Source of the DNA: an uncultured Thermoplasmata archaeon
GTDB taxonomy: Archaea > Thermoplasmatota > Thermoplasmata > Halarchaeoplasmatales > Halarchaeoplasmataceae
Reading direction: 5' to 3'
Length of the DNA stretch: 64,000 bases
Assembly: GCA_964462425.1 (NCBI GenBank)
Contig: CAYWYD010000003.1
Span: forward strand, 5,918 to 69,917
This document shows, one piece after another, positions 1 through 64,000 of the stretch (position 1 is the stretch's first letter; the number at the start of each line of letters is the position of its first letter). Below the pieces are notes generated by a model. It saw nothing but the letters and a program-made list of their open reading frames with translations. It did no database searches and was not told the DNA's origin. Position numbers and translations under genes: made by a program.

Positions 1-105
1 GCCTGTTACGAACCGGAGATAAAGATAGACGAGAGGACCCTAGAACTCCTTCATGACGTGGAGGAGGATCTAGCTTATGCACTAAAAGATATCGGGAGGG
101 CATGA
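1..105 (+). CDS. 3' end of an upstream gene (partial, product unknown)
   Basis: Frame 1 reads ...ACYEPEIKIDERTLELLHDVEEDLAYALKDIGRA followed by TGA at 103-105. GC is host-like. No start codon lies inside the window. Confidence 0.3.
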   Translation, partial: ACYEPEIKIDERTLELLHDVEEDLAYALKDIGRA

Positions 106-184
106 GTTTTCCGTTTCTAAAGGTTTTTTGGCATTCCCTCTAAAGAAAATCTACCTATGGCGATCGTTCATGAATATCTATTTT

Positions 185-475
185 TCAGACAGGTTCGACA
201 GTAGTCTCCAATTCCTTTAAATCCACTTCAATTTTGTCAGCAGTTCTTTTATATTTAAAACAGGTATCATCTTCAACATATTTTCTTTTAACTATATCCA
301 CTGACCTCAGCTTTTCTACCGCTCGATATATTGTTTCTCTACGCGTTTTAGGGTGTTGATTTTGATATTTCTCTAATATATCATTGATCGACATCATCTC
401 ATCATCTAAAATATTCAGTATATTTAATCTGGTCTCAGAATCTAGAACTGACGTGATATCAATTATATCCTCCAT
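185..475 (-). CDS. Small winged-helix (wHTH) transcriptional regulator, ArsR/MarR/TrmB-like
   Basis: 96-aa ORF containing ...MSINDILEKYQNQHPKTRRETIYRAVEKLRSVDIVKRK..., which reads as a recognition helix plus wing. It is AT-rich like the adjacent R-M genes. It sits divergent to the 592..1617 ORF, 116 bp away. Confidence 0.5.
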   Translation of the reverse strand: MEDIIDITSVLDSETRLNILNILDDEMMSINDILEKYQNQHPKTRRETIYRAVEKLRSVDIVKRKYVEDDTCFKYKRTADKIEVDLKELETTVEPV

Positions 476-591
476 AGGTTAACACTTCCATAATATCTTT
501 TGAACCGGACAGATACATATCTTCGTAATATATTGTAAAGCTACGTAACAAATACATAAATAAATTTTTTCCTAATCTTTCTGAGATAATT

Positions 592-1617
592 ATGGGAAAA
601 CATGAAAGAAAAGATGTCCAGATCGCAGAGAATATTGTAAAAGATCTAGTCAATGGAAACAAAATAGACTCTCACCAAAAACAACATAAATTGTATGAAT
701 TATCTACCGACCTAGCTGAAAGGATAAAACGTGATTTTCCCGATCTCTCCTATTGTGAAACGGTGGGTAACACATATGGAAACCTCGGCGACCTTAAATT
801 AGATATCCAAGGACGAGATTGTATATATATAGAGCTGAAATTTTTGAGCGGAGGAAGGGGTACGAGAGCAAATATTGGCCAAAATACACTAACCGATTTC
901 GATCTATTTGAATCAAAGGCCAAATCTTGGCAAGAATTTCGAAAGGAAGAAAATCATATTACATGGGTAAAGAGGGAATTGAACAAATTTGAGGATTACC
1001 CAGAAAATATAAAGAATACTAGTGGTAAAAAAACTATAATTTATAAAAAGGCCGGATATCTAAAGGATGTGATAGGGACTAGACGTGGTAAAGAAACCAA
1101 AAAAGTGGCTAAAAATGTATTAAACGATCCAAAATCTTCCCAAAAGAAGAAAAAAGCTGCGGAGATTATAATCAACATCGTAGATAAGGCCGAGAAAGAA
1201 AAAAAGGATTATCTCAACTATCTATCTGAACTGGATCAAAATCATGAAAATATCAAAAAATTCCTCTTCTTGATTTTATCTGGAAGACATACCACTAAAA
1301 AGCTAGATGAAAAATGGGATCTAGATCTATCAACCATCCTAGATAATCTAAAAAACGATTATTACGTTTATTATGGCTATAAGAATAGAAAGAACAAAAC
1401 GGTAGAAGTGGAAGATACCTCAGAGAAGTTGAAGGAACTACTTGATAAAAGAATATTCATTTCATTTAAAAAAGGCCAGACAAACGTTCTTATATCTTTC
1501 AAAAATGACTCCCAAAAGGAGATCCCAATATTACGAGTGGTTTTTCATTGGAAAAATAAATTCCAGGGTATACAGACCCCCTGTCTTAATGTATTCGATA
1601 GCACTTATTTAAAATGA
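592..1617 (+). CDS. Candidate type II restriction endonuclease (PD-(D/E)XK fold), partner of the adjacent methyltransferase
   Basis: Lysine-rich 341-aa ORF. The PD-(D/E)XK signature is present as GDLKLD...(13 aa)...IELK. It is convergent with, and 15 bp from, the N6-adenine MTase. Local GC is about 33%. Confidence 0.45.
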   Translation: MGKHERKDVQIAENIVKDLVNGNKIDSHQKQHKLYELSTDLAERIKRDFPDLSYCETVGNTYGNLGDLKLDIQGRDCIYIELKFLSGGRGTRANIGQNTLTDFDLFESKAKSWQEFRKEENHITWVKRELNKFEDYPENIKNTSGKKTIIYKKAGYLKDVIGTRRGKETKKVAKNVLNDPKSSQKKKKAAEIIINIVDKAEKEKKDYLNYLSELDQNHENIKKFLFLILSGRHTTKKLDEKWDLDLSTILDNLKNDYYVYYGYKNRKNKTVEVEDTSEKLKELLDKRIFISFKKGQTNVLISFKNDSQKEIPILRVVFHWKNKFQGIQTPCLNVFDSTYLK

Positions 1618-1632
1618 ATTTCCACTTGTATT

Positions 1633-2895
1633 TCAAGCCTCTAAATCAAATGGAAACAATCGTTCTAATTCGGTTTTAGAAAGTTGGGTGTTCCCAGTGA
1701 TGCTCTGCACCACTTCGATTTTATCATTCGAATTCAGTTGATCTAAAATATCTTTTAGATCTAGATTTTGCGTGTCTATAGAGCCGTCTTCAAAAAATCT
1801 CGCTTGTTTGCCCTTTGGTGGAAAGATAACATTTACGTGGTTCTCTCCGATAAATTTCATCCCCTCCGGTATTAAAGCGGCTCTAACTTTTCCTGATCCA
1901 GGTTTACCCACTACTCTATTGACCACTATAGCGGGACCCACGCTAGGGTCATCTATATCGACATACTGCGGTTTTTCATGGTTTTCAAGCTCAAGGCCGT
2001 CTTCAGTTATGTTGTGAGACCAAATTATCGGGATATTACCCTCCTTTTGATCAGTTAATTTATCTTTATTTTGATTCCAAACAAGTCTTCCAGTTTTGAC
2101 AGTATACCCCATCTCTCTAAGAGATATTTTATCCTCAAACTTCTTTTCTAGATACTCAGCGTCCTCACTGAATATCATTATCTCATTTTTTCTAAAAACG
2201 TAATCACCATGGTTTTTTCCCTTCTTCAATATCAATAACATAGTAGATTGCTGAGCATTGTGGAACAATTCAGCATCCTTGAGTATGTGTAAATATTCTA
2301 TATTACAATTATTTATTATATATTCCCGGAGTTTGGAAAAATACGCTCCATTATTCATCGAGGGAGGGTTTACAAAGGCCAGGTATCCTCCTTCCTTTAG
2401 TAATTTTATCCCCTGATATATGAATAATCCATATATATTCAATCTCCCGTTTATCACTTCTTCATACTTCTTCTTTATTCCTTCATCCGGGCTAAATTCG
2501 TAATAAGGTGGATTTCCTATTATCAAATCGAATTTATCTCGAACCTCTCTTTTTAGAGTATCTGTTTTTTTTATCTCGGCTTCAGGCACAACTTCTCGAG
2601 ATATATTTACCATCTTTTCGTCTATATCCCACCCGTAGAGCTCCGGGGAGTTAAATCGGTCCTTAACGGACAGGAGAAATTCGCCCGTACCGCATCCAGG
2701 ATCTAGAACTTTCAGACCGTTCTTATTCAAAAACTCATCTGGCAATTGATCGATAAGTTTTCTTCGTATTTTTTTAGGTGTGAAATATTGTCCGAGGTTC
2801 TTCCTTCGGTCTAAATCTTCCTTCTCGATATATTCTAATGTTTCGGACCTAAATTGATCCAAATCCTTTTTAGATTTTTCAGTACGCATTGCCAC
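1633..2895 (-). CDS. Site-specific DNA N6-adenine methyltransferase (gamma class, TaqI/Eco57I-like)
   Basis: AdoMet motif I is VLDPGCGTGEFL and catalytic motif IV is IIGNPPYY, in the gamma-class order. A target-recognition domain is expected in the C-terminal half. The start is probably GTG at 2895 or ATG at 2889. Confidence 0.8.
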   Translation of the reverse strand: MAMRTEKSKKDLDQFRSETLEYIEKEDLDRRKNLGQYFTPKKIRRKLIDQLPDEFLNKNGLKVLDPGCGTGEFLLSVKDRFNSPELYGWDIDEKMVNISREVVPEAEIKKTDTLKREVRDKFDLIIGNPPYYEFSPDEGIKKKYEEVINGRLNIYGLFIYQGIKLLKEGGYLAFVNPPSMNNGAYFSKLREYIINNCNIEYLHILKDAELFHNAQQSTMLLILKKGKNHGDYVFRKNEIMIFSEDAEYLEKKFEDKISLREMGYTVKTGRLVWNQNKDKLTDQKEGNIPIIWSHNITEDGLELENHEKPQYVDIDDPSVGPAIVVNRVVGKPGSGKVRAALIPEGMKFIGENHVNVIFPPKGKQARFFEDGSIDTQNLDLKDILDQLNSNDKIEVVQSITGNTQLSKTELERLFPFDLEA

Positions 2896-3344
2896 CCACC
2901 TTTATTATACTTATTTTATTTAAAGGGCTTTGACCTTCAGCGCCGTTCGTTTTACTCTTTACCGCCTCTGAAATAGTTACTTTAAAACTTTTGACCAAAT
3001 CCCACTGATCTCCGGCGAAAATGAGTTGAACTTTTTTTGTGTTTGCCATGTATATCAAAGCAATCTTGATAGATTAATTACATAGATTTATAGCTTTTGT
3101 AAAAAGGTATCGATCTTAGTACCCATCGATTGCTCAGGAACATCCATAGCCAAGGATCTTTAATCTTCCTGTAGATGTCTGTATGTACTTCTAGACCATA
3201 AGATAATGCTTCAAGTGAAAGTTGGGCTATAACAGATGAACGGTGATTTTCTCCTCATAACTTTAGAATAGCACCAAGAAAAGAGAGCTTTTTCAGCACA
3301 AATTATTTAGAGATTTAAGAGAGATATATACAGGGAAGATAAAA

Positions 3345-3608
3345 ATGGCGACCGGTAGTAGGGTCTCAAGAATATTCTTTATACTTTTAGGTTCAAGCTT
3401 ACTTGTCAGTCTCCTCATCTATGTGATACCAGGATCCATCTTCATAGCGGATTATCTGAAGTTCATAACGCTTATCCTCTTTGCTGGGACCGGAGTGTTG
3501 TCGATCTTCTTCGTGACGGAACAGTTGATACCCGGGTCCGGGACCATGATGTCCGACAAAGAAAAGGCGGATTCTAGACCAGCGGATGAAAAGATTAAGG
3601 TGGGCTAG
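3345..3608 (+). CDS. Small membrane protein (2 predicted TM helices). The same frame continues past TAG 3606-3608 to 3776, encoding a C4 zinc ribbon.
   Basis: The hydrophobic stretches are FFILLGSSLLVSLLIYVIPGSIF and ITLILFAGTGVLSIFFV. The continuation after the in-frame TAG reads ...KKCDECGTELEYKEDYQSYYCPNCRT and contains no ATG, GTG or TTG. Confidence 0.3.
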   Translation: MATGSRVSRIFFILLGSSLLVSLLIYVIPGSIFIADYLKFITLILFAGTGVLSIFFVTEQLIPGSGTMMSDKEKADSRPADEKIKVG

Positions 3609-3787
3609 AAAACTAAAGCGGGAACACGAAAAACTCCGATTTCTACACAGAAGAGCGAAGGTCTCTTTTCTAAATTCAACCCGTTCGCCGGGAAAAAGAA
3701 GTGCGACGAATGCGGAACGGAGTTGGAGTACAAGGAAGATTATCAAAGTTATTACTGCCCCAACTGTCGGACTTAAAAGGAGAATAG

Positions 3788-4015
3788 TCCTCGATTATCA
3801 CGTCGAAAAAGGGTACAGATATAGAGGTACACAAAGCGATAGGATACACGATTACCGACGAGAAGATAGTAGGCAGCATCCACATAGCTCTTGGTGAGAA
3901 CAAGATGTTCGGCGGTGAGAACGACTCGTTTCTACACTGGGACCTGGTCATGCTCGATCCGTCCTTCGAAGTTAACGGGGAAAAGGTCATAGACACCGGT
4001 CAACACCCGGTCTGA
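3788..4015 (+). pseudogene. C-terminal remnant of an M29-family aminopeptidase (aminopeptidase T/AmpS/PepS-like). The N-terminal ~300 codons are absent.
   Basis: Frame 2 reads, directly after a TAG, SSIITSKKGTDIEVHKAIGYTITDEKIVGSIHIALGENKMFGGENDSFLHWDLVMLDPSFEVNGEKVIDTGQHPV*. This matches the conserved M29 C-terminus (...FDEKIGGTVHLALG...SAxHWDxV...VDG...). No start codon is present. Upstream lies the AT-rich R-M island. Confidence 0.45.
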
Positions 4016-4069
4016 GGTCTAGGCCCAACACAAAGTTTTTACCTCCGCCGCTCTCTATATTCAAATACC

Positions 4070-4801
4070 ATGGATCGAGAAGTGCTCAAAGACTATATCC
4101 GCGAGAGGGTGGATTTTTCACAGACCGACCAGAAAAAAGGCGTTCCCATGCCTCCGGTCCAGAAAGAACCTCCCGAAGAAGCGGAACTGGTTGATCTTCC
4201 GGACCCGGAAAGTCTTGACATAAACATCGGACTCAGCGAAGCTATCTCGAACAGGGAGTCGAGGCGCTCTTTTACGAACGATCCTCTGGAACTAACGGAA
4301 CTGTCATTTCTTCTGGGGGCGACCCAAGGCGTGCGTGAGACGACCGACTCAGGACGCGTTTACAGGGTCGTACCTTCGGCGGGAAATCGTCACGCTCTAG
4401 AGACCTACACAGCCGCGTTCGATGTTAATGAGCTAAACGAAGGGATCTACAGGTATCTACCTTTAGACCATAAACTGGTAAAAGTGATAGAATATGAAGA
4501 TATGGAGGACAAAGTCACACGAGCCGCGAGGGGACAATCCTTCGTCGGGAACTGCGCCGCGACCTTCATCTGGACCACTGTACCGTACAGGATGGAGTGG
4601 CGGTACGGAGAAGCCTCCTACAAGGTCATCGCTATAGACGCGGGTCACGTCTGCCAGAACTTGTACATCGCCGCGGAAGCTATAGAGGCGGGAACTTGTG
4701 CTATAGCTGCCTACGATCAGGACCTGATGGATTCCCTGCTCGAAGTCGACGGAAAAGACGAATTCACCATCTATCTGGCGCCGGTGGGTAAGATACCCTG
4801 A
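4070..4801 (+). CDS. Nitroreductase-family protein (SagB-type dehydrogenase domain)
   Basis: RESRRSF...PSAGNRHALETY...GIYRY...VIAIDAGHVCQNLYIAAEAIEAGTCAI is typical of the NADH oxidase/nitroreductase fold of SagB/ThcOx-like proteins. Confidence 0.6.
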   Translation: MDREVLKDYIRERVDFSQTDQKKGVPMPPVQKEPPEEAELVDLPDPESLDINIGLSEAISNRESRRSFTNDPLELTELSFLLGATQGVRETTDSGRVYRVVPSAGNRHALETYTAAFDVNELNEGIYRYLPLDHKLVKVIEYEDMEDKVTRAARGQSFVGNCAATFIWTTVPYRMEWRYGEASYKVIAIDAGHVCQNLYIAAEAIEAGTCAIAAYDQDLMDSLLEVDGKDEFTIYLAPVGKIP

Positions 4802-4961
4802 TCCTCACCAGGGAAAGAGTTAATTATCTCGAATCACATAACTTTTAATGGGAGTGGTCAGAGGATAGATAGGTCGTACCTTACACGTTAAAGTGTAGAA
4901 CGGCCTCCTTGTGAATCTTTCGGGGCATCTATTTCTATATTCTGGCCTTCTGGTGAGATAT

Positions 4962-5804
4962 ATGGAGTTGAAAGGTAAAACATGTATGGTCACCGGTGCT
5001 AATTCCGGGATCGGTAATCGCACTGCTGAAAGGTTCGCGGACAGAGGGGCTCAAGTGGTGATGGTCTGTAGAAACGATGAACGGTGCGAGAAGGCCAGAA
5101 AGGAGATCGTCCAAAGAACGCAAAACGGGGATGTACAACTCCTACTCTGCGATCTATCGTCGATGCGCTCCGTTAGACTGGCTGTCAAAACGTTCAAAGA
5201 GAAGTTCAGCAGTTTACACGTGCTCGTGAACAACGCAGGCATGATCTCTTCAGAGAGGAAGATCACGGACGAAGATTACGAAAAAACGTTCGCGACCAAC
5301 TATCTCGGCCACTTCCTCCTCACCTATCTTTTGATCCCCGCCATGAAAGACGCTAAAGCCGAGATAATCAACGTTACCTCCGCAGCTCATAAAAACGCGA
5401 ACCTCGATTTTAACGACCTTCAGCTAAAGGAGCCTTCCAACTTCGGCAGTTGGAGGGCCTATGCCAACTCAAAATTGGCACAGGTGATGTTCACTTATAC
5501 CCTGTCCAAAAAACTGAAGAGATATCAGATATCGGTGAACAGCTTTCATCCTGGGGTCGTGAACTCTCAATTCGGGAACGGGACTCTTTTGACAAAGATC
5601 TTCTACACGTTGTTTTTCTTTTTGATGAGAGACCCCGACGATTCCGCGGAAGATATCGTTAACATCATCACTGATCCTAAATTTGAAGGCGTGACCGGGA
5701 AGTATTTCTCCAAGAGAAAGATAAAAGAGCCCTCTAAAGACGCTCACGATTTAAAGGTGCGTAGGAAGCTTTGGAAAGAGAGTAAGAGGTTGGTAGGAGT
5801 GTAG
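4962..5804 (+). CDS. Short-chain dehydrogenase/reductase (SDR, retinol-dehydrogenase-like)
   Basis: The Rossmann motif is GKTCMVTGANSGIG, NNAG is present, and the catalytic motif is YANSK (YxxxK). The start was moved to the in-frame ATG at 4962 (MELKGK...). The track ORF begins at 4911. Confidence 0.8.
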   Translation: MELKGKTCMVTGANSGIGNRTAERFADRGAQVVMVCRNDERCEKARKEIVQRTQNGDVQLLLCDLSSMRSVRLAVKTFKEKFSSLHVLVNNAGMISSERKITDEDYEKTFATNYLGHFLLTYLLIPAMKDAKAEIINVTSAAHKNANLDFNDLQLKEPSNFGSWRAYANSKLAQVMFTYTLSKKLKRYQISVNSFHPGVVNSQFGNGTLLTKIFYTLFFFLMRDPDDSAEDIVNIITDPKFEGVTGKYFSKRKIKEPSKDAHDLKVRRKLWKESKRLVGV

Positions 5805-5823
5805 AAGGCTGTCACCTTCAACT

Positions 5824-6927
5824 CTAGTCCTCGAATTCATAGAGCAGATCCTTAGCTAGGGAATTTTCGAAATAATTGAAATAAACGAACGTGATGAAGA
5901 ATGTATTAACGAGAAAACCCGCGAAGTAGAAAAGGAACGAATATAACAATAATTCAGGATCAAAAGTCCTCACGGCTAGTCTCAGAAAAAGCAGGATCGT
6001 CCCGAGGGTCAGGATCAAGCCCAACAACCTCGACCGAGCGCCCTCGAAGAGGTAGAAATCCGCAGCGGGTCCCGGGATCTTCACTCCAAGTCTCCAGAAT
6101 ATGAAAAGAGGGATCACTATAACCGGAATAAAGTACGAAGCGGCGGAAGCTAAAGCAAAAAGTTCACTCAATGATCTTTCAGCGAGGAGCAGAGGATTCA
6201 AACTTATGTATATCGCGATAACCACCGCTAGTATGGACTCTAAAAAGAAGGCCCTCCAGAAATTTTTCCGAGGAAATCTGTCTTTAAAGGCTTTTTTCTC
6301 GATCGTTATCTTTCCGGTATCCAATGCTTTAGGGATATGGAAGATCCAACTCAGTAAATCATGATAAGCCGTTTTCAGAAACTCCTCATCATCCTCCCTC
6401 GTTCCGGTCGTTCTTCTTATATCCTTGAAGATGTGGGGGAAGTACTTCCTCTGGAAGAGCACTATCACGCTGACGAGCCCGAAGCTTTGAAGAAGTAGAA
6501 AAAAGAATCCGATCAGATAAGAAAATAAGAAGAGGAAAAAGATCATGACGGGCATCAAAAACGAACCGACGCTCGGGATGTAATCCCGGAATATAGGGAG
6601 TAGAAAGGGGCTGTAGAGGGAGTAACCAACCACTAAAGTGAGAACCGTCAAGAAGAAAGAGATACCCAGCAAAGCCTTCAACACGTCTTTAGTACTTATG
6701 ATGCCGTATTTCCCGTAAAATCGCAGCGAGAAAACCCCGGTCACTAAAAATATCGTAACTAGGCCGTTCAAGATAGGGTTGACTAGATTGAATATATCCC
6801 CGTCCCAGTTAGTTATCAAGATGTATATGATCCAAACAACAAATATCAGGCCAAGACCGGATAACAGTTTACGGATTCTATCGTCGTGTTTTCTTTGCTC
6901 TTTGGTTGACCGTGATCCCTCACCCAT
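5824..6927 (-). CDS. Polytopic membrane protein, function unknown
   Basis: 367 aa with at least 8 hydrophobic segments and no recognisable motif. Confidence 0.4.
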   Translation of the reverse strand: MGEGSRSTKEQRKHDDRIRKLLSGLGLIFVVWIIYILITNWDGDIFNLVNPILNGLVTIFLVTGVFSLRFYGKYGIISTKDVLKALLGISFFLTVLTLVVGYSLYSPFLLPIFRDYIPSVGSFLMPVMIFFLFLFSYLIGFFFLLLQSFGLVSVIVLFQRKYFPHIFKDIRRTTGTREDDEEFLKTAYHDLLSWIFHIPKALDTGKITIEKKAFKDRFPRKNFWRAFFLESILAVVIAIYISLNPLLLAERSLSELFALASAASYFIPVIVIPLFIFWRLGVKIPGPAADFYLFEGARSRLLGLILTLGTILLFLRLAVRTFDPELLLYSFLFYFAGFLVNTFFITFVYFNYFENSLAKDLLYEFED

Positions 6928-7032
6928 GTTCTCATCGAGGGTATGGTCGAGGATTCCTTTTATATTTTATTGAATCCGTCCGCGAGCGATTCTCTTATCA
7001 TCTTAAAAAGAAGAAAAAACAAAGATCCGTAC

Positions 7033-7365
7033 TCACTGCTGTTCGTCCTCTTCGGTGCCTTCACCCATTTCTTCGTCCTCGGTAGTTGAGTCCTCTTGAA
7101 GAGCGTCCTCTTCTTCCGCCGCTCTTCTTCTCCTCCAAAATACGATCGCTAGAAGTGATAATAGGATCACTATACCGATCCCGATCAACCACCAGTAGTC
7201 TACATGCCCACTTTCACCTCGAGTGTCATCCTTTTCATCTCCTTCGTCGAGCACACTACAGACCACTCCGTCGGAGGCATCACCGCTGGCGATTTCAACC
7301 GTATACTCGCCGGTTTCTACCCCGGAAGTGTTCCATTTGAACTCTCCCTGATGAGTGTTGATCAC
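7033..7365 (-). CDS. Small surface-anchored protein: short Ig/FN3-like ectodomain fragment, TM helix, poly-Arg stop-transfer, acidic tail
   Basis: GEYTVEIASGDASDG resembles the DGEYTVEVKAV repeats of the 2079-aa protein. It is followed by WWLIGIGIVILLSLLAIVFWRRRR and then an E/D-rich tail. Confidence 0.35.
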   Translation of the reverse strand: MINTHQGEFKWNTSGVETGEYTVEIASGDASDGVVCSVLDEGDEKDDTRGESGHVDYWWLIGIGIVILLSLLAIVFWRRRRAAEEEDALQEDSTTEDEEMGEGTEEDEQQ

Positions 7366-7784
7366 TCCAAGGGTGAGACTTTCATATACCGTCTCTTCGG
7401 ATCTCTACCATAATCGGTGCACGGCCATGTTGTCCCAAATGTCTAGATATTATTGTCGTTCAGATCATAAAAATCACCGCTGTAGGAAGTTATATTCTCC
7501 CAGTTGACGCCCTCTTAAGGTGAGCTGAAAAATCGTTCCGATGTATTCGATGAGGTGGACGGTATCTTTTCAGCACGGGATAGAGGAAGGTCCCGATCTC
7601 GAAGGCGATTCTAGTGTGAAGGGCGAAGAACGTTCCCCGCTATCCCGGATACCGCCGCCCACCCATTTTTCATCTTAGATTTTCAAGTTACCGGATATAC
7701 GATAATACTTAAGTAAAGAAGACCGTTATCGAACCGCATGGAGGACGGACCCGGCTAGTCCGAGTGCTTTGAATAAAAAGGGAA

Positions 7785-9578
7785 GTGGAATATATGAGAT
7801 GGCGAAAACTGCTGACGATGGTTCTAGCGGTTTCATTACTAGTTAATCTCTCCATCGTATTTGCTGTTCCTGCAGGTGGAGTGGACGGGGAAGAAACGAG
7901 AACCGACTCTAGGCCTGAAATAAAAGATCTGGGAGATACGCCGTGGCCGAGTTTTGGAAAAGATGAAAAGAATACGGGCTTGAGTTCTCACGATACAACT
8001 CGACTAGACGGCGCGGTAAAGTGGGCCTCCGAGACTCAAGGGAAGATCAAAAGTTCTCCCACCATCGGACCGGACGGGTCGATCTACTTCGGCTCGAACG
8101 ACAATAGGTTGTACGCTCTGAGACCCGACGGTATCCAGAAATGGAATTTTTGCACCTCGGGAGAAGTCCTCTCCTCACCAGCTATCGGAGCGAACGGCAA
8201 CATATATTTCGGTTCTACGGATGAAAATTTCTACTCTCTCACACCAGACGGAAGCTTGAGATGGAAGTTCGATACCGGCGAGTACAGCGTTCAAGGAGGT
8301 ATGATCGAATCTTCGCCCGTGATCGGACCGGACGGAACGATATATTTCGGGTGCTGGAACGGTAGATTGTATGCTCTTCACCAGAACGGCACGGCGAAGT
8401 GGAGTTTCAGAACCGGCGGACCGATCAAATCATCTTCTCCAGCTGTAGATTCCGACGGTACCGTCTATATCGGTTCTCACTCCGGCGGCCTTTATGCTGT
8501 AAATCCCAACGGGACTGAAAGATGGAGCTACTCCACGGGACAGGGAGTACATTCCTCACCGACCATCGGCCAGGACGGAACCATCTACGTGGGTTCAGAG
8601 GACGACAATTTTTACGCTGTGAATCCCGAAGGAACGGTCGAATGGAACTATACGACCGGGGATAACGTCCGGGCTTCGGCCGCTATAGGGCCGGACGGGA
8701 CGATCTACATAGGCTCTTTCGACTCGAATATGTACGCGTTCACAAAATCCGGTTCGTTGAAATGGTCCTTCGAATCCGATCATGCGATATATACCAATCC
8801 AGCTATCGGCGGCGAAGGGACCATCTACTTCGCTTCAGCCATGGGCACTATATATTCGCTCTATCCGAACGGGACGGAGAAGTGGTCTATAAAGGCTGAG
8901 GATTCCATCGGTTCTTCACCTTCTATAGGGTCTAACGGCAGGGTCTATATCGGTTCGTCCGACTCAAACCTGTACTCTATCGGAGCCGGCAAATCGGAAG
9001 AAAACCCTCCGGGCGAGCCTCAGAACCTCGAAGCCGCGGGAGGGGAAGACTACATCAAGCTCACATGGGACCCACCGGCCGACAAGGGCAGTTCTTTGAT
9101 AAAGGAATACAGGATCTATAGAGGAGCGAACCAAGCTGATATTATTCAATATGATGTCGTAGATGGGGCGAAAACTTCCTACAACGACACCGGTGTCCGA
9201 GAAGGGTCGACTTACCGCTACAAGGTCAGCGCGGTCAACGATGCAGGCGAAGGAGAATTGACCTCAGCGGTCGAGGAAACGGTCTCCACTAGTGATGACG
9301 GCGAACCCCCCGACGATGATGTTAGCGAAGAAGGATTTATGTCATCCTATTGGTGGTTGATACTGCTTCTTATAATAGGGATCATCGCCGCGGCCATATT
9401 CCTACTGTCCCGTAAGAGAGAAACCCCGGAAGAATCTCGAGGGACCTCTAGCGTAAGATCCGAATCGACCGAAAATCAGCGTAGACGGACTTCTAGAGGG
9501 ACGACCGCGTCTAGAGAGGAAACTTCAGAGGGTGTATACAGTGATGAAGGTGAGATACAACCTGAAGATGAGATATAG
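7785..9578 (+). CDS. Secreted/surface PQQ-type beta-propeller repeat protein with C-terminal FN3 domain, TM anchor and Ser/Arg-rich tail
   Basis: An N-terminal signal peptide is followed by about 8 repeats of the form IGxDGxIYxGSxDxxLYAxxPxGxxKW. Next comes an FN3 domain (PGEPQNLEAAGGEDYIKLTWDPP...TYRYKVSAVNDAGEGE), then the TM segment SYWWLILLLIIGIIAAAIFLL, then RKRETPEE... Confidence 0.7.
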   Translation: MEYMRWRKLLTMVLAVSLLVNLSIVFAVPAGGVDGEETRTDSRPEIKDLGDTPWPSFGKDEKNTGLSSHDTTRLDGAVKWASETQGKIKSSPTIGPDGSIYFGSNDNRLYALRPDGIQKWNFCTSGEVLSSPAIGANGNIYFGSTDENFYSLTPDGSLRWKFDTGEYSVQGGMIESSPVIGPDGTIYFGCWNGRLYALHQNGTAKWSFRTGGPIKSSSPAVDSDGTVYIGSHSGGLYAVNPNGTERWSYSTGQGVHSSPTIGQDGTIYVGSEDDNFYAVNPEGTVEWNYTTGDNVRASAAIGPDGTIYIGSFDSNMYAFTKSGSLKWSFESDHAIYTNPAIGGEGTIYFASAMGTIYSLYPNGTEKWSIKAEDSIGSSPSIGSNGRVYIGSSDSNLYSIGAGKSEENPPGEPQNLEAAGGEDYIKLTWDPPADKGSSLIKEYRIYRGANQADIIQYDVVDGAKTSYNDTGVREGSTYRYKVSAVNDAGEGELTSAVEETVSTSDDGEPPDDDVSEEGFMSSYWWLILLLIIGIIAAAIFLLSRKRETPEESRGTSSVRSESTENQRRRTSRGTTASREETSEGVYSDEGEIQPEDEI

Positions 9579-9668
9579 AGAAACAAGACAGCAAAAAAGA
9601 GTATCGCGGAGTGCAGAAAACAACTTAAAAGACAGGGTAGATGCTGAAGGTCAGAGAAGTGTATTAAG

Positions 9669-10619
9669 ATGTCATCGAAGAGTTTGAATATCAGAAAATT
9701 TGAAGAGACGGATTATCAGGAGATAGTGAGATTACAAAATGTGGTGTTTCCATGGATAAATTTGAGTGTCGAATCTTTAAAACACAGGGATGAAAATCGT
9801 GCTGAAAGATGTAAACATCAAAAGTATATAGCCGAACTGGACAGCGAAGTTATCGGTTACACCAGCTACTCGCAGTCCGAAGTGTCCTACGAACCCGGGA
9901 AGTTCAACATCAACGGAGTCATACATCCGGATCATCAGGGTGAAGGTTACGGCGCCGAGTTCTACCGATATCTCATGGACGAGCTGGAAGAACACGATCC
10001 TGAGGAATTGTGGTCTCACACGAAGGAGGGCAAAGAAAGAGCGATCAGATTCCTCGAAGATAGAGGCTTTCAGGAGATGAAGAGAGTTTGGGAGCTGGAA
10101 TTGGATGTAAATGAATTCGATGAAGGGTCCGCCCTTGAAAGAAACCTAGATGAGGAGGGTATCTCTCTGACCACGTTGGATGAGATAGGGACCAGCGAAG
10201 AGAATAAGAGAAAGTTCTACGAGGTGTTCGATAAAATAGCAGAGGACATCCCAGGGTCCGATCAATATACTGGCTTAGATTATGAGCAGTTCAAAAAGAT
10301 GATACTCGGTCGTCCTATCTTCTCTCCTGAATGCAGTGTTATAGCGGTGAAAGATAACAGGTTCATCGGTATGCTCACCCAATACTGGAACAAGGAAGAG
10401 AACGCTATCTATACCGGTCTCGGAGGGGTAAAGCGAGAACATAGGAGGAAAGGTATAGCTACGGCGATGATAGGAAAGGCCGTCGAGATAGCGGAAGAGA
10501 AAGGGGTCCCCAAGATAAAGACCGAAAGCGATAATGAGACCATGCTCCACATAATCGAGAACCTAGGGTTCGAGAAGAAACCGGGCATGATAGACTACAA
10601 GAAGACGGTTGAGAATTAA
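9669..10619 (+). CDS. Tandem GNAT-domain N-acetyltransferase
   Basis: There are two acetyl-CoA motif-A-like segments: HQGEGYGAEFYRYL and HRRKGIATAMIGKAVEIAEEKG. Confidence 0.7.
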   Translation: MSSKSLNIRKFEETDYQEIVRLQNVVFPWINLSVESLKHRDENRAERCKHQKYIAELDSEVIGYTSYSQSEVSYEPGKFNINGVIHPDHQGEGYGAEFYRYLMDELEEHDPEELWSHTKEGKERAIRFLEDRGFQEMKRVWELELDVNEFDEGSALERNLDEEGISLTTLDEIGTSEENKRKFYEVFDKIAEDIPGSDQYTGLDYEQFKKMILGRPIFSPECSVIAVKDNRFIGMLTQYWNKEENAIYTGLGGVKREHRRKGIATAMIGKAVEIAEEKGVPKIKTESDNETMLHIIENLGFEKKPGMIDYKKTVEN

Positions 10620-10683
10620 GGTCTCTTGGGATCAAAACGTAGGAGCAGTAAAGAAATCAAAAAATTCAGTTTTATCTTCCCGA

Positions 10684-11748
10684 TCACATCCCAGCCTTCT
10701 TCAACCTTGTCCGGACATTAGTCACTTTTCTATCGGATAGATTTGAGTCTTTCAATTTTTCTACATAGCTCGAGAAAAAACGTTCGTCCCTGGATTCCAA
10801 GACCTCGCCTATCCGGTCCCAGTACAGCTTGGAGATCCTCTGTGGAGCCTCTTTTACAAACTTGCCGAAGTATTCGGGGTACGTTTCGTAATTCACTGAA
10901 GAACTCTTTTTCCTGTTCAGCAAATCGTTGTATCTCGCCATGTATTTTTCCACGTTCTCTAACACGTGATGATAGCCCGTGAGAGCGTACTGATCCAAGA
11001 CTCTAGGACAGATGAGAACATACCTGAAATCCCAGTCGCTGTAAAGGCTCTTTTCGTGGTTGGTCAAAAGGAAGGCGGACTCTAGTCCTTTCACGACCTG
11101 ATTTAATCGATTTTTCCCATCGCCTTCGGCGCTCGTATCAGTTTCGAGTTTTGACTCAAAGAAAACGAAGACCTTTTTCTCAGGTATGATCAGTACAGCG
11201 TCGTACCGGACTTTACTGTATTTATCTGATATATCCAAAAAAGAAACGTTCCTTCTGCTCTTTTCTTCACCGCAGTGGACCGCTCCACAGGCCACTTCGA
11301 ATTCGAACAGTAGGATCTTTTTTGTCTTCTGAACTTGTCTCTTTTTCAAACCTAAATTCCTTCTGATCTTCGGTCGATCCCACAGAGCTCCTACCTTTTC
11401 CTCCACATATTTATCTTCAGCATCCTTGCCCTCGGAAAAACTTCGAAAAAAAGACTCCGACCACGAAGACCTTTTTGTGTTCTCTCTCGGCCGCTCCGGT
11501 AAAGAAGAGACCTGGCTCCAACTGTCTAGATTACCCAGCATGAAAAGCGTCAGGGCGGTCTCAGAATTGGGATTGAAGAAGCTGTCGGGATGTGAAGCGT
11601 CTTTTACCAATGCAGACTTTCTCTTTTCGGTTATCCCATACCAGAGGTTCCAATCCTCTTTTACAGAAGGTCGGTTCAGCAGAAGTTCCACCTGACCTTT
11701 TAAATGATTATCCATCTTCACCAACAAAGGACGACCCGTATAAAACAT
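10684..11748 (-). CDS. Hypothetical protein with a PD-(D/E)XK-like nuclease core (family unknown)
   Basis: FEFEVACG...YDAVLIIPEKKVFVFFESKLE gives E...D...ExK in nuclease-like spacing. No other motif was recognised. Confidence 0.3.
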   Translation of the reverse strand: MFYTGRPLLVKMDNHLKGQVELLLNRPSVKEDWNLWYGITEKRKSALVKDASHPDSFFNPNSETALTLFMLGNLDSWSQVSSLPERPRENTKRSSWSESFFRSFSEGKDAEDKYVEEKVGALWDRPKIRRNLGLKKRQVQKTKKILLFEFEVACGAVHCGEEKSRRNVSFLDISDKYSKVRYDAVLIIPEKKVFVFFESKLETDTSAEGDGKNRLNQVVKGLESAFLLTNHEKSLYSDWDFRYVLICPRVLDQYALTGYHHVLENVEKYMARYNDLLNRKKSSSVNYETYPEYFGKFVKEAPQRISKLYWDRIGEVLESRDERFFSSYVEKLKDSNLSDRKVTNVRTRLKKAGM

Positions 11749-11920
11749 TCAAAAAGGGAGGGAAAAGTGAAAGTAGGTTTTTAAGAACGCCTTAAGTCCC
11801 TCTTCTCGGAGCTAGATCCCGACCAGGGCTCCGGAGAGTCCCTGCAATCTCGGTTATTCTGCGTCTATATCGCAGTAGGCACCATCTTTCTATAACATAT
11901 CGGCGAGAACAGATCTAAGA

Positions 11921-12127
11921 TCAACTGATCAAATTCACGTTTATCGCTTTCAGGCCTCGACTAGTCTTTTTCGTCTCGAATTCCACCTTCTGTCCCTCGA
12001 TGACCTCTCCATCCGAGACTATCTCCGATCGATGGAAAAATATCTCATCGCCGGTCTCCTGGGACCTGATGAAACCATAGTTCTTTCCGCCGAACCAGAT
12101 CTTCACTCTTCCTCTTTCCATCGTCAA
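11921..12127 (-). CDS. csp: Cold-shock protein (CspA family, S1-like OB fold)
   Basis: GRVKIWFGGKNYGFIRSQETGDEIFFH matches the RNP1/RNP2 motifs of bacterial Csp. Length is 68 aa. Confidence 0.85.
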   Translation of the reverse strand: MTMERGRVKIWFGGKNYGFIRSQETGDEIFFHRSEIVSDGEVIEGQKVEFETKKTSRGLKAINVNLIS

Positions 12128-12245
12128 GATATCTTCTATCGACTTTTATAATCTTATCGTTTCACCCCGATAGTCGAAGAAGCATCTCTTTTTCTCGAAA
12201 AACTTTTATGATAAAGACACATATGTCTAATACGGAGGTCTGAAC

Positions 12246-12815
12246 ATGGAAGGTTTGAAAGGATTAGAAGGAAAGAAAGTTCTAACTAAAGATGGTAAGT
12301 TGACGGGAAAGGTGATCGATTTCACCTACCAGGGTGATAGAATAGAAAAGATCGTCCTCAAGATGAATAAAGACATTTTGGAGGACATCGGGGAAGAGAA
12401 GCCGATGCTGTCCTCGGTAAAAAGAGCACTAGAAATAGAGAAAATTAAGGCGGTCTCGGATAACGTGATATTACACAAGGAATTAGATGACCTACATCTA
12501 GATTTCGACGAGATCTCCGAGGATAACCTCCTATCAGCCATCAGAGGGCTACGGATAAATGACAGTGAAGGAAGAGACGTCGGTAAGGTGACCGATATAA
12601 TGGTAGATATCGAGGATTGGGGTACGCCGTCACTCCTGGTAAAGCTGAACAAAGATGTACTCGAACCTTTGGACATAGAAGGGTCTATGCTATCCAAAAC
12701 CGAACTGGAGATCTCTATGAGACACGTGGACGAGATCAGTGACTGGATAATGTTGGACAAATCGGCGGATCAGCTGGGAGATATAATCAAAAAGGAGCCG
12801 GTGAAGAAGCCGTAG
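12246..12815 (+). CDS. Tandem PRC-barrel domain protein
   Basis: There are two copies of a pattern like GKKVLTKDGKLTGKVIDF and GRDVGKVTDIMVDI. Confidence 0.55.
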   Translation: MEGLKGLEGKKVLTKDGKLTGKVIDFTYQGDRIEKIVLKMNKDILEDIGEEKPMLSSVKRALEIEKIKAVSDNVILHKELDDLHLDFDEISEDNLLSAIRGLRINDSEGRDVGKVTDIMVDIEDWGTPSLLVKLNKDVLEPLDIEGSMLSKTELEISMRHVDEISDWIMLDKSADQLGDIIKKEPVKKP

Positions 12816-12822
12816 GAACTTC

Positions 12823-13329
12823 TCAGACCAGTTTAAGACCCACCCAGTAGAATACCGCGAGGGTGATTATCCCTCTGAACGCGCCGGCGATGACGTTGAT
12901 TATGGTGAACCATTCTCTATCCATCCCCTCACCTTTTTCCTCCGGATTGAGCAGAGAAAAGAGATAAAGAGATATCGAGTCGATCATCAGAGGTGTACTC
13001 AGAACCACTAGAAGACCGTAATAGCCGTACTTCTTTACGAACCATTCACAATACTCTATGATCTTTTTGATGAACCTGTTCTTCGTGGAAGTGTAACTCT
13101 TTAGTTTTTTCCTAGCGGAAGTACTGATCTCGAAGACGATGAAACCTCCGATACCTTTCCCTAGCGCGAGTATCGAGATCAGAATGACCGGATGGATATG
13201 GTAATTGAAAAGCCCTATCTCCACCGGTATCGGGAGTATTACAGCGGCTAAGATAGCATAGATAAGGAAAAGGATCGAATAGGCCAATGGATTAGTGGCT
13301 AAACCCGTCAATATTCCGATCAGGTCCAT
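12823..13329 (-). CDS. Small membrane protein, DedA/VTT(YqaA)-like
   Basis: 168 aa with about 4 TM segments. The loop reads ARKKLKSYTSTKNRF... and the ends are hydrophobic. Confidence 0.35.
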   Translation of the reverse strand: MDLIGILTGLATNPLAYSILFLIYAILAAVILPIPVEIGLFNYHIHPVILISILALGKGIGGFIVFEISTSARKKLKSYTSTKNRFIKKIIEYCEWFVKKYGYYGLLVVLSTPLMIDSISLYLFSLLNPEEKGEGMDREWFTIINVIAGAFRGIITLAVFYWVGLKLV

Positions 13330-13427
13330 CAGTGGAAAAAATTAGAGAGAGGTTAAAAGAATTTTTGTCTCGGTCCTATGATCATCACACCTAACACTTA
13401 TAAACATTAGAACCTATTTAGATAGAT

Positions 13428-13931
13428 ATGTCACCTTCAAGAGACGTGGTTATCGAAAGCATCGACGAACTAGGATCTCTTCTAGCGAGGACATACTGGA
13501 TAGAGGAGGAGTTCGAGGGAGTAACGCAGTGGGAAGCTTATACCTCGGTAGAAGACAAATATAAGGAACTTCTTTTCAGACTATCTCACGAATCCGAAGG
13601 GCATAAAGAATTGCTGAAAAAATTGATCTCGAACCTCGAAGGTTTGGATATGGAAACGATCAAGCAAAATTCTCAAGCTCGCGAGGCTGTCAAATTCAAA
13701 AAATACTCTCAAGATATAGAGATACTGCAAGAAGTATATGAGAACGATGAGTTGGCTCTAGACCTCTATTCGAAGATCCATTCGAAGACCTCGCGAGAAT
13801 TTATCGAGAAAATGTGGGAAGGGGACGATCCCGATGAATTTTTCCAAATACTTTCCGAGATCATCGAAGAAGAGAAAGAACATATCGCGTCAGTAGGTGA
13901 ATTTGCCCAAAAGCTTGGCCGAGTCAAGTGA
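13428..13931 (+). CDS. Ferritin-like/rubrerythrin-like di-iron four-helix-bundle protein
   Basis: Two E...ExxH pairs are present: WIEEEFEG...SHESEGHKELL and VYENDELALDLY...EEEKEHIASV. Confidence 0.4.
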   Translation: MSPSRDVVIESIDELGSLLARTYWIEEEFEGVTQWEAYTSVEDKYKELLFRLSHESEGHKELLKKLISNLEGLDMETIKQNSQAREAVKFKKYSQDIEILQEVYENDELALDLYSKIHSKTSREFIEKMWEGDDPDEFFQILSEIIEEEKEHIASVGEFAQKLGRVK

Positions 13932-13993
13932 ATTCCAAAAACTAAGATTAAATTTATTAGCGACGAGAACTTTCACCCATACGGGGTTAAAAC

Positions 13994-14638
13994 ATGACTG
14001 AGATCGAAAGGATAGGACATTCCTCCGTAAGTATCGAAACCGACGATAAAAATATCTACATCGACCCGTTCTACACCGAATCGATGCGCAACGAAGTGAA
14101 AGATTTTTACGATAATGCGGGGAAGGCCGACGTCCTTCTCATAACGCACGAACACCACGACCACTGCGATCCCTCGACTTTTCAGAAGCTGTTGAGTGAA
14201 GATACCAAAATCGTAGCACCTGAGGACTGCTCGGACAAGATTGAGAGGGAGTTCATCGACGTTAAACCCGGAGACACTGTGGACCTAGACGGCGTGGAGT
14301 TAAAAGCGGTCCACGCTTATAACCAGAAAAGAACGAGAGATTCCGGTGAACCGTTTCACCCAAAAGGGGAAGGAGTCGGCTATCTGATCTCTTCCGAAGG
14401 AAAAACGATCTATCATCCTGGAGACACCGAAAATATTCCGGAGATGGAAGATCTAGAAGAGATACACACAGCTTTTTTACCTATAGACGGGACTTACACC
14501 ATGGACATCGACGAGGCGGTGCAAGCGGCTAAAGTGATCGAACCCGAAGTCGTCATCCCCTTCCATGAGAGAGACGTCGATCCGAAAAAATTCAAAGATA
14601 GGTTGGAAAAGGAAACGGATATAGAAGTTAAACGATGA
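13994..14638 (+). CDS. Metallo-beta-lactamase-fold hydrolase
   Basis: LLITHEHHDHCD is the HxHxDH metal-binding motif. ...HPGDTE... lies downstream. Confidence 0.7.
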   Translation: MTEIERIGHSSVSIETDDKNIYIDPFYTESMRNEVKDFYDNAGKADVLLITHEHHDHCDPSTFQKLLSEDTKIVAPEDCSDKIEREFIDVKPGDTVDLDGVELKAVHAYNQKRTRDSGEPFHPKGEGVGYLISSEGKTIYHPGDTENIPEMEDLEEIHTAFLPIDGTYTMDIDEAVQAAKVIEPEVVIPFHERDVDPKKFKDRLEKETDIEVKR

Positions 14639-14681
14639 AGTAAACACCACTTCTTTAGATGTACCGCTCCCACCTCAGACA

Positions 14682-15149
14682 CTACCGCGATTTCAACTCT
14701 TCGAATACCGCTTCCAGGTTCTCTCCGGTCTCTTCGACGATCTCCTTCCACTCCTCGTTATCCGGCGCGACACCCAACAGTCTAGCGACCTTCATTATAG
14801 AGATATGATAAACGGTCTGAACTCCCGGTTCTTCTTCCCAAACGACCATGTTGCAGGGGAAGAGTCCTCCCATCTTTATCGTCTGGTCTAGAGCTCTATC
14901 CGCCACCTCCGCGTTGCAGGCGCCGAGCACGTAATAGGGATCGCGGTCCGCGTCCACTTTTTTATTCAGAACTTCGGAGGGCGAGAACTCCACCAGGATG
15001 CCGAAGCCGTTCTTTTCACAGACTTCTCTCACTAACTCGATAGCCTCCTCGTGCTCCATCTCCAGTGTAGCGGTCTTCTCCCCTCTATCTTCGGGATCGA
15101 AAACGGTCGGATCTATCTTCAGATCCATCTCGACCTCACCTGCTGACAT
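14682..15149 (-). CDS. DUF302-family protein
   Basis: VLGACNAEVA...GLFPCNMVVWEE matches the conserved DUF302 core. Confidence 0.55.
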   Translation of the reverse strand: MSAGEVEMDLKIDPTVFDPEDRGEKTATLEMEHEEAIELVREVCEKNGFGILVEFSPSEVLNKKVDADRDPYYVLGACNAEVADRALDQTIKMGGLFPCNMVVWEEEPGVQTVYHISIMKVARLLGVAPDNEEWKEIVEETGENLEAVFEELKSR

Positions 15150-15579
15150 TCACGTCTACGCCTTTCTCCAGAGTGCTATCTACCGGGCATCTTTTCTCTA
15201 TAGTCTCTAAAAATTTCGATATCTCTTCTTCGGGCACGCCTTCTACCTTTGTAACTTTCACTCGGATCTCCTGGAAACCGGGGGAAACGTCCGCTTCACC
15301 TTTGACTCCTCGGGGATCTAGATCACCCTCGATCTCGAGTTGGAAATCTTCTAGTGCATACCCCATCTGTTTCGCGACTATCGTTCCGGTAAAATCGAGA
15401 CAGGCGCCGAGCGACCCCAACATGACTTCGACTGGATTCGGACCTTTGTTCGTTCCACCTAGCCTTTCCGGTTCATCTATGGTGATCGAAAAATCCCTTA
15501 TCTGGATCTCGGATTCGAATCCTCCCTTTTTCTCGAGCAGAGCTTCATAAGTGTTCATATTTTTGCTTTTTTCACCCAT
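15136..15579 (-). CDS. OsmC/Ohr-family peroxiredoxin-like protein
   Basis: GGTNKGPNPVEVMLGSLGACL and the C-terminal ...IEKRCPVDSTL are OsmC hallmarks. It overlaps the DUF302 gene by 14 bp on the same strand. Confidence 0.75.
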   Translation of the reverse strand: MGEKSKNMNTYEALLEKKGGFESEIQIRDFSITIDEPERLGGTNKGPNPVEVMLGSLGACLDFTGTIVAKQMGYALEDFQLEIEGDLDPRGVKGEADVSPGFQEIRVKVTKVEGVPEEEISKFLETIEKRCPVDSTLEKGVDVNVSR

Positions 15580-15757
15580 ATTATCACTATAAGGTATAAG
15601 GGGGTTATCTAATAAAGTTGTGGGATGAGAGAAACCGTTAGTTATACCTGAAAACTGCTTTCAAAAAAGCTTTCAAATCTGATGAAAACGGAAAGAAGCG
15701 CCGTTAAAAATTCAAACTGACTTTTTAACGGCCTTCCAAATCCTCCATTTATCTCTA

Positions 15758-15958
15758 CTAGCTGCTCGAATCACAAGCTCCATTCTCAACATTTACCAGG
15801 TATCTATCGATGGACTCTAAAAGATGATGATCTTCCTCAAGAGAATCATCCGTCTCGCACACCTCTTTAGCACGATCTAAAGATTCCAAGAAGTCTCTAC
15901 ACTGGTAGTCGGGCATGGTGTCCGGTAAACCAAGAAGTACGAGCTCTCTGTCTAACAT
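15758..15958 (-). CDS. Small acidic hypothetical protein (66 aa)
   Basis: Its start overlaps the stop of 15958..16371 by 1 nt. It contains Cys residues (QCRDF...EVCE...GACD). Confidence 0.25.
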   Translation of the reverse strand: MLDRELVLLGLPDTMPDYQCRDFLESLDRAKEVCETDDSLEEDHHLLESIDRYLVNVENGACDSSS

Positions 15959-16371
15959 TATGACCCCTCCTTTCTTTCGGTGATAGTTTCTACTATGCGA
16001 TTCGTTTTGAAATCGTCACAACTTTCCATCAAACGGCCCTCACAAGTGGCGCAAAAACCCGCATCCCTTCCAGTCATCACATCTTCGTTTTCCGCTAGCA
16101 GGGACCTTGCCTCCTTTTCTGCGAGTTTAAGAGACGAGTAATCTATGGTATGGCATCCGGGTACCTCTTTCTCTCCGATTTCCAGTAAAAAGTATGCATC
16201 GGTCCCACGGCTTTCTCTTTTAAAGATACCGATCCTCCTATCATCTTTCTTTAACACTTTGAGAGGTTCCAAAAGTGATTCTCTTTCAACCTTTTCTTCT
16301 CCAAACTCCTCCAGTCCGGAGTCTTCGAAACCCGCATTTGTCCGCCTTTTCCCCTTCATTTCCGTTGACAT
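15958..16371 (-). CDS. Hypothetical protein with Cys motifs (PGCHT...CATCEG...SCDDF)
   Basis: 137 aa with no family recognised. It may bind metal or form an Fe-S centre. Confidence 0.3.
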   Translation of the reverse strand: MSTEMKGKRRTNAGFEDSGLEEFGEEKVERESLLEPLKVLKKDDRRIGIFKRESRGTDAYFLLEIGEKEVPGCHTIDYSSLKLAEKEARSLLAENEDVMTGRDAGFCATCEGRLMESCDDFKTNRIVETITERKEGS

Positions 16372-16482
16372 CTTTTTTACCTCTCTGTATAGTATATTGT
16401 ACTCGCACCTATTACATACTTGTAGAAAATCGACAGCGTTATCACTTTTCGATATATATTTTAGATATAACTATATAGAAAA

Positions 16483-18447
16483 TTAACCCTCGTAGTTCTT
16501 ATAAAGTTGATGGAGCAGAAGGTAGATGCTGAAAACGCTCTGGATCTTTCCTTTCGCTATGTCTAGAGCCTCGGTTTTATCCTTCAAAGAGTACTTTTTC
16601 GATTTAACGCCCTCGTGTTTTTCCAAGATACCTTTTTCTTCTAGTTTCTGTAGCATAGGATACATCGTTCCGGCGCTGATCGAGAGGCCGAAATTTTGCC
16701 TGAGCTCATCGATGATGCCCTTGCCGTGGATCTTTCCTTTATTGGCTATCAGCAGTATAGCAAGTTCCTTCAGACATGTCTTCTGTATATCCTCTCTAAC
16801 GGTCTCCTCGTCGATCATATCTCTAAATTTTCGAGAGACTGTTTCCAACAAGTCTTCATCTCCCTCAAGATCGAAATTTCTACTCTCGCTTATCAGCTCC
16901 TCGTTCAACTTCCACTCAGTGATATCGAAGAAACTCAGAATGGTCTTTTCAGGTTCTACTAAAAAGGTGACCCAAACCATCACGTCTTTCTCTTCGTCTT
17001 CTTTATCTTTTATAACGGCATGATAACTCTCCAGATGAGATCTGTCATATGAACCTTTGTAATCCTGGATCATCTCTATCTTATCTTTTCCCTTCTCGCT
17101 GATAACCGACGATAAATCTTCTCCCTCAACGTTATTCCTCTTGTTCCCTACGAGTTCTAAAAATTTCTGGTTAGCTTTTTCGATCATCATATCTTCGGAA
17201 AGGATGACGGTAGGATTCACATTATGTTCCAGCACATTTTCGTACATCTGTTCCATAAATTTTTGCGGCGTGATGTCCTGTATCAGGCCTTCAATAAATT
17301 TCACCTCTCCGTCCTCGAAGACCCCGCGACCTTTCTCCCAGACCCATTTCTTTTCTCCGTCGGCGGTCTCTATACGGTAGGTGACTTGATACGGTTCCTC
17401 TCTTTCCAAAGCCTCCTGTATATTCTCCCAAGTCGCTTCTCTATCTTCAGGAAAGATCAATTCGCTGAAAGACACCTTGTTATCGTCTATCAGGTCTTCC
17501 GCCTCGTACCCTGTAAGCCTTTTGCAACCCTCACTAACAAATTTCATCGTCCAATTCTTATTGTTCAAACAGCGGTACGCCATCCCTGGGAGATTGCTGA
17601 GCAGTGTTTCCAATTCCCTATGTTTTTCTCTCAGTTCTCTTTCCGCTCTCTTCTGTTCTGAGATCTCTCTGATGCTGCATTCGTGATAGAGAGTTTTTCC
17701 CTCCTGATCCTTCACCGCTAGAGAGATATTCTCGGTCCATACCTCCTCCCCGTTCCTATCTTCCAATTTTATCTCTTGGCGGTCTATCATGCCCTTGTAC
17801 CTCACCTGCGATTTCCATCGATCTTTATCCTCGGACTCCGCAAAAAAACCGAAGAAATTTTTGCCCTTCAGGTCTTCAGGATCAGTATAGCCCAATATCT
17901 TGGCCGTCCTCGGATTCGATTCTTGGATCTTGCCATCAGGGTCGATACGATACATGCCTACCGGTATCCTCTCGAACAGGTTCCTGTAGCGCTGTTCACT
18001 TTTCCTCAAGGCCTTTTCCGCCCTTCTCAATTCCACCTCCTTCTCTATGGCTTGGGCCAACTTCTCGTACTGCTCCCTAGGATCATCCCGTTTCACAAAA
18101 TATCTGTTAGCGCCCTTATTCATCGCCGTCATAGCTACCTCTTCCGTGCCTTTACCGGTCAGAAGGATAAAAGGGACTTCCTTACCTATATCTCTAACTC
18201 TATCTAAAAATTCTAAACCGTCCATCCCGGGCATCGAGTAATCCGAAACGACCACGTCATAATCCTTCTTCTTCAATCTATTCAAAGCATCTTCCGGACC
18301 TGAGAAAGTATCGACACTGAATGATTCTGACCTCTTCTCTAAAAAAATCTTTGCCTGTTGACGAAAACCACTCTCATCGTCCACGAATAGGACTTCTATA
18401 AGCATATGCCCATTCTGAACCTTGTTCTCTCCTCCAACCCGCTTCAT
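16483..18447 (-). CDS. Response regulator: REC receiver, three PAS domains, C-terminal PadR-type wHTH
   Basis: The receiver reads LFVDDESGF...DVVVSDYSMPGMDGLEFL...ILLTGKG. Three PAS-like cores follow. The C-terminus reads GIIDELRQNFGLSISAGTMYPMLQKLEEKGILE. Confidence 0.75.
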   Translation of the reverse strand: MKRVGGENKVQNGHMLIEVLFVDDESGFRQQAKIFLEKRSESFSVDTFSGPEDALNRLKKKDYDVVVSDYSMPGMDGLEFLDRVRDIGKEVPFILLTGKGTEEVAMTAMNKGANRYFVKRDDPREQYEKLAQAIEKEVELRRAEKALRKSEQRYRNLFERIPVGMYRIDPDGKIQESNPRTAKILGYTDPEDLKGKNFFGFFAESEDKDRWKSQVRYKGMIDRQEIKLEDRNGEEVWTENISLAVKDQEGKTLYHECSIREISEQKRAERELREKHRELETLLSNLPGMAYRCLNNKNWTMKFVSEGCKRLTGYEAEDLIDDNKVSFSELIFPEDREATWENIQEALEREEPYQVTYRIETADGEKKWVWEKGRGVFEDGEVKFIEGLIQDITPQKFMEQMYENVLEHNVNPTVILSEDMMIEKANQKFLELVGNKRNNVEGEDLSSVISEKGKDKIEMIQDYKGSYDRSHLESYHAVIKDKEDEEKDVMVWVTFLVEPEKTILSFFDITEWKLNEELISESRNFDLEGDEDLLETVSRKFRDMIDEETVREDIQKTCLKELAILLIANKGKIHGKGIIDELRQNFGLSISAGTMYPMLQKLEEKGILEKHEGVKSKKYSLKDKTEALDIAKGKIQSVFSIYLLLHQLYKNYEG

Positions 18448-18855
18448 TAGACTCCCTCAGATATCCATTTAGCGGCTTTAGATAAATAAATGTATCGTCG
18501 ATCAAATCGTAGTTTTTACCCTTTCTTGATCATTTAACCCTCGGAAAAATCTTTCTCTTTTCCCCAGGCAGCCTTGACATGTATTGTTCCGCTATGCTGT
18601 AATTCTGTCTCTTACTTATTTTTTCCATGTTCACCCTCTATTAATTATACCGTTTTAACGGTGTAATTAGTTATCTCAAAGTTATTAACAATTCACTTAA
18701 AAATTTAGTACAATTCTTAGCCCTCGATAGTTTTGTAATCCAGATCGAAAGCTTTCCGATCCATCTCGACGGTCTCCTAAGATGGAAACGCTGTCCTAGA
18801 GGGTAAAAATCCATAAAAAGTTTAATTTGGCCCCGATCCCTTATCCATATTAAGC

Positions 18856-20016
18856 ATGAAAGGTGAGAACAAAGGCGGAAAACTGGTGGCTTTAGGGAGT
18901 GTCTTACTGAACGGGGTCATCTTCGGGGTCAAAGGTTTTATCGGGCTCCAGATAGGCAGTCTAGCGCTGCTTTCGGACGCGGTCCACACCATCTCGGACA
19001 GCGCTAGCTCCGTTGCCGTTTACGCCGGTCTGAAAGTCGGAGAGAAACCTCCCGACGAAAGCCATCCTTTCGGCCACGGGAGAGCGGACCAGATCGCCGT
19101 TTTAGCTGTGGGTATAATCTTGGCATTCACAGCACTCACCTTCCTTACCGACGGGATCGAGTCGCTTCTCGCCGGTGTAGAAACTATCAGTATGCGCCGG
19201 ATCTTTTACTTCTACATCATCATGACCGCTGTAGCAAAGGAAGTGATGGGGGAAGCCAGCTATCTAGTCGGTAAGAAGAGCGGCTCCGAGTCGTTAAAAG
19301 CAGACGCCTGGCATCATCGGGCAGACGCCGCAACGACCGTACTGGTCATAGGCGCCATATATGCTTCCCAGATAGGTCTGCCTCTTTTGGATCCAATAGT
19401 CGGGATAGGCATCGCTCTTTTGGTGGGATACATGGGAATCTCTTACATCAAAAAATCCACTTACAATCTTCTAGGAACCAAACCTTCTTCAGATCTATTA
19501 GAAGATATTGAAACAACGGCCGACGAGATCGACGGCGTCGAGGGTGTTCACGACATCAAGGTCCATGATTACGGAGGGAAAAAGGCGGTCTCTCTGCATA
19601 TGAAGATGAAAGACGGGACGGTCCGCGCGGCACATGAAAAGAGCCACGAATTGAAGAACCGGTTGGAAGAAAGCGTGGTCTCGACTGCCGAGGTGCATCC
19701 CGACCCGAGCAGTATCCCGACCGAGAAGATAAAAAGTCTGATCAAAAACCGAGCCGAAAAAATCGAGGGTGTCCTAGACGTCCATAAGATCAACATCTCT
19801 GAAGGAGAAGATAACATCCTTGTCTCGATGCATCTAGTACTCCCCAAGGAGTCGTCGATAGAGGTGGGACACAACATAGGCACTGGCTTCGAAAGAGATG
19901 TCAAAGAAAAGATCCAAGACGAATTGAAGAACGAGGCGGAGATCCAAGTCCATATAGAACCCTGTCAGGAAAAATGTGATGAGTGCGAAATCAAAGATGA
20001 TAACTCATCATGTTGA
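18856..20016 (+). CDS. Cation diffusion facilitator (CDF) family metal efflux transporter
   Basis: LSDAVHTISDSASS and HGRADQIA in TM2/TM5 are the CDF metal-site signatures. There is a cytoplasmic C-domain and a Cys-rich tail CQEKCDECEIKDDNSSC. Confidence 0.8.
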   Translation: MKGENKGGKLVALGSVLLNGVIFGVKGFIGLQIGSLALLSDAVHTISDSASSVAVYAGLKVGEKPPDESHPFGHGRADQIAVLAVGIILAFTALTFLTDGIESLLAGVETISMRRIFYFYIIMTAVAKEVMGEASYLVGKKSGSESLKADAWHHRADAATTVLVIGAIYASQIGLPLLDPIVGIGIALLVGYMGISYIKKSTYNLLGTKPSSDLLEDIETTADEIDGVEGVHDIKVHDYGGKKAVSLHMKMKDGTVRAAHEKSHELKNRLEESVVSTAEVHPDPSSIPTEKIKSLIKNRAEKIEGVLDVHKINISEGEDNILVSMHLVLPKESSIEVGHNIGTGFERDVKEKIQDELKNEAEIQVHIEPCQEKCDECEIKDDNSSC

Positions 20017-20104
20017 GCTGCTTTGATTATACCCCGATCTGTTCTTTTTTATTACCCTCTCCCTAGAATATATCTCCTTTCTTTCGGGGGGGCAGTATGA
20101 AGAA

Positions 20105-21475
20105 TCAAAAGAACATGAAAAATGCTCCCGTGACGAGGAACCAGATCATGATCGCTGCGATCAACACAGCTGTAGGGATCAACATCCTCTTGTAGAAACT
20201 TTTCATATCTATATCGAAATATTCGATCGTGAGTATTATGCAGAGGTGTATGGGAGAGGTGAAGTACCCCAAAAAGATGAAGATGAAAGTCAAACTCACC
20301 GTTCTCACGCTGATCACCGGGAGGAATGGCAGAAGGACCGGAAAGCCCACGCCTATCGCACCCGGAAGATGGCCGAAGACCGCACCTATAGCATACCCGG
20401 CTAATATCACTACAAGAAGCACGGGTACATGACTTCCCAGCGCCTCGATCACCGGCGGGAGGGCCCCTCCACGCTCTATGATGCCCTTGAACAGCATTAT
20501 TCCATAAGCTGCTAACAACAGGTCGAACGAAAATCCCTCTTTGAAAGTTTCCGGTATCTCTCCTACAGAATAACTTTGCTCGTTCTGTAGAAAGATGAGT
20601 ACTATAGCAAATAGTAGAGTGATATAGAGCGGGATGCCAAAGATGATATTACCGGAGAGAGCGATGATTATGGGCAGAAGTTCATAGACCAACAACCAGG
20701 GATTCACCGTAGACTCCGATGCTCCTCCGACTTGGATCTTTTTCAGCCCCCAGTAAACGCCGATCAGTATCTGTGCCGCAAAGATAGGTATATTGAAGAC
20801 CGCTATCCAGTATAGATTCACTCCCGAAAGGTATGAAGCGAAGATCAAACCGGTCGAAAGAGGATAAACGGTGAACCAGATGTGCCGCCACCACCAGTTT
20901 AGAAAGGTCTTCTCGGTATCGTCGAGACCCAATTTGTCTCCTTCGTCATCTATCATCGGAGCTGAGACCAAAGCGCCTCCGGGCATCGGCATCAGTCCGA
21001 AGATGGCGGGTATAGAACCCATAACCATCCTCCGATCCGGAAGAGCACTCTTCAATTCCCTTATCATCCTCATGACTTGATCGGAATCTTTGTAAAGAAA
21101 ACCTAGGAAAGCAACCTGAACGATTATCGCCATCAGACGAAGGGTTTCGTACTCTCTAGATATCTCCAGTACCCAATACAGCCCCGTTCGAGATGGTTCT
21201 GAGAAAACCAGCAATACGGCGGTAGCTGCCATAATTGCTTTACCGAAATCTATCTTCAGATAGATCAAAAAGGCAAGGAGCCCGAATCCCGCGATGACCC
21301 CTGCTATCCCGATCATCGGGAGCGAAAAAGAACGGGGTTTTAAAAACCGTTTGGTACAAAAACCGATTAGACTTATAATCGGAATTACCGCCGAAAGTAT
21401 TAAATCACAATTTTTCGCTTTGTGTAATATGAGCTCCGTAGTAACCATATTACTACTAGTTATCATCTTCGCCAT
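20105..21475 (-). CDS. Polytopic membrane protein, putative permease (family not assigned)
   Basis: 456 aa with more than 10 TM segments. The 5' end overlaps the divergent ORF, so the true start may be the internal Met (MIGIAG...) near 21316. Confidence 0.4.
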   Translation of the reverse strand: MAKMITSSNMVTTELILHKAKNCDLILSAVIPIISLIGFCTKRFLKPRSFSLPMIGIAGVIAGFGLLAFLIYLKIDFGKAIMAATAVLLVFSEPSRTGLYWVLEISREYETLRLMAIIVQVAFLGFLYKDSDQVMRMIRELKSALPDRRMVMGSIPAIFGLMPMPGGALVSAPMIDDEGDKLGLDDTEKTFLNWWWRHIWFTVYPLSTGLIFASYLSGVNLYWIAVFNIPIFAAQILIGVYWGLKKIQVGGASESTVNPWLLVYELLPIIIALSGNIIFGIPLYITLLFAIVLIFLQNEQSYSVGEIPETFKEGFSFDLLLAAYGIMLFKGIIERGGALPPVIEALGSHVPVLLVVILAGYAIGAVFGHLPGAIGVGFPVLLPFLPVISVRTVSLTFIFIFLGYFTSPIHLCIILTIEYFDIDMKSFYKRMLIPTAVLIAAIMIWFLVTGAFFMFF

Positions 21476-22520
21476 AGCCGTCTTCCTTATTTACTATTAT
21501 TTCGAGAAGACAAAAGAACAACGACTTAAAAGAATCAAAAAAGAAAATACTCTTTCGCCAAAAGATGAAGCTTACAACAAAGTGAAGAGTGCTCAGAGGA
21601 TAACGAAGATGATGAAACGTAGAGGGGCCGAAGATAAAAATGCGGACCAGATTGTAAACAAAGCAGAAAAGGCTCTAAAAAGCGGGAAAACTTCAAAGGC
21701 AAAAGAGTTGGCCGATAAGGCCAAAGAGAGAGCTTCTAAGGATAGCGGGTCGGTTAAAGGTAAAGATGATATGAGCTCAAAAAAGACTTACACGGTAGAC
21801 GAGCTCGATGAGGTAGAGTTCGAGGAAACCAAAGAAGCAAAAAAGAAAAGAGAAGAATTGAAAAAACAGAGAGAGAGGCTAAACAGTCTTCCCGACAATT
21901 ATCTAGAGTCGAAATTTGAGATGAAAAGAGTCGGGGATATGCTCGATGAAGAAGGTGGCAACGAGGAGGCAGAAGAGTATTACAACGAGGCTGAAAAGTC
22001 TTTTGAAAACGAAGATTATACCGCCGCCTTAAAATACACGATTCGCTGTAGAAAACTTATAAAAGGAGAAGACCCGGAGCTTATAGCTTTCCAGGAGATA
22101 GACAAAAAAGAACCTTCTGAAGAGCTCAAGGAGAAATTTCCGGACATTGAAAAGGAAATGACCGAGGAAAGCCGAGAAGAAGCTACGGAAAAAGAACAAT
22201 TAGGTGAAACGGAAAAGGCCGTCGAAACGGATGTCTACGCCTCGGAGGAGAAAACCGAAAGCACGACCTCGAAGCCAAAAAACATCTGTCCCGACTGTGG
22301 ATTCGTAGGAGGAGAGGACGACAGATTCTGCCCGAAATGCGGTACGGAATTGATCATGGAAAATCGATGCCCAGAATGTGGAAACGAAGTCGATCAGGAC
22401 GACAAATTCTGTCGGAAATGCGGGGCTGAACTCGGCGAAGAACAGCTGGTCTGCCCAGAGTGCGGAACTGAAGCGGAACCAGACGACGATTTCTGCGGGA
22501 TGTGCGGGGCCAAACTGTAG
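21429..22520 (+). CDS. Membrane-anchored coiled-coil protein with three C-terminal double zinc-ribbon (DZR-like) modules
   Basis: An N-terminal TM segment (VVTILLLVIIFAIAVFLIYYYF) is followed by a K/E-rich region. The C-terminus carries three modules: CPDCG...CPKCG, CPECG...CRKCG and CPECG...CGMCG. The start was moved to the in-frame ATG at 21429. The track start 21294 would overlap the divergent gene. Confidence 0.55.
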   Translation: MSSVVTILLLVIIFAIAVFLIYYYFEKTKEQRLKRIKKENTLSPKDEAYNKVKSAQRITKMMKRRGAEDKNADQIVNKAEKALKSGKTSKAKELADKAKERASKDSGSVKGKDDMSSKKTYTVDELDEVEFEETKEAKKKREELKKQRERLNSLPDNYLESKFEMKRVGDMLDEEGGNEEAEEYYNEAEKSFENEDYTAALKYTIRCRKLIKGEDPELIAFQEIDKKEPSEELKEKFPDIEKEMTEESREEATEKEQLGETEKAVETDVYASEEKTESTTSKPKNICPDCGFVGGEDDRFCPKCGTELIMENRCPECGNEVDQDDKFCRKCGAELGEEQLVCPECGTEAEPDDDFCGMCGAKL

Positions 22521-22534
22521 TAAGTATGTATTAT

Positions 22535-23332
22535 CTATATGAGATCTCTCTCTACTAGATATTGTACGATCTCGTTTATCTTACTGGGAGAGAGGTTACC
22601 GACCCTTCTATCACCGAAGGGTACCTCTTTTTCTATATCAAACGCTGTTTCTAGAGAATTCTTGATCTTCTTCCTCCTGTGATTGAACAGACCTTTTACC
22701 ACTTCAGAAAATTTTACCTTGTCACTGATATAAAAGTCCGGTCTAGAGGGTGAGATACGAATTACGCTGGCATCCACATTGGGTGGAGGATAAAAATTCT
22801 GTCTCGAGATGTCAAATAACATCTCTACATCGGCGAAGGTAGAAACCATGACAGAGAGACGAGAGTACTCATCACTACCGGGTTCCGCCACCATCCTTCG
22901 AGCGAACTCTTTTTGATAGGTCAAAATCCCTCGCTCAAAATCTTTCTGCAGGAGTTTGAAGGTGATAGGTGACGAGATACTGAAGGGGAGATTGGAGACA
23001 ACCTTATCAAAGGATGGCAGATCTAGTTCTAGAACATCACCCTGGATCAGCTCGATGTCCTTATCCTTATATCTACCCTCTAGATATCCTATCAATGTGT
23101 CGTCCTTCTCCACCATGATGACGCGCCTGGCCTTCTCCACTATCCTATCGGTGAGGACCCCTAGCCCGGGACCTATCTCCAATACAGTATCCTTCGAAAA
23201 AAGTTCGGCGATCTCGACTATCCTTCTAGCTTTACTGTCGCTCTTGAGAAAATTTTGTCCTAAACTTTGAGACGGACGGATACCTAGTCTTTTCAACTTG
23301 CTTTTAACACTCTCTTCCATCGGGCTCACCAT
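22535..23332 (-). CDS. rsmA: 16S rRNA (adenine1518/1519-N6)-dimethyltransferase KsgA/Dim1
   Basis: LGQNFL...VLEIGPGLGVLT...NLPFSISSPI are canonical KsgA motifs. Confidence 0.9.
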   Translation of the reverse strand: MVSPMEESVKSKLKRLGIRPSQSLGQNFLKSDSKARRIVEIAELFSKDTVLEIGPGLGVLTDRIVEKARRVIMVEKDDTLIGYLEGRYKDKDIELIQGDVLELDLPSFDKVVSNLPFSISSPITFKLLQKDFERGILTYQKEFARRMVAEPGSDEYSRLSVMVSTFADVEMLFDISRQNFYPPPNVDASVIRISPSRPDFYISDKVKFSEVVKGLFNHRRKKIKNSLETAFDIEKEVPFGDRRVGNLSPSKINEIVQYLVERDLI

Positions 23333-23365
23333 TTGAAAATAATCCTAAAATATGTTGAGTATATA

Positions 23366-23405
23366 GTAAAAGACACGACAATTTGTACTTTTATGTGTCT
23401 TTTAC
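23366..23405 (-). terminator. Perfect 11-bp-stem hairpin (gtaaaagacac / gtgtcttttac) in the PRC-barrel/ksgA intergenic region
   Basis: This is an exact inverted repeat. On the minus strand it is followed by T-rich tracts. A second 7-bp-stem hairpin lies at 23420-23441. Confidence 0.3.
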
Positions 23406-23551
23406 TAGTTGTGGAGCTTGTAACTTAGTTCAAAAAGTTACGTGTTCCACTATAAATTCTAATTTCCTGTAGACCAATTTCTATTGATGACCGAAATCGT
23501 CGAAGACCTCCACAAAGATCAGAGGATCAAAGCTCCCATCAGACCTTTCGA

Positions 23552-23800
23552 TCAATCCATGCTTATGTTTTCCATCACCACTACATCCTTTACCGCCTTC
23601 ATACCCTCATAGGGTAGTACAAGACGATCTTCTGCATCGGTCTTGAACAGCTGTTCTTCTATCTCCTCGTCAGGTGTCACAAGCACGTGCTTTACATCTC
23701 CACTATCCGTATCGATGACAAAATTATCTATCTTTCCTAGTATCTGCCCATCGTTTGTCATCACAGTTTTGCCTCGCAGTTCGGTAACGAACATCCTCAT
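23552..23800 (-). CDS. PRC-barrel domain protein
   Basis: LRGKTVMTNDGQILGKIDNFVIDTDSGDVKHVLV. Confidence 0.55.
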   Translation of the reverse strand: MRMFVTELRGKTVMTNDGQILGKIDNFVIDTDSGDVKHVLVTPDEEIEEQLFKTDAEDRLVLPYEGMKAVKDVVVMENISMD

Positions 23801-23846
23801 ACTTTTACCTCCATTTTCATATCTTATGATTTTATTTTACTTATCA

Positions 23847-26054
23847 TTATCGGTATATATCGATACCATTAAAATCTTTCTTTTTATTTATGCTCTTTTG
23901 CATCTCTTCTTCCCATTCCTCGTACAACTGTAGGACTTCCTCGTCAACAGAAGGGGTAGTTTCCTCGATACTGCTTTCAAAGTGCTTCATCAGTACTTCT
24001 TTAGAACCGTCTTTTATCGCCTTCAGCCCGGCTTCTCTACAGATCGACTCTATATCAGCCCCGACAAAAGAATCGGTTTTGTCCACAAGAGATTTAAGAT
24101 CGACTTCATCGGACAAAGGCATATGTTGGGTATGAACCTCGAATATCTTTTTTCTAGAAGTCCTATCTGGTACTGGCACTAAGAGTTGATGATCGAACCT
24201 GCCAGCTCTCAAAAGAGCGTTGTCGAGCCTGTCCGGGCGGTTCGTCGCAGCGATGACCACCACGTCGGTGGTTCTCTCGATCCCGTCCAAACTGGTCAGG
24301 AGCTGATTTACTACTCTATCCGTCGTACCGTCGGAGGTGTTCCTACCTCGTTCTGGCGCTATCGCATCTAGTTCATCTAAGAATACTATCGAAGGGGCCG
24401 TCTGACGAGCCTTTTTGAACAACTCTCTTATCGCCTTTTCGCTCTCACCGACCCACTTGGATAATAACTCAGGTCCTTTCACCGAAATGAAGTTGGCATC
24501 GCTTTCGTTCGCGATAGCCTTAGCCAAGAGAGTTTTTCCTGTGCCTGGAGGGCCATAAAGGAGGATACCTTTTGTAGGTTCGACTCCCATCTTTATGAAA
24601 GATTCTGGATCCGTGATAGGTCGTTCTACAGAGTCTTTGAGTTTTTCTTTGATCTCCTCTAGCCCGCCAACATCGTTCCAAGATACCTGAGGTATCTCCA
24701 CTATTATTTCTCTCAAACTGCTGGGTTCTACTTCCTTCAAGGCCTCAAGGAAATCTTTTTTCTTGACTTCCATCTCTTCTAGGACTTCCCTCGGAAGCGG
24801 TTCGTCCAGGTCTATATCGGGTAGATACCGCCTCAACGAACGCATCGCCGCCTCTTTCACCAACGATTCTACATCCGCGCCGGCGAAACCGTGCGTCATC
24901 TCCGCTAAATTCTCGAGTTCTACATCTTTAGACATCGGCATTCCCCGGGTGTGTATTTTCAGTATCTCCACTCTATCTTGCCTGTCGGGCAAACCTATCT
25001 CGATCTCCCTGTCGAATCTACCGGGTCTTCTCAAAGCAGGATCGACCGCATCGACTCTGTTTGTAGCTCCTATCACTATCGTTTCTCCTCTATTCGTTAA
25101 ACCGTCTAGTAAAGTCAGGAGCTGGGCGACGACCCTCCTTTCTACCTCCCCTTTCACGTCGTCTCTTTTCGGCGCAATAGAATCCAGCTCGTCTATGAAT
25201 ATTATCGAAGGTGACTGATCTTTAGCCTCTTCAAATATATCTCTCAATTTCTCCTCGCTCTGTCCGTAGTACTTAGACATGATCTCAGGGCCCTGGACGG
25301 AAAGAAAGTTGGCTCCGGCCTCGTTGGCAACGGCTTTAGCTATCCAGGTCTTACCGGTCCCGGGCGGACCATGGAGAAGCACCCCCTTTGGAGGATCTAT
25401 ACTCAACCTGTCGAAGAGTTGAGGATGCTTCAAGGGGAGTTCGATCATCTCACGAACTCTCTTGAGTTCATCGTCTAATCCACCTACATCTTCGTAAGTA
25501 ACCCTTGTAGTCGATATTACTTCCCCTTCACTAACCGGTTCTTCCTTCACGATGACCTCTGTTCCTTTCTTGATAACCACTGCCATATCCACGGGATTAG
25601 TGGAGATGACCATGAAAGGCACGCTGCCGCCCATCAGGGCTATGCCCGGAACTACGATAGCGTCACCGGCGATCATCGGCCTTTTTAATAACCTCTTTTT
25701 CACGTAAGAATCTATTCCCTCGCCAAATTTCAACCTATTCCCCTCTTCGATTATGGGGGCGATAACTACTTTTTGTGCTTCTTGAACCGATATCTTGGTC
25801 ACTTTTACCTTATCGCCGATAGAAACCTTCGCGTTCTTCCTGACCAGGCCGTCGATCCTGATGATTTCCTTACCTTCATTCTGTGTCGATAGACTGAAGA
25901 CCTTAGCGACCGTCTCCTTTTCCCCCTCGATTTTTACTACGTCTCCCACGTCAACATCGAGTTCCATCCGGGTTTTCGCTCCCAGTCTCGCTCTGCTCCG
26001 ACCGATGTCTTCCTGAGGCGCTTCGTTGACCTTCAAAACTTTTTCGGCAGCCAT
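23847..26054 (-). CDS. cdc48: AAA+ ATPase Cdc48/VAT (two AAA modules)
   Basis: There is an N-domain, then two Walker A motifs ([17 protein letters not shown] and [17 protein letters not shown]), Walker B motifs (IIFIDELD and IVFLDELD) and second-region-of-homology arginines. Confidence 0.92.
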
Positions 26055-26107
26055 ATGTAACTCTGGGTGAGTAGTTTTGTGAAGATATTAAAGATTTTGG
26101 GAAAAAA

Positions 26108-26797
26108 CTATTCCTGCGGAGGTATATTGATCTCCATTATCTCTTTGTGGTAGTTCCCGTTCACGTCTTCCATCTCGATCTCTACCGTGTATGGGGTATC
26201 TCGAGCAGCCATTTTGTAGGTTTTCAAGTAATAATGCTCTTTATCAGGGTCTTTTCTCATCTTGGTACTATTTCCTCCGCCTACAGTTATCTTGATACTG
26301 TCTTCTTTTATCTCTGTATTAGATGTTATCTTGGCTCTAAACGTCACGTTGTAAACCTCGCCGTAAGTGATGTTATCAACATCCACGAGTTCGCCGCCGT
26401 CTCGGATCTCTACATTCAGTTCGTTCAAACGCGGATCGGCGAAATCGCTGAAAGGCGGATTCATCAGAAGTACCCAGACAGCTAAAAGGGTCAGGAAATA
26501 AACGCCGAAATTTTTTGCCCACCCCTTCGTTTCGAGATCCTCGACTTCCAGCTTGAGTACATTATAAATAGGTTTCAAAAATGCGATCCCTAAAAGACCG
26601 GCAAAAAGACCTACCGTCCACTCTTCCGTGAGACTAAAAACGTAAAAACTCAAGATCGAAAATATCGGAGCTAAACCCACGGCGACCAAAGTCGTTTTAC
26701 CTTTCTCAATTTCTTTCTTCATGTACTCTTCCCGATCGAAGTCGGGCATCTCGAAATCAGGTTCTTCTTCTTCCTCTTTTTTTCTTCTCTTAGCCAT
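26108..26797 (-). CDS. Membrane protein with acidic N-terminus, 3 TM segments and a C-terminal beta-rich ectodomain. Function unknown.
   Basis: The N-terminus reads MAKRRKKEEEEEPDFEMPDFD. TM segments follow, and there is an ...ITVGGGNSTKMRK... domain. Confidence 0.35.
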   Translation of the reverse strand: MAKRRKKEEEEEPDFEMPDFDREEYMKKEIEKGKTTLVAVGLAPIFSILSFYVFSLTEEWTVGLFAGLLGIAFLKPIYNVLKLEVEDLETKGWAKNFGVYFLTLLAVWVLLMNPPFSDFADPRLNELNVEIRDGGELVDVDNITYGEVYNVTFRAKITSNTEIKEDSIKITVGGGNSTKMRKDPDKEHYYLKTYKMAARDTPYTVEIEMEDVNGNYHKEIMEINIPPQE

Positions 26798-26902
26798 GGA
26801 TATGAGTGTAGATGAAAGGGTCTTGATTAAAAATCTTTTGTATATATCCTTTTCAAATCCATCTCATAGTGGGTCACTAACCGAATACAAGGAGGAAAAA
26901 AC

Positions 26903-26910
26903 TTATAATA
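26903..26910 (+). promoter_or_regulatory. TATA box (TTATAATA) upstream of rpoK-rps2
   Basis: It lies 44 nt upstream of the rpoK ATG. Confidence 0.4.
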
Positions 26911-26950
26911 GAAATCTTTCTAGGACAAAAGGCGTAAAGGAAAAATAACC

Positions 26951-27133
26951 ATGACTAGGCGATATACCCGTTTCGAGAAGGCAAGGATAATCGGAGCCCG
27001 TGCCCTTCAAATCTCTATGGGCGCACCAACGCTGCTGGACCTCGAAAACATCGACTCTTCGGATCCGGTAGAGATGGCCATAAGAGAGTTTGAAAAAAGC
27101 GTTATCCCGATCACCGTGATGAGAGAGGAATAA
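26951..27133 (+). CDS. rpoK: DNA-directed RNA polymerase subunit K (Rpo6/RpoK)
   Basis: TRFEKARIIGARALQISMGAP is the Rpb6/RpoK signature. Length is 60 aa. A TATA-like box lies 44 nt upstream. Confidence 0.85.
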   Translation: MTRRYTRFEKARIIGARALQISMGAPTLLDLENIDSSDPVEMAIREFEKSVIPITVMREE

Positions 27134-27136
27134 ATA

Positions 27137-27766
27137 ATGACTGATGATGCAGAAGAGGAAGAAAAAGAAGAGCAGGAAAAATTGGTCCCGGAAGACACTT
27201 ATCTGACGGCAGGAGTACATATAGGGACTCAGCAGAAATCGAAGGATATGGAATCATTCATCCATAGGGTCAGGAGCGACGGTCTTTTCGTTTTGGATAT
27301 CAACGAGGCCGACGACAAGATAAGGAGTCTAGCTAAATTCCTTTCTAGATATCCTTCAGAAAGGATCTTATTGGTCTCCGCCAGGCAGTACGGTAAAAGA
27401 CCTATAGAAACATTCTCCGATATAATGGGAACCGCGAGCATCGCGGGCCGGTTCATCCCTGGAACGTTAACGAACCCATCGCTGGATCACTTCTTAGAAC
27501 CTGAAGTAGTGGTCGTGATCGATCCTTCAGCGGATAGACAGGCGGTCAAAGAGGCCGTCACTGCAGGACTACCGATCGTCGGTCTTGTAGATACAAACAA
27601 TAGTCTTAAAAACGTAGATATCGCTCTCCCGGCTAACAACAAAGGTCGAAAATCCTTAGCACTGGTGTTTTGGCTGTTGGCTAGAGAGATGAAACTGTTC
27701 CAGGGCGAGATAGAAAACAGAGACGAATTCGCCTACGAGGTAGACGACTTCGAACAAACACTATAA
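27137..27766 (+). CDS. rps2: 30S ribosomal protein S2 (uS2)
   Basis: LTAGVHIGTQQK...LPIVGLVDTNNSLKNVDIALPANNKGRKSLALVFWLLARE. Confidence 0.9.
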   Translation: MTDDAEEEEKEEQEKLVPEDTYLTAGVHIGTQQKSKDMESFIHRVRSDGLFVLDINEADDKIRSLAKFLSRYPSERILLVSARQYGKRPIETFSDIMGTASIAGRFIPGTLTNPSLDHFLEPEVVVVIDPSADRQAVKEAVTAGLPIVGLVDTNNSLKNVDIALPANNKGRKSLALVFWLLAREMKLFQGEIENRDEFAYEVDDFEQTL

Positions 27767-27774
27767 TAACGAAC

Positions 27775-29697
27775 TCAGTAAAGTCTAACGGTTTCTAGAT
27801 TCTTAGGAGCCCTCGTCCTCATACCATATTTTTTGTAGATGGTAGTCGCTAGATTTGTTGCTTTTTTCTCCTCCCCGTGGGAGGTCAACACCTGCTGTGG
27901 ATTGGGGTCCATCTTGCTCACATAGTGAAGCAATTGGATCCTGTCACTGTGGCCGGAGAAACCTTCGGATGTATGTACGTTCAATTTTACCGGGATGTCG
28001 ATCTTCTCTCCTTTCTCAGTCAGCGTTATCTTATCATACCCCCTCTGTATCTTGTTTCCGAGTGTCCCTTCAGCCTGGTAACCTGAAAATATCAAGGTGG
28101 CTTCAGGATCGTCCCCCCACGCTTTGAAATATTCCAAAACGGGTCCACCGTTCATCATCCCCGCAGTGGCGAGGACTATAGCCGGTTCTTCTCTATCACA
28201 GATCTTTTTTCTGTCCTCCATACTCCCAACCTCCTCGAAAATATCGGAGAGGAAAGGATTCTCGTCTTCATGGAATATCTTGTTCTTCAAAGTGTTGTTG
28301 AGGAACTCAGGATAGGCAGTATGGATCGCGGTAGCTTCCCATATCATCCCATCCAGGAAAACCTCGCATTCCGGTATCTCACCTTTACGCATCGCCTCTT
28401 CAATCACCAGCATAACCTCTTGGGAACGACCGACCGCAAAAACTGGAAGGATAACTTTGCCGTTTCTATTGTTCAATGCCTGATCCAATATATCTTTGAG
28501 CTGTTCCACCGCATCGTTCCTGCTTGGCTGTAGATCCTCGTAACCACCATAGGTTGATTCCATCACCACCGTCTCGACCCTTGGGAATTGGTTCTCCGCC
28601 TGGTTGAAAAGCCATGTATCGTCATACTTGATATCGCCGGTAAAAGCTATATTGTAGTCCCCATCGCCGATATGGATATGAGCTACCGCGGAACCTAGTA
28701 TATGGCCGGCGTTGTGAAGGGTTAGCCTCATATCCGGCGCTATATCGGTAGTTTCGCCGTATTCAAGAGGTATAGTACGTTTCACCTGTTCCCTTATATG
28801 GTTCGATTGATAAGGGGGGTCTCTAGCGTCGCTGACTGACACCTTGATGTAATCCAATTGAAGCAGAGCGGACAGATCTCTAGTGGGAGCGGTGCAGTAA
28901 ACTGGTCCTTCGTACCCATACTTATAAAGCGCCGGGATGATCCCGCTGTGATCGAGATGTGCGTGAGTAACTATTATAGAATCGATATCCTCTAAAGGGA
29001 GTATCTCGGGGGCGTTCAGATAAGGAGTTCCCTCTCCATTCTCATCTCTTGCCGAAACGTCTACGCCGCAGTCGACCAGTACTTTACTGTCCCTAGTTTG
29101 GAGTAGATGAGCGGATCTGCCGACCTCTCTATATCCACCTAGAGCGGTGACTCGACCAAATTTTTCACCGGTCCGGGTATTTCGATTTATCTTTCTACCC
29201 ACCTTATGGAGAAAATCTTTTCTCTCGTCCCTCACTTTTCTCAAATATCCTCTTATATCGTCTATCGTCTTGGATTTTATCGGTGGAGTCCTTATCACCT
29301 CCACAGCCCAGCTGGTCTCTCTTTTTATCTCGTTCAACAGTTTACCGTCCTTTCCTATCGCTATACCGGGTGCCTTGGCCTCGATGGTTATTTTCCCTAT
29401 GTCATCTTCGAAGTACATTTCGGTTATCTCTGCTTCCTCTGGAACTATCTCTCGTATCTTCTCTTCGGCCTCTTCGGGATCATCGAGCATCGATGGATCG
29501 GTCCGGACCAGAACCCTTCTCTTCAATTTCTCGGCTAATTTCTTTATCGTGTCAGAGTCTTCAGTGAATTCATCTATATCTTTCGTATAGATGACGATCT
29601 CCGACCCTTCGAACTGTATGTCCGTTATACGTGCTGTTCTTGATACTACTTCTCTGACCGCTTCTTTTGCTTCCTCTAAAATGTCTTCAACACTCAT
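27775..29697 (-). CDS. aCPSF1/FttA: KH-domain beta-CASP metallo-beta-lactamase ribonuclease (archaeal transcription termination factor)
   Basis: N-terminal KH domains are followed by HAHLDHSG (HxHxDH), a beta-CASP region and the C-terminal ...GHSD... motif. Length is 640 aa. Confidence 0.9.
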   Translation of the reverse strand: MSVEDILEEAKEAVREVVSRTARITDIQFEGSEIVIYTKDIDEFTEDSDTIKKLAEKLKRRVLVRTDPSMLDDPEEAEEKIREIVPEEAEITEMYFEDDIGKITIEAKAPGIAIGKDGKLLNEIKRETSWAVEVIRTPPIKSKTIDDIRGYLRKVRDERKDFLHKVGRKINRNTRTGEKFGRVTALGGYREVGRSAHLLQTRDSKVLVDCGVDVSARDENGEGTPYLNAPEILPLEDIDSIIVTHAHLDHSGIIPALYKYGYEGPVYCTAPTRDLSALLQLDYIKVSVSDARDPPYQSNHIREQVKRTIPLEYGETTDIAPDMRLTLHNAGHILGSAVAHIHIGDGDYNIAFTGDIKYDDTWLFNQAENQFPRVETVVMESTYGGYEDLQPSRNDAVEQLKDILDQALNNRNGKVILPVFAVGRSQEVMLVIEEAMRKGEIPECEVFLDGMIWEATAIHTAYPEFLNNTLKNKIFHEDENPFLSDIFEEVGSMEDRKKICDREEPAIVLATAGMMNGGPVLEYFKAWGDDPEATLIFSGYQAEGTLGNKIQRGYDKITLTEKGEKIDIPVKLNVHTSEGFSGHSDRIQLLHYVSKMDPNPQQVLTSHGEEKKATNLATTIYKKYGMRTRAPKNLETVRLY

Positions 29698-29842
29698 AAA
29701 ATCACGTTCTTTGCAGTTGTACTTTCTTGCTGTTCTGAAGTATTATTTTTGTGAGGATACGAGTCAAGGAAAAGACATTCGAACTCACGATAGTTCTCTC
29801 CCCCGCTCGTCTTATCAGATACCATATTGTAAGCAGAGACCC

Positions 29843-30499
29843 TTACAGGGCAGGTAAATTTTTCTCTTCCTCAAGGTTGGATATCCTTTCCTCTATCTTT
29901 TCATCCTCTATCTGTTCGAATCCATCCTCGGTTATCAAGGCGACATTTATACCGTCACCGGAAGCCGAATCGCGGCTGCTCGAAACCATCAAAGAGAGCA
30001 CGGCTAGATCGATACCTTCCTCTAGCTCCATATCTTCTTCGTAATGGTCTTCTAGGACGCCATAAACAAAGGGCGATCCGGAACCCTCAGCAACATAATT
30101 GTCGGGTATCGCTCCACCGAGAGCGTCTACAGAGTAAACTTTTCCTTCTCCGTCGGGGTCGACTCCTCCAAGGACCAAACCCACATAGTAGGGCATCATC
30201 CTTCGCCCCATCATGATATTCGACAGGAGCGTTGTAGCGGCCTCCACCGACATCGCCTTGTTCCTCTTCAATTCGTAAAGTTCAACTTCAGAGCGAAGAT
30301 AACGGGACAACGCCTGACCGTCCCCGACCAATCCGGCGATGGTCAATCCTATGTTATCTGTTATCTGGAACAATTTTTTCGTATCCTTATGAGAGATCAT
30401 ATGACCCTTGGTCGCTCTTTTTTCCGTTGCCAGTACGACGCCTTCTTTGCATACGAGACCTAGTGTGGTTGTACCTTTTTTGTTGTTTTCTTTATCCAT
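29843..30499 (-). CDS. psmB: Proteasome beta subunit (with propeptide)
   Basis: The propeptide MDKENNKKG is followed by the catalytic N-terminal TTTLGLVCKEGVVLATEKRAT. Confidence 0.9.
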   Translation of the reverse strand: MDKENNKKGTTTLGLVCKEGVVLATEKRATKGHMISHKDTKKLFQITDNIGLTIAGLVGDGQALSRYLRSEVELYELKRNKAMSVEAATTLLSNIMMGRRMMPYYVGLVLGGVDPDGEGKVYSVDALGGAIPDNYVAEGSGSPFVYGVLEDHYEEDMELEEGIDLAVLSLMVSSSRDSASGDGINVALITEDGFEQIEDEKIEERISNLEEEKNLPAL

Positions 30500-30650
30500 G
30501 ATTTCACACTCAACCCAAATATATATCGGCTGTCAATCCCAGACAAACTAGGAATTAAACCAATACAAAACTCTCTACACTGTTGTTAAAAAGGCTCTCC
30601 TATTTAGATGTTTCCATCCTTTTCCTGAACAACCGATTTCCCCCTAAATA

Positions 30651-31139
30651 TTACCTGTAGATCGACTGACCAGTTTTTGTAGAAGAGACTTTGTCTTGTT
30701 CCACCCTTGATCCTCCTAAAGATTGAAAATGTATAGTGGTCCTCATGCCTATATTTATGACGTACTGTACGGTGTCAAAAAGCATCGTTTTCTCCAGATC
30801 ATCCCGGTATAGATGTTTCTTTATTATGACGGAATCGGGCACGTTTTGATCATCTCGTTGGATGTTGTAAATATTGGAATCTTGTGCTAGTATCATAACG
30901 AGCTTTTTTTCAAAACCAGATCTTTGTTTATCGTTCAACTTTTGTAGTACTTTTTTATGCTCGTCGCTTACGTTCAGCTTGTACACGACTTCCAACCTAT
31001 TTTCATTCTGCTCTGGATTCCCTAGAAGTACCACTCTTTTCCCGTGTTTGAGGTGGATGAGCCAATTGAGCTGTGACTGCTCCTTTGTTTCGAACTCGCG
31101 ATCATCTTCTTCTAACCATTCTATTATCTTATCTTTCAT
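30651..31139 (-). CDS. Hypothetical protein
   Basis: 162-aa soluble protein with no motif recognised. Confidence 0.3.
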   Translation of the reverse strand: MKDKIIEWLEEDDREFETKEQSQLNWLIHLKHGKRVVLLGNPEQNENRLEVVYKLNVSDEHKKVLQKLNDKQRSGFEKKLVMILAQDSNIYNIQRDDQNVPDSVIIKKHLYRDDLEKTMLFDTVQYVINIGMRTTIHFQSLGGSRVEQDKVSSTKTGQSIYR

Positions 31140-31189
31140 GGAGCGGTAGGTACTTACAAGGTTTAAGAATTTTTGCCTCCGATCCGCTC

Positions 31190-31753
31190 TCAGATCAATA
31201 TCACTTCCAATCCCCTTAGAACGAAGAGAGGAGCCACAACCATGAGAAAATCATCGTCGATCATCATACAAGGATATTCAGCGACTATAGCCACGATCCC
31301 GCCTATAAATGAAAGAAAGATCACGAATGGGAGGGAATAGGTTGTCATCAATATTAATATGATAGAAGCTAGACTTATCCAAGATATCAAAGGTATGTAA
31401 GGATAAAATTTCGGAAGATGGACCTGCATCTCACCGATCATCGGATCCACCAAACCCATCCCTAAAAATACTACAAATGCGAGATACTTGGGAAAAAATA
31501 CAAGAGTTATCGCCGCTGCAGTACTAGCCCACGCATACGAGGCGAGCTGTTCTTTTTCATAAAACCTCATAGTCGGCAGTTGAAAGTCACAGTAAAGACG
31601 AAGGGCCTCAAAGGCCAAAACTATTGCGAGTAAAACCAAGAGCAACAGTCTTTTTGGCTGCCCGAAAAGAGGATCTGGAACCAAATAATAAAGTAAAACG
31701 AGGCATACTATCGAATGAATAATTCTCCGGAATACTTTATCATTTCCATCCAT
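31190..31753 (-). CDS. Polytopic membrane protein, possibly polyprenol/dolichol-kinase-like
   Basis: About 6 TM segments plus LVDP and IDDDF acidic motifs. The assignment is weak. Confidence 0.3.
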   Translation of the reverse strand: MDGNDKVFRRIIHSIVCLVLLYYLVPDPLFGQPKRLLLLVLLAIVLAFEALRLYCDFQLPTMRFYEKEQLASYAWASTAAAITLVFFPKYLAFVVFLGMGLVDPMIGEMQVHLPKFYPYIPLISWISLASIILILMTTYSLPFVIFLSFIGGIVAIVAEYPCMMIDDDFLMVVAPLFVLRGLEVILI

Positions 31754-31841
31754 CTAATCTTCCGCCTTGTGGTAAAACCTTGTGGTAAAAGGTTGATAAA
31801 AAGATTTTAAAGAAGAGTTTTTGATGGAACTTAGAACCGAT

Positions 31842-33167
31842 CTAGAGTTCTTCTATCCGGTCCTGTTCTTCACGCTTGTCGATGACTCTTTTCGCTTTTC
31901 CGACGGTCCTCGGAAGCGTGTTGGGTTCAAGGAGTTTCAACTTGGCGTTTATGTTCAGTACCGCTTTTAGATTCTCCTTCGCTTCTTCCTTCAATTTTTC
32001 CTCATCGTACTCGTCGGATTCGTAGTACTTTCTGTCCACTTCCGCCCTGACGAATAACCTATCGAGCACGTCTCTATCAACGATTATCTGATAGTGCTCA
32101 GCTATCCCGTCGGTTTCGAGGAGTGCATCTTCGACCTGACTCGGGAATACGTTCACCCCACCGACGATGAGCATATCGTCGCTTCGACCTTCTATACTTT
32201 CTATCCTCGGGTGTTCACGACCGCACTCGCATTTCTCATAGGTAACTGAACCCACGTCTTTTGTCCTGTATCTGAGGAGCGGCATCGCCTCTCTAGTCAA
32301 CATGGTAACTACTATTTCACCTGTCTCTCCTTCAGGTAGCACTTCCCCGGTATTCGGATCGATGGTTTCGACCAGGAATTGATCGCCCCAAACATGGAGC
32401 CCGTTCTGTTCGGGACACTCGATCGCCACCCCGGGACCGTACAGTTCGCTCATGCCGTAAACATCTTGAGCTTTCATACCGAAGGATTTTTCTATACTTT
32501 CTCTAGCTTCTTCACTCCACGGCTCGGCGCCGAACATCCCGACCTTGAGATCGAAATCTTCTATCGGGTCGTATCCGTGTTTCTCCGCAGCCTCCGCTAG
32601 GTAAATCGCGTAAGAAGGTGTAGAAGCCAAAACGTCGGTCTGGAAGTCGTTCAACATCTTGATCTGTTTCTTGGTGTTGCCGGTACTGGTCGGAAGTACT
32701 GAGGCGCCCAGTACTTCTGCCCCTTGATGGAAGCCCAAACCGCCTGTGAAAAGACCATAACCGTAAGCGTTCTGAACTATGTGTTCAGGCTCTACACCCG
32801 CGGCGTTATAGCATCTAGCCATCAGGTCGCCCCACGTCTCCATATCATTGCGGTTGTAAGCTACGACAGTGGGCGTACCGGTCGTCCCGGAAGACGCGTG
32901 AAAACGCACGACCTCCTCTTTAGGGACCGCAAGTATTCCATAGGGATAATGCTCCCGCAGGTCGTCCTTAACGGTGAAGGGGACCTTACTAACATCTTCT
33001 AAGCTCGTTATGTCCGACGGTTTGACGCCTTCTTCCTTGAAACGCTTCTTGTACATGGGAACGTTCTCGTATGCGTATTTGACTTGTTTCGTCAAACGTT
33101 CCTCCTGCAGCTCACGTATATCATCCAACTTCATCTTCTGGGCTTTTTCATTATACATAATAATCAT
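31842..33167 (-). CDS. Phenylacetate-CoA ligase family adenylating enzyme (PaaK / coenzyme F390 synthetase-like)
   Basis: The N-terminus is PaaK-like (DIRELQEERLTKQVKYAYENVPMYKKRF). The AMP-binding motif FHASSGTTGTPTVVAY is present, followed by ...YGMSE... Confidence 0.8.
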   Translation of the reverse strand: MIIMYNEKAQKMKLDDIRELQEERLTKQVKYAYENVPMYKKRFKEEGVKPSDITSLEDVSKVPFTVKDDLREHYPYGILAVPKEEVVRFHASSGTTGTPTVVAYNRNDMETWGDLMARCYNAAGVEPEHIVQNAYGYGLFTGGLGFHQGAEVLGASVLPTSTGNTKKQIKMLNDFQTDVLASTPSYAIYLAEAAEKHGYDPIEDFDLKVGMFGAEPWSEEARESIEKSFGMKAQDVYGMSELYGPGVAIECPEQNGLHVWGDQFLVETIDPNTGEVLPEGETGEIVVTMLTREAMPLLRYRTKDVGSVTYEKCECGREHPRIESIEGRSDDMLIVGGVNVFPSQVEDALLETDGIAEHYQIIVDRDVLDRLFVRAEVDRKYYESDEYDEEKLKEEAKENLKAVLNINAKLKLLEPNTLPRTVGKAKRVIDKREEQDRIEEL

Positions 33168-33286
33168 CTATATTTTCGTAGTTGTTTTTCGTAGTTGTGG
33201 TTAGGTTAGGTGGCTATAGATGGAATTAATTATAAGTTTTTCGAATGGGTATTTTGGGTAGTCTAGAATATGGGTTTCCCTGGAGG

Positions 33287-34354
33287 TCAATCGTCTGTGA
33301 CGTTAACAAAACCCCACCGTTTAGAAAACCAATGGTGCGTCAAGGCGATTATCGATATGGTGAAGTTGAACACCAGGTCAAAGTGATGATACCAGGGATG
33401 ATCTCCAAAGATATGTGTGGGGGCGATCAAGAATCTAAAGATGAGGTACTGTAATACTACCATCCCCATCAGTGCCAGCGTTCTTGCCCCGACCCGCTTT
33501 TTCACATTAGATATACCGTTCAGATGGTTGGTATAAAGACCGAATACTATTATCGGGATGAGAGGATACGTACCCATGTAAAGGACGTGATGCCATTGCT
33601 CTGCAGCGTTTGGAGCGATCGGAGCCAATGGAGCCGCCGTCGAGATGATAAAATGACATAAAGCTCCCATACTGAAGCCGGCAACCAGGGCGAAGCCCAT
33701 TAGAGAACCACCGCGGGCATAATCATTAGGGAAGTCGATCTTTTCGATCAAATCGCCCCAATTTATAGCAACCAGGAGTTCCATCATGATCACCCACTGG
33801 AAGGAACCCAAGAACCAATAGTAACTTACGGGCTGAAAATTACCTAGGGCGCCTGATAGACCACCCGACCAGGCAAAGAGAATATACCACAGTACCCAGA
33901 TCACACCGTACCAGAAGAAGGCCTTCAGCGCATCTATAGGTATCCAATCCGATAATTTTCCTTTGAAAAAGATATCGTCCCAGCCGAAAAAGAAGAAACC
34001 CAGGACGATGAATATGAAATGACCCGCCATAAGAAGTGGATCTGGGATGCCCACTATTTCACCTATTATGAAGCCGTGGACAAGATAGATCAAGACCGCT
34101 CCGGATATCGAGACCCACTGCCTCGAGAGACCTTTAAGAGTTGGCTTCTCCCATCTTGGCTCAAAATAATGATCCTGACAAATCGATAACATAACATAAT
34201 AACCCAATAAAGGGACATACCAATGTTCATGCCAATGAGGCCCCATCCAGTGCCAACTTAACAGTAGAATCGATACGCCTATTGCTCCGCTCATTATCAG
34301 GGCGGGAATCGAGGTATAGGATCCCCATTTTAATTCCACATCCAATATAAACAC
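33287..34354 (-). CDS. Trp/His-rich polytopic membrane protein, function unknown
   Basis: At least 10 TM segments. The His-rich motifs are HWMGPHWHEHWY, WHHVLYMGTYP and HPWYHHFD. Confidence 0.35.
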   Translation of the reverse strand: MFILDVELKWGSYTSIPALIMSGAIGVSILLLSWHWMGPHWHEHWYVPLLGYYVMLSICQDHYFEPRWEKPTLKGLSRQWVSISGAVLIYLVHGFIIGEIVGIPDPLLMAGHFIFIVLGFFFFGWDDIFFKGKLSDWIPIDALKAFFWYGVIWVLWYILFAWSGGLSGALGNFQPVSYYWFLGSFQWVIMMELLVAINWGDLIEKIDFPNDYARGGSLMGFALVAGFSMGALCHFIISTAAPLAPIAPNAAEQWHHVLYMGTYPLIPIIVFGLYTNHLNGISNVKKRVGARTLALMGMVVLQYLIFRFLIAPTHIFGDHPWYHHFDLVFNFTISIIALTHHWFSKRWGFVNVTDD

Positions 34355-34468
34355 CTACGTGAGGCACATTGAAAGGAAGTAATAAATCTTTCCTAGAAAG
34401 CTTATGATATTCCAAGGTAGGCAGAAAGACATAACATAAGTATGCTAGAGTTTATTCCCCTAGAGCGC

Positions 34469-37400
34469 TCACAATTTGTACTCGTCTTCACATACCTTTT
34501 GGTCGATCCGGTCCATCTCTCTTTCCAATTCGGGCAGTGTCATTCTCCTTTCTTTTTCTTCTTCGCCTCTCTTTCTCCAAGCTTCTACACCAAGCCTCGC
34601 GATAACTATGGCTATGACTACACCTGCAAAAACAAGATAATAGGGGATATCGAACCTTCTTATCTCAAAATTTAAGCTCACTATTTTGCTGTTACCGGCT
34701 CTGTCCCAAGCCCTCACCTCCACGGTGTGATCGCCTGCCGAGAGTCCGGCAAAAGTGTATTCCGTGTTTTCACCAGCGAGTATCCATTCTCCTTGGTCTA
34801 GCCGTATCTCGTAGTACTCTATCCCGCTGGGCTCGGCTTCGCCCTGCCATTCCACGGTGACGAATCGATCACTCAACTCCGTTCCTCCAGAAGGAGATGT
34901 GATCGTGATCTGGGGTGAGGCGGTATCGATAAGGAAAGTCACGCTTTCTTTACCCACTCTCTCACTCTTATCTACCGCCTTGACCTCAACGGTGTACTCG
35001 CCGTCCTCCAATCCCTCTAATACGTATTCGGTGGAATCCCCTATATTTATCCACTCTTCATCGACCTTTATCTCGTAGTGCTTTAGCTCGACATTTCTCT
35101 CTATATTCTCAAATACCCATCTGACGGTCACCTCGTCGGTGGAAAATATGGAGCCATCATCCGGCGAGACTATTCTGACCGGCGGCGAGGTGGCATCGAC
35201 GGTCACCGTAACGGTATCGGTCTCTCTCCAACCGGTTTTATCCCAGGCTCTAACCGAGATCTCGTACTCGCCGTCCTGGAGATCGGTCAGTTTGAATTCC
35301 TTAGCACCTCCAACATTTTCCCAATGTCTATCACAGACCCTGATCTCGTGAAAATCCGCATTTTCGGATGTCCACTTGACCGTGAAATTATCTGACCTTA
35401 TCACCTGATCTTCTTCAGGCGATATTATCTCGATCTTTACCGTCTTCACGCTGAACTCTATGCTGTCAGAATCGGAATTACCGTTATCGTCTTCCGCTCT
35501 TACCTGAACTTCGTAGTCACCGTCCTCTAGATCATCATACCTATGTTCACCTTCCTCATCGGGTTCTATCCACTTTCCTTCCTCGTCTCCTGGCCCGTCC
35601 AACTTTATTTCCACATCTTCGGCGTTCTCTACCAACCACTCTATATCGACTGAAGACCTTCTCTCCGTACTCCCGTTCTCCGGAGAGGTGATCTCGACAT
35701 TTATCCCCGGGTCTACTTGAAAATCGACACTGTGACGTGATCCTATACCGGCGTCATCTTCTCCTCGGACTTTAACTGTATGCTCGCCCTTCTGTAAGTC
35801 CTCGAATGTGTGAGTTCTTTCATCATCGACATCGATCCATTCTTCCTCGTTCAACCTGATCTCGTAATCTATTTCACCTTCTTCACCTTTTGAAGCCCAA
35901 CTAGCCGTCACCTCGGAAGAGTAAACCGTTTCTTGCTCACTAGGTTGCACTATATGTGTTCTAAATTCCTCAACAGGGTCACGTTTTACCAACGGATATC
36001 TATCTTCGCTCTCGTTTCCAGGGATCCCGTAGGACCTGTTCCATATCCCACTATCTCCCACTTCGTGAGAACCTGGATATCTATCCTTGTAGTCCGACCA
36101 ATAATTCCCTTCCTCGCCGTCGTCCCAAGAGTTATTTTTGTTATCGTAAGCCTGTCCTTCTATCTCCGCATCCCCTATTTCATCGCTGTAGAGCTCATTA
36201 TGATATATGTGATTGGGTTTGGAGCGTGTAAGATACACTCCATAAACGTGATTGTTCGAGATATTGTTCCCGAAAACAATATTCTTTTTGGAAGAGGACA
36301 TATAAACCCCGGGCCAACTGTTATTGTATATGTGGTTCTCCGCTATCACGTTTCTATCGGAATTCACCATGTAATAACCGGTGGTGCTGTTATAGAGAGT
36401 GTTGCTTTCCAAAACATTCCTATTGGAGTACCGGAGAGTGATGCTCTGCATCTGTTGGGTTACGGTGTTCTCTACGATTCGATTGTTGTCGGAAAAGCCC
36501 AAAAGTATTCCTATATCTCCGTCCTCGATCTTCTGATCTTTAACGACCATATCGGTACAATTGGCAAGGATGATCTGTGAAGCGTCTTCAGTGATGGTCT
36601 CGCCGCTCACATCTTTTCGATAAATGATGGGTTTTCCATTGACCGTATTGGACTCATCTATAGAATGGGTGTTCCAATGCTCCACCGACCTCCCCCAGAA
36701 GTGCAGGCTATCATCGATCAATTCGTTATCCTCGAAAGAGTTGCTCTCGGAAGAAAACAGGTATATGCCGTAACTATCACTGGAAACGATCCGATTACCT
36801 TCGATTTCGTTGTCGTTGGAACGTCCGATCCGCATTCCGTACCACCGGCTATGATTGATCACGTTATCATATAAACGATTCTTCTCAGAGTGTGTCAGAT
36901 AGATACCGTAATTATCATTGAAAGATTGAGTACCGCTGAGCGTGTTATCGGTGGACTTGTAAACATATATACCTATGTCATTGGTGAACAGCTCAGTTTT
37001 TTCTACGCTGTTCTTTTCTGACTCTCTGAGTTCTACTCCCTTACCGTTGTAGGACGCGTTGTTTTCAGATAGGTGGTTCTCGGGAGAAGAACTGAGCACT
37101 ATACCACGATCATGGTTGCTCACCGAATTTTCCATGAGCTCGTTGCCGTCGGATTTTTCCAACCATATCCCTCGACCATAGACCGGATAGTGAGACTTTT
37201 TAACGTGATTTCCCTCTATCTTGTTTCCAATGGATGAGGAGACATATATACCGACATGATTGTTTACCATTTTATTATCGACTATCACATTTTCAGTGGA
37301 CTCCTTCAAATGGATGCCGTAGGAGTTGAAAGAAACTTTGTTGTTCGCTAGCCTTCCGTTTTCGGTGCCGTTCAGGACCACACCGCTGTTGCCTGAACTA

Positions 37401-40400
37401 GCGTCTCCACTGCGATTCGCATCGTGGAGTTTATTGTTCTTCACTATGAAGTGATCCGAGACTTCTTCGAATGTCAAAGCCGAGCTTTCTTCCTTACCGC
37501 TCAAATCATACCATTCGATCACATAGGGATCTTCTTCTTCGCCAGTTCCTGGCCATCCTTCTTGTCCCGCCATCTCCTCCAATTCTTCGTTTCCGGTGAT
37601 GTGGATAGGATCTCTCTCTAGATAAAAGGAAAAGTCGATAGATTCGGTCACATCATCATCGATAGACCTGACTTCGATCCTGTGTTCACCGCCGTTCATC
37701 TCCTCGAAAACGTGATCGGTCTCGTTTCCAACATCTATCCAGTCCTTGTCGTTCAGCCTGATCTCGTGACCTTCAATATTATATGATATCCACCTCACCT
37801 CGAGTTCGCCCTCACCTGTGACCTCTTTGTCCTCGGGGAAGGTGATGTTCAGATAGGGTGAAGTGTCCACGGAAAAGTTCACGCTCTCGGTCACGGTCTC
37901 CGAAGTCGACCTCACGTCTAAGATATGATCTCCATCTTCGACTCCTTCGAACACGTAACTCGTATCCCCACCTACGTCTATCCAGTCCTTATCATTCAAC
38001 CTGATCTCATGGCCAGTTACATTATAAGAAGTCCACGCTGCTTCAACATCGCTCTCCCGTACGATCTCACCTTCCGCCGGAGATTCGATCCTTATATGCG
38101 GGTCAGTTTTAACGGTAAAAGTCACCGAGTTTTTGACACTCTTTTTATCCCCTACCGCTTTGATCTCTGCGGTATATTCACCATCGTCTAGGCCTTCAAA
38201 AGTGTACGAGTCGTTTTCTCCAACGTCTATCCAATCTTCCTGGCCCAATCTTACCTCGTGATATTGACTCCGTTTAGAGATCCATTTTAACTTAACGTTA
38301 GATCCCCTGATGATCTCTCCCTCCTCGGGAGATATTATTTCTGCACTAGGAACCGCGGCGTTGTAAACCGCCAAAGCGTAATCCTGGTTAGGTCGACTGT
38401 CATTGTTCGCATCCGCCGGGACGTTCGTTCCTATCACTCTCACCGTATAAGTTCCATCTTCGACCTCTTCAGACGGGATGTAAACGTTCTCCACGTTGTT
38501 CGTGTCGTCCCGACCGTCGCCGTTGGGATCGAAATCTTCCATCGCGGGAGCATCGGGTCGAGTCCAGCCCTGATCGAAGGCGTTACCATTGTAAACGCTC
38601 CCGTCGGGTGCCTTTACTTCCAGATCAAGGTCGTTCTTCAATGTTCGATTATCTCCACTTAAGGCGTTCTTGTCCGTCCATCCTAATGTTATCTTCAGTG
38701 GTTCACCCTCTCTTTCCCGCTTTACCTCGTACTCCTCCACATCGCCGGTTTCTAACGATGTTTTTTGATCTTCGAGCATGAAAGGAACCGGATCGTCTTT
38801 AGGATACTCCAGTTTAGATATGTCCACCATGCCCCAGCCTTCGTCCTTGTTCGGTATCGGCCCGGTCTCGCAGCCTCCGGAGTCGAGATCGTGGGCGGTA
38901 TTTATCAGCAGAGATCTTACCATAGCGGGACTGGGTTTTTCACCGAAGTTCTCATCGTACCACTCCACCACGACAGAAGCGGCTCCCGCTACAGCGGGAG
39001 TCGACATGGAAGTACCGGACATCCATTCGTAAGTGGCTCCTTTTGAATAGGCCGGGTGATCCAGGGAAAGTACGTTTTCTCCCGGAGCGACGACGTCGGG
39101 CTTCACCCGATTATCCTGCGTCCAACCTCTAGAACTGAATCGCGATACACTAGCAGGGTTTTCAGTATCTCCACCCCCATAATCGCTGCCGTCGGGAACA
39201 TAACTCTCAGTAGCTCCGATAGTTATCACGTTCTTAGCATTACCGGGGCTCCCGATGGTCTGCTCCTGCGCCCCTGAATTTCCCGCGGAAACGGTTATCA
39301 CCATGGGCTGATTTCCGGTCGTATTTCTATCAGCGTCTCTCACCGCTTGATCGAATATCTCGTCGGACGCAGTATATTCGCCGGCGGTGGTAGCTCCCCA
39401 CGAGTTGGTGTGAACGTAGGCGTCGGCTTCCTGCTTCGGTACTTCGATTATATCGTAGTAATCGGGATCCACCCATCCTGGATCGAATATCTTTGCAGCG
39501 TAGATTTTAGATTCGGAAGCCAAACCCTGAGCCATGTAATAGGGTCCGAAACCGGGATACTCGCCTTTCTCTCCACTTCCTTGATAGGTGTTTCCAGCCG
39601 CCGATCCAGTGGTGTGGGTCCCGTGGCCGTGACTGTCGCTCCAGTCGTCATCGTCAAGGTCTTCGAATCCGTGCCCCCCTATCACCCTACCGGTCAGGTC
39701 CGGATGTCCCGCGTCACCGATAGTTCCGTTTCCTATCCCGGTGTCTCCCACAGCTATGGTCACGTTCTCTCCAGTATAACCGAGTTGGTTGATGTAAGCA
39801 CCAAAATCACCGTATTTCCTGTAAGGAGAACCGATGTCGTCCTGCTCGTCGTCCATTATCCACGCCCCGCCGCCTATGATCTGACTTTCGATCTCGGAGT
39901 GGAGTTCGGGCTCCCGGTACTGGGAGATATAGTACACTTCTTTCATCCTAGCTAAGTTTCTCAGCTCCGCCTTAGATGTGATATTGAGAGTGAGACCGTG
40001 CTCGAATCTATCGAGTTCTTGATGATCTGAAACCGGAAGTTTTGATGCTATCGACATCACATCATCGGTGCTGAGCTCGGGATTGAATTTGACATTGACT
40101 TTGTCGGGTTCGAGTTGAGGATCAAACTTGTAAGCGGGGTGATAGATCCCGACCCAGTCCACGAACGACAAGTCTTCAACTTCTACCGCGGTCTCCGGCG
40201 TCATGCTCACTTCATAGGCGTAATTGGGGATGTAATTGATCACCTCCACGCCTTTATTCTCCAGTTCCTCTCTCCAATCGGGACTCACCGGGCCGAGCAT
40301 GTGGACGATGTAAAGTCCTTCCTTCCCGGGTTCGTATTCTTCGATGCTGAGATCGGAAGCGATCTCGGGTTCTTCTTCGGTGAAGTCGAAAGTATGTTCT

Positions 40401-40708
40401 TTGACAGATATCTCCGTACGAGCCGGTAATATATTGACCTCTACACCTCTAGACTTCAACCCATGAGCTAACTTTCCGTTTGTCTTTACTAGAGCAAATT
40501 CACCGTAGTCATGGATGACGCTGAGGTCTAAGCCACTCAAAAGGCCTTCATTCCTCAACCCTTCCATTTCCACCAATATGATCTGTTCGTCCGACTTCAT
40601 ATTTGATCTCGAGATGGGATCGATACTTCCAGCAGCAGAAACGAAGGTGGCCCCTATGATCAGAAGCGAAGATAAGAGGGTCAGTACTTTCACGTTCAGA
40701 TTTCTCAT
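34469..40708 (-). CDS. Giant (2079 aa) cell-surface protein: signal peptide, propeptide-like region, S8 subtilisin-like protease, Ig/FN3-like repeats, parallel beta-helix (PbH1/NosD-like) array, further Ig-like repeats, C-terminal TM anchor
   Basis: The S8 catalytic triad sits in VAVGDTGIGNG (D322), HGHGTHTTGSAAG (H362) and GTSMSTPAVAGAAS. There are many N-x-I-x-x-N/GIYL beta-helix rungs. Three copies of EIRLNDKDWIDVG...YTxEV... FN3-like modules are present. The C-terminus reads YYLVFAGVVIAIVIARLGV followed by RKRGEEEKERR. Confidence 0.8.
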   Translation of the reverse strand: MRNLNVKVLTLLSSLLIIGATFVSAAGSIDPISRSNMKSDEQIILVEMEGLRNEGLLSGLDLSVIHDYGEFALVKTNGKLAHGLKSRGVEVNILPARTEISVKEHTFDFTEEEPEIASDLSIEEYEPGKEGLYIVHMLGPVSPDWREELENKGVEVINYIPNYAYEVSMTPETAVEVEDLSFVDWVGIYHPAYKFDPQLEPDKVNVKFNPELSTDDVMSIASKLPVSDHQELDRFEHGLTLNITSKAELRNLARMKEVYYISQYREPELHSEIESQIIGGGAWIMDDEQDDIGSPYRKYGDFGAYINQLGYTGENVTIAVGDTGIGNGTIGDAGHPDLTGRVIGGHGFEDLDDDDWSDSHGHGTHTTGSAAGNTYQGSGEKGEYPGFGPYYMAQGLASESKIYAAKIFDPGWVDPDYYDIIEVPKQEADAYVHTNSWGATTAGEYTASDEIFDQAVRDADRNTTGNQPMVITVSAGNSGAQEQTIGSPGNAKNVITIGATESYVPDGSDYGGGDTENPASVSRFSSRGWTQDNRVKPDVVAPGENVLSLDHPAYSKGATYEWMSGTSMSTPAVAGAASVVVEWYDENFGEKPSPAMVRSLLINTAHDLDSGGCETGPIPNKDEGWGMVDISKLEYPKDDPVPFMLEDQKTSLETGDVEEYEVKREREGEPLKITLGWTDKNALSGDNRTLKNDLDLEVKAPDGSVYNGNAFDQGWTRPDAPAMEDFDPNGDGRDDTNNVENVYIPSEEVEDGTYTVRVIGTNVPADANNDSRPNQDYALAVYNAAVPSAEIISPEEGEIIRGSNVKLKWISKRSQYHEVRLGQEDWIDVGENDSYTFEGLDDGEYTAEIKAVGDKKSVKNSVTFTVKTDPHIRIESPAEGEIVRESDVEAAWTSYNVTGHEIRLNDKDWIDVGGDTSYVFEGVEDGDHILDVRSTSETVTESVNFSVDTSPYLNITFPEDKEVTGEGELEVRWISYNIEGHEIRLNDKDWIDVGNETDHVFEEMNGGEHRIEVRSIDDDVTESIDFSFYLERDPIHITGNEELEEMAGQEGWPGTGEEEDPYVIEWYDLSGKEESSALTFEEVSDHFIVKNNKLHDANRSGDASSGNSGVVLNGTENGRLANNKVSFNSYGIHLKESTENVIVDNKMVNNHVGIYVSSSIGNKIEGNHVKKSHYPVYGRGIWLEKSDGNELMENSVSNHDRGIVLSSSPENHLSENNASYNGKGVELRESEKNSVEKTELFTNDIGIYVYKSTDNTLSGTQSFNDNYGIYLTHSEKNRLYDNVINHSRWYGMRIGRSNDNEIEGNRIVSSDSYGIYLFSSESNSFEDNELIDDSLHFWGRSVEHWNTHSIDESNTVNGKPIIYRKDVSGETITEDASQIILANCTDMVVKDQKIEDGDIGILLGFSDNNRIVENTVTQQMQSITLRYSNRNVLESNTLYNSTTGYYMVNSDRNVIAENHIYNNSWPGVYMSSSKKNIVFGNNISNNHVYGVYLTRSKPNHIYHNELYSDEIGDAEIEGQAYDNKNNSWDDGEEGNYWSDYKDRYPGSHEVGDSGIWNRSYGIPGNESEDRYPLVKRDPVEEFRTHIVQPSEQETVYSSEVTASWASKGEEGEIDYEIRLNEEEWIDVDDERTHTFEDLQKGEHTVKVRGEDDAGIGSRHSVDFQVDPGINVEITSPENGSTERRSSVDIEWLVENAEDVEIKLDGPGDEEGKWIEPDEEGEHRYDDLEDGDYEVQVRAEDDNGNSDSDSIEFSVKTVKIEIISPEEDQVIRSDNFTVKWTSENADFHEIRVCDRHWENVGGAKEFKLTDLQDGEYEISVRAWDKTGWRETDTVTVTVDATSPPVRIVSPDDGSIFSTDEVTVRWVFENIERNVELKHYEIKVDEEWINIGDSTEYVLEGLEDGEYTVEVKAVDKSERVGKESVTFLIDTASPQITITSPSGGTELSDRFVTVEWQGEAEPSGIEYYEIRLDQGEWILAGENTEYTFAGLSAGDHTVEVRAWDRAGNSKIVSLNFEIRRFDIPYYLVFAGVVIAIVIARLGVEAWRKRGEEEKERRMTLPELEREMDRIDQKVCEDEYKL

Positions 40709-40817
40709 AAATACCTATTGCTCCTAGTTACGGTAATAAGTATGACTGTTTTTCCTACTAATTAAATCTTCGAAAGTTATGATCTTTCATGGCATCGTTT
40801 GAAACGCGACCAAAATC

Positions 40818-40825
40818 TTTATAAT
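40818..40825 (+). promoter_or_regulatory. TATA box (TTTATAAT) for the atpH-B operon
   Basis: An AT-rich octamer sits about 45 nt upstream of the atpH GTG, with a purine-rich BRE-like stretch 5' of it. Confidence 0.4.
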
Positions 40826-40866
40826 CCTTCTACAATTCCTACCCCTGAAAAAGGACTTAACATCAC

Positions 40867-41196
40867 GTGGGGTTTTCAACCGTGGCAGTGGATGAGGTAA
40901 AAAAGATAAAGAAGGCGGAAAAAAAGGCTCTCGAAAGAGTGAAAAAGGCAAAAAAAGAAGCCGAGAAGATGGTGGAAGAAGCTGAAGAAGAGGCGCAGCA
41001 GGAAAAGGAAGACGAACTCTTCTCTCTCAAAAAAGAACTTGAGGAGAAGAAAGAAGAAGCGAAAGAAGAGGCCGAAAAGAAAGCGGTAGAGATAAGAGAA
41101 GAGGGTGAAAAGGAAGTAGAAAAGATCAAGAGATCCACCAAAGAAGACATTTCAGAAGCCGTCGATCACGTGATAAAAAGAGTTATGGAGGTATGA
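40867..41196 (+). CDS. atpH: A-type ATP synthase subunit H
   Basis: 109-aa K/E-rich coiled coil immediately upstream of atpI. The start is GTG. The TATA box TTTATAAT lies at 40818-40825. Confidence 0.6.
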   Translation: MGFSTVAVDEVKKIKKAEKKALERVKKAKKEAEKMVEEAEEEAQQEKEDELFSLKKELEEKKEEAKEEAEKKAVEIREEGEKEVEKIKRSTKEDISEAVDHVIKRVMEV

Positions 41197-41200
41197 AGCG

Positions 41201-43393
41201 GTGTTCTTTCCGGAGCGCATGAAGGATCTCACCATTCTGGTCCATGATGATCACGTGGAAGACCTTATCGACTCAATACATGAGAGAGGTATAGCTGAAA
41301 TAAGTGACCTCGAGAGGGATAAAGAAGTCAATGAGGTCGTTGAGCCCATGGGCATTTCGGAGCGGATAGGTGAGTTGACGAATTATGATATCAAGTTATC
41401 CTCTATCCTTGATATCTTCGATCGATTAGAACCCGAAAAGAGCGTGATCAAAGAATTCGTCTCTCCCGAAGAGATTAAGAAAACGAGTAGAGAAGAGAAG
41501 GGTCTAAACCAAGTGATTTCAGAGATAGACGAGATGTTCGAAGAACACGGCGAGAAGATATTAGAGTTCGATGAAAAATTGAATAATATAAATAAAAAAA
41601 TGGAGGACCTCGAGCAGTTGAAAAAAGACTTGGAATTGATCTCTTTTCTAGATCTAGAACTGAGTCATCTAGGAGAATCAAAGTTCTCCGTGATAGATGT
41701 CGGCATAACAACGGATCCCTACGAGTTCAAAAAAAATATCGAGGAGTTAGAGTCGTATTTTTATGAAGTGGAAAGGACCCGGGAAGAGGAAGAGAGGTAC
41801 GTGGTGATAGCTGCGGCTTTAATAAAGGATAAAACTGAATTCCAATCTATATTGAGGCAGAGTGACGTCCGGCCTCTGAACTTGAAGGACGTCGAAGGCA
41901 CTCCGAAAGAAGCATTGGAAACTTTTTCTTCCGAAATGAAGGAACTAAAAGAGTCTAAAGAAGATGTTTTGGGAAAATTGAAGTCTCTCAAAGAGGATCA
42001 CGAGAAAGAATATCGGGCTTTAAAGGAAGAACTCGATATACACCGTGAGAAAAAGGAGATTGTTCAGAGATTCGGAAACACGGAAACAACCACGGTGTTG
42101 AAAGGATGGGCCCCGGAAAAAAATACTGAAGAAGTCGAAGAAACTGTGGAAAATGCCAGCGACGGCTATGCAGAAGTGATTACCGAAGAACCCGAGGATC
42201 CTGACGAGGTGCCCACCAAGTTAGACAATCCCAAGATGATAAAGCCTTTCGAGCTTCTAACTCACATGTTCGCACCTCCGCGGTACGACGAGATAGATCC
42301 AACTTTTATCTTGGCTCCAGCCTTCGTCATCTTTTTCGGCCTGATGCTGGGAGACGCTATTTACGGGATCTTGATAATTTTGACCTCCGTTATACTCCTT
42401 CAGGGCATCGGGAAGGTCGAGGAAGGGACAAGAAATTTTTCATTCGTGTTATTGGGAGTCGGTATAAGTACATTTATCTTCGGCATCCTCCAGGGGGGGT
42501 ATCTAGGTCCGGCGCAGGAAGGTCACACCAATCTTTTCGGCAGGTTGGGATTAGATTTCATCAACGAGATGGCCGTCTTAAAAACATTGCAGGGAGAAGG
42601 TCCTTTGGTACTTCTTATAATCTCCTTATTGATAGGTTTGTTCTATCTGAACGCCGGAATATTTCTCCAGTTCGTGAGGTATTTGAAGGATAGGAACTAC
42701 CGAGAGATCCTGAAAGAGAGCGTTTCATGGTGGACACTTCAGGCCGGGGGGGCCATACTCATATCGGGTTATCTTTTCGGATGGGATTATTTTTTCGGAA
42801 CGGAGGCGATGTTTGAACTCACAAGGACGGTCAACATCATAGGAGCTATTTTGACAGGCATCGGCCTTCTACTCATGGTGGTTCGGGCTAAGGGACTATC
42901 ATTTTTCGAGCTGACCGGATTCATAGGAGACTTTCTTTCATTCTCGAGGATACTCGCATTGGGCTTAGCTACTTCTGGGATAGCTTTGACCGTTAACGTG
43001 CTAGCGGATCTTGTTTCGAACAACTCTATCAATCTTCCGATCGCCGCGGCGATACTCATCGGCGGCTTGGCTTTAGTATTGAAAGGATTCAAAGATTCCA
43101 GCAAGCTCGAACAGACTTTGGGATCGATGGTTTCCCTTTTAGGTATTATCAGTTTCATGGGATACGCCGGGATGATAAACCCTAAAATACCGTTCTACTT
43201 CTTCGGCCTTGTGGTCATGATCGTGGGTCATCTGATCAACGCGGTACTTCAAGCTTTAGGCTCTTTCGTTCACTCTTTAAGGTTACAGTACGTGGAATTC
43301 TTCAGTTATTTCTACGAAGGCGGAGGGGCTGAATACGAACCTTTTAAGGCTGAAAGAGAGCATACCAAAATAAAAGAAGAGGTGAAAGGATGA
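41201..43393 (+). CDS. atpI: A-type ATP synthase subunit I (a-subunit, stator/ion channel)
   Basis: 730 aa. The N-terminal half is a soluble coiled coil and the C-terminal half has about 7-8 TM segments with a conserved Arg region. The stop overlaps the atpK start as ATGA. Confidence 0.85.
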   Translation: MFFPERMKDLTILVHDDHVEDLIDSIHERGIAEISDLERDKEVNEVVEPMGISERIGELTNYDIKLSSILDIFDRLEPEKSVIKEFVSPEEIKKTSREEKGLNQVISEIDEMFEEHGEKILEFDEKLNNINKKMEDLEQLKKDLELISFLDLELSHLGESKFSVIDVGITTDPYEFKKNIEELESYFYEVERTREEEERYVVIAAALIKDKTEFQSILRQSDVRPLNLKDVEGTPKEALETFSSEMKELKESKEDVLGKLKSLKEDHEKEYRALKEELDIHREKKEIVQRFGNTETTTVLKGWAPEKNTEEVEETVENASDGYAEVITEEPEDPDEVPTKLDNPKMIKPFELLTHMFAPPRYDEIDPTFILAPAFVIFFGLMLGDAIYGILIILTSVILLQGIGKVEEGTRNFSFVLLGVGISTFIFGILQGGYLGPAQEGHTNLFGRLGLDFINEMAVLKTLQGEGPLVLLIISLLIGLFYLNAGIFLQFVRYLKDRNYREILKESVSWWTLQAGGAILISGYLFGWDYFFGTEAMFELTRTVNIIGAILTGIGLLLMVVRAKGLSFFELTGFIGDFLSFSRILALGLATSGIALTVNVLADLVSNNSINLPIAAAILIGGLALVLKGFKDSSKLEQTLGSMVSLLGIISFMGYAGMINPKIPFYFFGLVVMIVGHLINAVLQALGSFVHSLRLQYVEFFSYFYEGGGAEYEPFKAEREHTKIKEEVKG

Positions 43394-45807
43394 GTTTGTT
43401 CGAAGTGGATATGGATTCAAAAGCACTGATCTTCCTGATCGTTTTGACCACGACTCTACTGCTGTCAGGCATCATAGCGACACAGGGACTAGAAAATGCG
43501 GTCGCGCAGGCTCAAGAGGACGAAGTAGAAGGCAGAGTAGACATACTGGTCTATCATAGAGAGGATGAGGAATATAGAAAAGAGGGTGATGAGATCAAAA
43601 GGTATATGTCCGGCGACTATGAAAATATAACCTTTTCATATAGGAAAGGGGATATACCAGAAGATCGTCAGTTGGAAAATATCTCTTGGAATTTTAAGTT
43701 ATTACAGTTTGATAGTACTGAAGATGACGACGATACCTTTAACAAAATTAATAAAAGTTTGAACAAGGGTGAAGTCGATGAAGGGTTGAAAGATGCTTTT
43801 GATCAGGAAGATATTGAATTAAATCAAAGTGCAGAACTTGAAAAAGAAGAAGAGGGAATTTGGGTCCTCATTGACGGCGAGGAAAAATACCAGATAGAGA
43901 AAGGAGAAAAAGAATTTGAAGTATATAGAGAGGAAGTCTTGGATGATAAATTAGAGAATATTTTTGATTTGAATCGCACAGATTATGAGGAAAGTTTTAA
44001 TGAGAGTTTGAACCAGAGAGAAATTGATGATAAGTTAAAAGAAGCTTTTGAGGAAAATGACTTCAAAATAGTAGGAGACAAACCACAACTCAAAAAAGAA
44101 GATGGTGTGTTTTGGATAATCGATGAGAATATCAAGAAATACAGGATAGAAAAAACCGAAAATGAGTTCAAAGTATATAGAGAGTACCTAGAATTCAAAT
44201 TTGAAAGGGCGGGAAAACATCACCTCACTTTAGATTTGGAATTTGAAAATGAAAACAAAACTTACAGAGACGAACTATCTATAGAGATAGAGAAGGATGA
44301 AAGAGGAACTTTCCTCACGGCTATAGGGGCAGGTCTAGCCGTCGGCATAGCGGGTATGGGCGCCGGTATCGGAGTCGGTATCGCAGGTTCGGCAGGAGCC
44401 GGGACTATAGCGGAGAAACCGGACAAATTCGGAAAATGTTTGGTTTATCAGGCCCTTCCACAGACTCAGGCTATCTACGGCTTACTGATAGCTGTCCTGT
44501 TACTGCTGTTTACAGGGGTCATTGGAGAGGGAACAACTGTTCCACTAACCTTAGGTGTGGCTTCTCTAGGCATCGGCTTAGCCGTTGGTATCGCCGGTCT
44601 ATCCGCCATAGGCCAGGGCATCGCATCTTCTGGAAGCATAGCGGCCTACAGCGAGAAGGAGGAATTATTCGGGAAGGGCATGGTATTTTCCGTCTTACCT
44701 GAAACTCAAGCTATCTACGGACTGCTAGTGGGCATACTGATCATGGTATTTACCGGGTTGTTGGGCGGCAATATCTCAGCCGATCTACTGGGCGACAAAG
44801 GTTTGGGAGTTGCCATGATAACTATCGGTGGAGGTTTAGCCGTAGGCGTAGCCGGTCTCTCCGGTATAGGACAGGGCATCGCCTCGGGAGCCGGTATAGG
44901 CAGCGTCGCGGAAAAAGAGGACCTCTTCGGGAAAGGTATGGTCTTCTCTGTATTACCCGAAACTCAAGCCATTTACGGCCTACTGATAGCGATCTTACTT
45001 ATGGTCTTCTCCGGACTGCTCGGAGGTGGAGCGATAGACGCTATGGCTGGATACTCGGGCTTTGGTCTGGGTCTTATCGGCATAGGTGCGGGCCTAGCCG
45101 TAGGCGTAGCCGGTCTCTCCGGTATAGGTCAGGGTATCGCAGCGGCTAGCGGTATAGGCAGCGTCGCGGAGAAGGAAGAGGTCTTCGGTAGAGCGATGGT
45201 CTTTTCTGTGTTACCTGAAACTCAGGCCATCTACGGCATGCTGATCGCCATATTACTGATGATATTCAGCGGTCTGTTAGGAGGAGATGGTGTCTTGATC
45301 GGCGAAAATACTAGAAGTATACAGATGTTCTTCGGATTGGTCGGTGTAGGGGCTGGCCTTTCAGTCGGTGTAGCCGGTCTCTCTGGAATAGGTCAAGGCA
45401 TCGCCTCGGGCAGCGGGATAGCTACTGTCGCGGAAGATGAGCAGATGTTCGGAAGAGGGATGGTCTTTTCCGTATTACCTGAAACTCAAGCTATCTACGG
45501 TATGCTGATCGCCATATTACTGATGGTCTTCAGCGGGATGATAGGTGGTTCGATACCTCCAGAGAATGATCCCACGTTATCCGGTATTCAGATGGGAATC
45601 GCAGCGGTTGGTGCCGGTCTCGCTATAGGTATAGCCGGCGTGTCCGGCGTAGGTCAAGGTATCACCTCGGGTTCCGCTATCGCCGCCGTGTCAAAGCGTG
45701 AAGAGACCTTCGGTAAGGGCATGATATTCAGCGTGATGTCCGAAACGTTTGCGATCTTCGGCCTGCTGATAGCGATATTCATAATCGTGTTCCTAGGGTT
45801 CATGTGA
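43390..45807 (+). CDS. atpK: A-type ATP synthase proteolipid subunit K/c. It is a fusion of an N-terminal TM, a ~300-aa acidic repeat domain and six covalently linked c-hairpins.
   Basis: There are six tandem units of GAGLAVG(I/V)AGLSGIGQGIA...FGKGMVFSVLPETQAIYGLLIAILLMVF. Unit 1 has PQTQ in place of PETQ. The start is supported by the ATGA overlap with atpI. Confidence 0.85.
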   Translation: MSLFEVDMDSKALIFLIVLTTTLLLSGIIATQGLENAVAQAQEDEVEGRVDILVYHREDEEYRKEGDEIKRYMSGDYENITFSYRKGDIPEDRQLENISWNFKLLQFDSTEDDDDTFNKINKSLNKGEVDEGLKDAFDQEDIELNQSAELEKEEEGIWVLIDGEEKYQIEKGEKEFEVYREEVLDDKLENIFDLNRTDYEESFNESLNQREIDDKLKEAFEENDFKIVGDKPQLKKEDGVFWIIDENIKKYRIEKTENEFKVYREYLEFKFERAGKHHLTLDLEFENENKTYRDELSIEIEKDERGTFLTAIGAGLAVGIAGMGAGIGVGIAGSAGAGTIAEKPDKFGKCLVYQALPQTQAIYGLLIAVLLLLFTGVIGEGTTVPLTLGVASLGIGLAVGIAGLSAIGQGIASSGSIAAYSEKEELFGKGMVFSVLPETQAIYGLLVGILIMVFTGLLGGNISADLLGDKGLGVAMITIGGGLAVGVAGLSGIGQGIASGAGIGSVAEKEDLFGKGMVFSVLPETQAIYGLLIAILLMVFSGLLGGGAIDAMAGYSGFGLGLIGIGAGLAVGVAGLSGIGQGIAAASGIGSVAEKEEVFGRAMVFSVLPETQAIYGMLIAILLMIFSGLLGGDGVLIGENTRSIQMFFGLVGVGAGLSVGVAGLSGIGQGIASGSGIATVAEDEQMFGRGMVFSVLPETQAIYGMLIAILLMVFSGMIGGSIPPENDPTLSGIQMGIAAVGAGLAIGIAGVSGVGQGITSGSAIAAVSKREETFGKGMIFSVMSETFAIFGLLIAIFIIVFLGFM
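44308..45804 (+). repeat. Intragenic tandem repeat: six units of ~240 nt, each encoding one c-subunit helical hairpin
   Basis: A near-identical nucleotide block (...ttctccgtattacctgaaactcaagc(t/c)atctacgg...) recurs about every 240 nt. Confidence 0.85.
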
Positions 45808-45822
45808 TGGAGAACTGATAAT

Positions 45823-46410
45823 ATGCCGATAGAGAAGATAATCGAAAGGATCGAAGAAGAAACGCGGGATAAAATGGATAACATTATCCAAAGGGGGGAA
45901 GAGAGGGCGAAGGAGATCGAGGAAGAGATAGAGAAGGAGAAGGAGCGGAAACTCGAGGAGATGAAAAAGGAAAGGGAAAGAGAGATAAAGACGATGAAAA
46001 ACAGGATCATCTCCCAGGCTAAACTCGAAACTAAGAAGAAAAAATTGAATGTCAGGGAAGAGATGATAAATGACGTCTTTGAGAAAGTGAAGACACGCCT
46101 CGATTCAAAGGGGCCAGAGGAGTATAAAGGCTATCTTAAGCAGGCCATCAAACAAGCCGATAATTTATTGAAAGGTGATTTCAAAATAGAATGTGATCCA
46201 GAGAGCGAGGAGTTGGTGAGACGATTATCAAACGAGATCAATCTAAAGATCGAGATAGAAGCTACCTTAGACACGATCGGAGGTATAAAAGCCATTTCTG
46301 AAAAAGGTTCTACTATCGATTTTACCTTCGAAGCTAACCTGGATAGCAAACGTAAAAAACTGCGAAAGGAGATCTCTGAGATATTATTTCAAGAGAAAGA
46401 GGAGGACTGA
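45823..46410 (+). CDS. atpE: A-type ATP synthase subunit E
   Basis: The N-terminal charged helix is MPIEKIIERIEEETRDKMDNIIQRGEERAKEIEEE. The C-terminal globular domain and the position in the operon also fit. Confidence 0.8.
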   Translation: MPIEKIIERIEEETRDKMDNIIQRGEERAKEIEEEIEKEKERKLEEMKKEREREIKTMKNRIISQAKLETKKKKLNVREEMINDVFEKVKTRLDSKGPEEYKGYLKQAIKQADNLLKGDFKIECDPESEELVRRLSNEINLKIEIEATLDTIGGIKAISEKGSTIDFTFEANLDSKRKKLRKEISEILFQEKEED

Positions 46411-46413
46411 ACG

Positions 46414-47544
46414 GTGTTAGAAAGTCTGATAAATACATTGGGTCTGCCTACTTTCGTGCTGATAGTGGTAGGCGCATCTTTATTGATAGTGGTCATCCTA
46501 TTGATGAGTTATTTTAAAGTCCTGATATCCATAACCAACTTCAGTTTCCCCAATGCTAAATTGAGAGCGAGAGGCAATCCGTTCATAAAGAGAGACATTT
46601 TGAAATCTTTAGTGGAGAGTACTAGTCTCAACGAAGTTTTTTCCAAGATAAGAGAGGAAAACTATGAGATCCCAAAAGAAGAAACCGAAGAACTTTCTTC
46701 GATAGAAAAGAAACTTGAAGAAAACGTTATCGAATCCCTAAAAAAAGCACATATGGCGGCTCCAACGAACTTCAAACCCTTCGTAAATACATGGCTGATG
46801 AAATATGACCTCAAGATGGTCAAGAGAGCGATGAAGGACATATTCAGAGAAAAAGGAGAATTAGATAAGAAATTGATCCCCGTGAAAACGATAGATGAAG
46901 AAAAAGTGGAGGAGATGACATCCGCTAGGAATATGCAGGAACTAGTATCGGTCCTGAAGGAAACAAAATTTGAAGAACCTCTTAAGGGAAAAGAAAACGT
47001 GGATAATTTTTTCGAGATTGACGTGGAATTGGATAAATTCCTTTTCCAGGAGATAAGAAGTTCCGCCAATCAGGTAGAGGGCGAGGAAAGATCAACGGTC
47101 AGATACTTTTTCGGGAAATATACCGATGTGCTAAATCTCAAGACAATACTTAGAGGGTTGAGAGAAGATATAGAAGAGGAAAGATTGAAAGAGTCCTTAT
47201 TACCTCCAGGTAGGGAATTGGAAGATTGGAAGCTGGAGAACATGGTCGAAGCTTCGGACCTCGACGAAGCGCTGATAGAACTGGAGGGTACCTCTTACGA
47301 TGAATTGAGAGAAGCGAAATCCACTCTGTCTTATTTTGAGCTGGAAAAAAAATTAGACGAGGAACTTCTAAAAGTAGTTTCAGAGATCCACAGTCAAGAG
47401 ATACTAACCGTAGGCCCGATGCTAAAATTTTTGATCGCCAAAGAGATGGAACTGCGGAACCTTAAAGTATTGATCAGAGGGATCAAGGAAGGACTAAATC
47501 CAAAGAAGATAAGTGATCTTATGATAATGGAGGGAGCAGGATGA
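46414..47544 (+). CDS. atpC: A-type ATP synthase subunit C (V-type d homologue)
   Basis: 376-aa helical protein in the conserved position between E and F. The stop overlaps atpF as ATGA. Confidence 0.75.
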   Translation: MLESLINTLGLPTFVLIVVGASLLIVVILLMSYFKVLISITNFSFPNAKLRARGNPFIKRDILKSLVESTSLNEVFSKIREENYEIPKEETEELSSIEKKLEENVIESLKKAHMAAPTNFKPFVNTWLMKYDLKMVKRAMKDIFREKGELDKKLIPVKTIDEEKVEEMTSARNMQELVSVLKETKFEEPLKGKENVDNFFEIDVELDKFLFQEIRSSANQVEGEERSTVRYFFGKYTDVLNLKTILRGLREDIEEERLKESLLPPGRELEDWKLENMVEASDLDEALIELEGTSYDELREAKSTLSYFELEKKLDEELLKVVSEIHSQEILTVGPMLKFLIAKEMELRNLKVLIRGIKEGLNPKKISDLMIMEGAG

Positions 47545-47876
47545 AGGTCGTTGTAGTAGGAAAAAAGGATATGGCAGTCGGTTTTTCGCTCGCTGGGGTG
47601 AACGAAGTCTTCACTCCTGAAGATGACCATGAAGCAAAAAAGAGGCTCGATAAGCTAATGCAATCGACCGATGTCGGAGTGATATTACTCTCAGAAAGTA
47701 TAGCCAAAGACATCAGCGAGCATCTTCAGCAGAAAAAGAAGAGAAAAGATGATGTTTATCCCGTTATAGTGGAGATACCCGATAAGGAAGGTCCCGTGGA
47801 AGGAAAAGAAGATCCCCTCCAGGACAAGATAAAAAGAGCCGTAGGTATTGATGTCACGACCCAGGAGGAAAAATGA
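47541..47876 (+). CDS. atpF: A-type ATP synthase subunit F
   Basis: MKVVVVGKKDMAVGFSLAGVNEVF is the canonical subunit F N-terminus. Confidence 0.85.
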   Translation: MKVVVVGKKDMAVGFSLAGVNEVFTPEDDHEAKKRLDKLMQSTDVGVILLSESIAKDISEHLQQKKKRKDDVYPVIVEIPDKEGPVEGKEDPLQDKIKRAVGIDVTTQEEK

Positions 47877-47946
47877 TCATGTATAGATATGATTTTGACG
47901 TTCAAGACGAATCCCATTTCAAGAGACGTTCAGGAGGAAGAGAAGT

Positions 47947-50900
47947 ATGAGAGAGGAAGCAGAAGAGAAGATCAGCAGGATGAAGGAGCCCGAGGACGAA
48001 GAAGAAGGCCGGATCATTCACGTCGCGGGTCCGGTCGTCGAAGCCGACGGTCTCAGAGGAGTCGAGATGTATGAAGTCGTGGAAGTTGGAGAAGAAGGTC
48101 TGATCGGCGAAGTCATCGAACTCGACGAAGACGTTGCGACCATACAGGTCTACGAGGAAACCGGCGGTGTGCGGCCTGGAGAACCGGTCGAAAGGACGGG
48201 AGAACCTCTTTCATTAGAACTCGGTCCCGGCCTGATCGAGCAGATCTACGACGGCATCCAGAGACCGTTAGCGGACATCGCCGAGGAGACCGGCGACTTC
48301 ATCCGCAGAGGCGTAGACGTATCTCCTTTGGACGAAAGCAGGGAGTGGGAATTCAGACCAGAGGTAGAAGAGGGAGACGAGCTGGAACAGGGTGATATCT
48401 TAGGTACCGTAGAGGAAACTAAAACTGTGGATCACAAGGTCATGGTCCCTCCGGGTAAAGGAGGTAAAGTCAAAGAGATCGTATCGGAAGGAGAATACAC
48501 CATCGATGAAACCATCGCGGTTTTGGAGAATGAAGATGGTGAAGAAGAGATAAGCATGAAACAGCGCTGGCCCGTGCGAGTGGGCAGGCCGATTAAGGAC
48601 AAAAAGCAGCCCGGCGAGCTTTTGGTTACTGGACAGAGAGTTTTAGACACTTTCTTTCCTCTCGCTAAGGGAGGTACCGCGGCTATCCCTGGGGGCTTCG
48701 GGACGGGGAAGTGCGTCACGGGAGACACCCCCGTTTTGTTCGCTGACGGCTCGAAGGAACCTATAGGAGAGGTGTACGAAGAGTACAAGTCTGAGGGTGA
48801 AAAGAAGGTCGATAACGAAGAAACACTGATCGAACTGGAGGAACCTCTCGATATACTCTCTATGGAGGACGGAAGGATAGCCGAAAAGGAAGCTACTTGC
48901 CTCTACAAAGGTAAGACAGATACGACTGTCGTGATAAATACGAAATCTGGGCGAGAAGTCGAACTCACACCTATCCATAAATTGTTCGTTCTGACTCCAG
49001 ATATGGAGATCACAGAGAAGCCCGCGGGAAAGATCGAAGAAGGAGAGACTCTACTAGCTCCAAGAAGACTTCCTATAGAGGAAAAAAGTGAAGCTGAAAG
49101 GCTGGTCGTGGAAGACCTTCTGCCCGAAAAGAGAGTCCACGGTGAAGACTTCGATAAAACGGTTGAAGCCATAGGTGACCTCGAAGAAAAGTTCGGCAGT
49201 AGGAAGACACTCGCCGAAAGATTAGATATCAGCGAAGACGTTCTTACCGAGTACGCTCTAGGAAGGAACAGACCTAAAGCGAAGGTCGCCGAGAAGATAT
49301 TTGAAGAGAAGGGGATCGATCATGAAATAAGGAACGTTAAGAGTGAAAGGAGATCTACACCCATCCAGGTACCGTCGAAATTAGACGAAGACCTTGCCGA
49401 ACTTCTAGGACTTCTACTTGGAGACGGCACTGTTAAACCGTCTACCGTCCATTTCTACAATAACGATGAAGAACTCCTGTCAAGGGTGGATGAGCTTTTA
49501 AGCGGGCTTTTCGATGTGGAAATGGAGAGGGAACACGCCCGAACGGTGGATTCGACGAAAGTCAACTGTAAAACTTTGAGAGATCTTCTTGTTTCCCTCG
49601 GCTTTCCGGAAGAGAACAAGTCGAGAAATTGTAGCATTCCAAACAAGGTGCTTAAAAGCGGAGAGGACGTGATCGCGGCCTTCGTTAGAGGTTATTATCT
49701 CGCGGACGGAAGTTTCTCCAAATACGAAGTCGAGATAAACACTTCCAGCGAGGAGATGGCCAGCGATCTGACTTATGCTTTAACGAGGATCGGCACGCCT
49801 CCAAGACTCGGTTCAAAAAACACATATGCGAATAAAAGCTACAGGATAAGGATCTCTGGAGAAGAGCTCGAGAATTTCTATGAGAAAACAGCTGCGGACC
49901 ATCAAAAATATGAAAAGATCGAGAAATATTTGGAAAAGGATAGCAAACATTTCAGAGGAATCAATTCGGTAGAAGTGTCGCCCGAACTCGTGGAAGAGAA
50001 GTTCGAAGAGAGCGGGATAACGAGAAAAGAGTTTAAAGAGAACGGCATAAAGATAGCGAATTACACGACTCAGGAAGAAAAAATGAGCGTTCCAGTGTTC
50101 AGGAAGTTCTCCTCTATGACTGCTGACGATGATCTGGTAAAAATGGCGGAGAACCATTTGGATCATTTCTTACCCGATCCGGTCGAATCCGTCGAAGTGA
50201 AAGATGAAACCAAGGATGTTTACGACTTGACAGTGCCGGAAACCCACAACTTCGTAGGAGGTAACTCACCGATGGTACTCCACAACACGGTAATTCAGCA
50301 TCAATTGGCCAAATGGAGTGACGCCGACATAGTCGTTTACGTCGGCTGTGGAGAGAGAGGAAACGAGATGACCGAAGTTCTAAGAGATTTTCCGGAATTA
50401 GAAGATCCGTGGAGCGGAGAATCGCTGATGAAGAGGACCGTCCTCATCGCGAACACAAGTAACATGCCGGTGGCGGCGAGAGAGGCTTCCGTTTTCTCCG
50501 GCATCACTATAGCTGAATATTATAGAGATATGGGTTATAACGTTGCGTTGATGGCGGATTCAACTTCCCGTTGGGCGGAAGCTTTGAGAGAGATCTCCGG
50601 GAGGCTCGAAGAGATGCCCGGAGAGGAAGGTTTCCCGGCTTATTTGGCCTCTGAGTTAGCTTCCTTTTACGAGAGAGCCGGTATCTGTGATCTTTACGGG
50701 GGAAGAGAAGGCTCAATATCGGTTATAGGTGCGGTCAGTCCTTCTGGAGGCGATTTCTCCGAGCCGGTAACACAGAACACCCTGAGGATAGTGCAGGTCT
50801 TCTGGGCTTTGGATACCGAGCTGAAGAACAGGAGACATTTCCCGGCTATCGATTGGTTGACCTCTTATTCCCTCTACCTCGACGAGGTCAGCGACTGGTG

Positions 50901-51405
50901 GAAAGATAACGTCAACGAAAACTGGAAGTCGCTGAGGAGAGAGACGATGCGGCTTTTGGAGAAAGAGTCGGAACTTGAAGAGATCGTTCAGCTGGTAGGA
51001 CCCGATGCACTTCCACCCTCCGACCAGTTCGCACTCCAGGCCGCTAGAGTGATAAGAGAAGACTTCCTGCAGCAGAACGCATTTCACGACGTTGACACGT
51101 TCTGCGAACCGGAGAAACAGTTCAGGATGCTGCAGATGATGATGCGGTTCTATGCGACCGGGCAGGAAGCTGTGGAAGAGGGTGTTCCGGTCGATGATCT
51201 ATCAGAGATGGACGTGCTCGAAAAGATCAGCAGGATGTCCAATCATCCGTCCGAAGAATACGAGGATAGGTTCAACGAGATACAGATGGAGATGAACGAG
51301 GAATTCCAAGAGTTGGAAGAGTCCCTGGAACTATCTTCTCCGCTTGAAGGCGAGGAGCCAGTAACCGAAACGGATGAAGAAAATTCTCCAGAGGAGGAGG
51401 TATAA
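47947..51405 (+). CDS. atpA: A-type ATP synthase catalytic subunit A, interrupted by an in-frame intein in the P-loop
   Basis: [11 protein letters not shown]... The P-loop PGGFGTGK is split from [11 protein letters not shown] by a 525-aa insertion. C-terminal A-subunit motifs are intact. Confidence 0.92.
48712..50286 (+). mobile_element. Intein with LAGLIDADG homing-endonuclease domain, inserted at the VMA-a (P-loop GK|T) site
   Basis: It starts with Cys ([10 protein letters not shown]...) and ends ...VLHN with Thr as the +1 residue. The two LAGLIDADG blocks are [14 protein letters not shown] and [12 protein letters not shown]. Splicing would restore GGFGTGKTV. Confidence 0.85.
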
Positions 51406-51407
51406 AG

Positions 51408-52796
51408 ATGAGCGACGAGATGTCTAAAAGGACCGAATATCAGAATGTCACGGAAGTCTCCGGACCGCTGATGGTGGTGGAGGGTATAAGCGGAGTCGCC
51501 TACGACGAGATAGCTAAGATCAAATTGCCGAGCGGTGAAGAAAGATTGGGTCAGGTCCTGGAGGCGGAAACCGACAGGGCCGTGCTTCAGGTCTTCGCCG
51601 GTACGAGAGGACTGGATACCGACGAAACGAGCGTCCAGTTCACAGGAGAAGTGATGAAGTTCGGAGTCTCTAGAGAGCTTTTAGGTAGAGTTTTCAACGG
51701 TATAGGCGAACCCATAGACGGAAGTCCCGATATAATCCCCGAGGAGAGAAGAGATATAAACGGAGATCCGATAAATCCCTCGACCCGGGAGTACCCTAGG
51801 GAGTTCATCCAGACCGGTGTTTCCACCATAGACGGTATGTTGACCCTGGTGAGAGGACAGAAATTACCGATATTCAGCGCCTCCGGACTTCCACACAACA
51901 GTTTGGCGGCTCAGATAGCGCGGCAGGCCGAAGTCCTCGGCGAGGAGGAAGAATTCGCGGTGGTTTTCTGCGCCATGGGTATAACTGCGGAAGAGGCCAA
52001 CTTCTTCAGGAGAGACTTCGAGAGGACCGGCGCCTTGGAACGATCGGTTTTATTTTTGAACCTGGCGAACGACCCGGCGATCGAGAGGATAATAATCCCG
52101 AGGATGGCTCTGACCGCCGCCGAGTACCTCGCTTTCGAAGAGGACATGCAGGTCCTGGTGATCATGACCGATATGACGAATTATTGTGAGGCGCTGAGAG
52201 AGATAGCTGCTGCGAGAGAAGAGGTGCCCGGTAGAAGAGGGTATCCAGGGTACATGTACACCGATCTGGCGAACATCTACGAGAGGGCCGGGAGAATCCT
52301 GGACAGAGAGGGTTCCATAACGATGATCCCCATACTGACGATGCCCGACGACGATATAACTCATCCCATACCCGATCTTACCGGTTACATCACTGAAGGA
52401 CAGTTGGTCTTCTCGAGAGAACTGCACAGGAAAGGGATAAGGCCTCCGATAACCCCAGGAGAGAGCCTTTCTAGACTGATGGAAGAAGGTATAGGCGAAG
52501 AGAGAACGAGAGAGGACCATTCCGACGTGAGCAACCAGCTTTATGCGGCCTATGCCGAAGGTCTAGACCTGCGTGATCTCGTGGCTGTCGTCGGAGAAGA
52601 GGCATTGAGCGATAGAGATCAGCTTTACCTGGATTTTGCCGAGGAATTCGAAGAGAACTTTATACACCAGGGTGAAGAGGAAGACAGGACTATAGACGAA
52701 ACTCTAGACCTGGGTTGGGAACTTTTGACCGCTATACCGAAGAAAGATCTCAAGAGGATCGACGAGAAGTGGATCGAGAAGTATTATCCCGACTGA
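51408..52796 (+). CDS. atpB: A-type ATP synthase subunit B
   Basis: [16 protein letters not shown]... and [10 protein letters not shown]-like segments are typical of the non-catalytic B subunit. It starts 3 nt after atpA. Confidence 0.92.
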
Positions 52797-54081
52797 GCGG
52801 CTTTGACAGGTGCCTTCTGGCCGTGACCGGGGCCTCGTACCAACCTTCGGTCAACTCTCTTTCAACTTTTTTTTTCCTGACCTCATTTTCATCGGCTCTA
52901 GTACTGCATCTTTTACACCGGTAGCCCGCATCTTTGCCTATAGAGGACATCGATCTTCCACATTCGGGACATTTTGGATTGCCGACCTTTACTACCTTTT
53001 CTTCCAGTTCTAAGATTTTCATCTTCTCTATATTAAGGGTCAAAGGCTCCTTTCGGATCCCGCCCCACAATTCTACCCTGTCGCCTTCGATGAGTTTTTC
53101 CACCACCTTTCTAAAATCCTTGGTCGGCTCGTAGGCGGCGGCGGTGATCTTATTTTTTTTATCCTTTTCTTCCCCCACCTCGAACAGTACGTGGCCTCCT
53201 TCGATGTACTCCGGCTCGGAAGAGACTTTGCCCTTGACTCTTGCGGAAGTCCACGGTTCTATTTCAGAGAGAGCTGCCTCTTGGATATGATCATCGGTAG
53301 CTTGGTTGGTCAAAAAAGTGACCCACCTTTGAGGTCCTTCACCCCCTATGATATCTAAAGCCCCTTTCAATTCTTCGGGATCGTCTCCCCTGACACCGTA
53401 AAGAACGGGACAGGGGGATTTAGGGGCGATCATCTGTCTTTCCTCTTCATGATCGTAATTATCGAAAGTATGGTTGGTTCTTCTATCGAACTCTTTGACG
53501 TCTTCTTCAAGAATCCTTCTCGAAGCACCCCACTTTTCTTTCTTTCTGTAGGTCAAAAGTTCGTAAGTGAAATCGTCCGGTCTCCAGGCCAGGGCCGAAG
53601 TGGCTCCGATCAAACCCCGTTTCTCTCCGTATCCCTTGTAGGTGTGATCGTTCTCGTCTAAAAAGTTCAATATCTCTTCAAGCTCCACTACGTCCTTGAC
53701 CGCTCTTTCATAGATCCTTCTAGGAGGCCTTTCCTCTGCTACCACGAAGCCCGGGTTGGTTTTTTCACTATCGAATTCACTCCATCTTTCCACTACGTCT
53801 TTCACTCTCTGGAAGACGTTTTCATTTCTTGTAGATACACCTTCGAAGAGTGATACTTCGTCACCTATCTCCCCAATATTTCTCTTCTCTTTTTTCCCCC
53901 GACCTAGAGTTATTACTATGGCCCCGTTACCCCTAGTCTTCCAGGGCACGTTGGGATTCAGTCTTACTAACCGTGGATAATCTAAAAGGTCATATTCCTT
54001 GAACTCTTTTATCAGTTCGGTGGCTAAAAAGGTTGTACACATCCCTTTTCTAGAATCCGTGTCGTCGACAGCTATGAACAT
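52750..54081 (-). CDS. tiaS: tRNA(Ile2) 2-agmatinylcytidine synthetase TiaS
   Basis: The N-terminus [23 protein letters not shown]...[19 protein letters not shown] matches the TiaS kinase-like domain. The C-terminal zinc ribbon is CPECG...CKRC. The start was placed at Met16 of the track ORF. Confidence 0.8.
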
Positions 54082-54082
54082 A

Positions 54083-54739
54083 TCACTGTATACGCCCGCA
54101 GTTTTTGCATCTGTACCTTTCTTCACTTATACTAGTCAGTTCTCCTCCACATTCTCGGCACCGCTTTTCTTCCTTCTCCTCCTGCACCTCCTCCTTCTCT
54201 TCTCCCCGCTCATGTCCGAAAAGATGGTCGTCCAGGTACTCTCTAACGTGGACCGGTTCACCTCTGCTTCTCACGGTGGTCTCCGCTATCCTATCTAGAT
54301 ACCGCTGTCTCGGATCGCCTTCGGTCATCATGCCTGCGACCCAATCCAAAAGCAAAAGTATGCCGTGGAGCTTACTGAAGTTCCTTATCAATGCTTCCGA
54401 CATGTAGAAATCCTGAGTGAGCTGCTCCACTTCAAGTTTAAACAGTGCTTTCCCCACCGTCTTACCGCTGTAATATTCTAAAAGGGCGGAATAAAAGACC
54501 TGTACCATGCCGGCGGTCATCGGGAAGTACCAGAACATGTCGTACTGTAACTTGAGAGTGACCAGAAAGAAGAATACCCAGTAGACGAATACGGAAGAGA
54601 GGATAAAATCGATGATATAGGCTATCAATCGCTTTACCCAGTGCTTCTGCAACGGTCTGTTGTTGTGAAGGAGATCGAAACCGGTTACCATGACTATCCC
54701 GTATTCTTTAATACCCTCAGACTGCCCATCACTCATCAT
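54083..54739 (-). CDS. RDD-family membrane protein with C-terminal zinc ribbon
   Basis: The RDD motif residues are KRLIAYIIDFIL...GKTVGKALFKL...RQRYLDRIA. The C-terminus reads CRECGGEL...CKNCG. Confidence 0.5.
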   Translation of the reverse strand: MMSDGQSEGIKEYGIVMVTGFDLLHNNRPLQKHWVKRLIAYIIDFILSSVFVYWVFFFLVTLKLQYDMFWYFPMTAGMVQVFYSALLEYYSGKTVGKALFKLEVEQLTQDFYMSEALIRNFSKLHGILLLLDWVAGMMTEGDPRQRYLDRIAETTVRSRGEPVHVREYLDDHLFGHERGEEKEEVQEEKEEKRCRECGGELTSISEERYRCKNCGRIQ

Positions 54740-54904
54740 TCACTGAAAGCCTATCGACCTTCAGTATATATCGTCAGCTTTGGATTCTTCATCATCGGGT
54801 GTTGGAAGATAGGTCTACAGGTTCTTATGTTTTTTCCCCTTTTAGGATATATCTATTAGAAAAGATTCGAATGATTTATTACTGTGATTTTTACTCAATG
54901 AAAT

Positions 54905-55402
54905 ATGGAGTTGTTTATACGCGACTATCGTGAATGTGACCCCTCTAAATGTACAGCGAGAAAATTGCTAGATGATGGGTTAGCTGAAAAGCTCATGAAA
55001 GATAGAGAGCTAGGTAAAAAAGGTATATACCTCAACCCGTTAGCTGAAAAAGCGATATCGCCGGAGGACAAGGAAAAGGCCGAAGCCGGAGGTATAAGAG
55101 CTATAGACTGCACCTGGACCGAAGCCGACGACAAGATTCCGCAGTTCGAGAACGGCAGAGCACTGCCCTACCTCGTGGCGGTAAATCCAGTCAATTACGG
55201 AAAACCCTTCCAGCTGACCACTGTAGAAGCGCTCGCCGCCGCACTCTTCATCCTTGACGAAGACGACCAGGCGGAAGAGATACTCTCGAAATTCAGCTGG
55301 GGGGAACATTTTTTCGAGATGAACGAAGAGCCTCTGAAAGAGTACAAAGAAGCAGAGGGTAGTTCCGAGATCGTGGAGATACAGCAGGAGTTTATGGAAT
55401 GA
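54905..55402 (+). CDS. tsr3: Tsr3-family (DUF367) rRNA aminocarboxypropyltransferase
   Basis: YLNPLAEKAISPED...AIDCTW...NYGKPFQLTTVEALAAALFILDE matches the Tsr3 core. Confidence 0.65.
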   Translation: MELFIRDYRECDPSKCTARKLLDDGLAEKLMKDRELGKKGIYLNPLAEKAISPEDKEKAEAGGIRAIDCTWTEADDKIPQFENGRALPYLVAVNPVNYGKPFQLTTVEALAAALFILDEDDQAEEILSKFSWGEHFFEMNEEPLKEYKEAEGSSEIVEIQQEFME

Positions 55403-55421
55403 TCTCCTCCAAAAAAGCTGA

Positions 55422-55616
55422 CTATTCCTCCTGAGGCAGCATATTCGGGATTCCGTCTTCTATAGGGTAGTCGATATCGCAATCTTCGCAGTGTAAAGTT
55501 CCTTCCTCTATCTCTTGGGGAGAATCACCCGAACTTTCACTCTTCTTATCTACGGTCAGGTCCAACTCACCCTTACACTCTGGACATCTGAGTATATCTA
55601 ACAGACTCTCTTTCAT
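55422..55616 (-). CDS. trm112: Trm112-like zinc-ribbon protein (methyltransferase activator)
   Basis: LLDILRCPECKGEL...LHCEDCDIDYPIEDGIPNML. Confidence 0.75.
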   Translation of the reverse strand: MKESLLDILRCPECKGELDLTVDKKSESSGDSPQEIEEGTLHCEDCDIDYPIEDGIPNMLPQEE

Positions 55617-55670
55617 GGTTATTGTATAGAGTTTTGAGTAAAAATTCTTTCGGAAGCGTTAGCTTACAGA

Positions 55671-55982
55671 TCAAAATACATCCAGACTGTCCGGTATGTT
55701 ATTTTTCCTCTTGAGATAGCTTATCTGGGTTCTCGTGTAGCGGTATTTCACTTCACATTTTTCGTCCTGGAAGTCCCACGGCTCCACTATCAGGAGATCA
55801 CCCTCACGGATCCACATCCTCTTCTTGAGCTTCCCGGGAATACGTCCCATGCGCGTCTCTCCGTCTTCGCATATCGCTCTGACTCGACCACCGCCTAGCA
55901 TGTTATCCGCTATTGCAAACATCTGTCCATCGTCTCGATCGGGGTACGGAACCCTTACGACCTCGTCGTCTTCATCACTCAA
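55671..55982 (-). CDS. eif1a: Translation initiation factor 1A (aIF-1A)
   Basis: GQMFAIADNMLGGGRVRAICEDGETRMGRIPGKLKKRMWIREGDLLIVEPWDFQDEKCEVKYRY is the eIF1A OB-fold signature. Confidence 0.9.
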   Translation of the reverse strand: MSDEDDEVVRVPYPDRDDGQMFAIADNMLGGGRVRAICEDGETRMGRIPGKLKKRMWIREGDLLIVEPWDFQDEKCEVKYRYTRTQISYLKRKNNIPDSLDVF

Positions 55983-56050
55983 AGTATCAGATTCTTATAA
56001 AATATGGCCCTTATATAATCTTTGTTGGAAGTTCGGCCCAATTCTCGACC

Positions 56051-56527
56051 TCAGACTAGATCCCGGAAATAGGGTTTAACCACGTAGGAGATGGTCGCCA
56101 TGATACTCACTAATAAAAGTAAAGAGACGAAGGCGACAGGATAAGGATTGACTACGAAGAAGATGACCGTTCCGCCCGCAGGGGGGTGTTCCAACCATAG
56201 GGAGACCATGACTAGGATCGCTACTCCCAGAGATAAAGATACGGCGACTTTGAAAGGCAAAAGAGCGGGATAGGTAGAATGAAAGGCAAAACCTATGAGT
56301 CCACAGACGAAGTGGCTTCCTATCACTCGTCGGGGATGGGCCGGTTTACTGTCCGGCATGGCGAAAACGACGAAAGCGGTCGAACCCGCCGCAGCAACAA
56401 GTATGATCTCCTCACCTAGAATCGGGAGGCTCAACCCGAAATAAAGGATTAGAGCTGCAAAAAAAGGCTGGAAGACGTAATGTAAGATAGTATCTTTTTT
56501 GAGCTTCCTGTCGAATATTCGAACCAT
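56051..56527 (-). CDS. HPP-family membrane protein
   Basis: Four TM segments and the HPP motifs AHPRR and EHPPAGG. Confidence 0.5.
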   Translation of the reverse strand: MVRIFDRKLKKDTILHYVFQPFFAALILYFGLSLPILGEEIILVAAAGSTAFVVFAMPDSKPAHPRRVIGSHFVCGLIGFAFHSTYPALLPFKVAVSLSLGVAILVMVSLWLEHPPAGGTVIFFVVNPYPVAFVSLLLLVSIMATISYVVKPYFRDLV

Positions 56528-56631
56528 CGAAGTTACATAGATAAGGGACTAAAAATATTTTATTATGCGTTTTTTAATAGGAACCGAATTCAAAAAGATT
56601 ATATCGGGAACACCACATCTTCACCCAATAC

Positions 56632-57453
56632 ATGATAAAACTGATAGCTGTCGATCTCGACGGAACCTTGGTCCACGAGCATGAGATCGCCGAAGAAGAT
56701 AGAGAAGCGCTCTTAAGGGTACTTGACAAAAATATCCCTCTTGTCCCGACAACCACACGACTGAGGATCTCGACAGCCCGCTTCTTTGACGGAATACTTA
56801 TCGATAGGTATCCCTTGATCTGCAATAACGGCGCGAGGATTTTGGGGGCCGGATGGTCCGACCCTTCTGGTTGTTCCGTGTGGAAAGAACTGAGGATTAA
56901 GGCGAAGATAGCGGAAAAAGTGGCTTCGTATGCCGACAAGAAGGACTACGAACTCTCGACCGTCTTCCCGGAAAAAGTTTATAGGAGGAATCATAGGCCA
57001 AAAAAATCCGAAGACCGAAAGATCGGATTCGTGCAGAAAAACATGGAAGCCCTTAAACACGGCACCCCTATAAACTTCATGATCCACAAGGTCGCGAACG
57101 ATCTTGAAACGCTGGTCGATCTGGAAAAATTCGTCTCAGAAAATTTCAGAGAAGATCTGAGGTTGGACAGGCACCATAGAGGAGAAGAATACCGTTCGCT
57201 GACTATCTATGATAAGGGGGTATCAAAACTCAAAGCTTTAAGATCGGTCTGCGATAGATTCGACGTCGGACTGGACGAAGTACTGGCTATAGGTGACGAC
57301 GAGGTGGACAAAAAGATGATCGAAGAAGCCGGGATAGGAGTAGCGATGGATAACTCACCAGAGAACATAAAAGAAGCGGCAGACGAGATAGCACCGAACT
57401 GTGAGAAAAACGGCGTAGCGTGGGTGTTAAATGAGTATTTACCCGAAATTTGA
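56632..57453 (+). CDS. HAD-superfamily Cof-type (IIB) phosphatase
   Basis: Motif I is AVDLDGTLV. The C-terminal motif is IGDDEVDKKMIEEAGIGVAMDNS. Confidence 0.8.
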   Translation: MIKLIAVDLDGTLVHEHEIAEEDREALLRVLDKNIPLVPTTTRLRISTARFFDGILIDRYPLICNNGARILGAGWSDPSGCSVWKELRIKAKIAEKVASYADKKDYELSTVFPEKVYRRNHRPKKSEDRKIGFVQKNMEALKHGTPINFMIHKVANDLETLVDLEKFVSENFREDLRLDRHHRGEEYRSLTIYDKGVSKLKALRSVCDRFDVGLDEVLAIGDDEVDKKMIEEAGIGVAMDNSPENIKEAADEIAPNCEKNGVAWVLNEYLPEI

Positions 57454-57504
57454 TACTCATCTCTGAGGAAAAGAATTATAATTAGGCAAATCACTAAACG
57501 GACC

Positions 57505-58458
57505 ATGAAATTGAAAGATATCTATGAGCTAGCTATCCAGATGGGAATCGAGAACGACGTGAGGAGTGAAGACGAACTGAATAAAAAACTTAAAGAAGCG
57601 AAAGAGGAGTACGAGGAGTTGGAGGGAAAGGATAAAGAAGTCTTCGACGAGCAGCGTCTTGAGAACCCCTTCCAGGATTCAAGGCTCCTTTACGGGGACC
57701 GCGATAAGGAGGTGGAGAGAGTATTAGTGGGTATCAATATCGATACCGGTGAAGTGTTACTGGGTGACCGATTGACGGAAAAAGGTAAAGAGATAGACCT
57801 GCTAATCGGTCATCATCCAAGAGGTGTCGGCCTATCTTCTCTACATGAAGTTATGGAACTTCAGAGAGATATGCTCGAGGAGTGGGGCGTTCCTATTAAC
57901 GTTGCGGAAGGACTGATCAAAGAAAGGATGAAAGAGGTCGAAAGAAAAGTCCAAGGCGCCAACTACAATCAGAGTCTAGATGCGGCTAAACTATTGGACA
58001 TGCCGATGATGTGCCTTCATACCATCACCGACAATCTGGTCGAGTCATTTTTGACCGACGGGGTAGAGGACGAAGACTTCCACAAGGTGGAAGACGTCAT
58101 CGAGTTCCTCAATGAGATCCCTGAGTTCCACGAAGCGCGGAAGTTTAACGCCGGGCCTGATATGCTGGTGGGCAGCGAGGACAACCGGGCTGGAAAAGTC
58201 GTCGTAGAGATGACCGGCGGGACCGAAGGGAACAAAGAGTCATATGAAAAGATGGCCGAAGCGGGAGTCGGCACGGTCATAGGCATGCATCTCACTGAAG
58301 ATCACAGGGAAAAAGTCGAAGAAAATCACATAAATTACATCATAGCCGGGCACATGGCGAGTGATTCCCTAGGCATGAACCTGTTCTTGGATGAGATCGA
58401 AAAGAAAGGTGTAGATATAGTCCCATGCAGCGGATTTATAAGACACTCTAGAAACTGA
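57505..58458 (+). CDS. Nif3/YqfO-like dinuclear-metal-centre protein (tentative)
   Basis: The N-terminus MKLKDIYELA... and the DLLIGHHPRG motif fit this family. There is a C-terminal conserved His region. Confidence 0.4.
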   Translation: MKLKDIYELAIQMGIENDVRSEDELNKKLKEAKEEYEELEGKDKEVFDEQRLENPFQDSRLLYGDRDKEVERVLVGINIDTGEVLLGDRLTEKGKEIDLLIGHHPRGVGLSSLHEVMELQRDMLEEWGVPINVAEGLIKERMKEVERKVQGANYNQSLDAAKLLDMPMMCLHTITDNLVESFLTDGVEDEDFHKVEDVIEFLNEIPEFHEARKFNAGPDMLVGSEDNRAGKVVVEMTGGTEGNKESYEKMAEAGVGTVIGMHLTEDHREKVEENHINYIIAGHMASDSLGMNLFLDEIEKKGVDIVPCSGFIRHSRN

Positions 58459-58464
58459 GTTTAA

Positions 58465-59193
58465 ATGATCGAGATTAAAGGTCTGAGAAAAAAATACGGT
58501 GAGATCGAGGCCGTTAAAGATGTAGATTTTTCTGTAGATAGCGGCGAGGTCTTCTGTCTGTTGGGGTCCAACGGAGCCGGGAAAACCACCATAATAAAGA
58601 TACTTCTAGGTTTATTAGATCCAACGGACGGTACCGCTCTGATAGATGGAAAAGAAGTAAAAGACAAAGTCAGTTTGAAGAAAAACTTCGGCTATATGCC
58701 GGAGCAGCCTCATCTCCATGAGCGTTTGACCGGCTACGAGTTCCTAGACATCATGGGATCTTTAAAAGGGATGAACGGAGAAAGTTTAAAAAAGAGTATA
58801 AAAAAGTATTCGAAAGATCTAGAACTGGATGAAAGAATAAATATGGAGATGGGAGCTTATTCAAAAGGGATGAAACAGAAAGTCCTTTTCGTGAATTCCA
58901 TCCTCCACGATCCTCCTAATCTTATACTCGACGAACCTACGGTCGGTCTGGACCCACGATACAGCCAGTACATGAAAAAGAAGATAAACGAATTCTCTAA
59001 AGAAGGCAAAAACATCCTGATGACCACTCATATTACTACTGTCGCGGAAGAGGTCGCCGACGTCGTAGGGATAATAGATAAAGGATCTCTTTTGATAAAG
59101 GGTAGTCAGGAAGAACTGAAAGAGTCTACGGGAACGAAAAGTCTGGAGCGTGCCTTCATCGAAGTGATAAAGGATGAAAGGAAGAGCGCTTAA
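58465..59193 (+). CDS. ABC transporter ATP-binding protein
   Basis: Walker A is GSNGAGKTT. The signature/Walker B region is ...SKGMKQKV...LILDEPTVGLDP. Confidence 0.9.
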   Translation: MIEIKGLRKKYGEIEAVKDVDFSVDSGEVFCLLGSNGAGKTTIIKILLGLLDPTDGTALIDGKEVKDKVSLKKNFGYMPEQPHLHERLTGYEFLDIMGSLKGMNGESLKKSIKKYSKDLELDERINMEMGAYSKGMKQKVLFVNSILHDPPNLILDEPTVGLDPRYSQYMKKKINEFSKEGKNILMTTHITTVAEEVADVVGIIDKGSLLIKGSQEELKESTGTKSLERAFIEVIKDERKSA

Positions 59194-60652
59194 TCTTTTT
59201 TCTATAGAGGTCAAAGGTTCATACAGGTCCTTCAAGGAAAGAACTACAGAACATCCTTTCATGACGTCCTGGTTCGTGATCCTCCTGATCGTCGGTTTTT
59301 GGACCCTATTAATGATCGTGGAATTTGCAAAAAATATAGAAGATCCTTTGATCACTTTGACCGAAGCCGACGTTCTCTTCGCGGTCTTTTTCATAATCAT
59401 GGCGAAATCTTCCGTGGAAACTCTCGAGAACACTCTCAGGAATAAGGAATTGAAATATTACTTCTCTTCAGCCATTCCAATAAGAAAAGTTCAGATCTCT
59501 CGACTATTGAAAGTCTTCTGGTACAATCTCATCCTCGTTGCTATTTCGCTCGGCGTAGTTTCGGTCCTTATACCGATATTCGGTTTCAGTCCCCCCGTGA
59601 ACAACTCCTTCTTTTACCGCCTCTATCTTATTTGTCTGATAGCTCCGATGATCGGTTTCAACCTGGGAACCTTCATGCAGGTGAAGGGCTTGGGAAAGAG
59701 GGTTGTCCTACTTTTGCTCTACGGTCAGAATATCTCTTTGATCTGGCTTTCTCTTCAGTCCAGCATCGCACCGAAAATGATCTTTTTCTATCTCTCCTTA
59801 CTGGGTGTGTTTTCGCTGCTGGTCTTCTTATCTTCGGCGGGAACGTTTTGGGATGCCTGGAAACACGGAACGACGACCTCGACGGATAGATCGCTGCGAT
59901 TTCACGATTCGGGAGACTTTCTTCCCAAATTTATACCTTCCTCGACAAGGAGGGTTGCGGAAAAGGAGATCATGGCTAGATGGCGCAGGAGAGAGAGCCC
60001 TGCGACCATGGGTGTGACCGTTATGCTCGGCGCTGGACTGATATTTTTTTATACAAGATTCGGACCCACTCCAAACCTCGGGCTAGGGCTCGGCAAGTAC
60101 ATGTACCCTTTATTGATCGGACTTGGCCTTTATATCGCGGTGATCCTGCAGATAGTTTTCCCGTCGCTGTCGCTCGTTGGAAAAGAAGGGAAGGCATTTT
60201 GGGTTTTAAGATCTCTCCCGGTCAAGGGAGATGAGATAATCTGGGGTAAGATCTTTGCGATCTTGGCGTACAGCCCAATCATAGTGGCATCGATAGCTCT
60301 ACCCCTCCCACTGCTACTTTCTTACCCTTTGAGCATGATACTTTTTTCGATCATCTCCTCCATACTGGTCATATTTCTGCTGAGCGGCGTCGGGATCTGG
60401 GCCGCGGCTAAATTCCCGAATTTCGATGAGAGCGTTAACGGCGCTCCCGACGTCACGACGATGTACACCGTGATGATAACCTGCATGATCCTTTTGGGTC
60501 TCTTCCTTAGTATCCCCGCTTTTATTTTCAGAATAGATCGAGTATTGGGTCTTTTAGCGTTGATATTCATGGCCGATATGAGCGCCTTATTTCTTCTTTT
60601 ATTGGGAAAAAGAGCCGGGAAAATTTACGAGAAAATCCAGATGGACTTCTGA
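59174..60652 (+). CDS. ABC-2-type transporter permease (putative partner of the upstream ATPase)
   Basis: 492 aa with about 12 TM segments. It overlaps the ATPase gene by 20 bp. Confidence 0.5.
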   Translation: MKGRALNLFSIEVKGSYRSFKERTTEHPFMTSWFVILLIVGFWTLLMIVEFAKNIEDPLITLTEADVLFAVFFIIMAKSSVETLENTLRNKELKYYFSSAIPIRKVQISRLLKVFWYNLILVAISLGVVSVLIPIFGFSPPVNNSFFYRLYLICLIAPMIGFNLGTFMQVKGLGKRVVLLLLYGQNISLIWLSLQSSIAPKMIFFYLSLLGVFSLLVFLSSAGTFWDAWKHGTTTSTDRSLRFHDSGDFLPKFIPSSTRRVAEKEIMARWRRRESPATMGVTVMLGAGLIFFYTRFGPTPNLGLGLGKYMYPLLIGLGLYIAVILQIVFPSLSLVGKEGKAFWVLRSLPVKGDEIIWGKIFAILAYSPIIVASIALPLPLLLSYPLSMILFSIISSILVIFLLSGVGIWAAAKFPNFDESVNGAPDVTTMYTVMITCMILLGLFLSIPAFIFRIDRVLGLLALIFMADMSALFLLLLGKRAGKIYEKIQMDF

Positions 60653-60703
60653 TTTCAAATCCCATTCCAAAATTGTTTATATCCTCCTGAGAATACTATA
60701 TCT

Positions 60704-61258
60704 ATGAGGATATTATTGGTCATATCCGGCGCTTCCGGCGTGATATACGGAAAAAGATTGTTGGAAGTGCTCAGTGAAAGGGAAGACGTTCTGGTGGAAC
60801 TCGTGATTTCTGAAGCCGGGAAGGAATTGATCGATACTGAATTGGATGTTAGCTGTGATAAAATAATCGACAAGGCCGACGAGGTTCACCAGCCGAGCGA
60901 TCTAAAGGCTCCACCCTCTTCCGGAAGTTCAAAGTACGACGGGATGGCGATCGTTCCCTGCTCCATGTCATCTCTTTCCAAGATAGCGACCGGGGTATCG
61001 GACAACCTGATCACGAGAGCTGCGGCGGTTTTCATCAAGGAAGATAGAAAAGTAGTATTAACGCCGAGAGAGACGCCTCTCACAACGATCTGGCTTGAGA
61101 ACATGTACGAACTTTCTAAAGAGGGTGTAACTATCCTGCCCGCCATCCCCGCGTATTATGGCGATCCAGATAGTATAGACGATCTGGTAGATTTCGTGGT
61201 CGGAAAGATAATGGACTCTTTCGGTATAGAGAACTCGCTCTACAGACGCTGGGAATAG
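60704..61258 (+). CDS. ubiX: Flavin prenyltransferase UbiX/Pad1
   Basis: MRILLVISGASGVIYGKRLLEVL...MAIVPCSMSSLSKIATGVSDNLITRAA... Confidence 0.85.
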   Translation: MRILLVISGASGVIYGKRLLEVLSEREDVLVELVISEAGKELIDTELDVSCDKIIDKADEVHQPSDLKAPPSSGSSKYDGMAIVPCSMSSLSKIATGVSDNLITRAAAVFIKEDRKVVLTPRETPLTTIWLENMYELSKEGVTILPAIPAYYGDPDSIDDLVDFVVGKIMDSFGIENSLYRRWE

Positions 61259-61288
61259 AGCCAAAAAATACCCATTTGCGATCGAAAC

Positions 61289-61299
61289 TTTTATATATA
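61289..61299 (+). promoter_or_regulatory. Strong TATA-like element (TTTTATATATA) about 195 nt upstream of tfb
   Basis: This is the best TATA match in the tfb upstream region. A hairpin (attggagg...cctccaat, about 61371-61410) lies between it and the ATG. Confidence 0.3.
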
Positions 61300-61492
61300 A
61301 CATGCCATCAGTATTATATTTGGAAAGTGGTCAGTTTCCTGAACACGCGAGGAAATTATTAGCTTCCAGGGGGATTGGAGGGACATACCCGACAATCTAT
61401 ACCTCCAATTAGAAATACAGATAGAATGGCGATTCGGAAAATTCTACCTTATGACCGCTTTCCAATATTGATAGATGTGAGATAGGATAATC

Positions 61493-62446
61493 ATGTGTGC
61501 GGAAGCAAAAACTAAATCAAATAACAAGCCCGAAATAGAGAAGGTCACCACCTGTCCAGAATGTGGTGGAAGTAATATATACCAGGATTATGATAGAGGC
61601 GAATTGATCTGCGAAGACTGCGGTCTGGTGATCGACGATCAATACATAGACCAAGGACCCGAATGGCGAGCATTCGACATGAAACAGGAAGAAAATAGAG
61701 CGAGAACCGGGCCTAAAATAAGTAGTCTGAGACACGACAAGGGTCTATCTACGGAAATAGATAGCGGGGGAAGAGATTCACAGGGAAGGGCCCTATCGAG
61801 CAGAAAGAAATCCCAGATGTACAGGCTGAGAAAATGGCAGAGAAGGTCTCGGGTCTCGGGTGCGAGAGAGAGTTCCTTGATATCCGCTCTTACCGAGATC
61901 AAAAAATTGACCTCGAAGATGGGGCTTCCCAAACATGTCACCGAGAGAGCCGCTTCTATTTATAGAGACGTTATAGAGAAAAATCTGGTAAGGGGGAGAA
62001 GTATAAAAATAGTCTCCTGCTCCGTGGTTTATCTCGCCTGCAGGAAATTGGAGATTCCCAGGACTCTAGACGAATTCGCACGGGAAAGTGATTTCGATAG
62101 GAAAAATATCGGAAGGACCTATAGATTCCTCAAGCGGGAACTCAATATGAAATTAAAGCCGACTAAACCTCAGAAATACATCCAGAAATTCTGTAACGAA
62201 CTCAGTCTAGGGGGGAGAGTCAAGAGGACTGCTACGGAGATAATAGATCGGGCGGAAGAGAAAGGAATGATCTCCGGAAAGGGACCTACTGGCTTAGCTG
62301 CCGCCGCGATCTACATAGCCAGTATAAAGGAAGATGATAAAAGGACCCAGGTTGAGATCGCTGAGATAGCCGACGTGACCGAAGTTACGGTCAGAAACCG
62401 GTACAAAGAGATAGTCGATAAGTTGGGTATAGAGATAGAGGTCTGA
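61493..62446 (+). CDS. tfb: Transcription initiation factor IIB (TFB)
   Basis: The N-terminal zinc ribbon is CPECGGSNIYQDYDRGELICEDCGLV. A B-reader region and two cyclin-fold repeats follow. Confidence 0.92.
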   Translation: MCAEAKTKSNNKPEIEKVTTCPECGGSNIYQDYDRGELICEDCGLVIDDQYIDQGPEWRAFDMKQEENRARTGPKISSLRHDKGLSTEIDSGGRDSQGRALSSRKKSQMYRLRKWQRRSRVSGARESSLISALTEIKKLTSKMGLPKHVTERAASIYRDVIEKNLVRGRSIKIVSCSVVYLACRKLEIPRTLDEFARESDFDRKNIGRTYRFLKRELNMKLKPTKPQKYIQKFCNELSLGGRVKRTATEIIDRAEEKGMISGKGPTGLAAAAIYIASIKEDDKRTQVEIAEIADVTEVTVRNRYKEIVDKLGIEIEV

Positions 62447-62485
62447 AAACAGTTTGAAAAAACCCTGACTGAAGTTCCGGCTTAT

Positions 62486-63940
62486 TTACACTAGTATCTG
62501 GATGAGGTAGGTATCCAATCCGGTGAAAAACAGTATGACCGGCAGGATTATACATCCCATAAGGTGAACTCTTCTGACACCATACAAGGGTGGGATCACA
62601 CCGATAGCAGTCGATATCACTGCTATTACCAATCCCATCGGACCGGAAAGGGCCAGTATCAAGATTATCAAGAAAACGATGATACCTTTCGAGAGTTTAC
62701 CGTATTCGACTTTTTGGTGAACGCCGGCGAAGCTCTTCCCGAGGGACAGGGTCAAAAGATAAGCTACCGCCGCTGAGAGGACCACGGCGAAAAGTAGAAG
62801 TAAAAACAGGCCGGGAACATTCATAATACTACTCCATTCCTGGATATTATCCTCGTTCAACCGCAGAACGGCCTGCATAGCCCCGCTTCTAGCCCGAAGT
62901 ATGATGAACAACGCTACTAGGGTGAAGATAGCGCATGAAGTGTCTACGGCCGAAACAGCGGTTATGAATTCGCGGGAACTTTTTTCCTGACTCTGATCAT
63001 TGGGAGTGAACATACCCGTCACCGTGGTCGCAGCCGCTGCAGTTACACCGGGCAGCCACCCTACAAGGCCTCCGGATAAAGTTCCAGTGACGACACCTCT
63101 GACTTTACTCTTCTTTCCCAATCTGATGTTCACGTCTTCTATCTTCTGATCGGGAACATCAGGATTGTCCATCAAACTTATCAGGAGGTTAGAGATACCG
63201 AACAAGCCCGTGAACATCGGAAACAGCATCACTGAGGTGGTGGGAATGCCTTCCTGTTCTACGAAGGTTACATTTTGAGAATACATGCCTGTCGGAGATA
63301 GAACGACAAAGCCCAATAGACCGCTCAGCAGAAATAGTCCTCCAGCTACCAGTTTAGGTTTGTAGTCCAAAAGACTTCTTCCCTCCTGAAAAGATAAAAC
63401 GAAGACTACGATGAAAAGGATGATCGGTATAAACGGGACCAATTTATCGTAAAGATTCACAGGATCGCCCATCACGAGTCGAGCCGGAAGTATCAATAAG
63501 AGTGCTATGAAGGTAGCGGCAAAACTTCCCAAAGCACTAGCTTTGATCGCTTCGTAACCTCGTCCTTCTAGAAGCATGCGATGAGCCGGGAGCACGGAGA
63601 GAGCGGTTTCACCTTCAGGTGCCCCAAAATAAGTAGCGGGTATAAAATTCAAGAACGTATGAGTGATCAGGCATCCTATTACCAGCATTGAGATCAAAAG
63701 CAATAATTCAGAGGTCGTGGGAGCGAAACCGGAGAGCAAACTTGAAACAAAAATACTGATCGCCCCTAAAGAACTGATTATCAAAAACGAGACAGTGTTA
63801 ACATGGATTCCCGGTATCAAACCAGTAACTATGCCCAAACAGATACCGAAGAAAGTGAAAAGGACGGCGAGAATCAGGAGGGAAAAAGGCGTCATGTGAC
63901 TCCTTGCCAAAAGCGCACTTTTAATGTAGATTCCTCTCAA
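62486..63940 (-). CDS. TctA-family (DUF112) tripartite tricarboxylate transporter large permease
   Basis: GLIPGIH...FGAPEGETALSVLPAHRML...GRGYEAIKASALGSFAATFIALLLI matches the TctA consensus. The true start may be Met16 at 63895. Confidence 0.55.
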   Translation of the reverse strand: MRGIYIKSALLARSHMTPFSLLILAVLFTFFGICLGIVTGLIPGIHVNTVSFLIISSLGAISIFVSSLLSGFAPTTSELLLLISMLVIGCLITHTFLNFIPATYFGAPEGETALSVLPAHRMLLEGRGYEAIKASALGSFAATFIALLLILPARLVMGDPVNLYDKLVPFIPIILFIVVFVLSFQEGRSLLDYKPKLVAGGLFLLSGLLGFVVLSPTGMYSQNVTFVEQEGIPTTSVMLFPMFTGLFGISNLLISLMDNPDVPDQKIEDVNIRLGKKSKVRGVVTGTLSGGLVGWLPGVTAAAATTVTGMFTPNDQSQEKSSREFITAVSAVDTSCAIFTLVALFIILRARSGAMQAVLRLNEDNIQEWSSIMNVPGLFLLLLFAVVLSAAVAYLLTLSLGKSFAGVHQKVEYGKLSKGIIVFLIILILALSGPMGLVIAVISTAIGVIPPLYGVRRVHLMGCIILPVILFFTGLDTYLIQILV

Positions 63941-64000
63941 ATCCGGCCTATTCCCATTCGATCGTACCCGGCGGTTTGTTCGTGACGTCGTAAACCACTC

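Follow-up and report, generated by a model that had tools for sequence, protein, structure and literature searches.

A tandem pair of modules from an unnamed family nested in the PKD/Ig-like ectodomain of an archaeal ATP synthase rotor subunit

The c-rings of rotary ATPases are usually imagined as bare membrane cylinders, and in F-, V-, and A-type rings the termini of the c-subunit hairpins point away from the cytoplasm. Fusion of several hairpins in one c/K polypeptide is described for Methanopyrus kandleri, which is credited with a 13-hairpin monomeric rotor (Lolkema and Boekema 2003, as cited in PMC2359735). The c/K subunit encoded by atpK in the DNA analyzed here (a 64-kb stretch from an uncultured Thermoplasmata archaeon, hereafter the window) resembles the Methanopyrus type in its several fused ATP-synt_C hairpins, its Na+-type Q/ET motifs, and its A-type operon context. 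However, in proteins of the Methanopyrus type hairpin 1 is preceded by about 5 residues and no ion site has been lost, whereas atpK has an apparently exported extension of 306 aa and a hairpin 1 free of carboxylate.

In the mammalian V-ATPase, a glycosylated beta-rich luminal domain of Ac45 (ATP6AP1)/PRR sits at the core of the ring and turns rigidly with it, and the luminal parts of both proteins are cleaved by furin (PMC7414150). This noncovalent core is the only documented parallel that we found for a rotor-borne ectodomain. The likeness, an exoplasmic beta-rich domain accompanying a rotor ring, is purely functional: Ac45 and PRR are separate eukaryotic type I membrane proteins with helices inside the ring, whereas the atpK domain is part of the c polypeptide itself. 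Thermoplasmatota also encode PKD-c-subunit fusions (P0001, P0047, and P0103, annotated as "PKD domain-containing protein" or "V-type ATP synthase subunit K") that share with atpK the signal peptide, the PKD ectodomain, the junction motif, the pattern of hairpin sites, and the operon position, but have shorter extensions and lack the module described below. The arrangement of this module recalls nested domain insertions, in which a compact domain occupies a surface loop of a host domain; here, the inserted unit belongs to an undescribed family and the host is the ectodomain of a rotary-motor subunit. Two-layer alpha/beta sandwiches (the RalF capping domain, KA1 domains, profilins, and TBP-like folds) are also among the nearest known comparisons.

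The atpK gene and its internal repeat

The window contains a single c gene, atpK, in an operon ordered atpH-I-K-E-C-F-A-B according to NCBIfam. An intein was readily detected in atpA of the same operon, and Rfam gave no match in the window. The atpK features are as follows.

43390-45807, forward strand: atpK, A-type ATP synthase c/K subunit, 805 aa
43390-43515, forward strand: putative N-terminal signal peptide or membrane anchor (residues 1-42), read from the sequence
43516-43695, forward strand: PKD/Ig-like ectodomain, N-terminal half (residues 43-102), from alignment with the PKD domain of P0001 and 22 further homologues
43696-43938, forward strand: module 1 (residues 103-183; HMM core 122-179), from BLASTP, the family HMM, and a structural model
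43939-43956, forward strand: short acidic linker between the modules (residues 184-189)
43957-44187, forward strand: module 2 (residues 190-266; HMM core 205-263), from BLASTP and the family HMM
44188-44307, forward strand: PKD/Ig-like ectodomain, C-terminal half (residues 267-306, LEFKFERAGKHHLTLDLEFENENKTYRDELSIEIEKDERG)
44308-45807, forward strand: six ATP-synt_C hairpins (12 transmembrane helices), Pfam PF00137

The original prediction had placed the repeat on a rotor component of the membrane, which agrees with the six PF00137 matches in atpK (E = 9.3e-95, 311 bits against a cutoff of 24) and with the operon context. The ion-site motifs of hairpins 1 to 6 read, in order, PQTQ, PETQ, PETQ, PETQ, PETQ, and SETF, so that the ion-binding carboxylate is a glutamate in hairpins 2 to 6 (four PETQ and one SETF) and is replaced by Q in hairpin 1. 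The ATG of atpK lies 3' of GAGGTGA and overlaps the stop codon of atpI (ATGA), and every internal start would disrupt hairpin 1. As judged from this gene structure, extension and hairpins are a single gene product, since the start overlaps the preceding gene, no usable internal start exists, and the window has no second c gene.

Positions 43738-44188 correspond exactly to residues 117-266 of the atpK open reading frame, and the peptides originally quoted match the translation. The proposed homology of residues 117-183 and 199-266 was borne out by quantitative self-alignment. BLASTP aligned the two segments with 27 of 63 residues identical (43%), 71% positives, and one gap, at a composition-adjusted E value of 2e-15; their Smith-Waterman score was 146, against 34.9 +/- 6.4 (maximum, 76) in 2,000 shuffles (z = 17.4). 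When module 1 was compared with 68-aa windows taken from the operon's other acidic proteins, the score never exceeded 46, and the match is therefore not explained by composition. At the DNA level, two direct-repeat segments of 55 and 48 nt are 78 to 79% identical, and overall the copies are about 65% identical. Because the segments are spaced by 249 and 252 nt, the repeat period is about 83 aa, with a conserved core of 58 to 75 aa.

The module family is widespread and lacks a name

An exhaustive phmmer search with a single sequence detected the module in 25 other protein clusters at E <= 1e-3 (best, 2.9e-11), and an iterated HMM collected 59 copies of about 58 to 75 aa, with 1 to 5 copies per protein. 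The unit, first noted as a small domain of unknown fold, is thus not an orphan but recurs in many unrelated proteins. The family HMM matched both atpK copies (66.9 bits for residues 122-179 and 51.8 bits for residues 205-263), with the qualification that the underlying alignment (A2), built mostly from other proteins, includes the two copies and is not fully independent of them; in a six-frame translation of the window, these two were its only matches. The residues that are nearly invariant, conserved in at least 90% of 42 modules, are exclusively hydrophobic (L, F, W, and Y), and both atpK modules keep all of them.

As originally stated, the module has neither a named family nor a clear structural relative. 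It had no match in Pfam, NCBIfam, or PADLOC; a PDB sequence search with the module profile returned only noise (E = 1.9), and a Foldseek comparison with viral structures gave nothing at E <= 0.001. The SH3-like domain of TagH (PF22269) was considered and rejected: it matched module 2 only, at 26 bits against a threshold of 27, and gave any match in just 1 of the 42 modules. A word-indexed homologue search with A2 also returned no match, the method being too insensitive for this family.

A structure prediction of module 1 with the A2 alignment was confident (pLDDT, 90.2; pTM, 0.73) and had a b-a-a-b-b-b-b topology: a first strand (LLQFD), two helices, and a four-stranded meander, ending in EFEVYREEV. 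Module 2 has the corresponding first strand IFDL and ends in EFKVYREY. On the basis of the model, the two modules are copies of a predicted autonomously folding, noncatalytic alpha/beta domain of about 75 aa.

Cluster look-up provided almost no names for module-bearing proteins, among which are defense-like, transcription, secretion, sensor, and surface proteins. In two of them the module lies inside another domain, namely a Usp domain (P0014) and a P-loop NTPase region (P0018). Since the family is also represented in proteins that are clearly cytoplasmic (TBP, Usp, relaxase, and SIR2 fusions), no compartment-specific role can be transferred from the family to atpK. The conserved polar residues suggest no ligand or partner.

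Nesting in the PKD/Ig-like ectodomain and origin of the pair

Among the 120 c-subunit homologues listed, 51 have an N-terminal extension of at least 95 aa, and Pfam PKD matches are recorded for many of them. These 51 proteins show a recurring architecture of a signal peptide with a hydrophobic N terminus ending in A-x-A, a PKD domain, and 4, 6, or 12 hairpins, the 12-hairpin forms reading as two fused 6-hairpin units. The carboxylate-free QTQ first hairpin is found in all 51, and 45 have the same hairpin motif pattern as the window protein. The relatives' extensions measure 96 to 178 aa, against 306 aa in the window protein, and the module is absent from all 119 other homologues listed. Sister lineages have nearly identical hairpins but no such pair, so it is not needed by the motor or for ion translocation.

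The closest relative (P0001, encoded at locus L001) is colinear with the window, with 81 to 89% nucleotide identity on both flanks, and its insertion site spans 174 nt versus 645 nt in the window. The P0001 ectodomain matches Pfam PKD_4 (32.8 bits against a cutoff of 27). Neither the whole 805-aa atpK protein nor its two ectodomain halves joined in silico gave a match to a PKD model (PF18911 or PF00801) above the Pfam gathering score, and the assignment of the window protein to PKD therefore depends on its homology to relatives that pass it. The window ectodomain has an Ig-like beta-sandwich fold with a WDFGDG-type motif, whose counterpart, at the end of the N-terminal half, reads ENISWNFK. 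When the whole ectodomain was modeled, both PKD halves reached pLDDT values of 82 to 96 and structurally match PKD/Ig domains, the N-terminal half being all beta in its strands (pLDDT, 82 to 95); the low values over residues 182-207 (pLDDT < 50), covering the linker and the start of module 2, come from a model that used only PKD homologues (A6) without a module alignment. The loop that holds the pair varies in length among homologues. The module pair is thus nested in the loop that follows the WDFGDG-like motif of a PKD/Ig-like ectodomain. The acidic domain originally described as fused onto atpK is thus an ectodomain common to many relatives; the modules are inserted within it and do not make up the extension as a whole, nor is the pair joined directly to the c subunit.

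GC3 over positions 43608-44307 is 0.30 to 0.375 (about 0.32), compared with 0.466 for the L001 counterpart and 0.535 +/- 0.062 for the other open reading frames of the window, a composition which suggests that the module block is foreign. The low GC3 is not confined to the insert but continues in the PKD strands on its flanks, and local codon or amino acid bias may be part of the cause. A word-indexed search with the N-terminal 303 aa retrieved P0001 only, and scans of genome and metagenome DNA with the N terminus and the insert returned the known L001 locus or nothing, so that no donor was found. An intein or other mobile insertion was considered and rejected: the insert matched no intein or endonuclease family and showed no supporting motifs, and any direct or inverted repeats at its flanks were no longer than chance matches.

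How the pair arose can be read in two ways. A single module may have entered the PKD loop and then been duplicated in tandem within atpK, and we give this course slightly less than an even chance. Among the 42 modules, each of the two finds its best match in the other (148, versus next-best scores of 129 and 136), they share a C-terminal EF-x-VYRE that other family members lack, they carry a sequon at the equivalent position (NKS in module 1 and NES in module 2), and their DNA has the two segments of 78 to 79% identity described above. However, modules from unrelated proteins score only a little lower, and copies with only 43% protein and about 65% DNA identity sit in an insert that is missing from a relative whose flanks are 81 to 89% identical. 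Moreover, tandem arrays are usual elsewhere in the family, so that import of a preformed pair is just as simple an explanation. The term "duplicated" therefore holds in the sense of two homologous copies; duplication in place is not required, and the pair may have arrived as a tandem. We propose that it was imported as a block of foreign DNA or duplicated soon after insertion.

Location and possible role of the rotor ectodomain

Residues 1-42 comprise an n-region (MSLFEVDMDSK), an h-region (ALIFLIVLTTTLLLSGIIA), and a c-region with AVA/AQA motifs, where the segment may be cleaved. The ectodomain contains 7 N-x-S/T sequons in 265 aa, a sevenfold excess over the 0.94 +/- 0.92 expected, and none of 2,000 shuffles reached 7. 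Sequon density is 3.9 per 100 aa in the homologues' ectodomains and 0 to 0.3 per 100 aa in cytoplasmic ATPase subunits. The signal-like segment, the sequon enrichment, and the known topology of c subunits together place the ectodomain outside the cell, where, to judge from its sequons, it is probably N-glycosylated.

Our working model is that the N-terminal signal sequence directs export of the extension, and that the ectodomain would then stand outside the cell, N-glycosylated and attached to hairpin 1 through its first helix, which would lie on the inside of the ring. Two polypeptides would form a 12-hairpin ring, a number suggested by the existence of 4-, 6-, and 12-hairpin units, the last corresponding to two fused 6-hairpin units; two ectodomains would then lie over the outer mouth and turn with the ring. 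The modules would ride on the rotor without a catalytic role; with its exposed sheet, the pair would provide an accessory surface for binding, spacing, or shielding. We consider this account as a whole, that is, unnamed modules nested on an exported rotor ectodomain with an accessory surface role, to be somewhat better than an even bet.

Three other readings must be weighed against it. The extension could be a removable prodomain or assembly aid, acting in membrane insertion or ring composition and then cleaved, so that nothing would rotate outside. The furin cleavage of luminal Ac45 and PRR (PMC7414150) offers an analogy, and the junction that precedes hairpin 1 (EIEKDERGTFLTA) is strongly conserved in close homologues and could serve for processing or docking. 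Yet the family-wide sequon enrichment argues for a long-lived exposed domain, and the operon contains no protease, a giant subtilase-containing protein being encoded upstream on the opposite strand; we regard this reading as unlikely. The net charge of the insert (-29 over 164 residues) and of the ectodomain (-41 over 263), together with Q...ET-type hairpin motifs associated with Na+ binding, might instead suggest a surface that collects cations, as a Na+ or H+ antenna beside the outer half-channel of subunit I. Against this, most soluble proteins of the window are acidic (pI 4.3 to 5.3), and the acidity of the ectodomain is largely a proteome-wide trait of a probable halophile; relatives with almost identical hairpins lack the insert, and in other organisms the module shows no marked acidity. 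In addition, since the N-terminal helix corresponds to the inner helix of known ring structures, the domain would be expected over the mouth rather than at the a/c interface. We find such an antenna very improbable.

Finally, the sharp change in composition at the block and the evident origin of the sequence in a metagenome assembly raise the question of an artifact, whether an assembly chimera, a wrongly joined open reading frame, or a low-complexity repeat. The reading frame is open, however, with both flanks belonging to the same gene, and an identical 4,193-bp record exists in a second assembly, which possibly derives from the same sample and is thus weak as independent support. Both modules also score well, with core residues kept, on a profile drawn mostly from other proteins, the module model is confident, and the similarity far exceeds composition controls, which makes an artifact scarcely credible. 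A bolder version of the working model, which we hold to be rather doubtful, would define an undescribed class of archaeal A-type ATP synthases. Their c-ring would be assembled from genetically fixed units with 4, 6, or 12 hairpins (three, two, or one unit per ring, respectively), the first site of every unit being dead, and would bear a covalently attached, glycosylated PKD cap rotating outside the membrane. The promiscuous module family would nest repeatedly in loops of unrelated proteins on both sides of the membrane, and the pair would have been captured as a new binding surface of the cap, for instance for envelope components or against viruses using the cap as a receptor.

Taken alone, the tandem repeat is an ordinary type of event. 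Naming the module family, which is absent from Pfam, NCBIfam, and PADLOC, would improve the annotation of many metagenomic proteins. Together with at least 50 relatives, the window protein appears to be a rotor polypeptide with a sizeable exported, probably glycosylated domain. If the ectodomain stays attached, the assembly of the ring, the occupant of its outer mouth, and the sensing or use of its rotation would become testable.

The tandem repeat and its host gene

The two modules, placed by the original prediction at 43738-44188, occupy residues 117-266 of the product of a single gene, whose translation contains the quoted peptides:

43390..45807, + strand, host ORF encoding 805 aa (atpK, rotor c/K subunit of the A-type ATP synthase)

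The proposed homology of residues 117-183 (module 1) and 199-266 (module 2) is borne out by two quantitative alignments, both well above controls. BLASTP aligned 63 positions at 43% identity and with a single gap (E 2e-15), and the Smith-Waterman score of 146 compares with 34.9 ± 6.4 (maximum 76) for 2000 shuffles of module 2, that is z = 17.4, and with a ceiling of 46 for windows from other acidic operon proteins, used as a composition control. At the DNA level, the repeat comprises two direct-repeat segments of 78-79% identity, with spacings of 249 and 252 nt. The tandem repeat is real, and a composition effect is excluded. The earlier length of 68 aa describes the conserved core but not the period, which is about 83 aa.

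The modules do belong to a membrane rotor component, since Pfam places six ATP-synt_C hairpins between residue 312 and the C terminus (E 9.3e-95) and the gene lies in an operon with the order atpH, atpI, this c/K gene, atpE, atpC, atpF, atpA, atpB. The gene begins with an ATG that overlaps the stop codon of atpI (ATGA) and lies downstream of a GAGGTGA motif, no second c-subunit gene is present in the 64-kb window, and the sole internal Met near the hairpins, M323, is located within the first membrane helix; the extension and the hairpins therefore form one product. Contig CAJOTI010000169.1 of GCA_905333205.1 is 100% identical to the window sequence over 4193 bp. Two short antisense ORFs opposite the modules (51 and 71 aa; 43824-44198, - strand) were not considered genes, as they are Ser/Phe/Leu-rich mirrors of the GAA/AAA-rich coding strand.

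Of note, atpA (47947-51405, + strand) owes its length of 1152 aa to an intein (about residues 264-780) that includes a LAGLIDADG endonuclease domain. No atpD comes after atpB: within 51408-54126, atpB is followed instead by tiaS (tRNA-Ile2 agmatidine synthetase), which is encoded on the minus strand and shares about 45 nt with the end of atpB. Directly upstream of the operon, on the opposite strand (34469-40708, -), is encoded a 2079-aa acidic secreted protein with subtilase, NosD/beta-helix repeat, many Ig-like, PKD and Y_Y_Y domains.

A PKD ectodomain in front of the rotor subunit

L001, the locus of the closest relative, comes from a Thermoplasmatota MAG. It is colinear with the window (81% nucleotide identity upstream, 89% downstream) and has 174 nt at the insert position, compared with 645 nt in the window. 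The extension of its protein, P0001, consists simply of a PKD domain about 100 aa long (PKD_4, 32.8 bits for a Pfam cut-off of 27). The counterparts of this domain in the window protein are residues 43-102, whose final ENISWNFK corresponds to SIEWDFGE of P0001, and residues 267-306, with about 165 residues more between them than in P0001. What had been described as an acidic domain fused onto atpK is indeed an acidic extension, but the module pair itself is nested within the PKD ectodomain of that extension. Since the PKD halves of the window protein, joined without the insert, fall below the Pfam PKD threshold, the PKD label rests on homology to relatives that pass it and on the fold. For the most part, this acidity reflects the proteome as a whole, because most soluble proteins of the window have a pI of 4.3-5.3; even so, 31% D+E puts the ectodomain at the acidic extreme.

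A whole-protein search yielded 120 c-subunit homologues among the matches listed. An N-terminal extension is present in 51 of them, with a length of 96-178 aa, and of 306 aa in the window protein; it is followed by 4, 6 or 12 hairpins, by 13 in one protein and by 5 in one shorter sequence. Many extended homologues have Pfam PKD hits on record, and some, which come from Thermoplasmata and Candidatus Saliniplasma, are entered as "PKD domain-containing protein" or as "V-type ATP synthase subunit K." As judged from sequence, the fusion of a predicted signal peptide, a PKD ectodomain and a rotor c subunit is widespread in metagenome genomes of Thermoplasmatota. This fusion is already visible in database names; a full-text search pairing PKD with Thermoplasmata or with names for the rotor subunit found no paper describing it, which, given incomplete literature coverage, is absence of evidence only. 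The loop that follows the W-x-F-G motif varies in length across the extended homologues. P0080, another PKD-c subunit, contains EVKWEFGDGD twice, a short internal duplication in the loop that accommodates the modules in the window protein, which designates this loop as an indel hot spot.

The module family and the origin of the insert

The original prediction of a small duplicated domain of unknown fold and function still holds: no Pfam or NCBIfam model covers the module in the window protein or in its module-bearing relatives, any one family match is common to at most 2 of 42 aligned modules, and PADLOC and PDB sequence searches with the module were negative. An exhaustive HMMER search (query residues 108-268, E <= 1e-3) recovered 25 protein clusters (best E 2.9e-11), all with a homologous module, and the iterated HMM counts 59 copies, from one to five in each protein and frequently as tandem arrays. 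The core follows the consensus EDLDKGEISEELRQAFEDNGISLSENAKVEKEEGKKWLIIDGEKKYIIRKEEEKLKIY, with an LFSLD-like strand in front of it. Near-invariance is confined to hydrophobic positions (L, F, W, Y), which argues against an enzyme role. The module belongs to a real, unnamed family, with an unassigned fold that is confident in prediction. No stand-alone homologue, as the original prediction suggested looking for, was established: the two short candidates, P0023 (69 aa) and P0009 (131 aa), both have Leu as their first residue and seem to be incompletely called genes.

The partner domains are diverse: pentapeptide repeats, archaeal TBP, DUF2254, T6SS DotU, MobA/MobL relaxase, Sacsin/HATPase (TmtA-like), the surface domains CARDB and Big_7, and dCache plus HAMP. 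The module is found within the Usp domain of P0014 and within a P-loop NTPase region of P0018, adjoining a SIR2 domain (ThsA/LmuA-like). The family is therefore present on both sides of the membrane and is repeatedly nested, and we regard the module, from these architectures, as an unusually promiscuous, loop-nesting domain. In P0019 and P0010, which like P0014 and P0018 come from other organisms, the module sits in front of or inside a dCache sensor and forms the N terminus of an archaeal TBP, respectively.

Among the 120 listed c-subunit homologues, the family HMM, built on module-bearing proteins, matched only the window protein, and it revealed no further copies in a six-frame translation of the window. 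The GC3 of the block is 0.30-0.375 across 43608-44307, compared with 0.535 ± 0.062 for equal-size in-frame windows of the other window ORFs and 0.466 for the L001 counterpart segment. Comparably low GC3 occurs in the window only at 592-2895 (GC 0.35, GC3 about 0.30-0.37), where an Eco57I/MmeI-type N6-adenine methylase and a basic protein of 341 aa that has no annotation probably constitute a horizontally acquired restriction-modification system. The insert is thus limited to this lineage among the listed homologues and is foreign in composition, the latter pointing to import of DNA. The stretch without nucleotide homology to L001 runs from residue 74 to 288, so that what was imported may be larger and take in parts of the PKD strands. 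The pair may have been imported as a ready-made tandem, or it may have been duplicated after insertion: modules 1 and 2 are reciprocal best matches (148) and have in common the C-terminal motif EF-x-VYRE and an equivalently placed sequon, and modules of unrelated proteins follow close behind (129-136). The exhaustive family search and DNA scans found no donor.

Location, ring architecture and putative role

Rings of the F, V and A types have their hairpin loops turned towards the cytoplasmic stalk and the termini towards the opposite side, and the first helix of each c hairpin forms the inner ring. The extension starts with a signal-like segment ending in AVAQAQ, and the ectodomain contains seven N-x-S/T sequons in 265 aa, where 0.94 ± 0.92 are expected from composition and none of 2000 shuffles reaches seven. 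Sequon density averages 3.9 per 100 aa in the ectodomains of the 51 extended homologues listed and is 0-0.3 in cytoplasmic ATPase subunits. The ectodomain is probably external and N-glycosylated. Our working model is that the extension would be exported and the ectodomain glycosylated, tethered over the ring's outer mouth at a distance from the interface with subunit I, and would turn with the ring.

The first hairpin lacks the carboxylate in all 51 listed extended homologues (PQTQ, or AQTQ in two), and the remaining hairpins have PETQ, the last SETF, in 45 of the 51. The 12-hairpin proteins P0030-32 can be read as two fused six-hairpin units. The occurrence of units with 4, 6 and 12 hairpins suggests a fixed ring of 12 hairpins, with one dead site per unit; the ring of the window protein would then comprise two polypeptides, two ectodomains and ten carboxylates. 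The c subunit of Methanopyrus kandleri has 13 hairpins with a full Na+ site in each (PMC2359735); multi-hairpin subunits of this type likewise contain several hairpins but, unlike the window protein, have no N-terminal extension. In the mammalian V-ATPase, the glycosylated luminal domain of Ac45 forms the core of the ring with PRR, and this core, moving as a rigid body, follows the rotation of the ring (PMC7414150). Ac45/PRR is thus a precedent for a rotating exoplasmic domain, provided there by separate proteins and in the window protein by part of subunit c itself.

Relatives with about 97% identical hairpins lack the module pair, so we infer that it would be dispensable for rotary catalysis. 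In what is the weakest part of our account, the pair is a putative non-catalytic accessory surface element, which may serve in binding, spacing or shielding. Beyond the first reading, our analysis adds the module family, the nesting in PKD, a probably glycosylated external ectodomain and a lineage-unique insert of foreign composition. The repeat alone is ordinary, and its interest lies in the context of a decorated rotor and in a new promiscuous domain.
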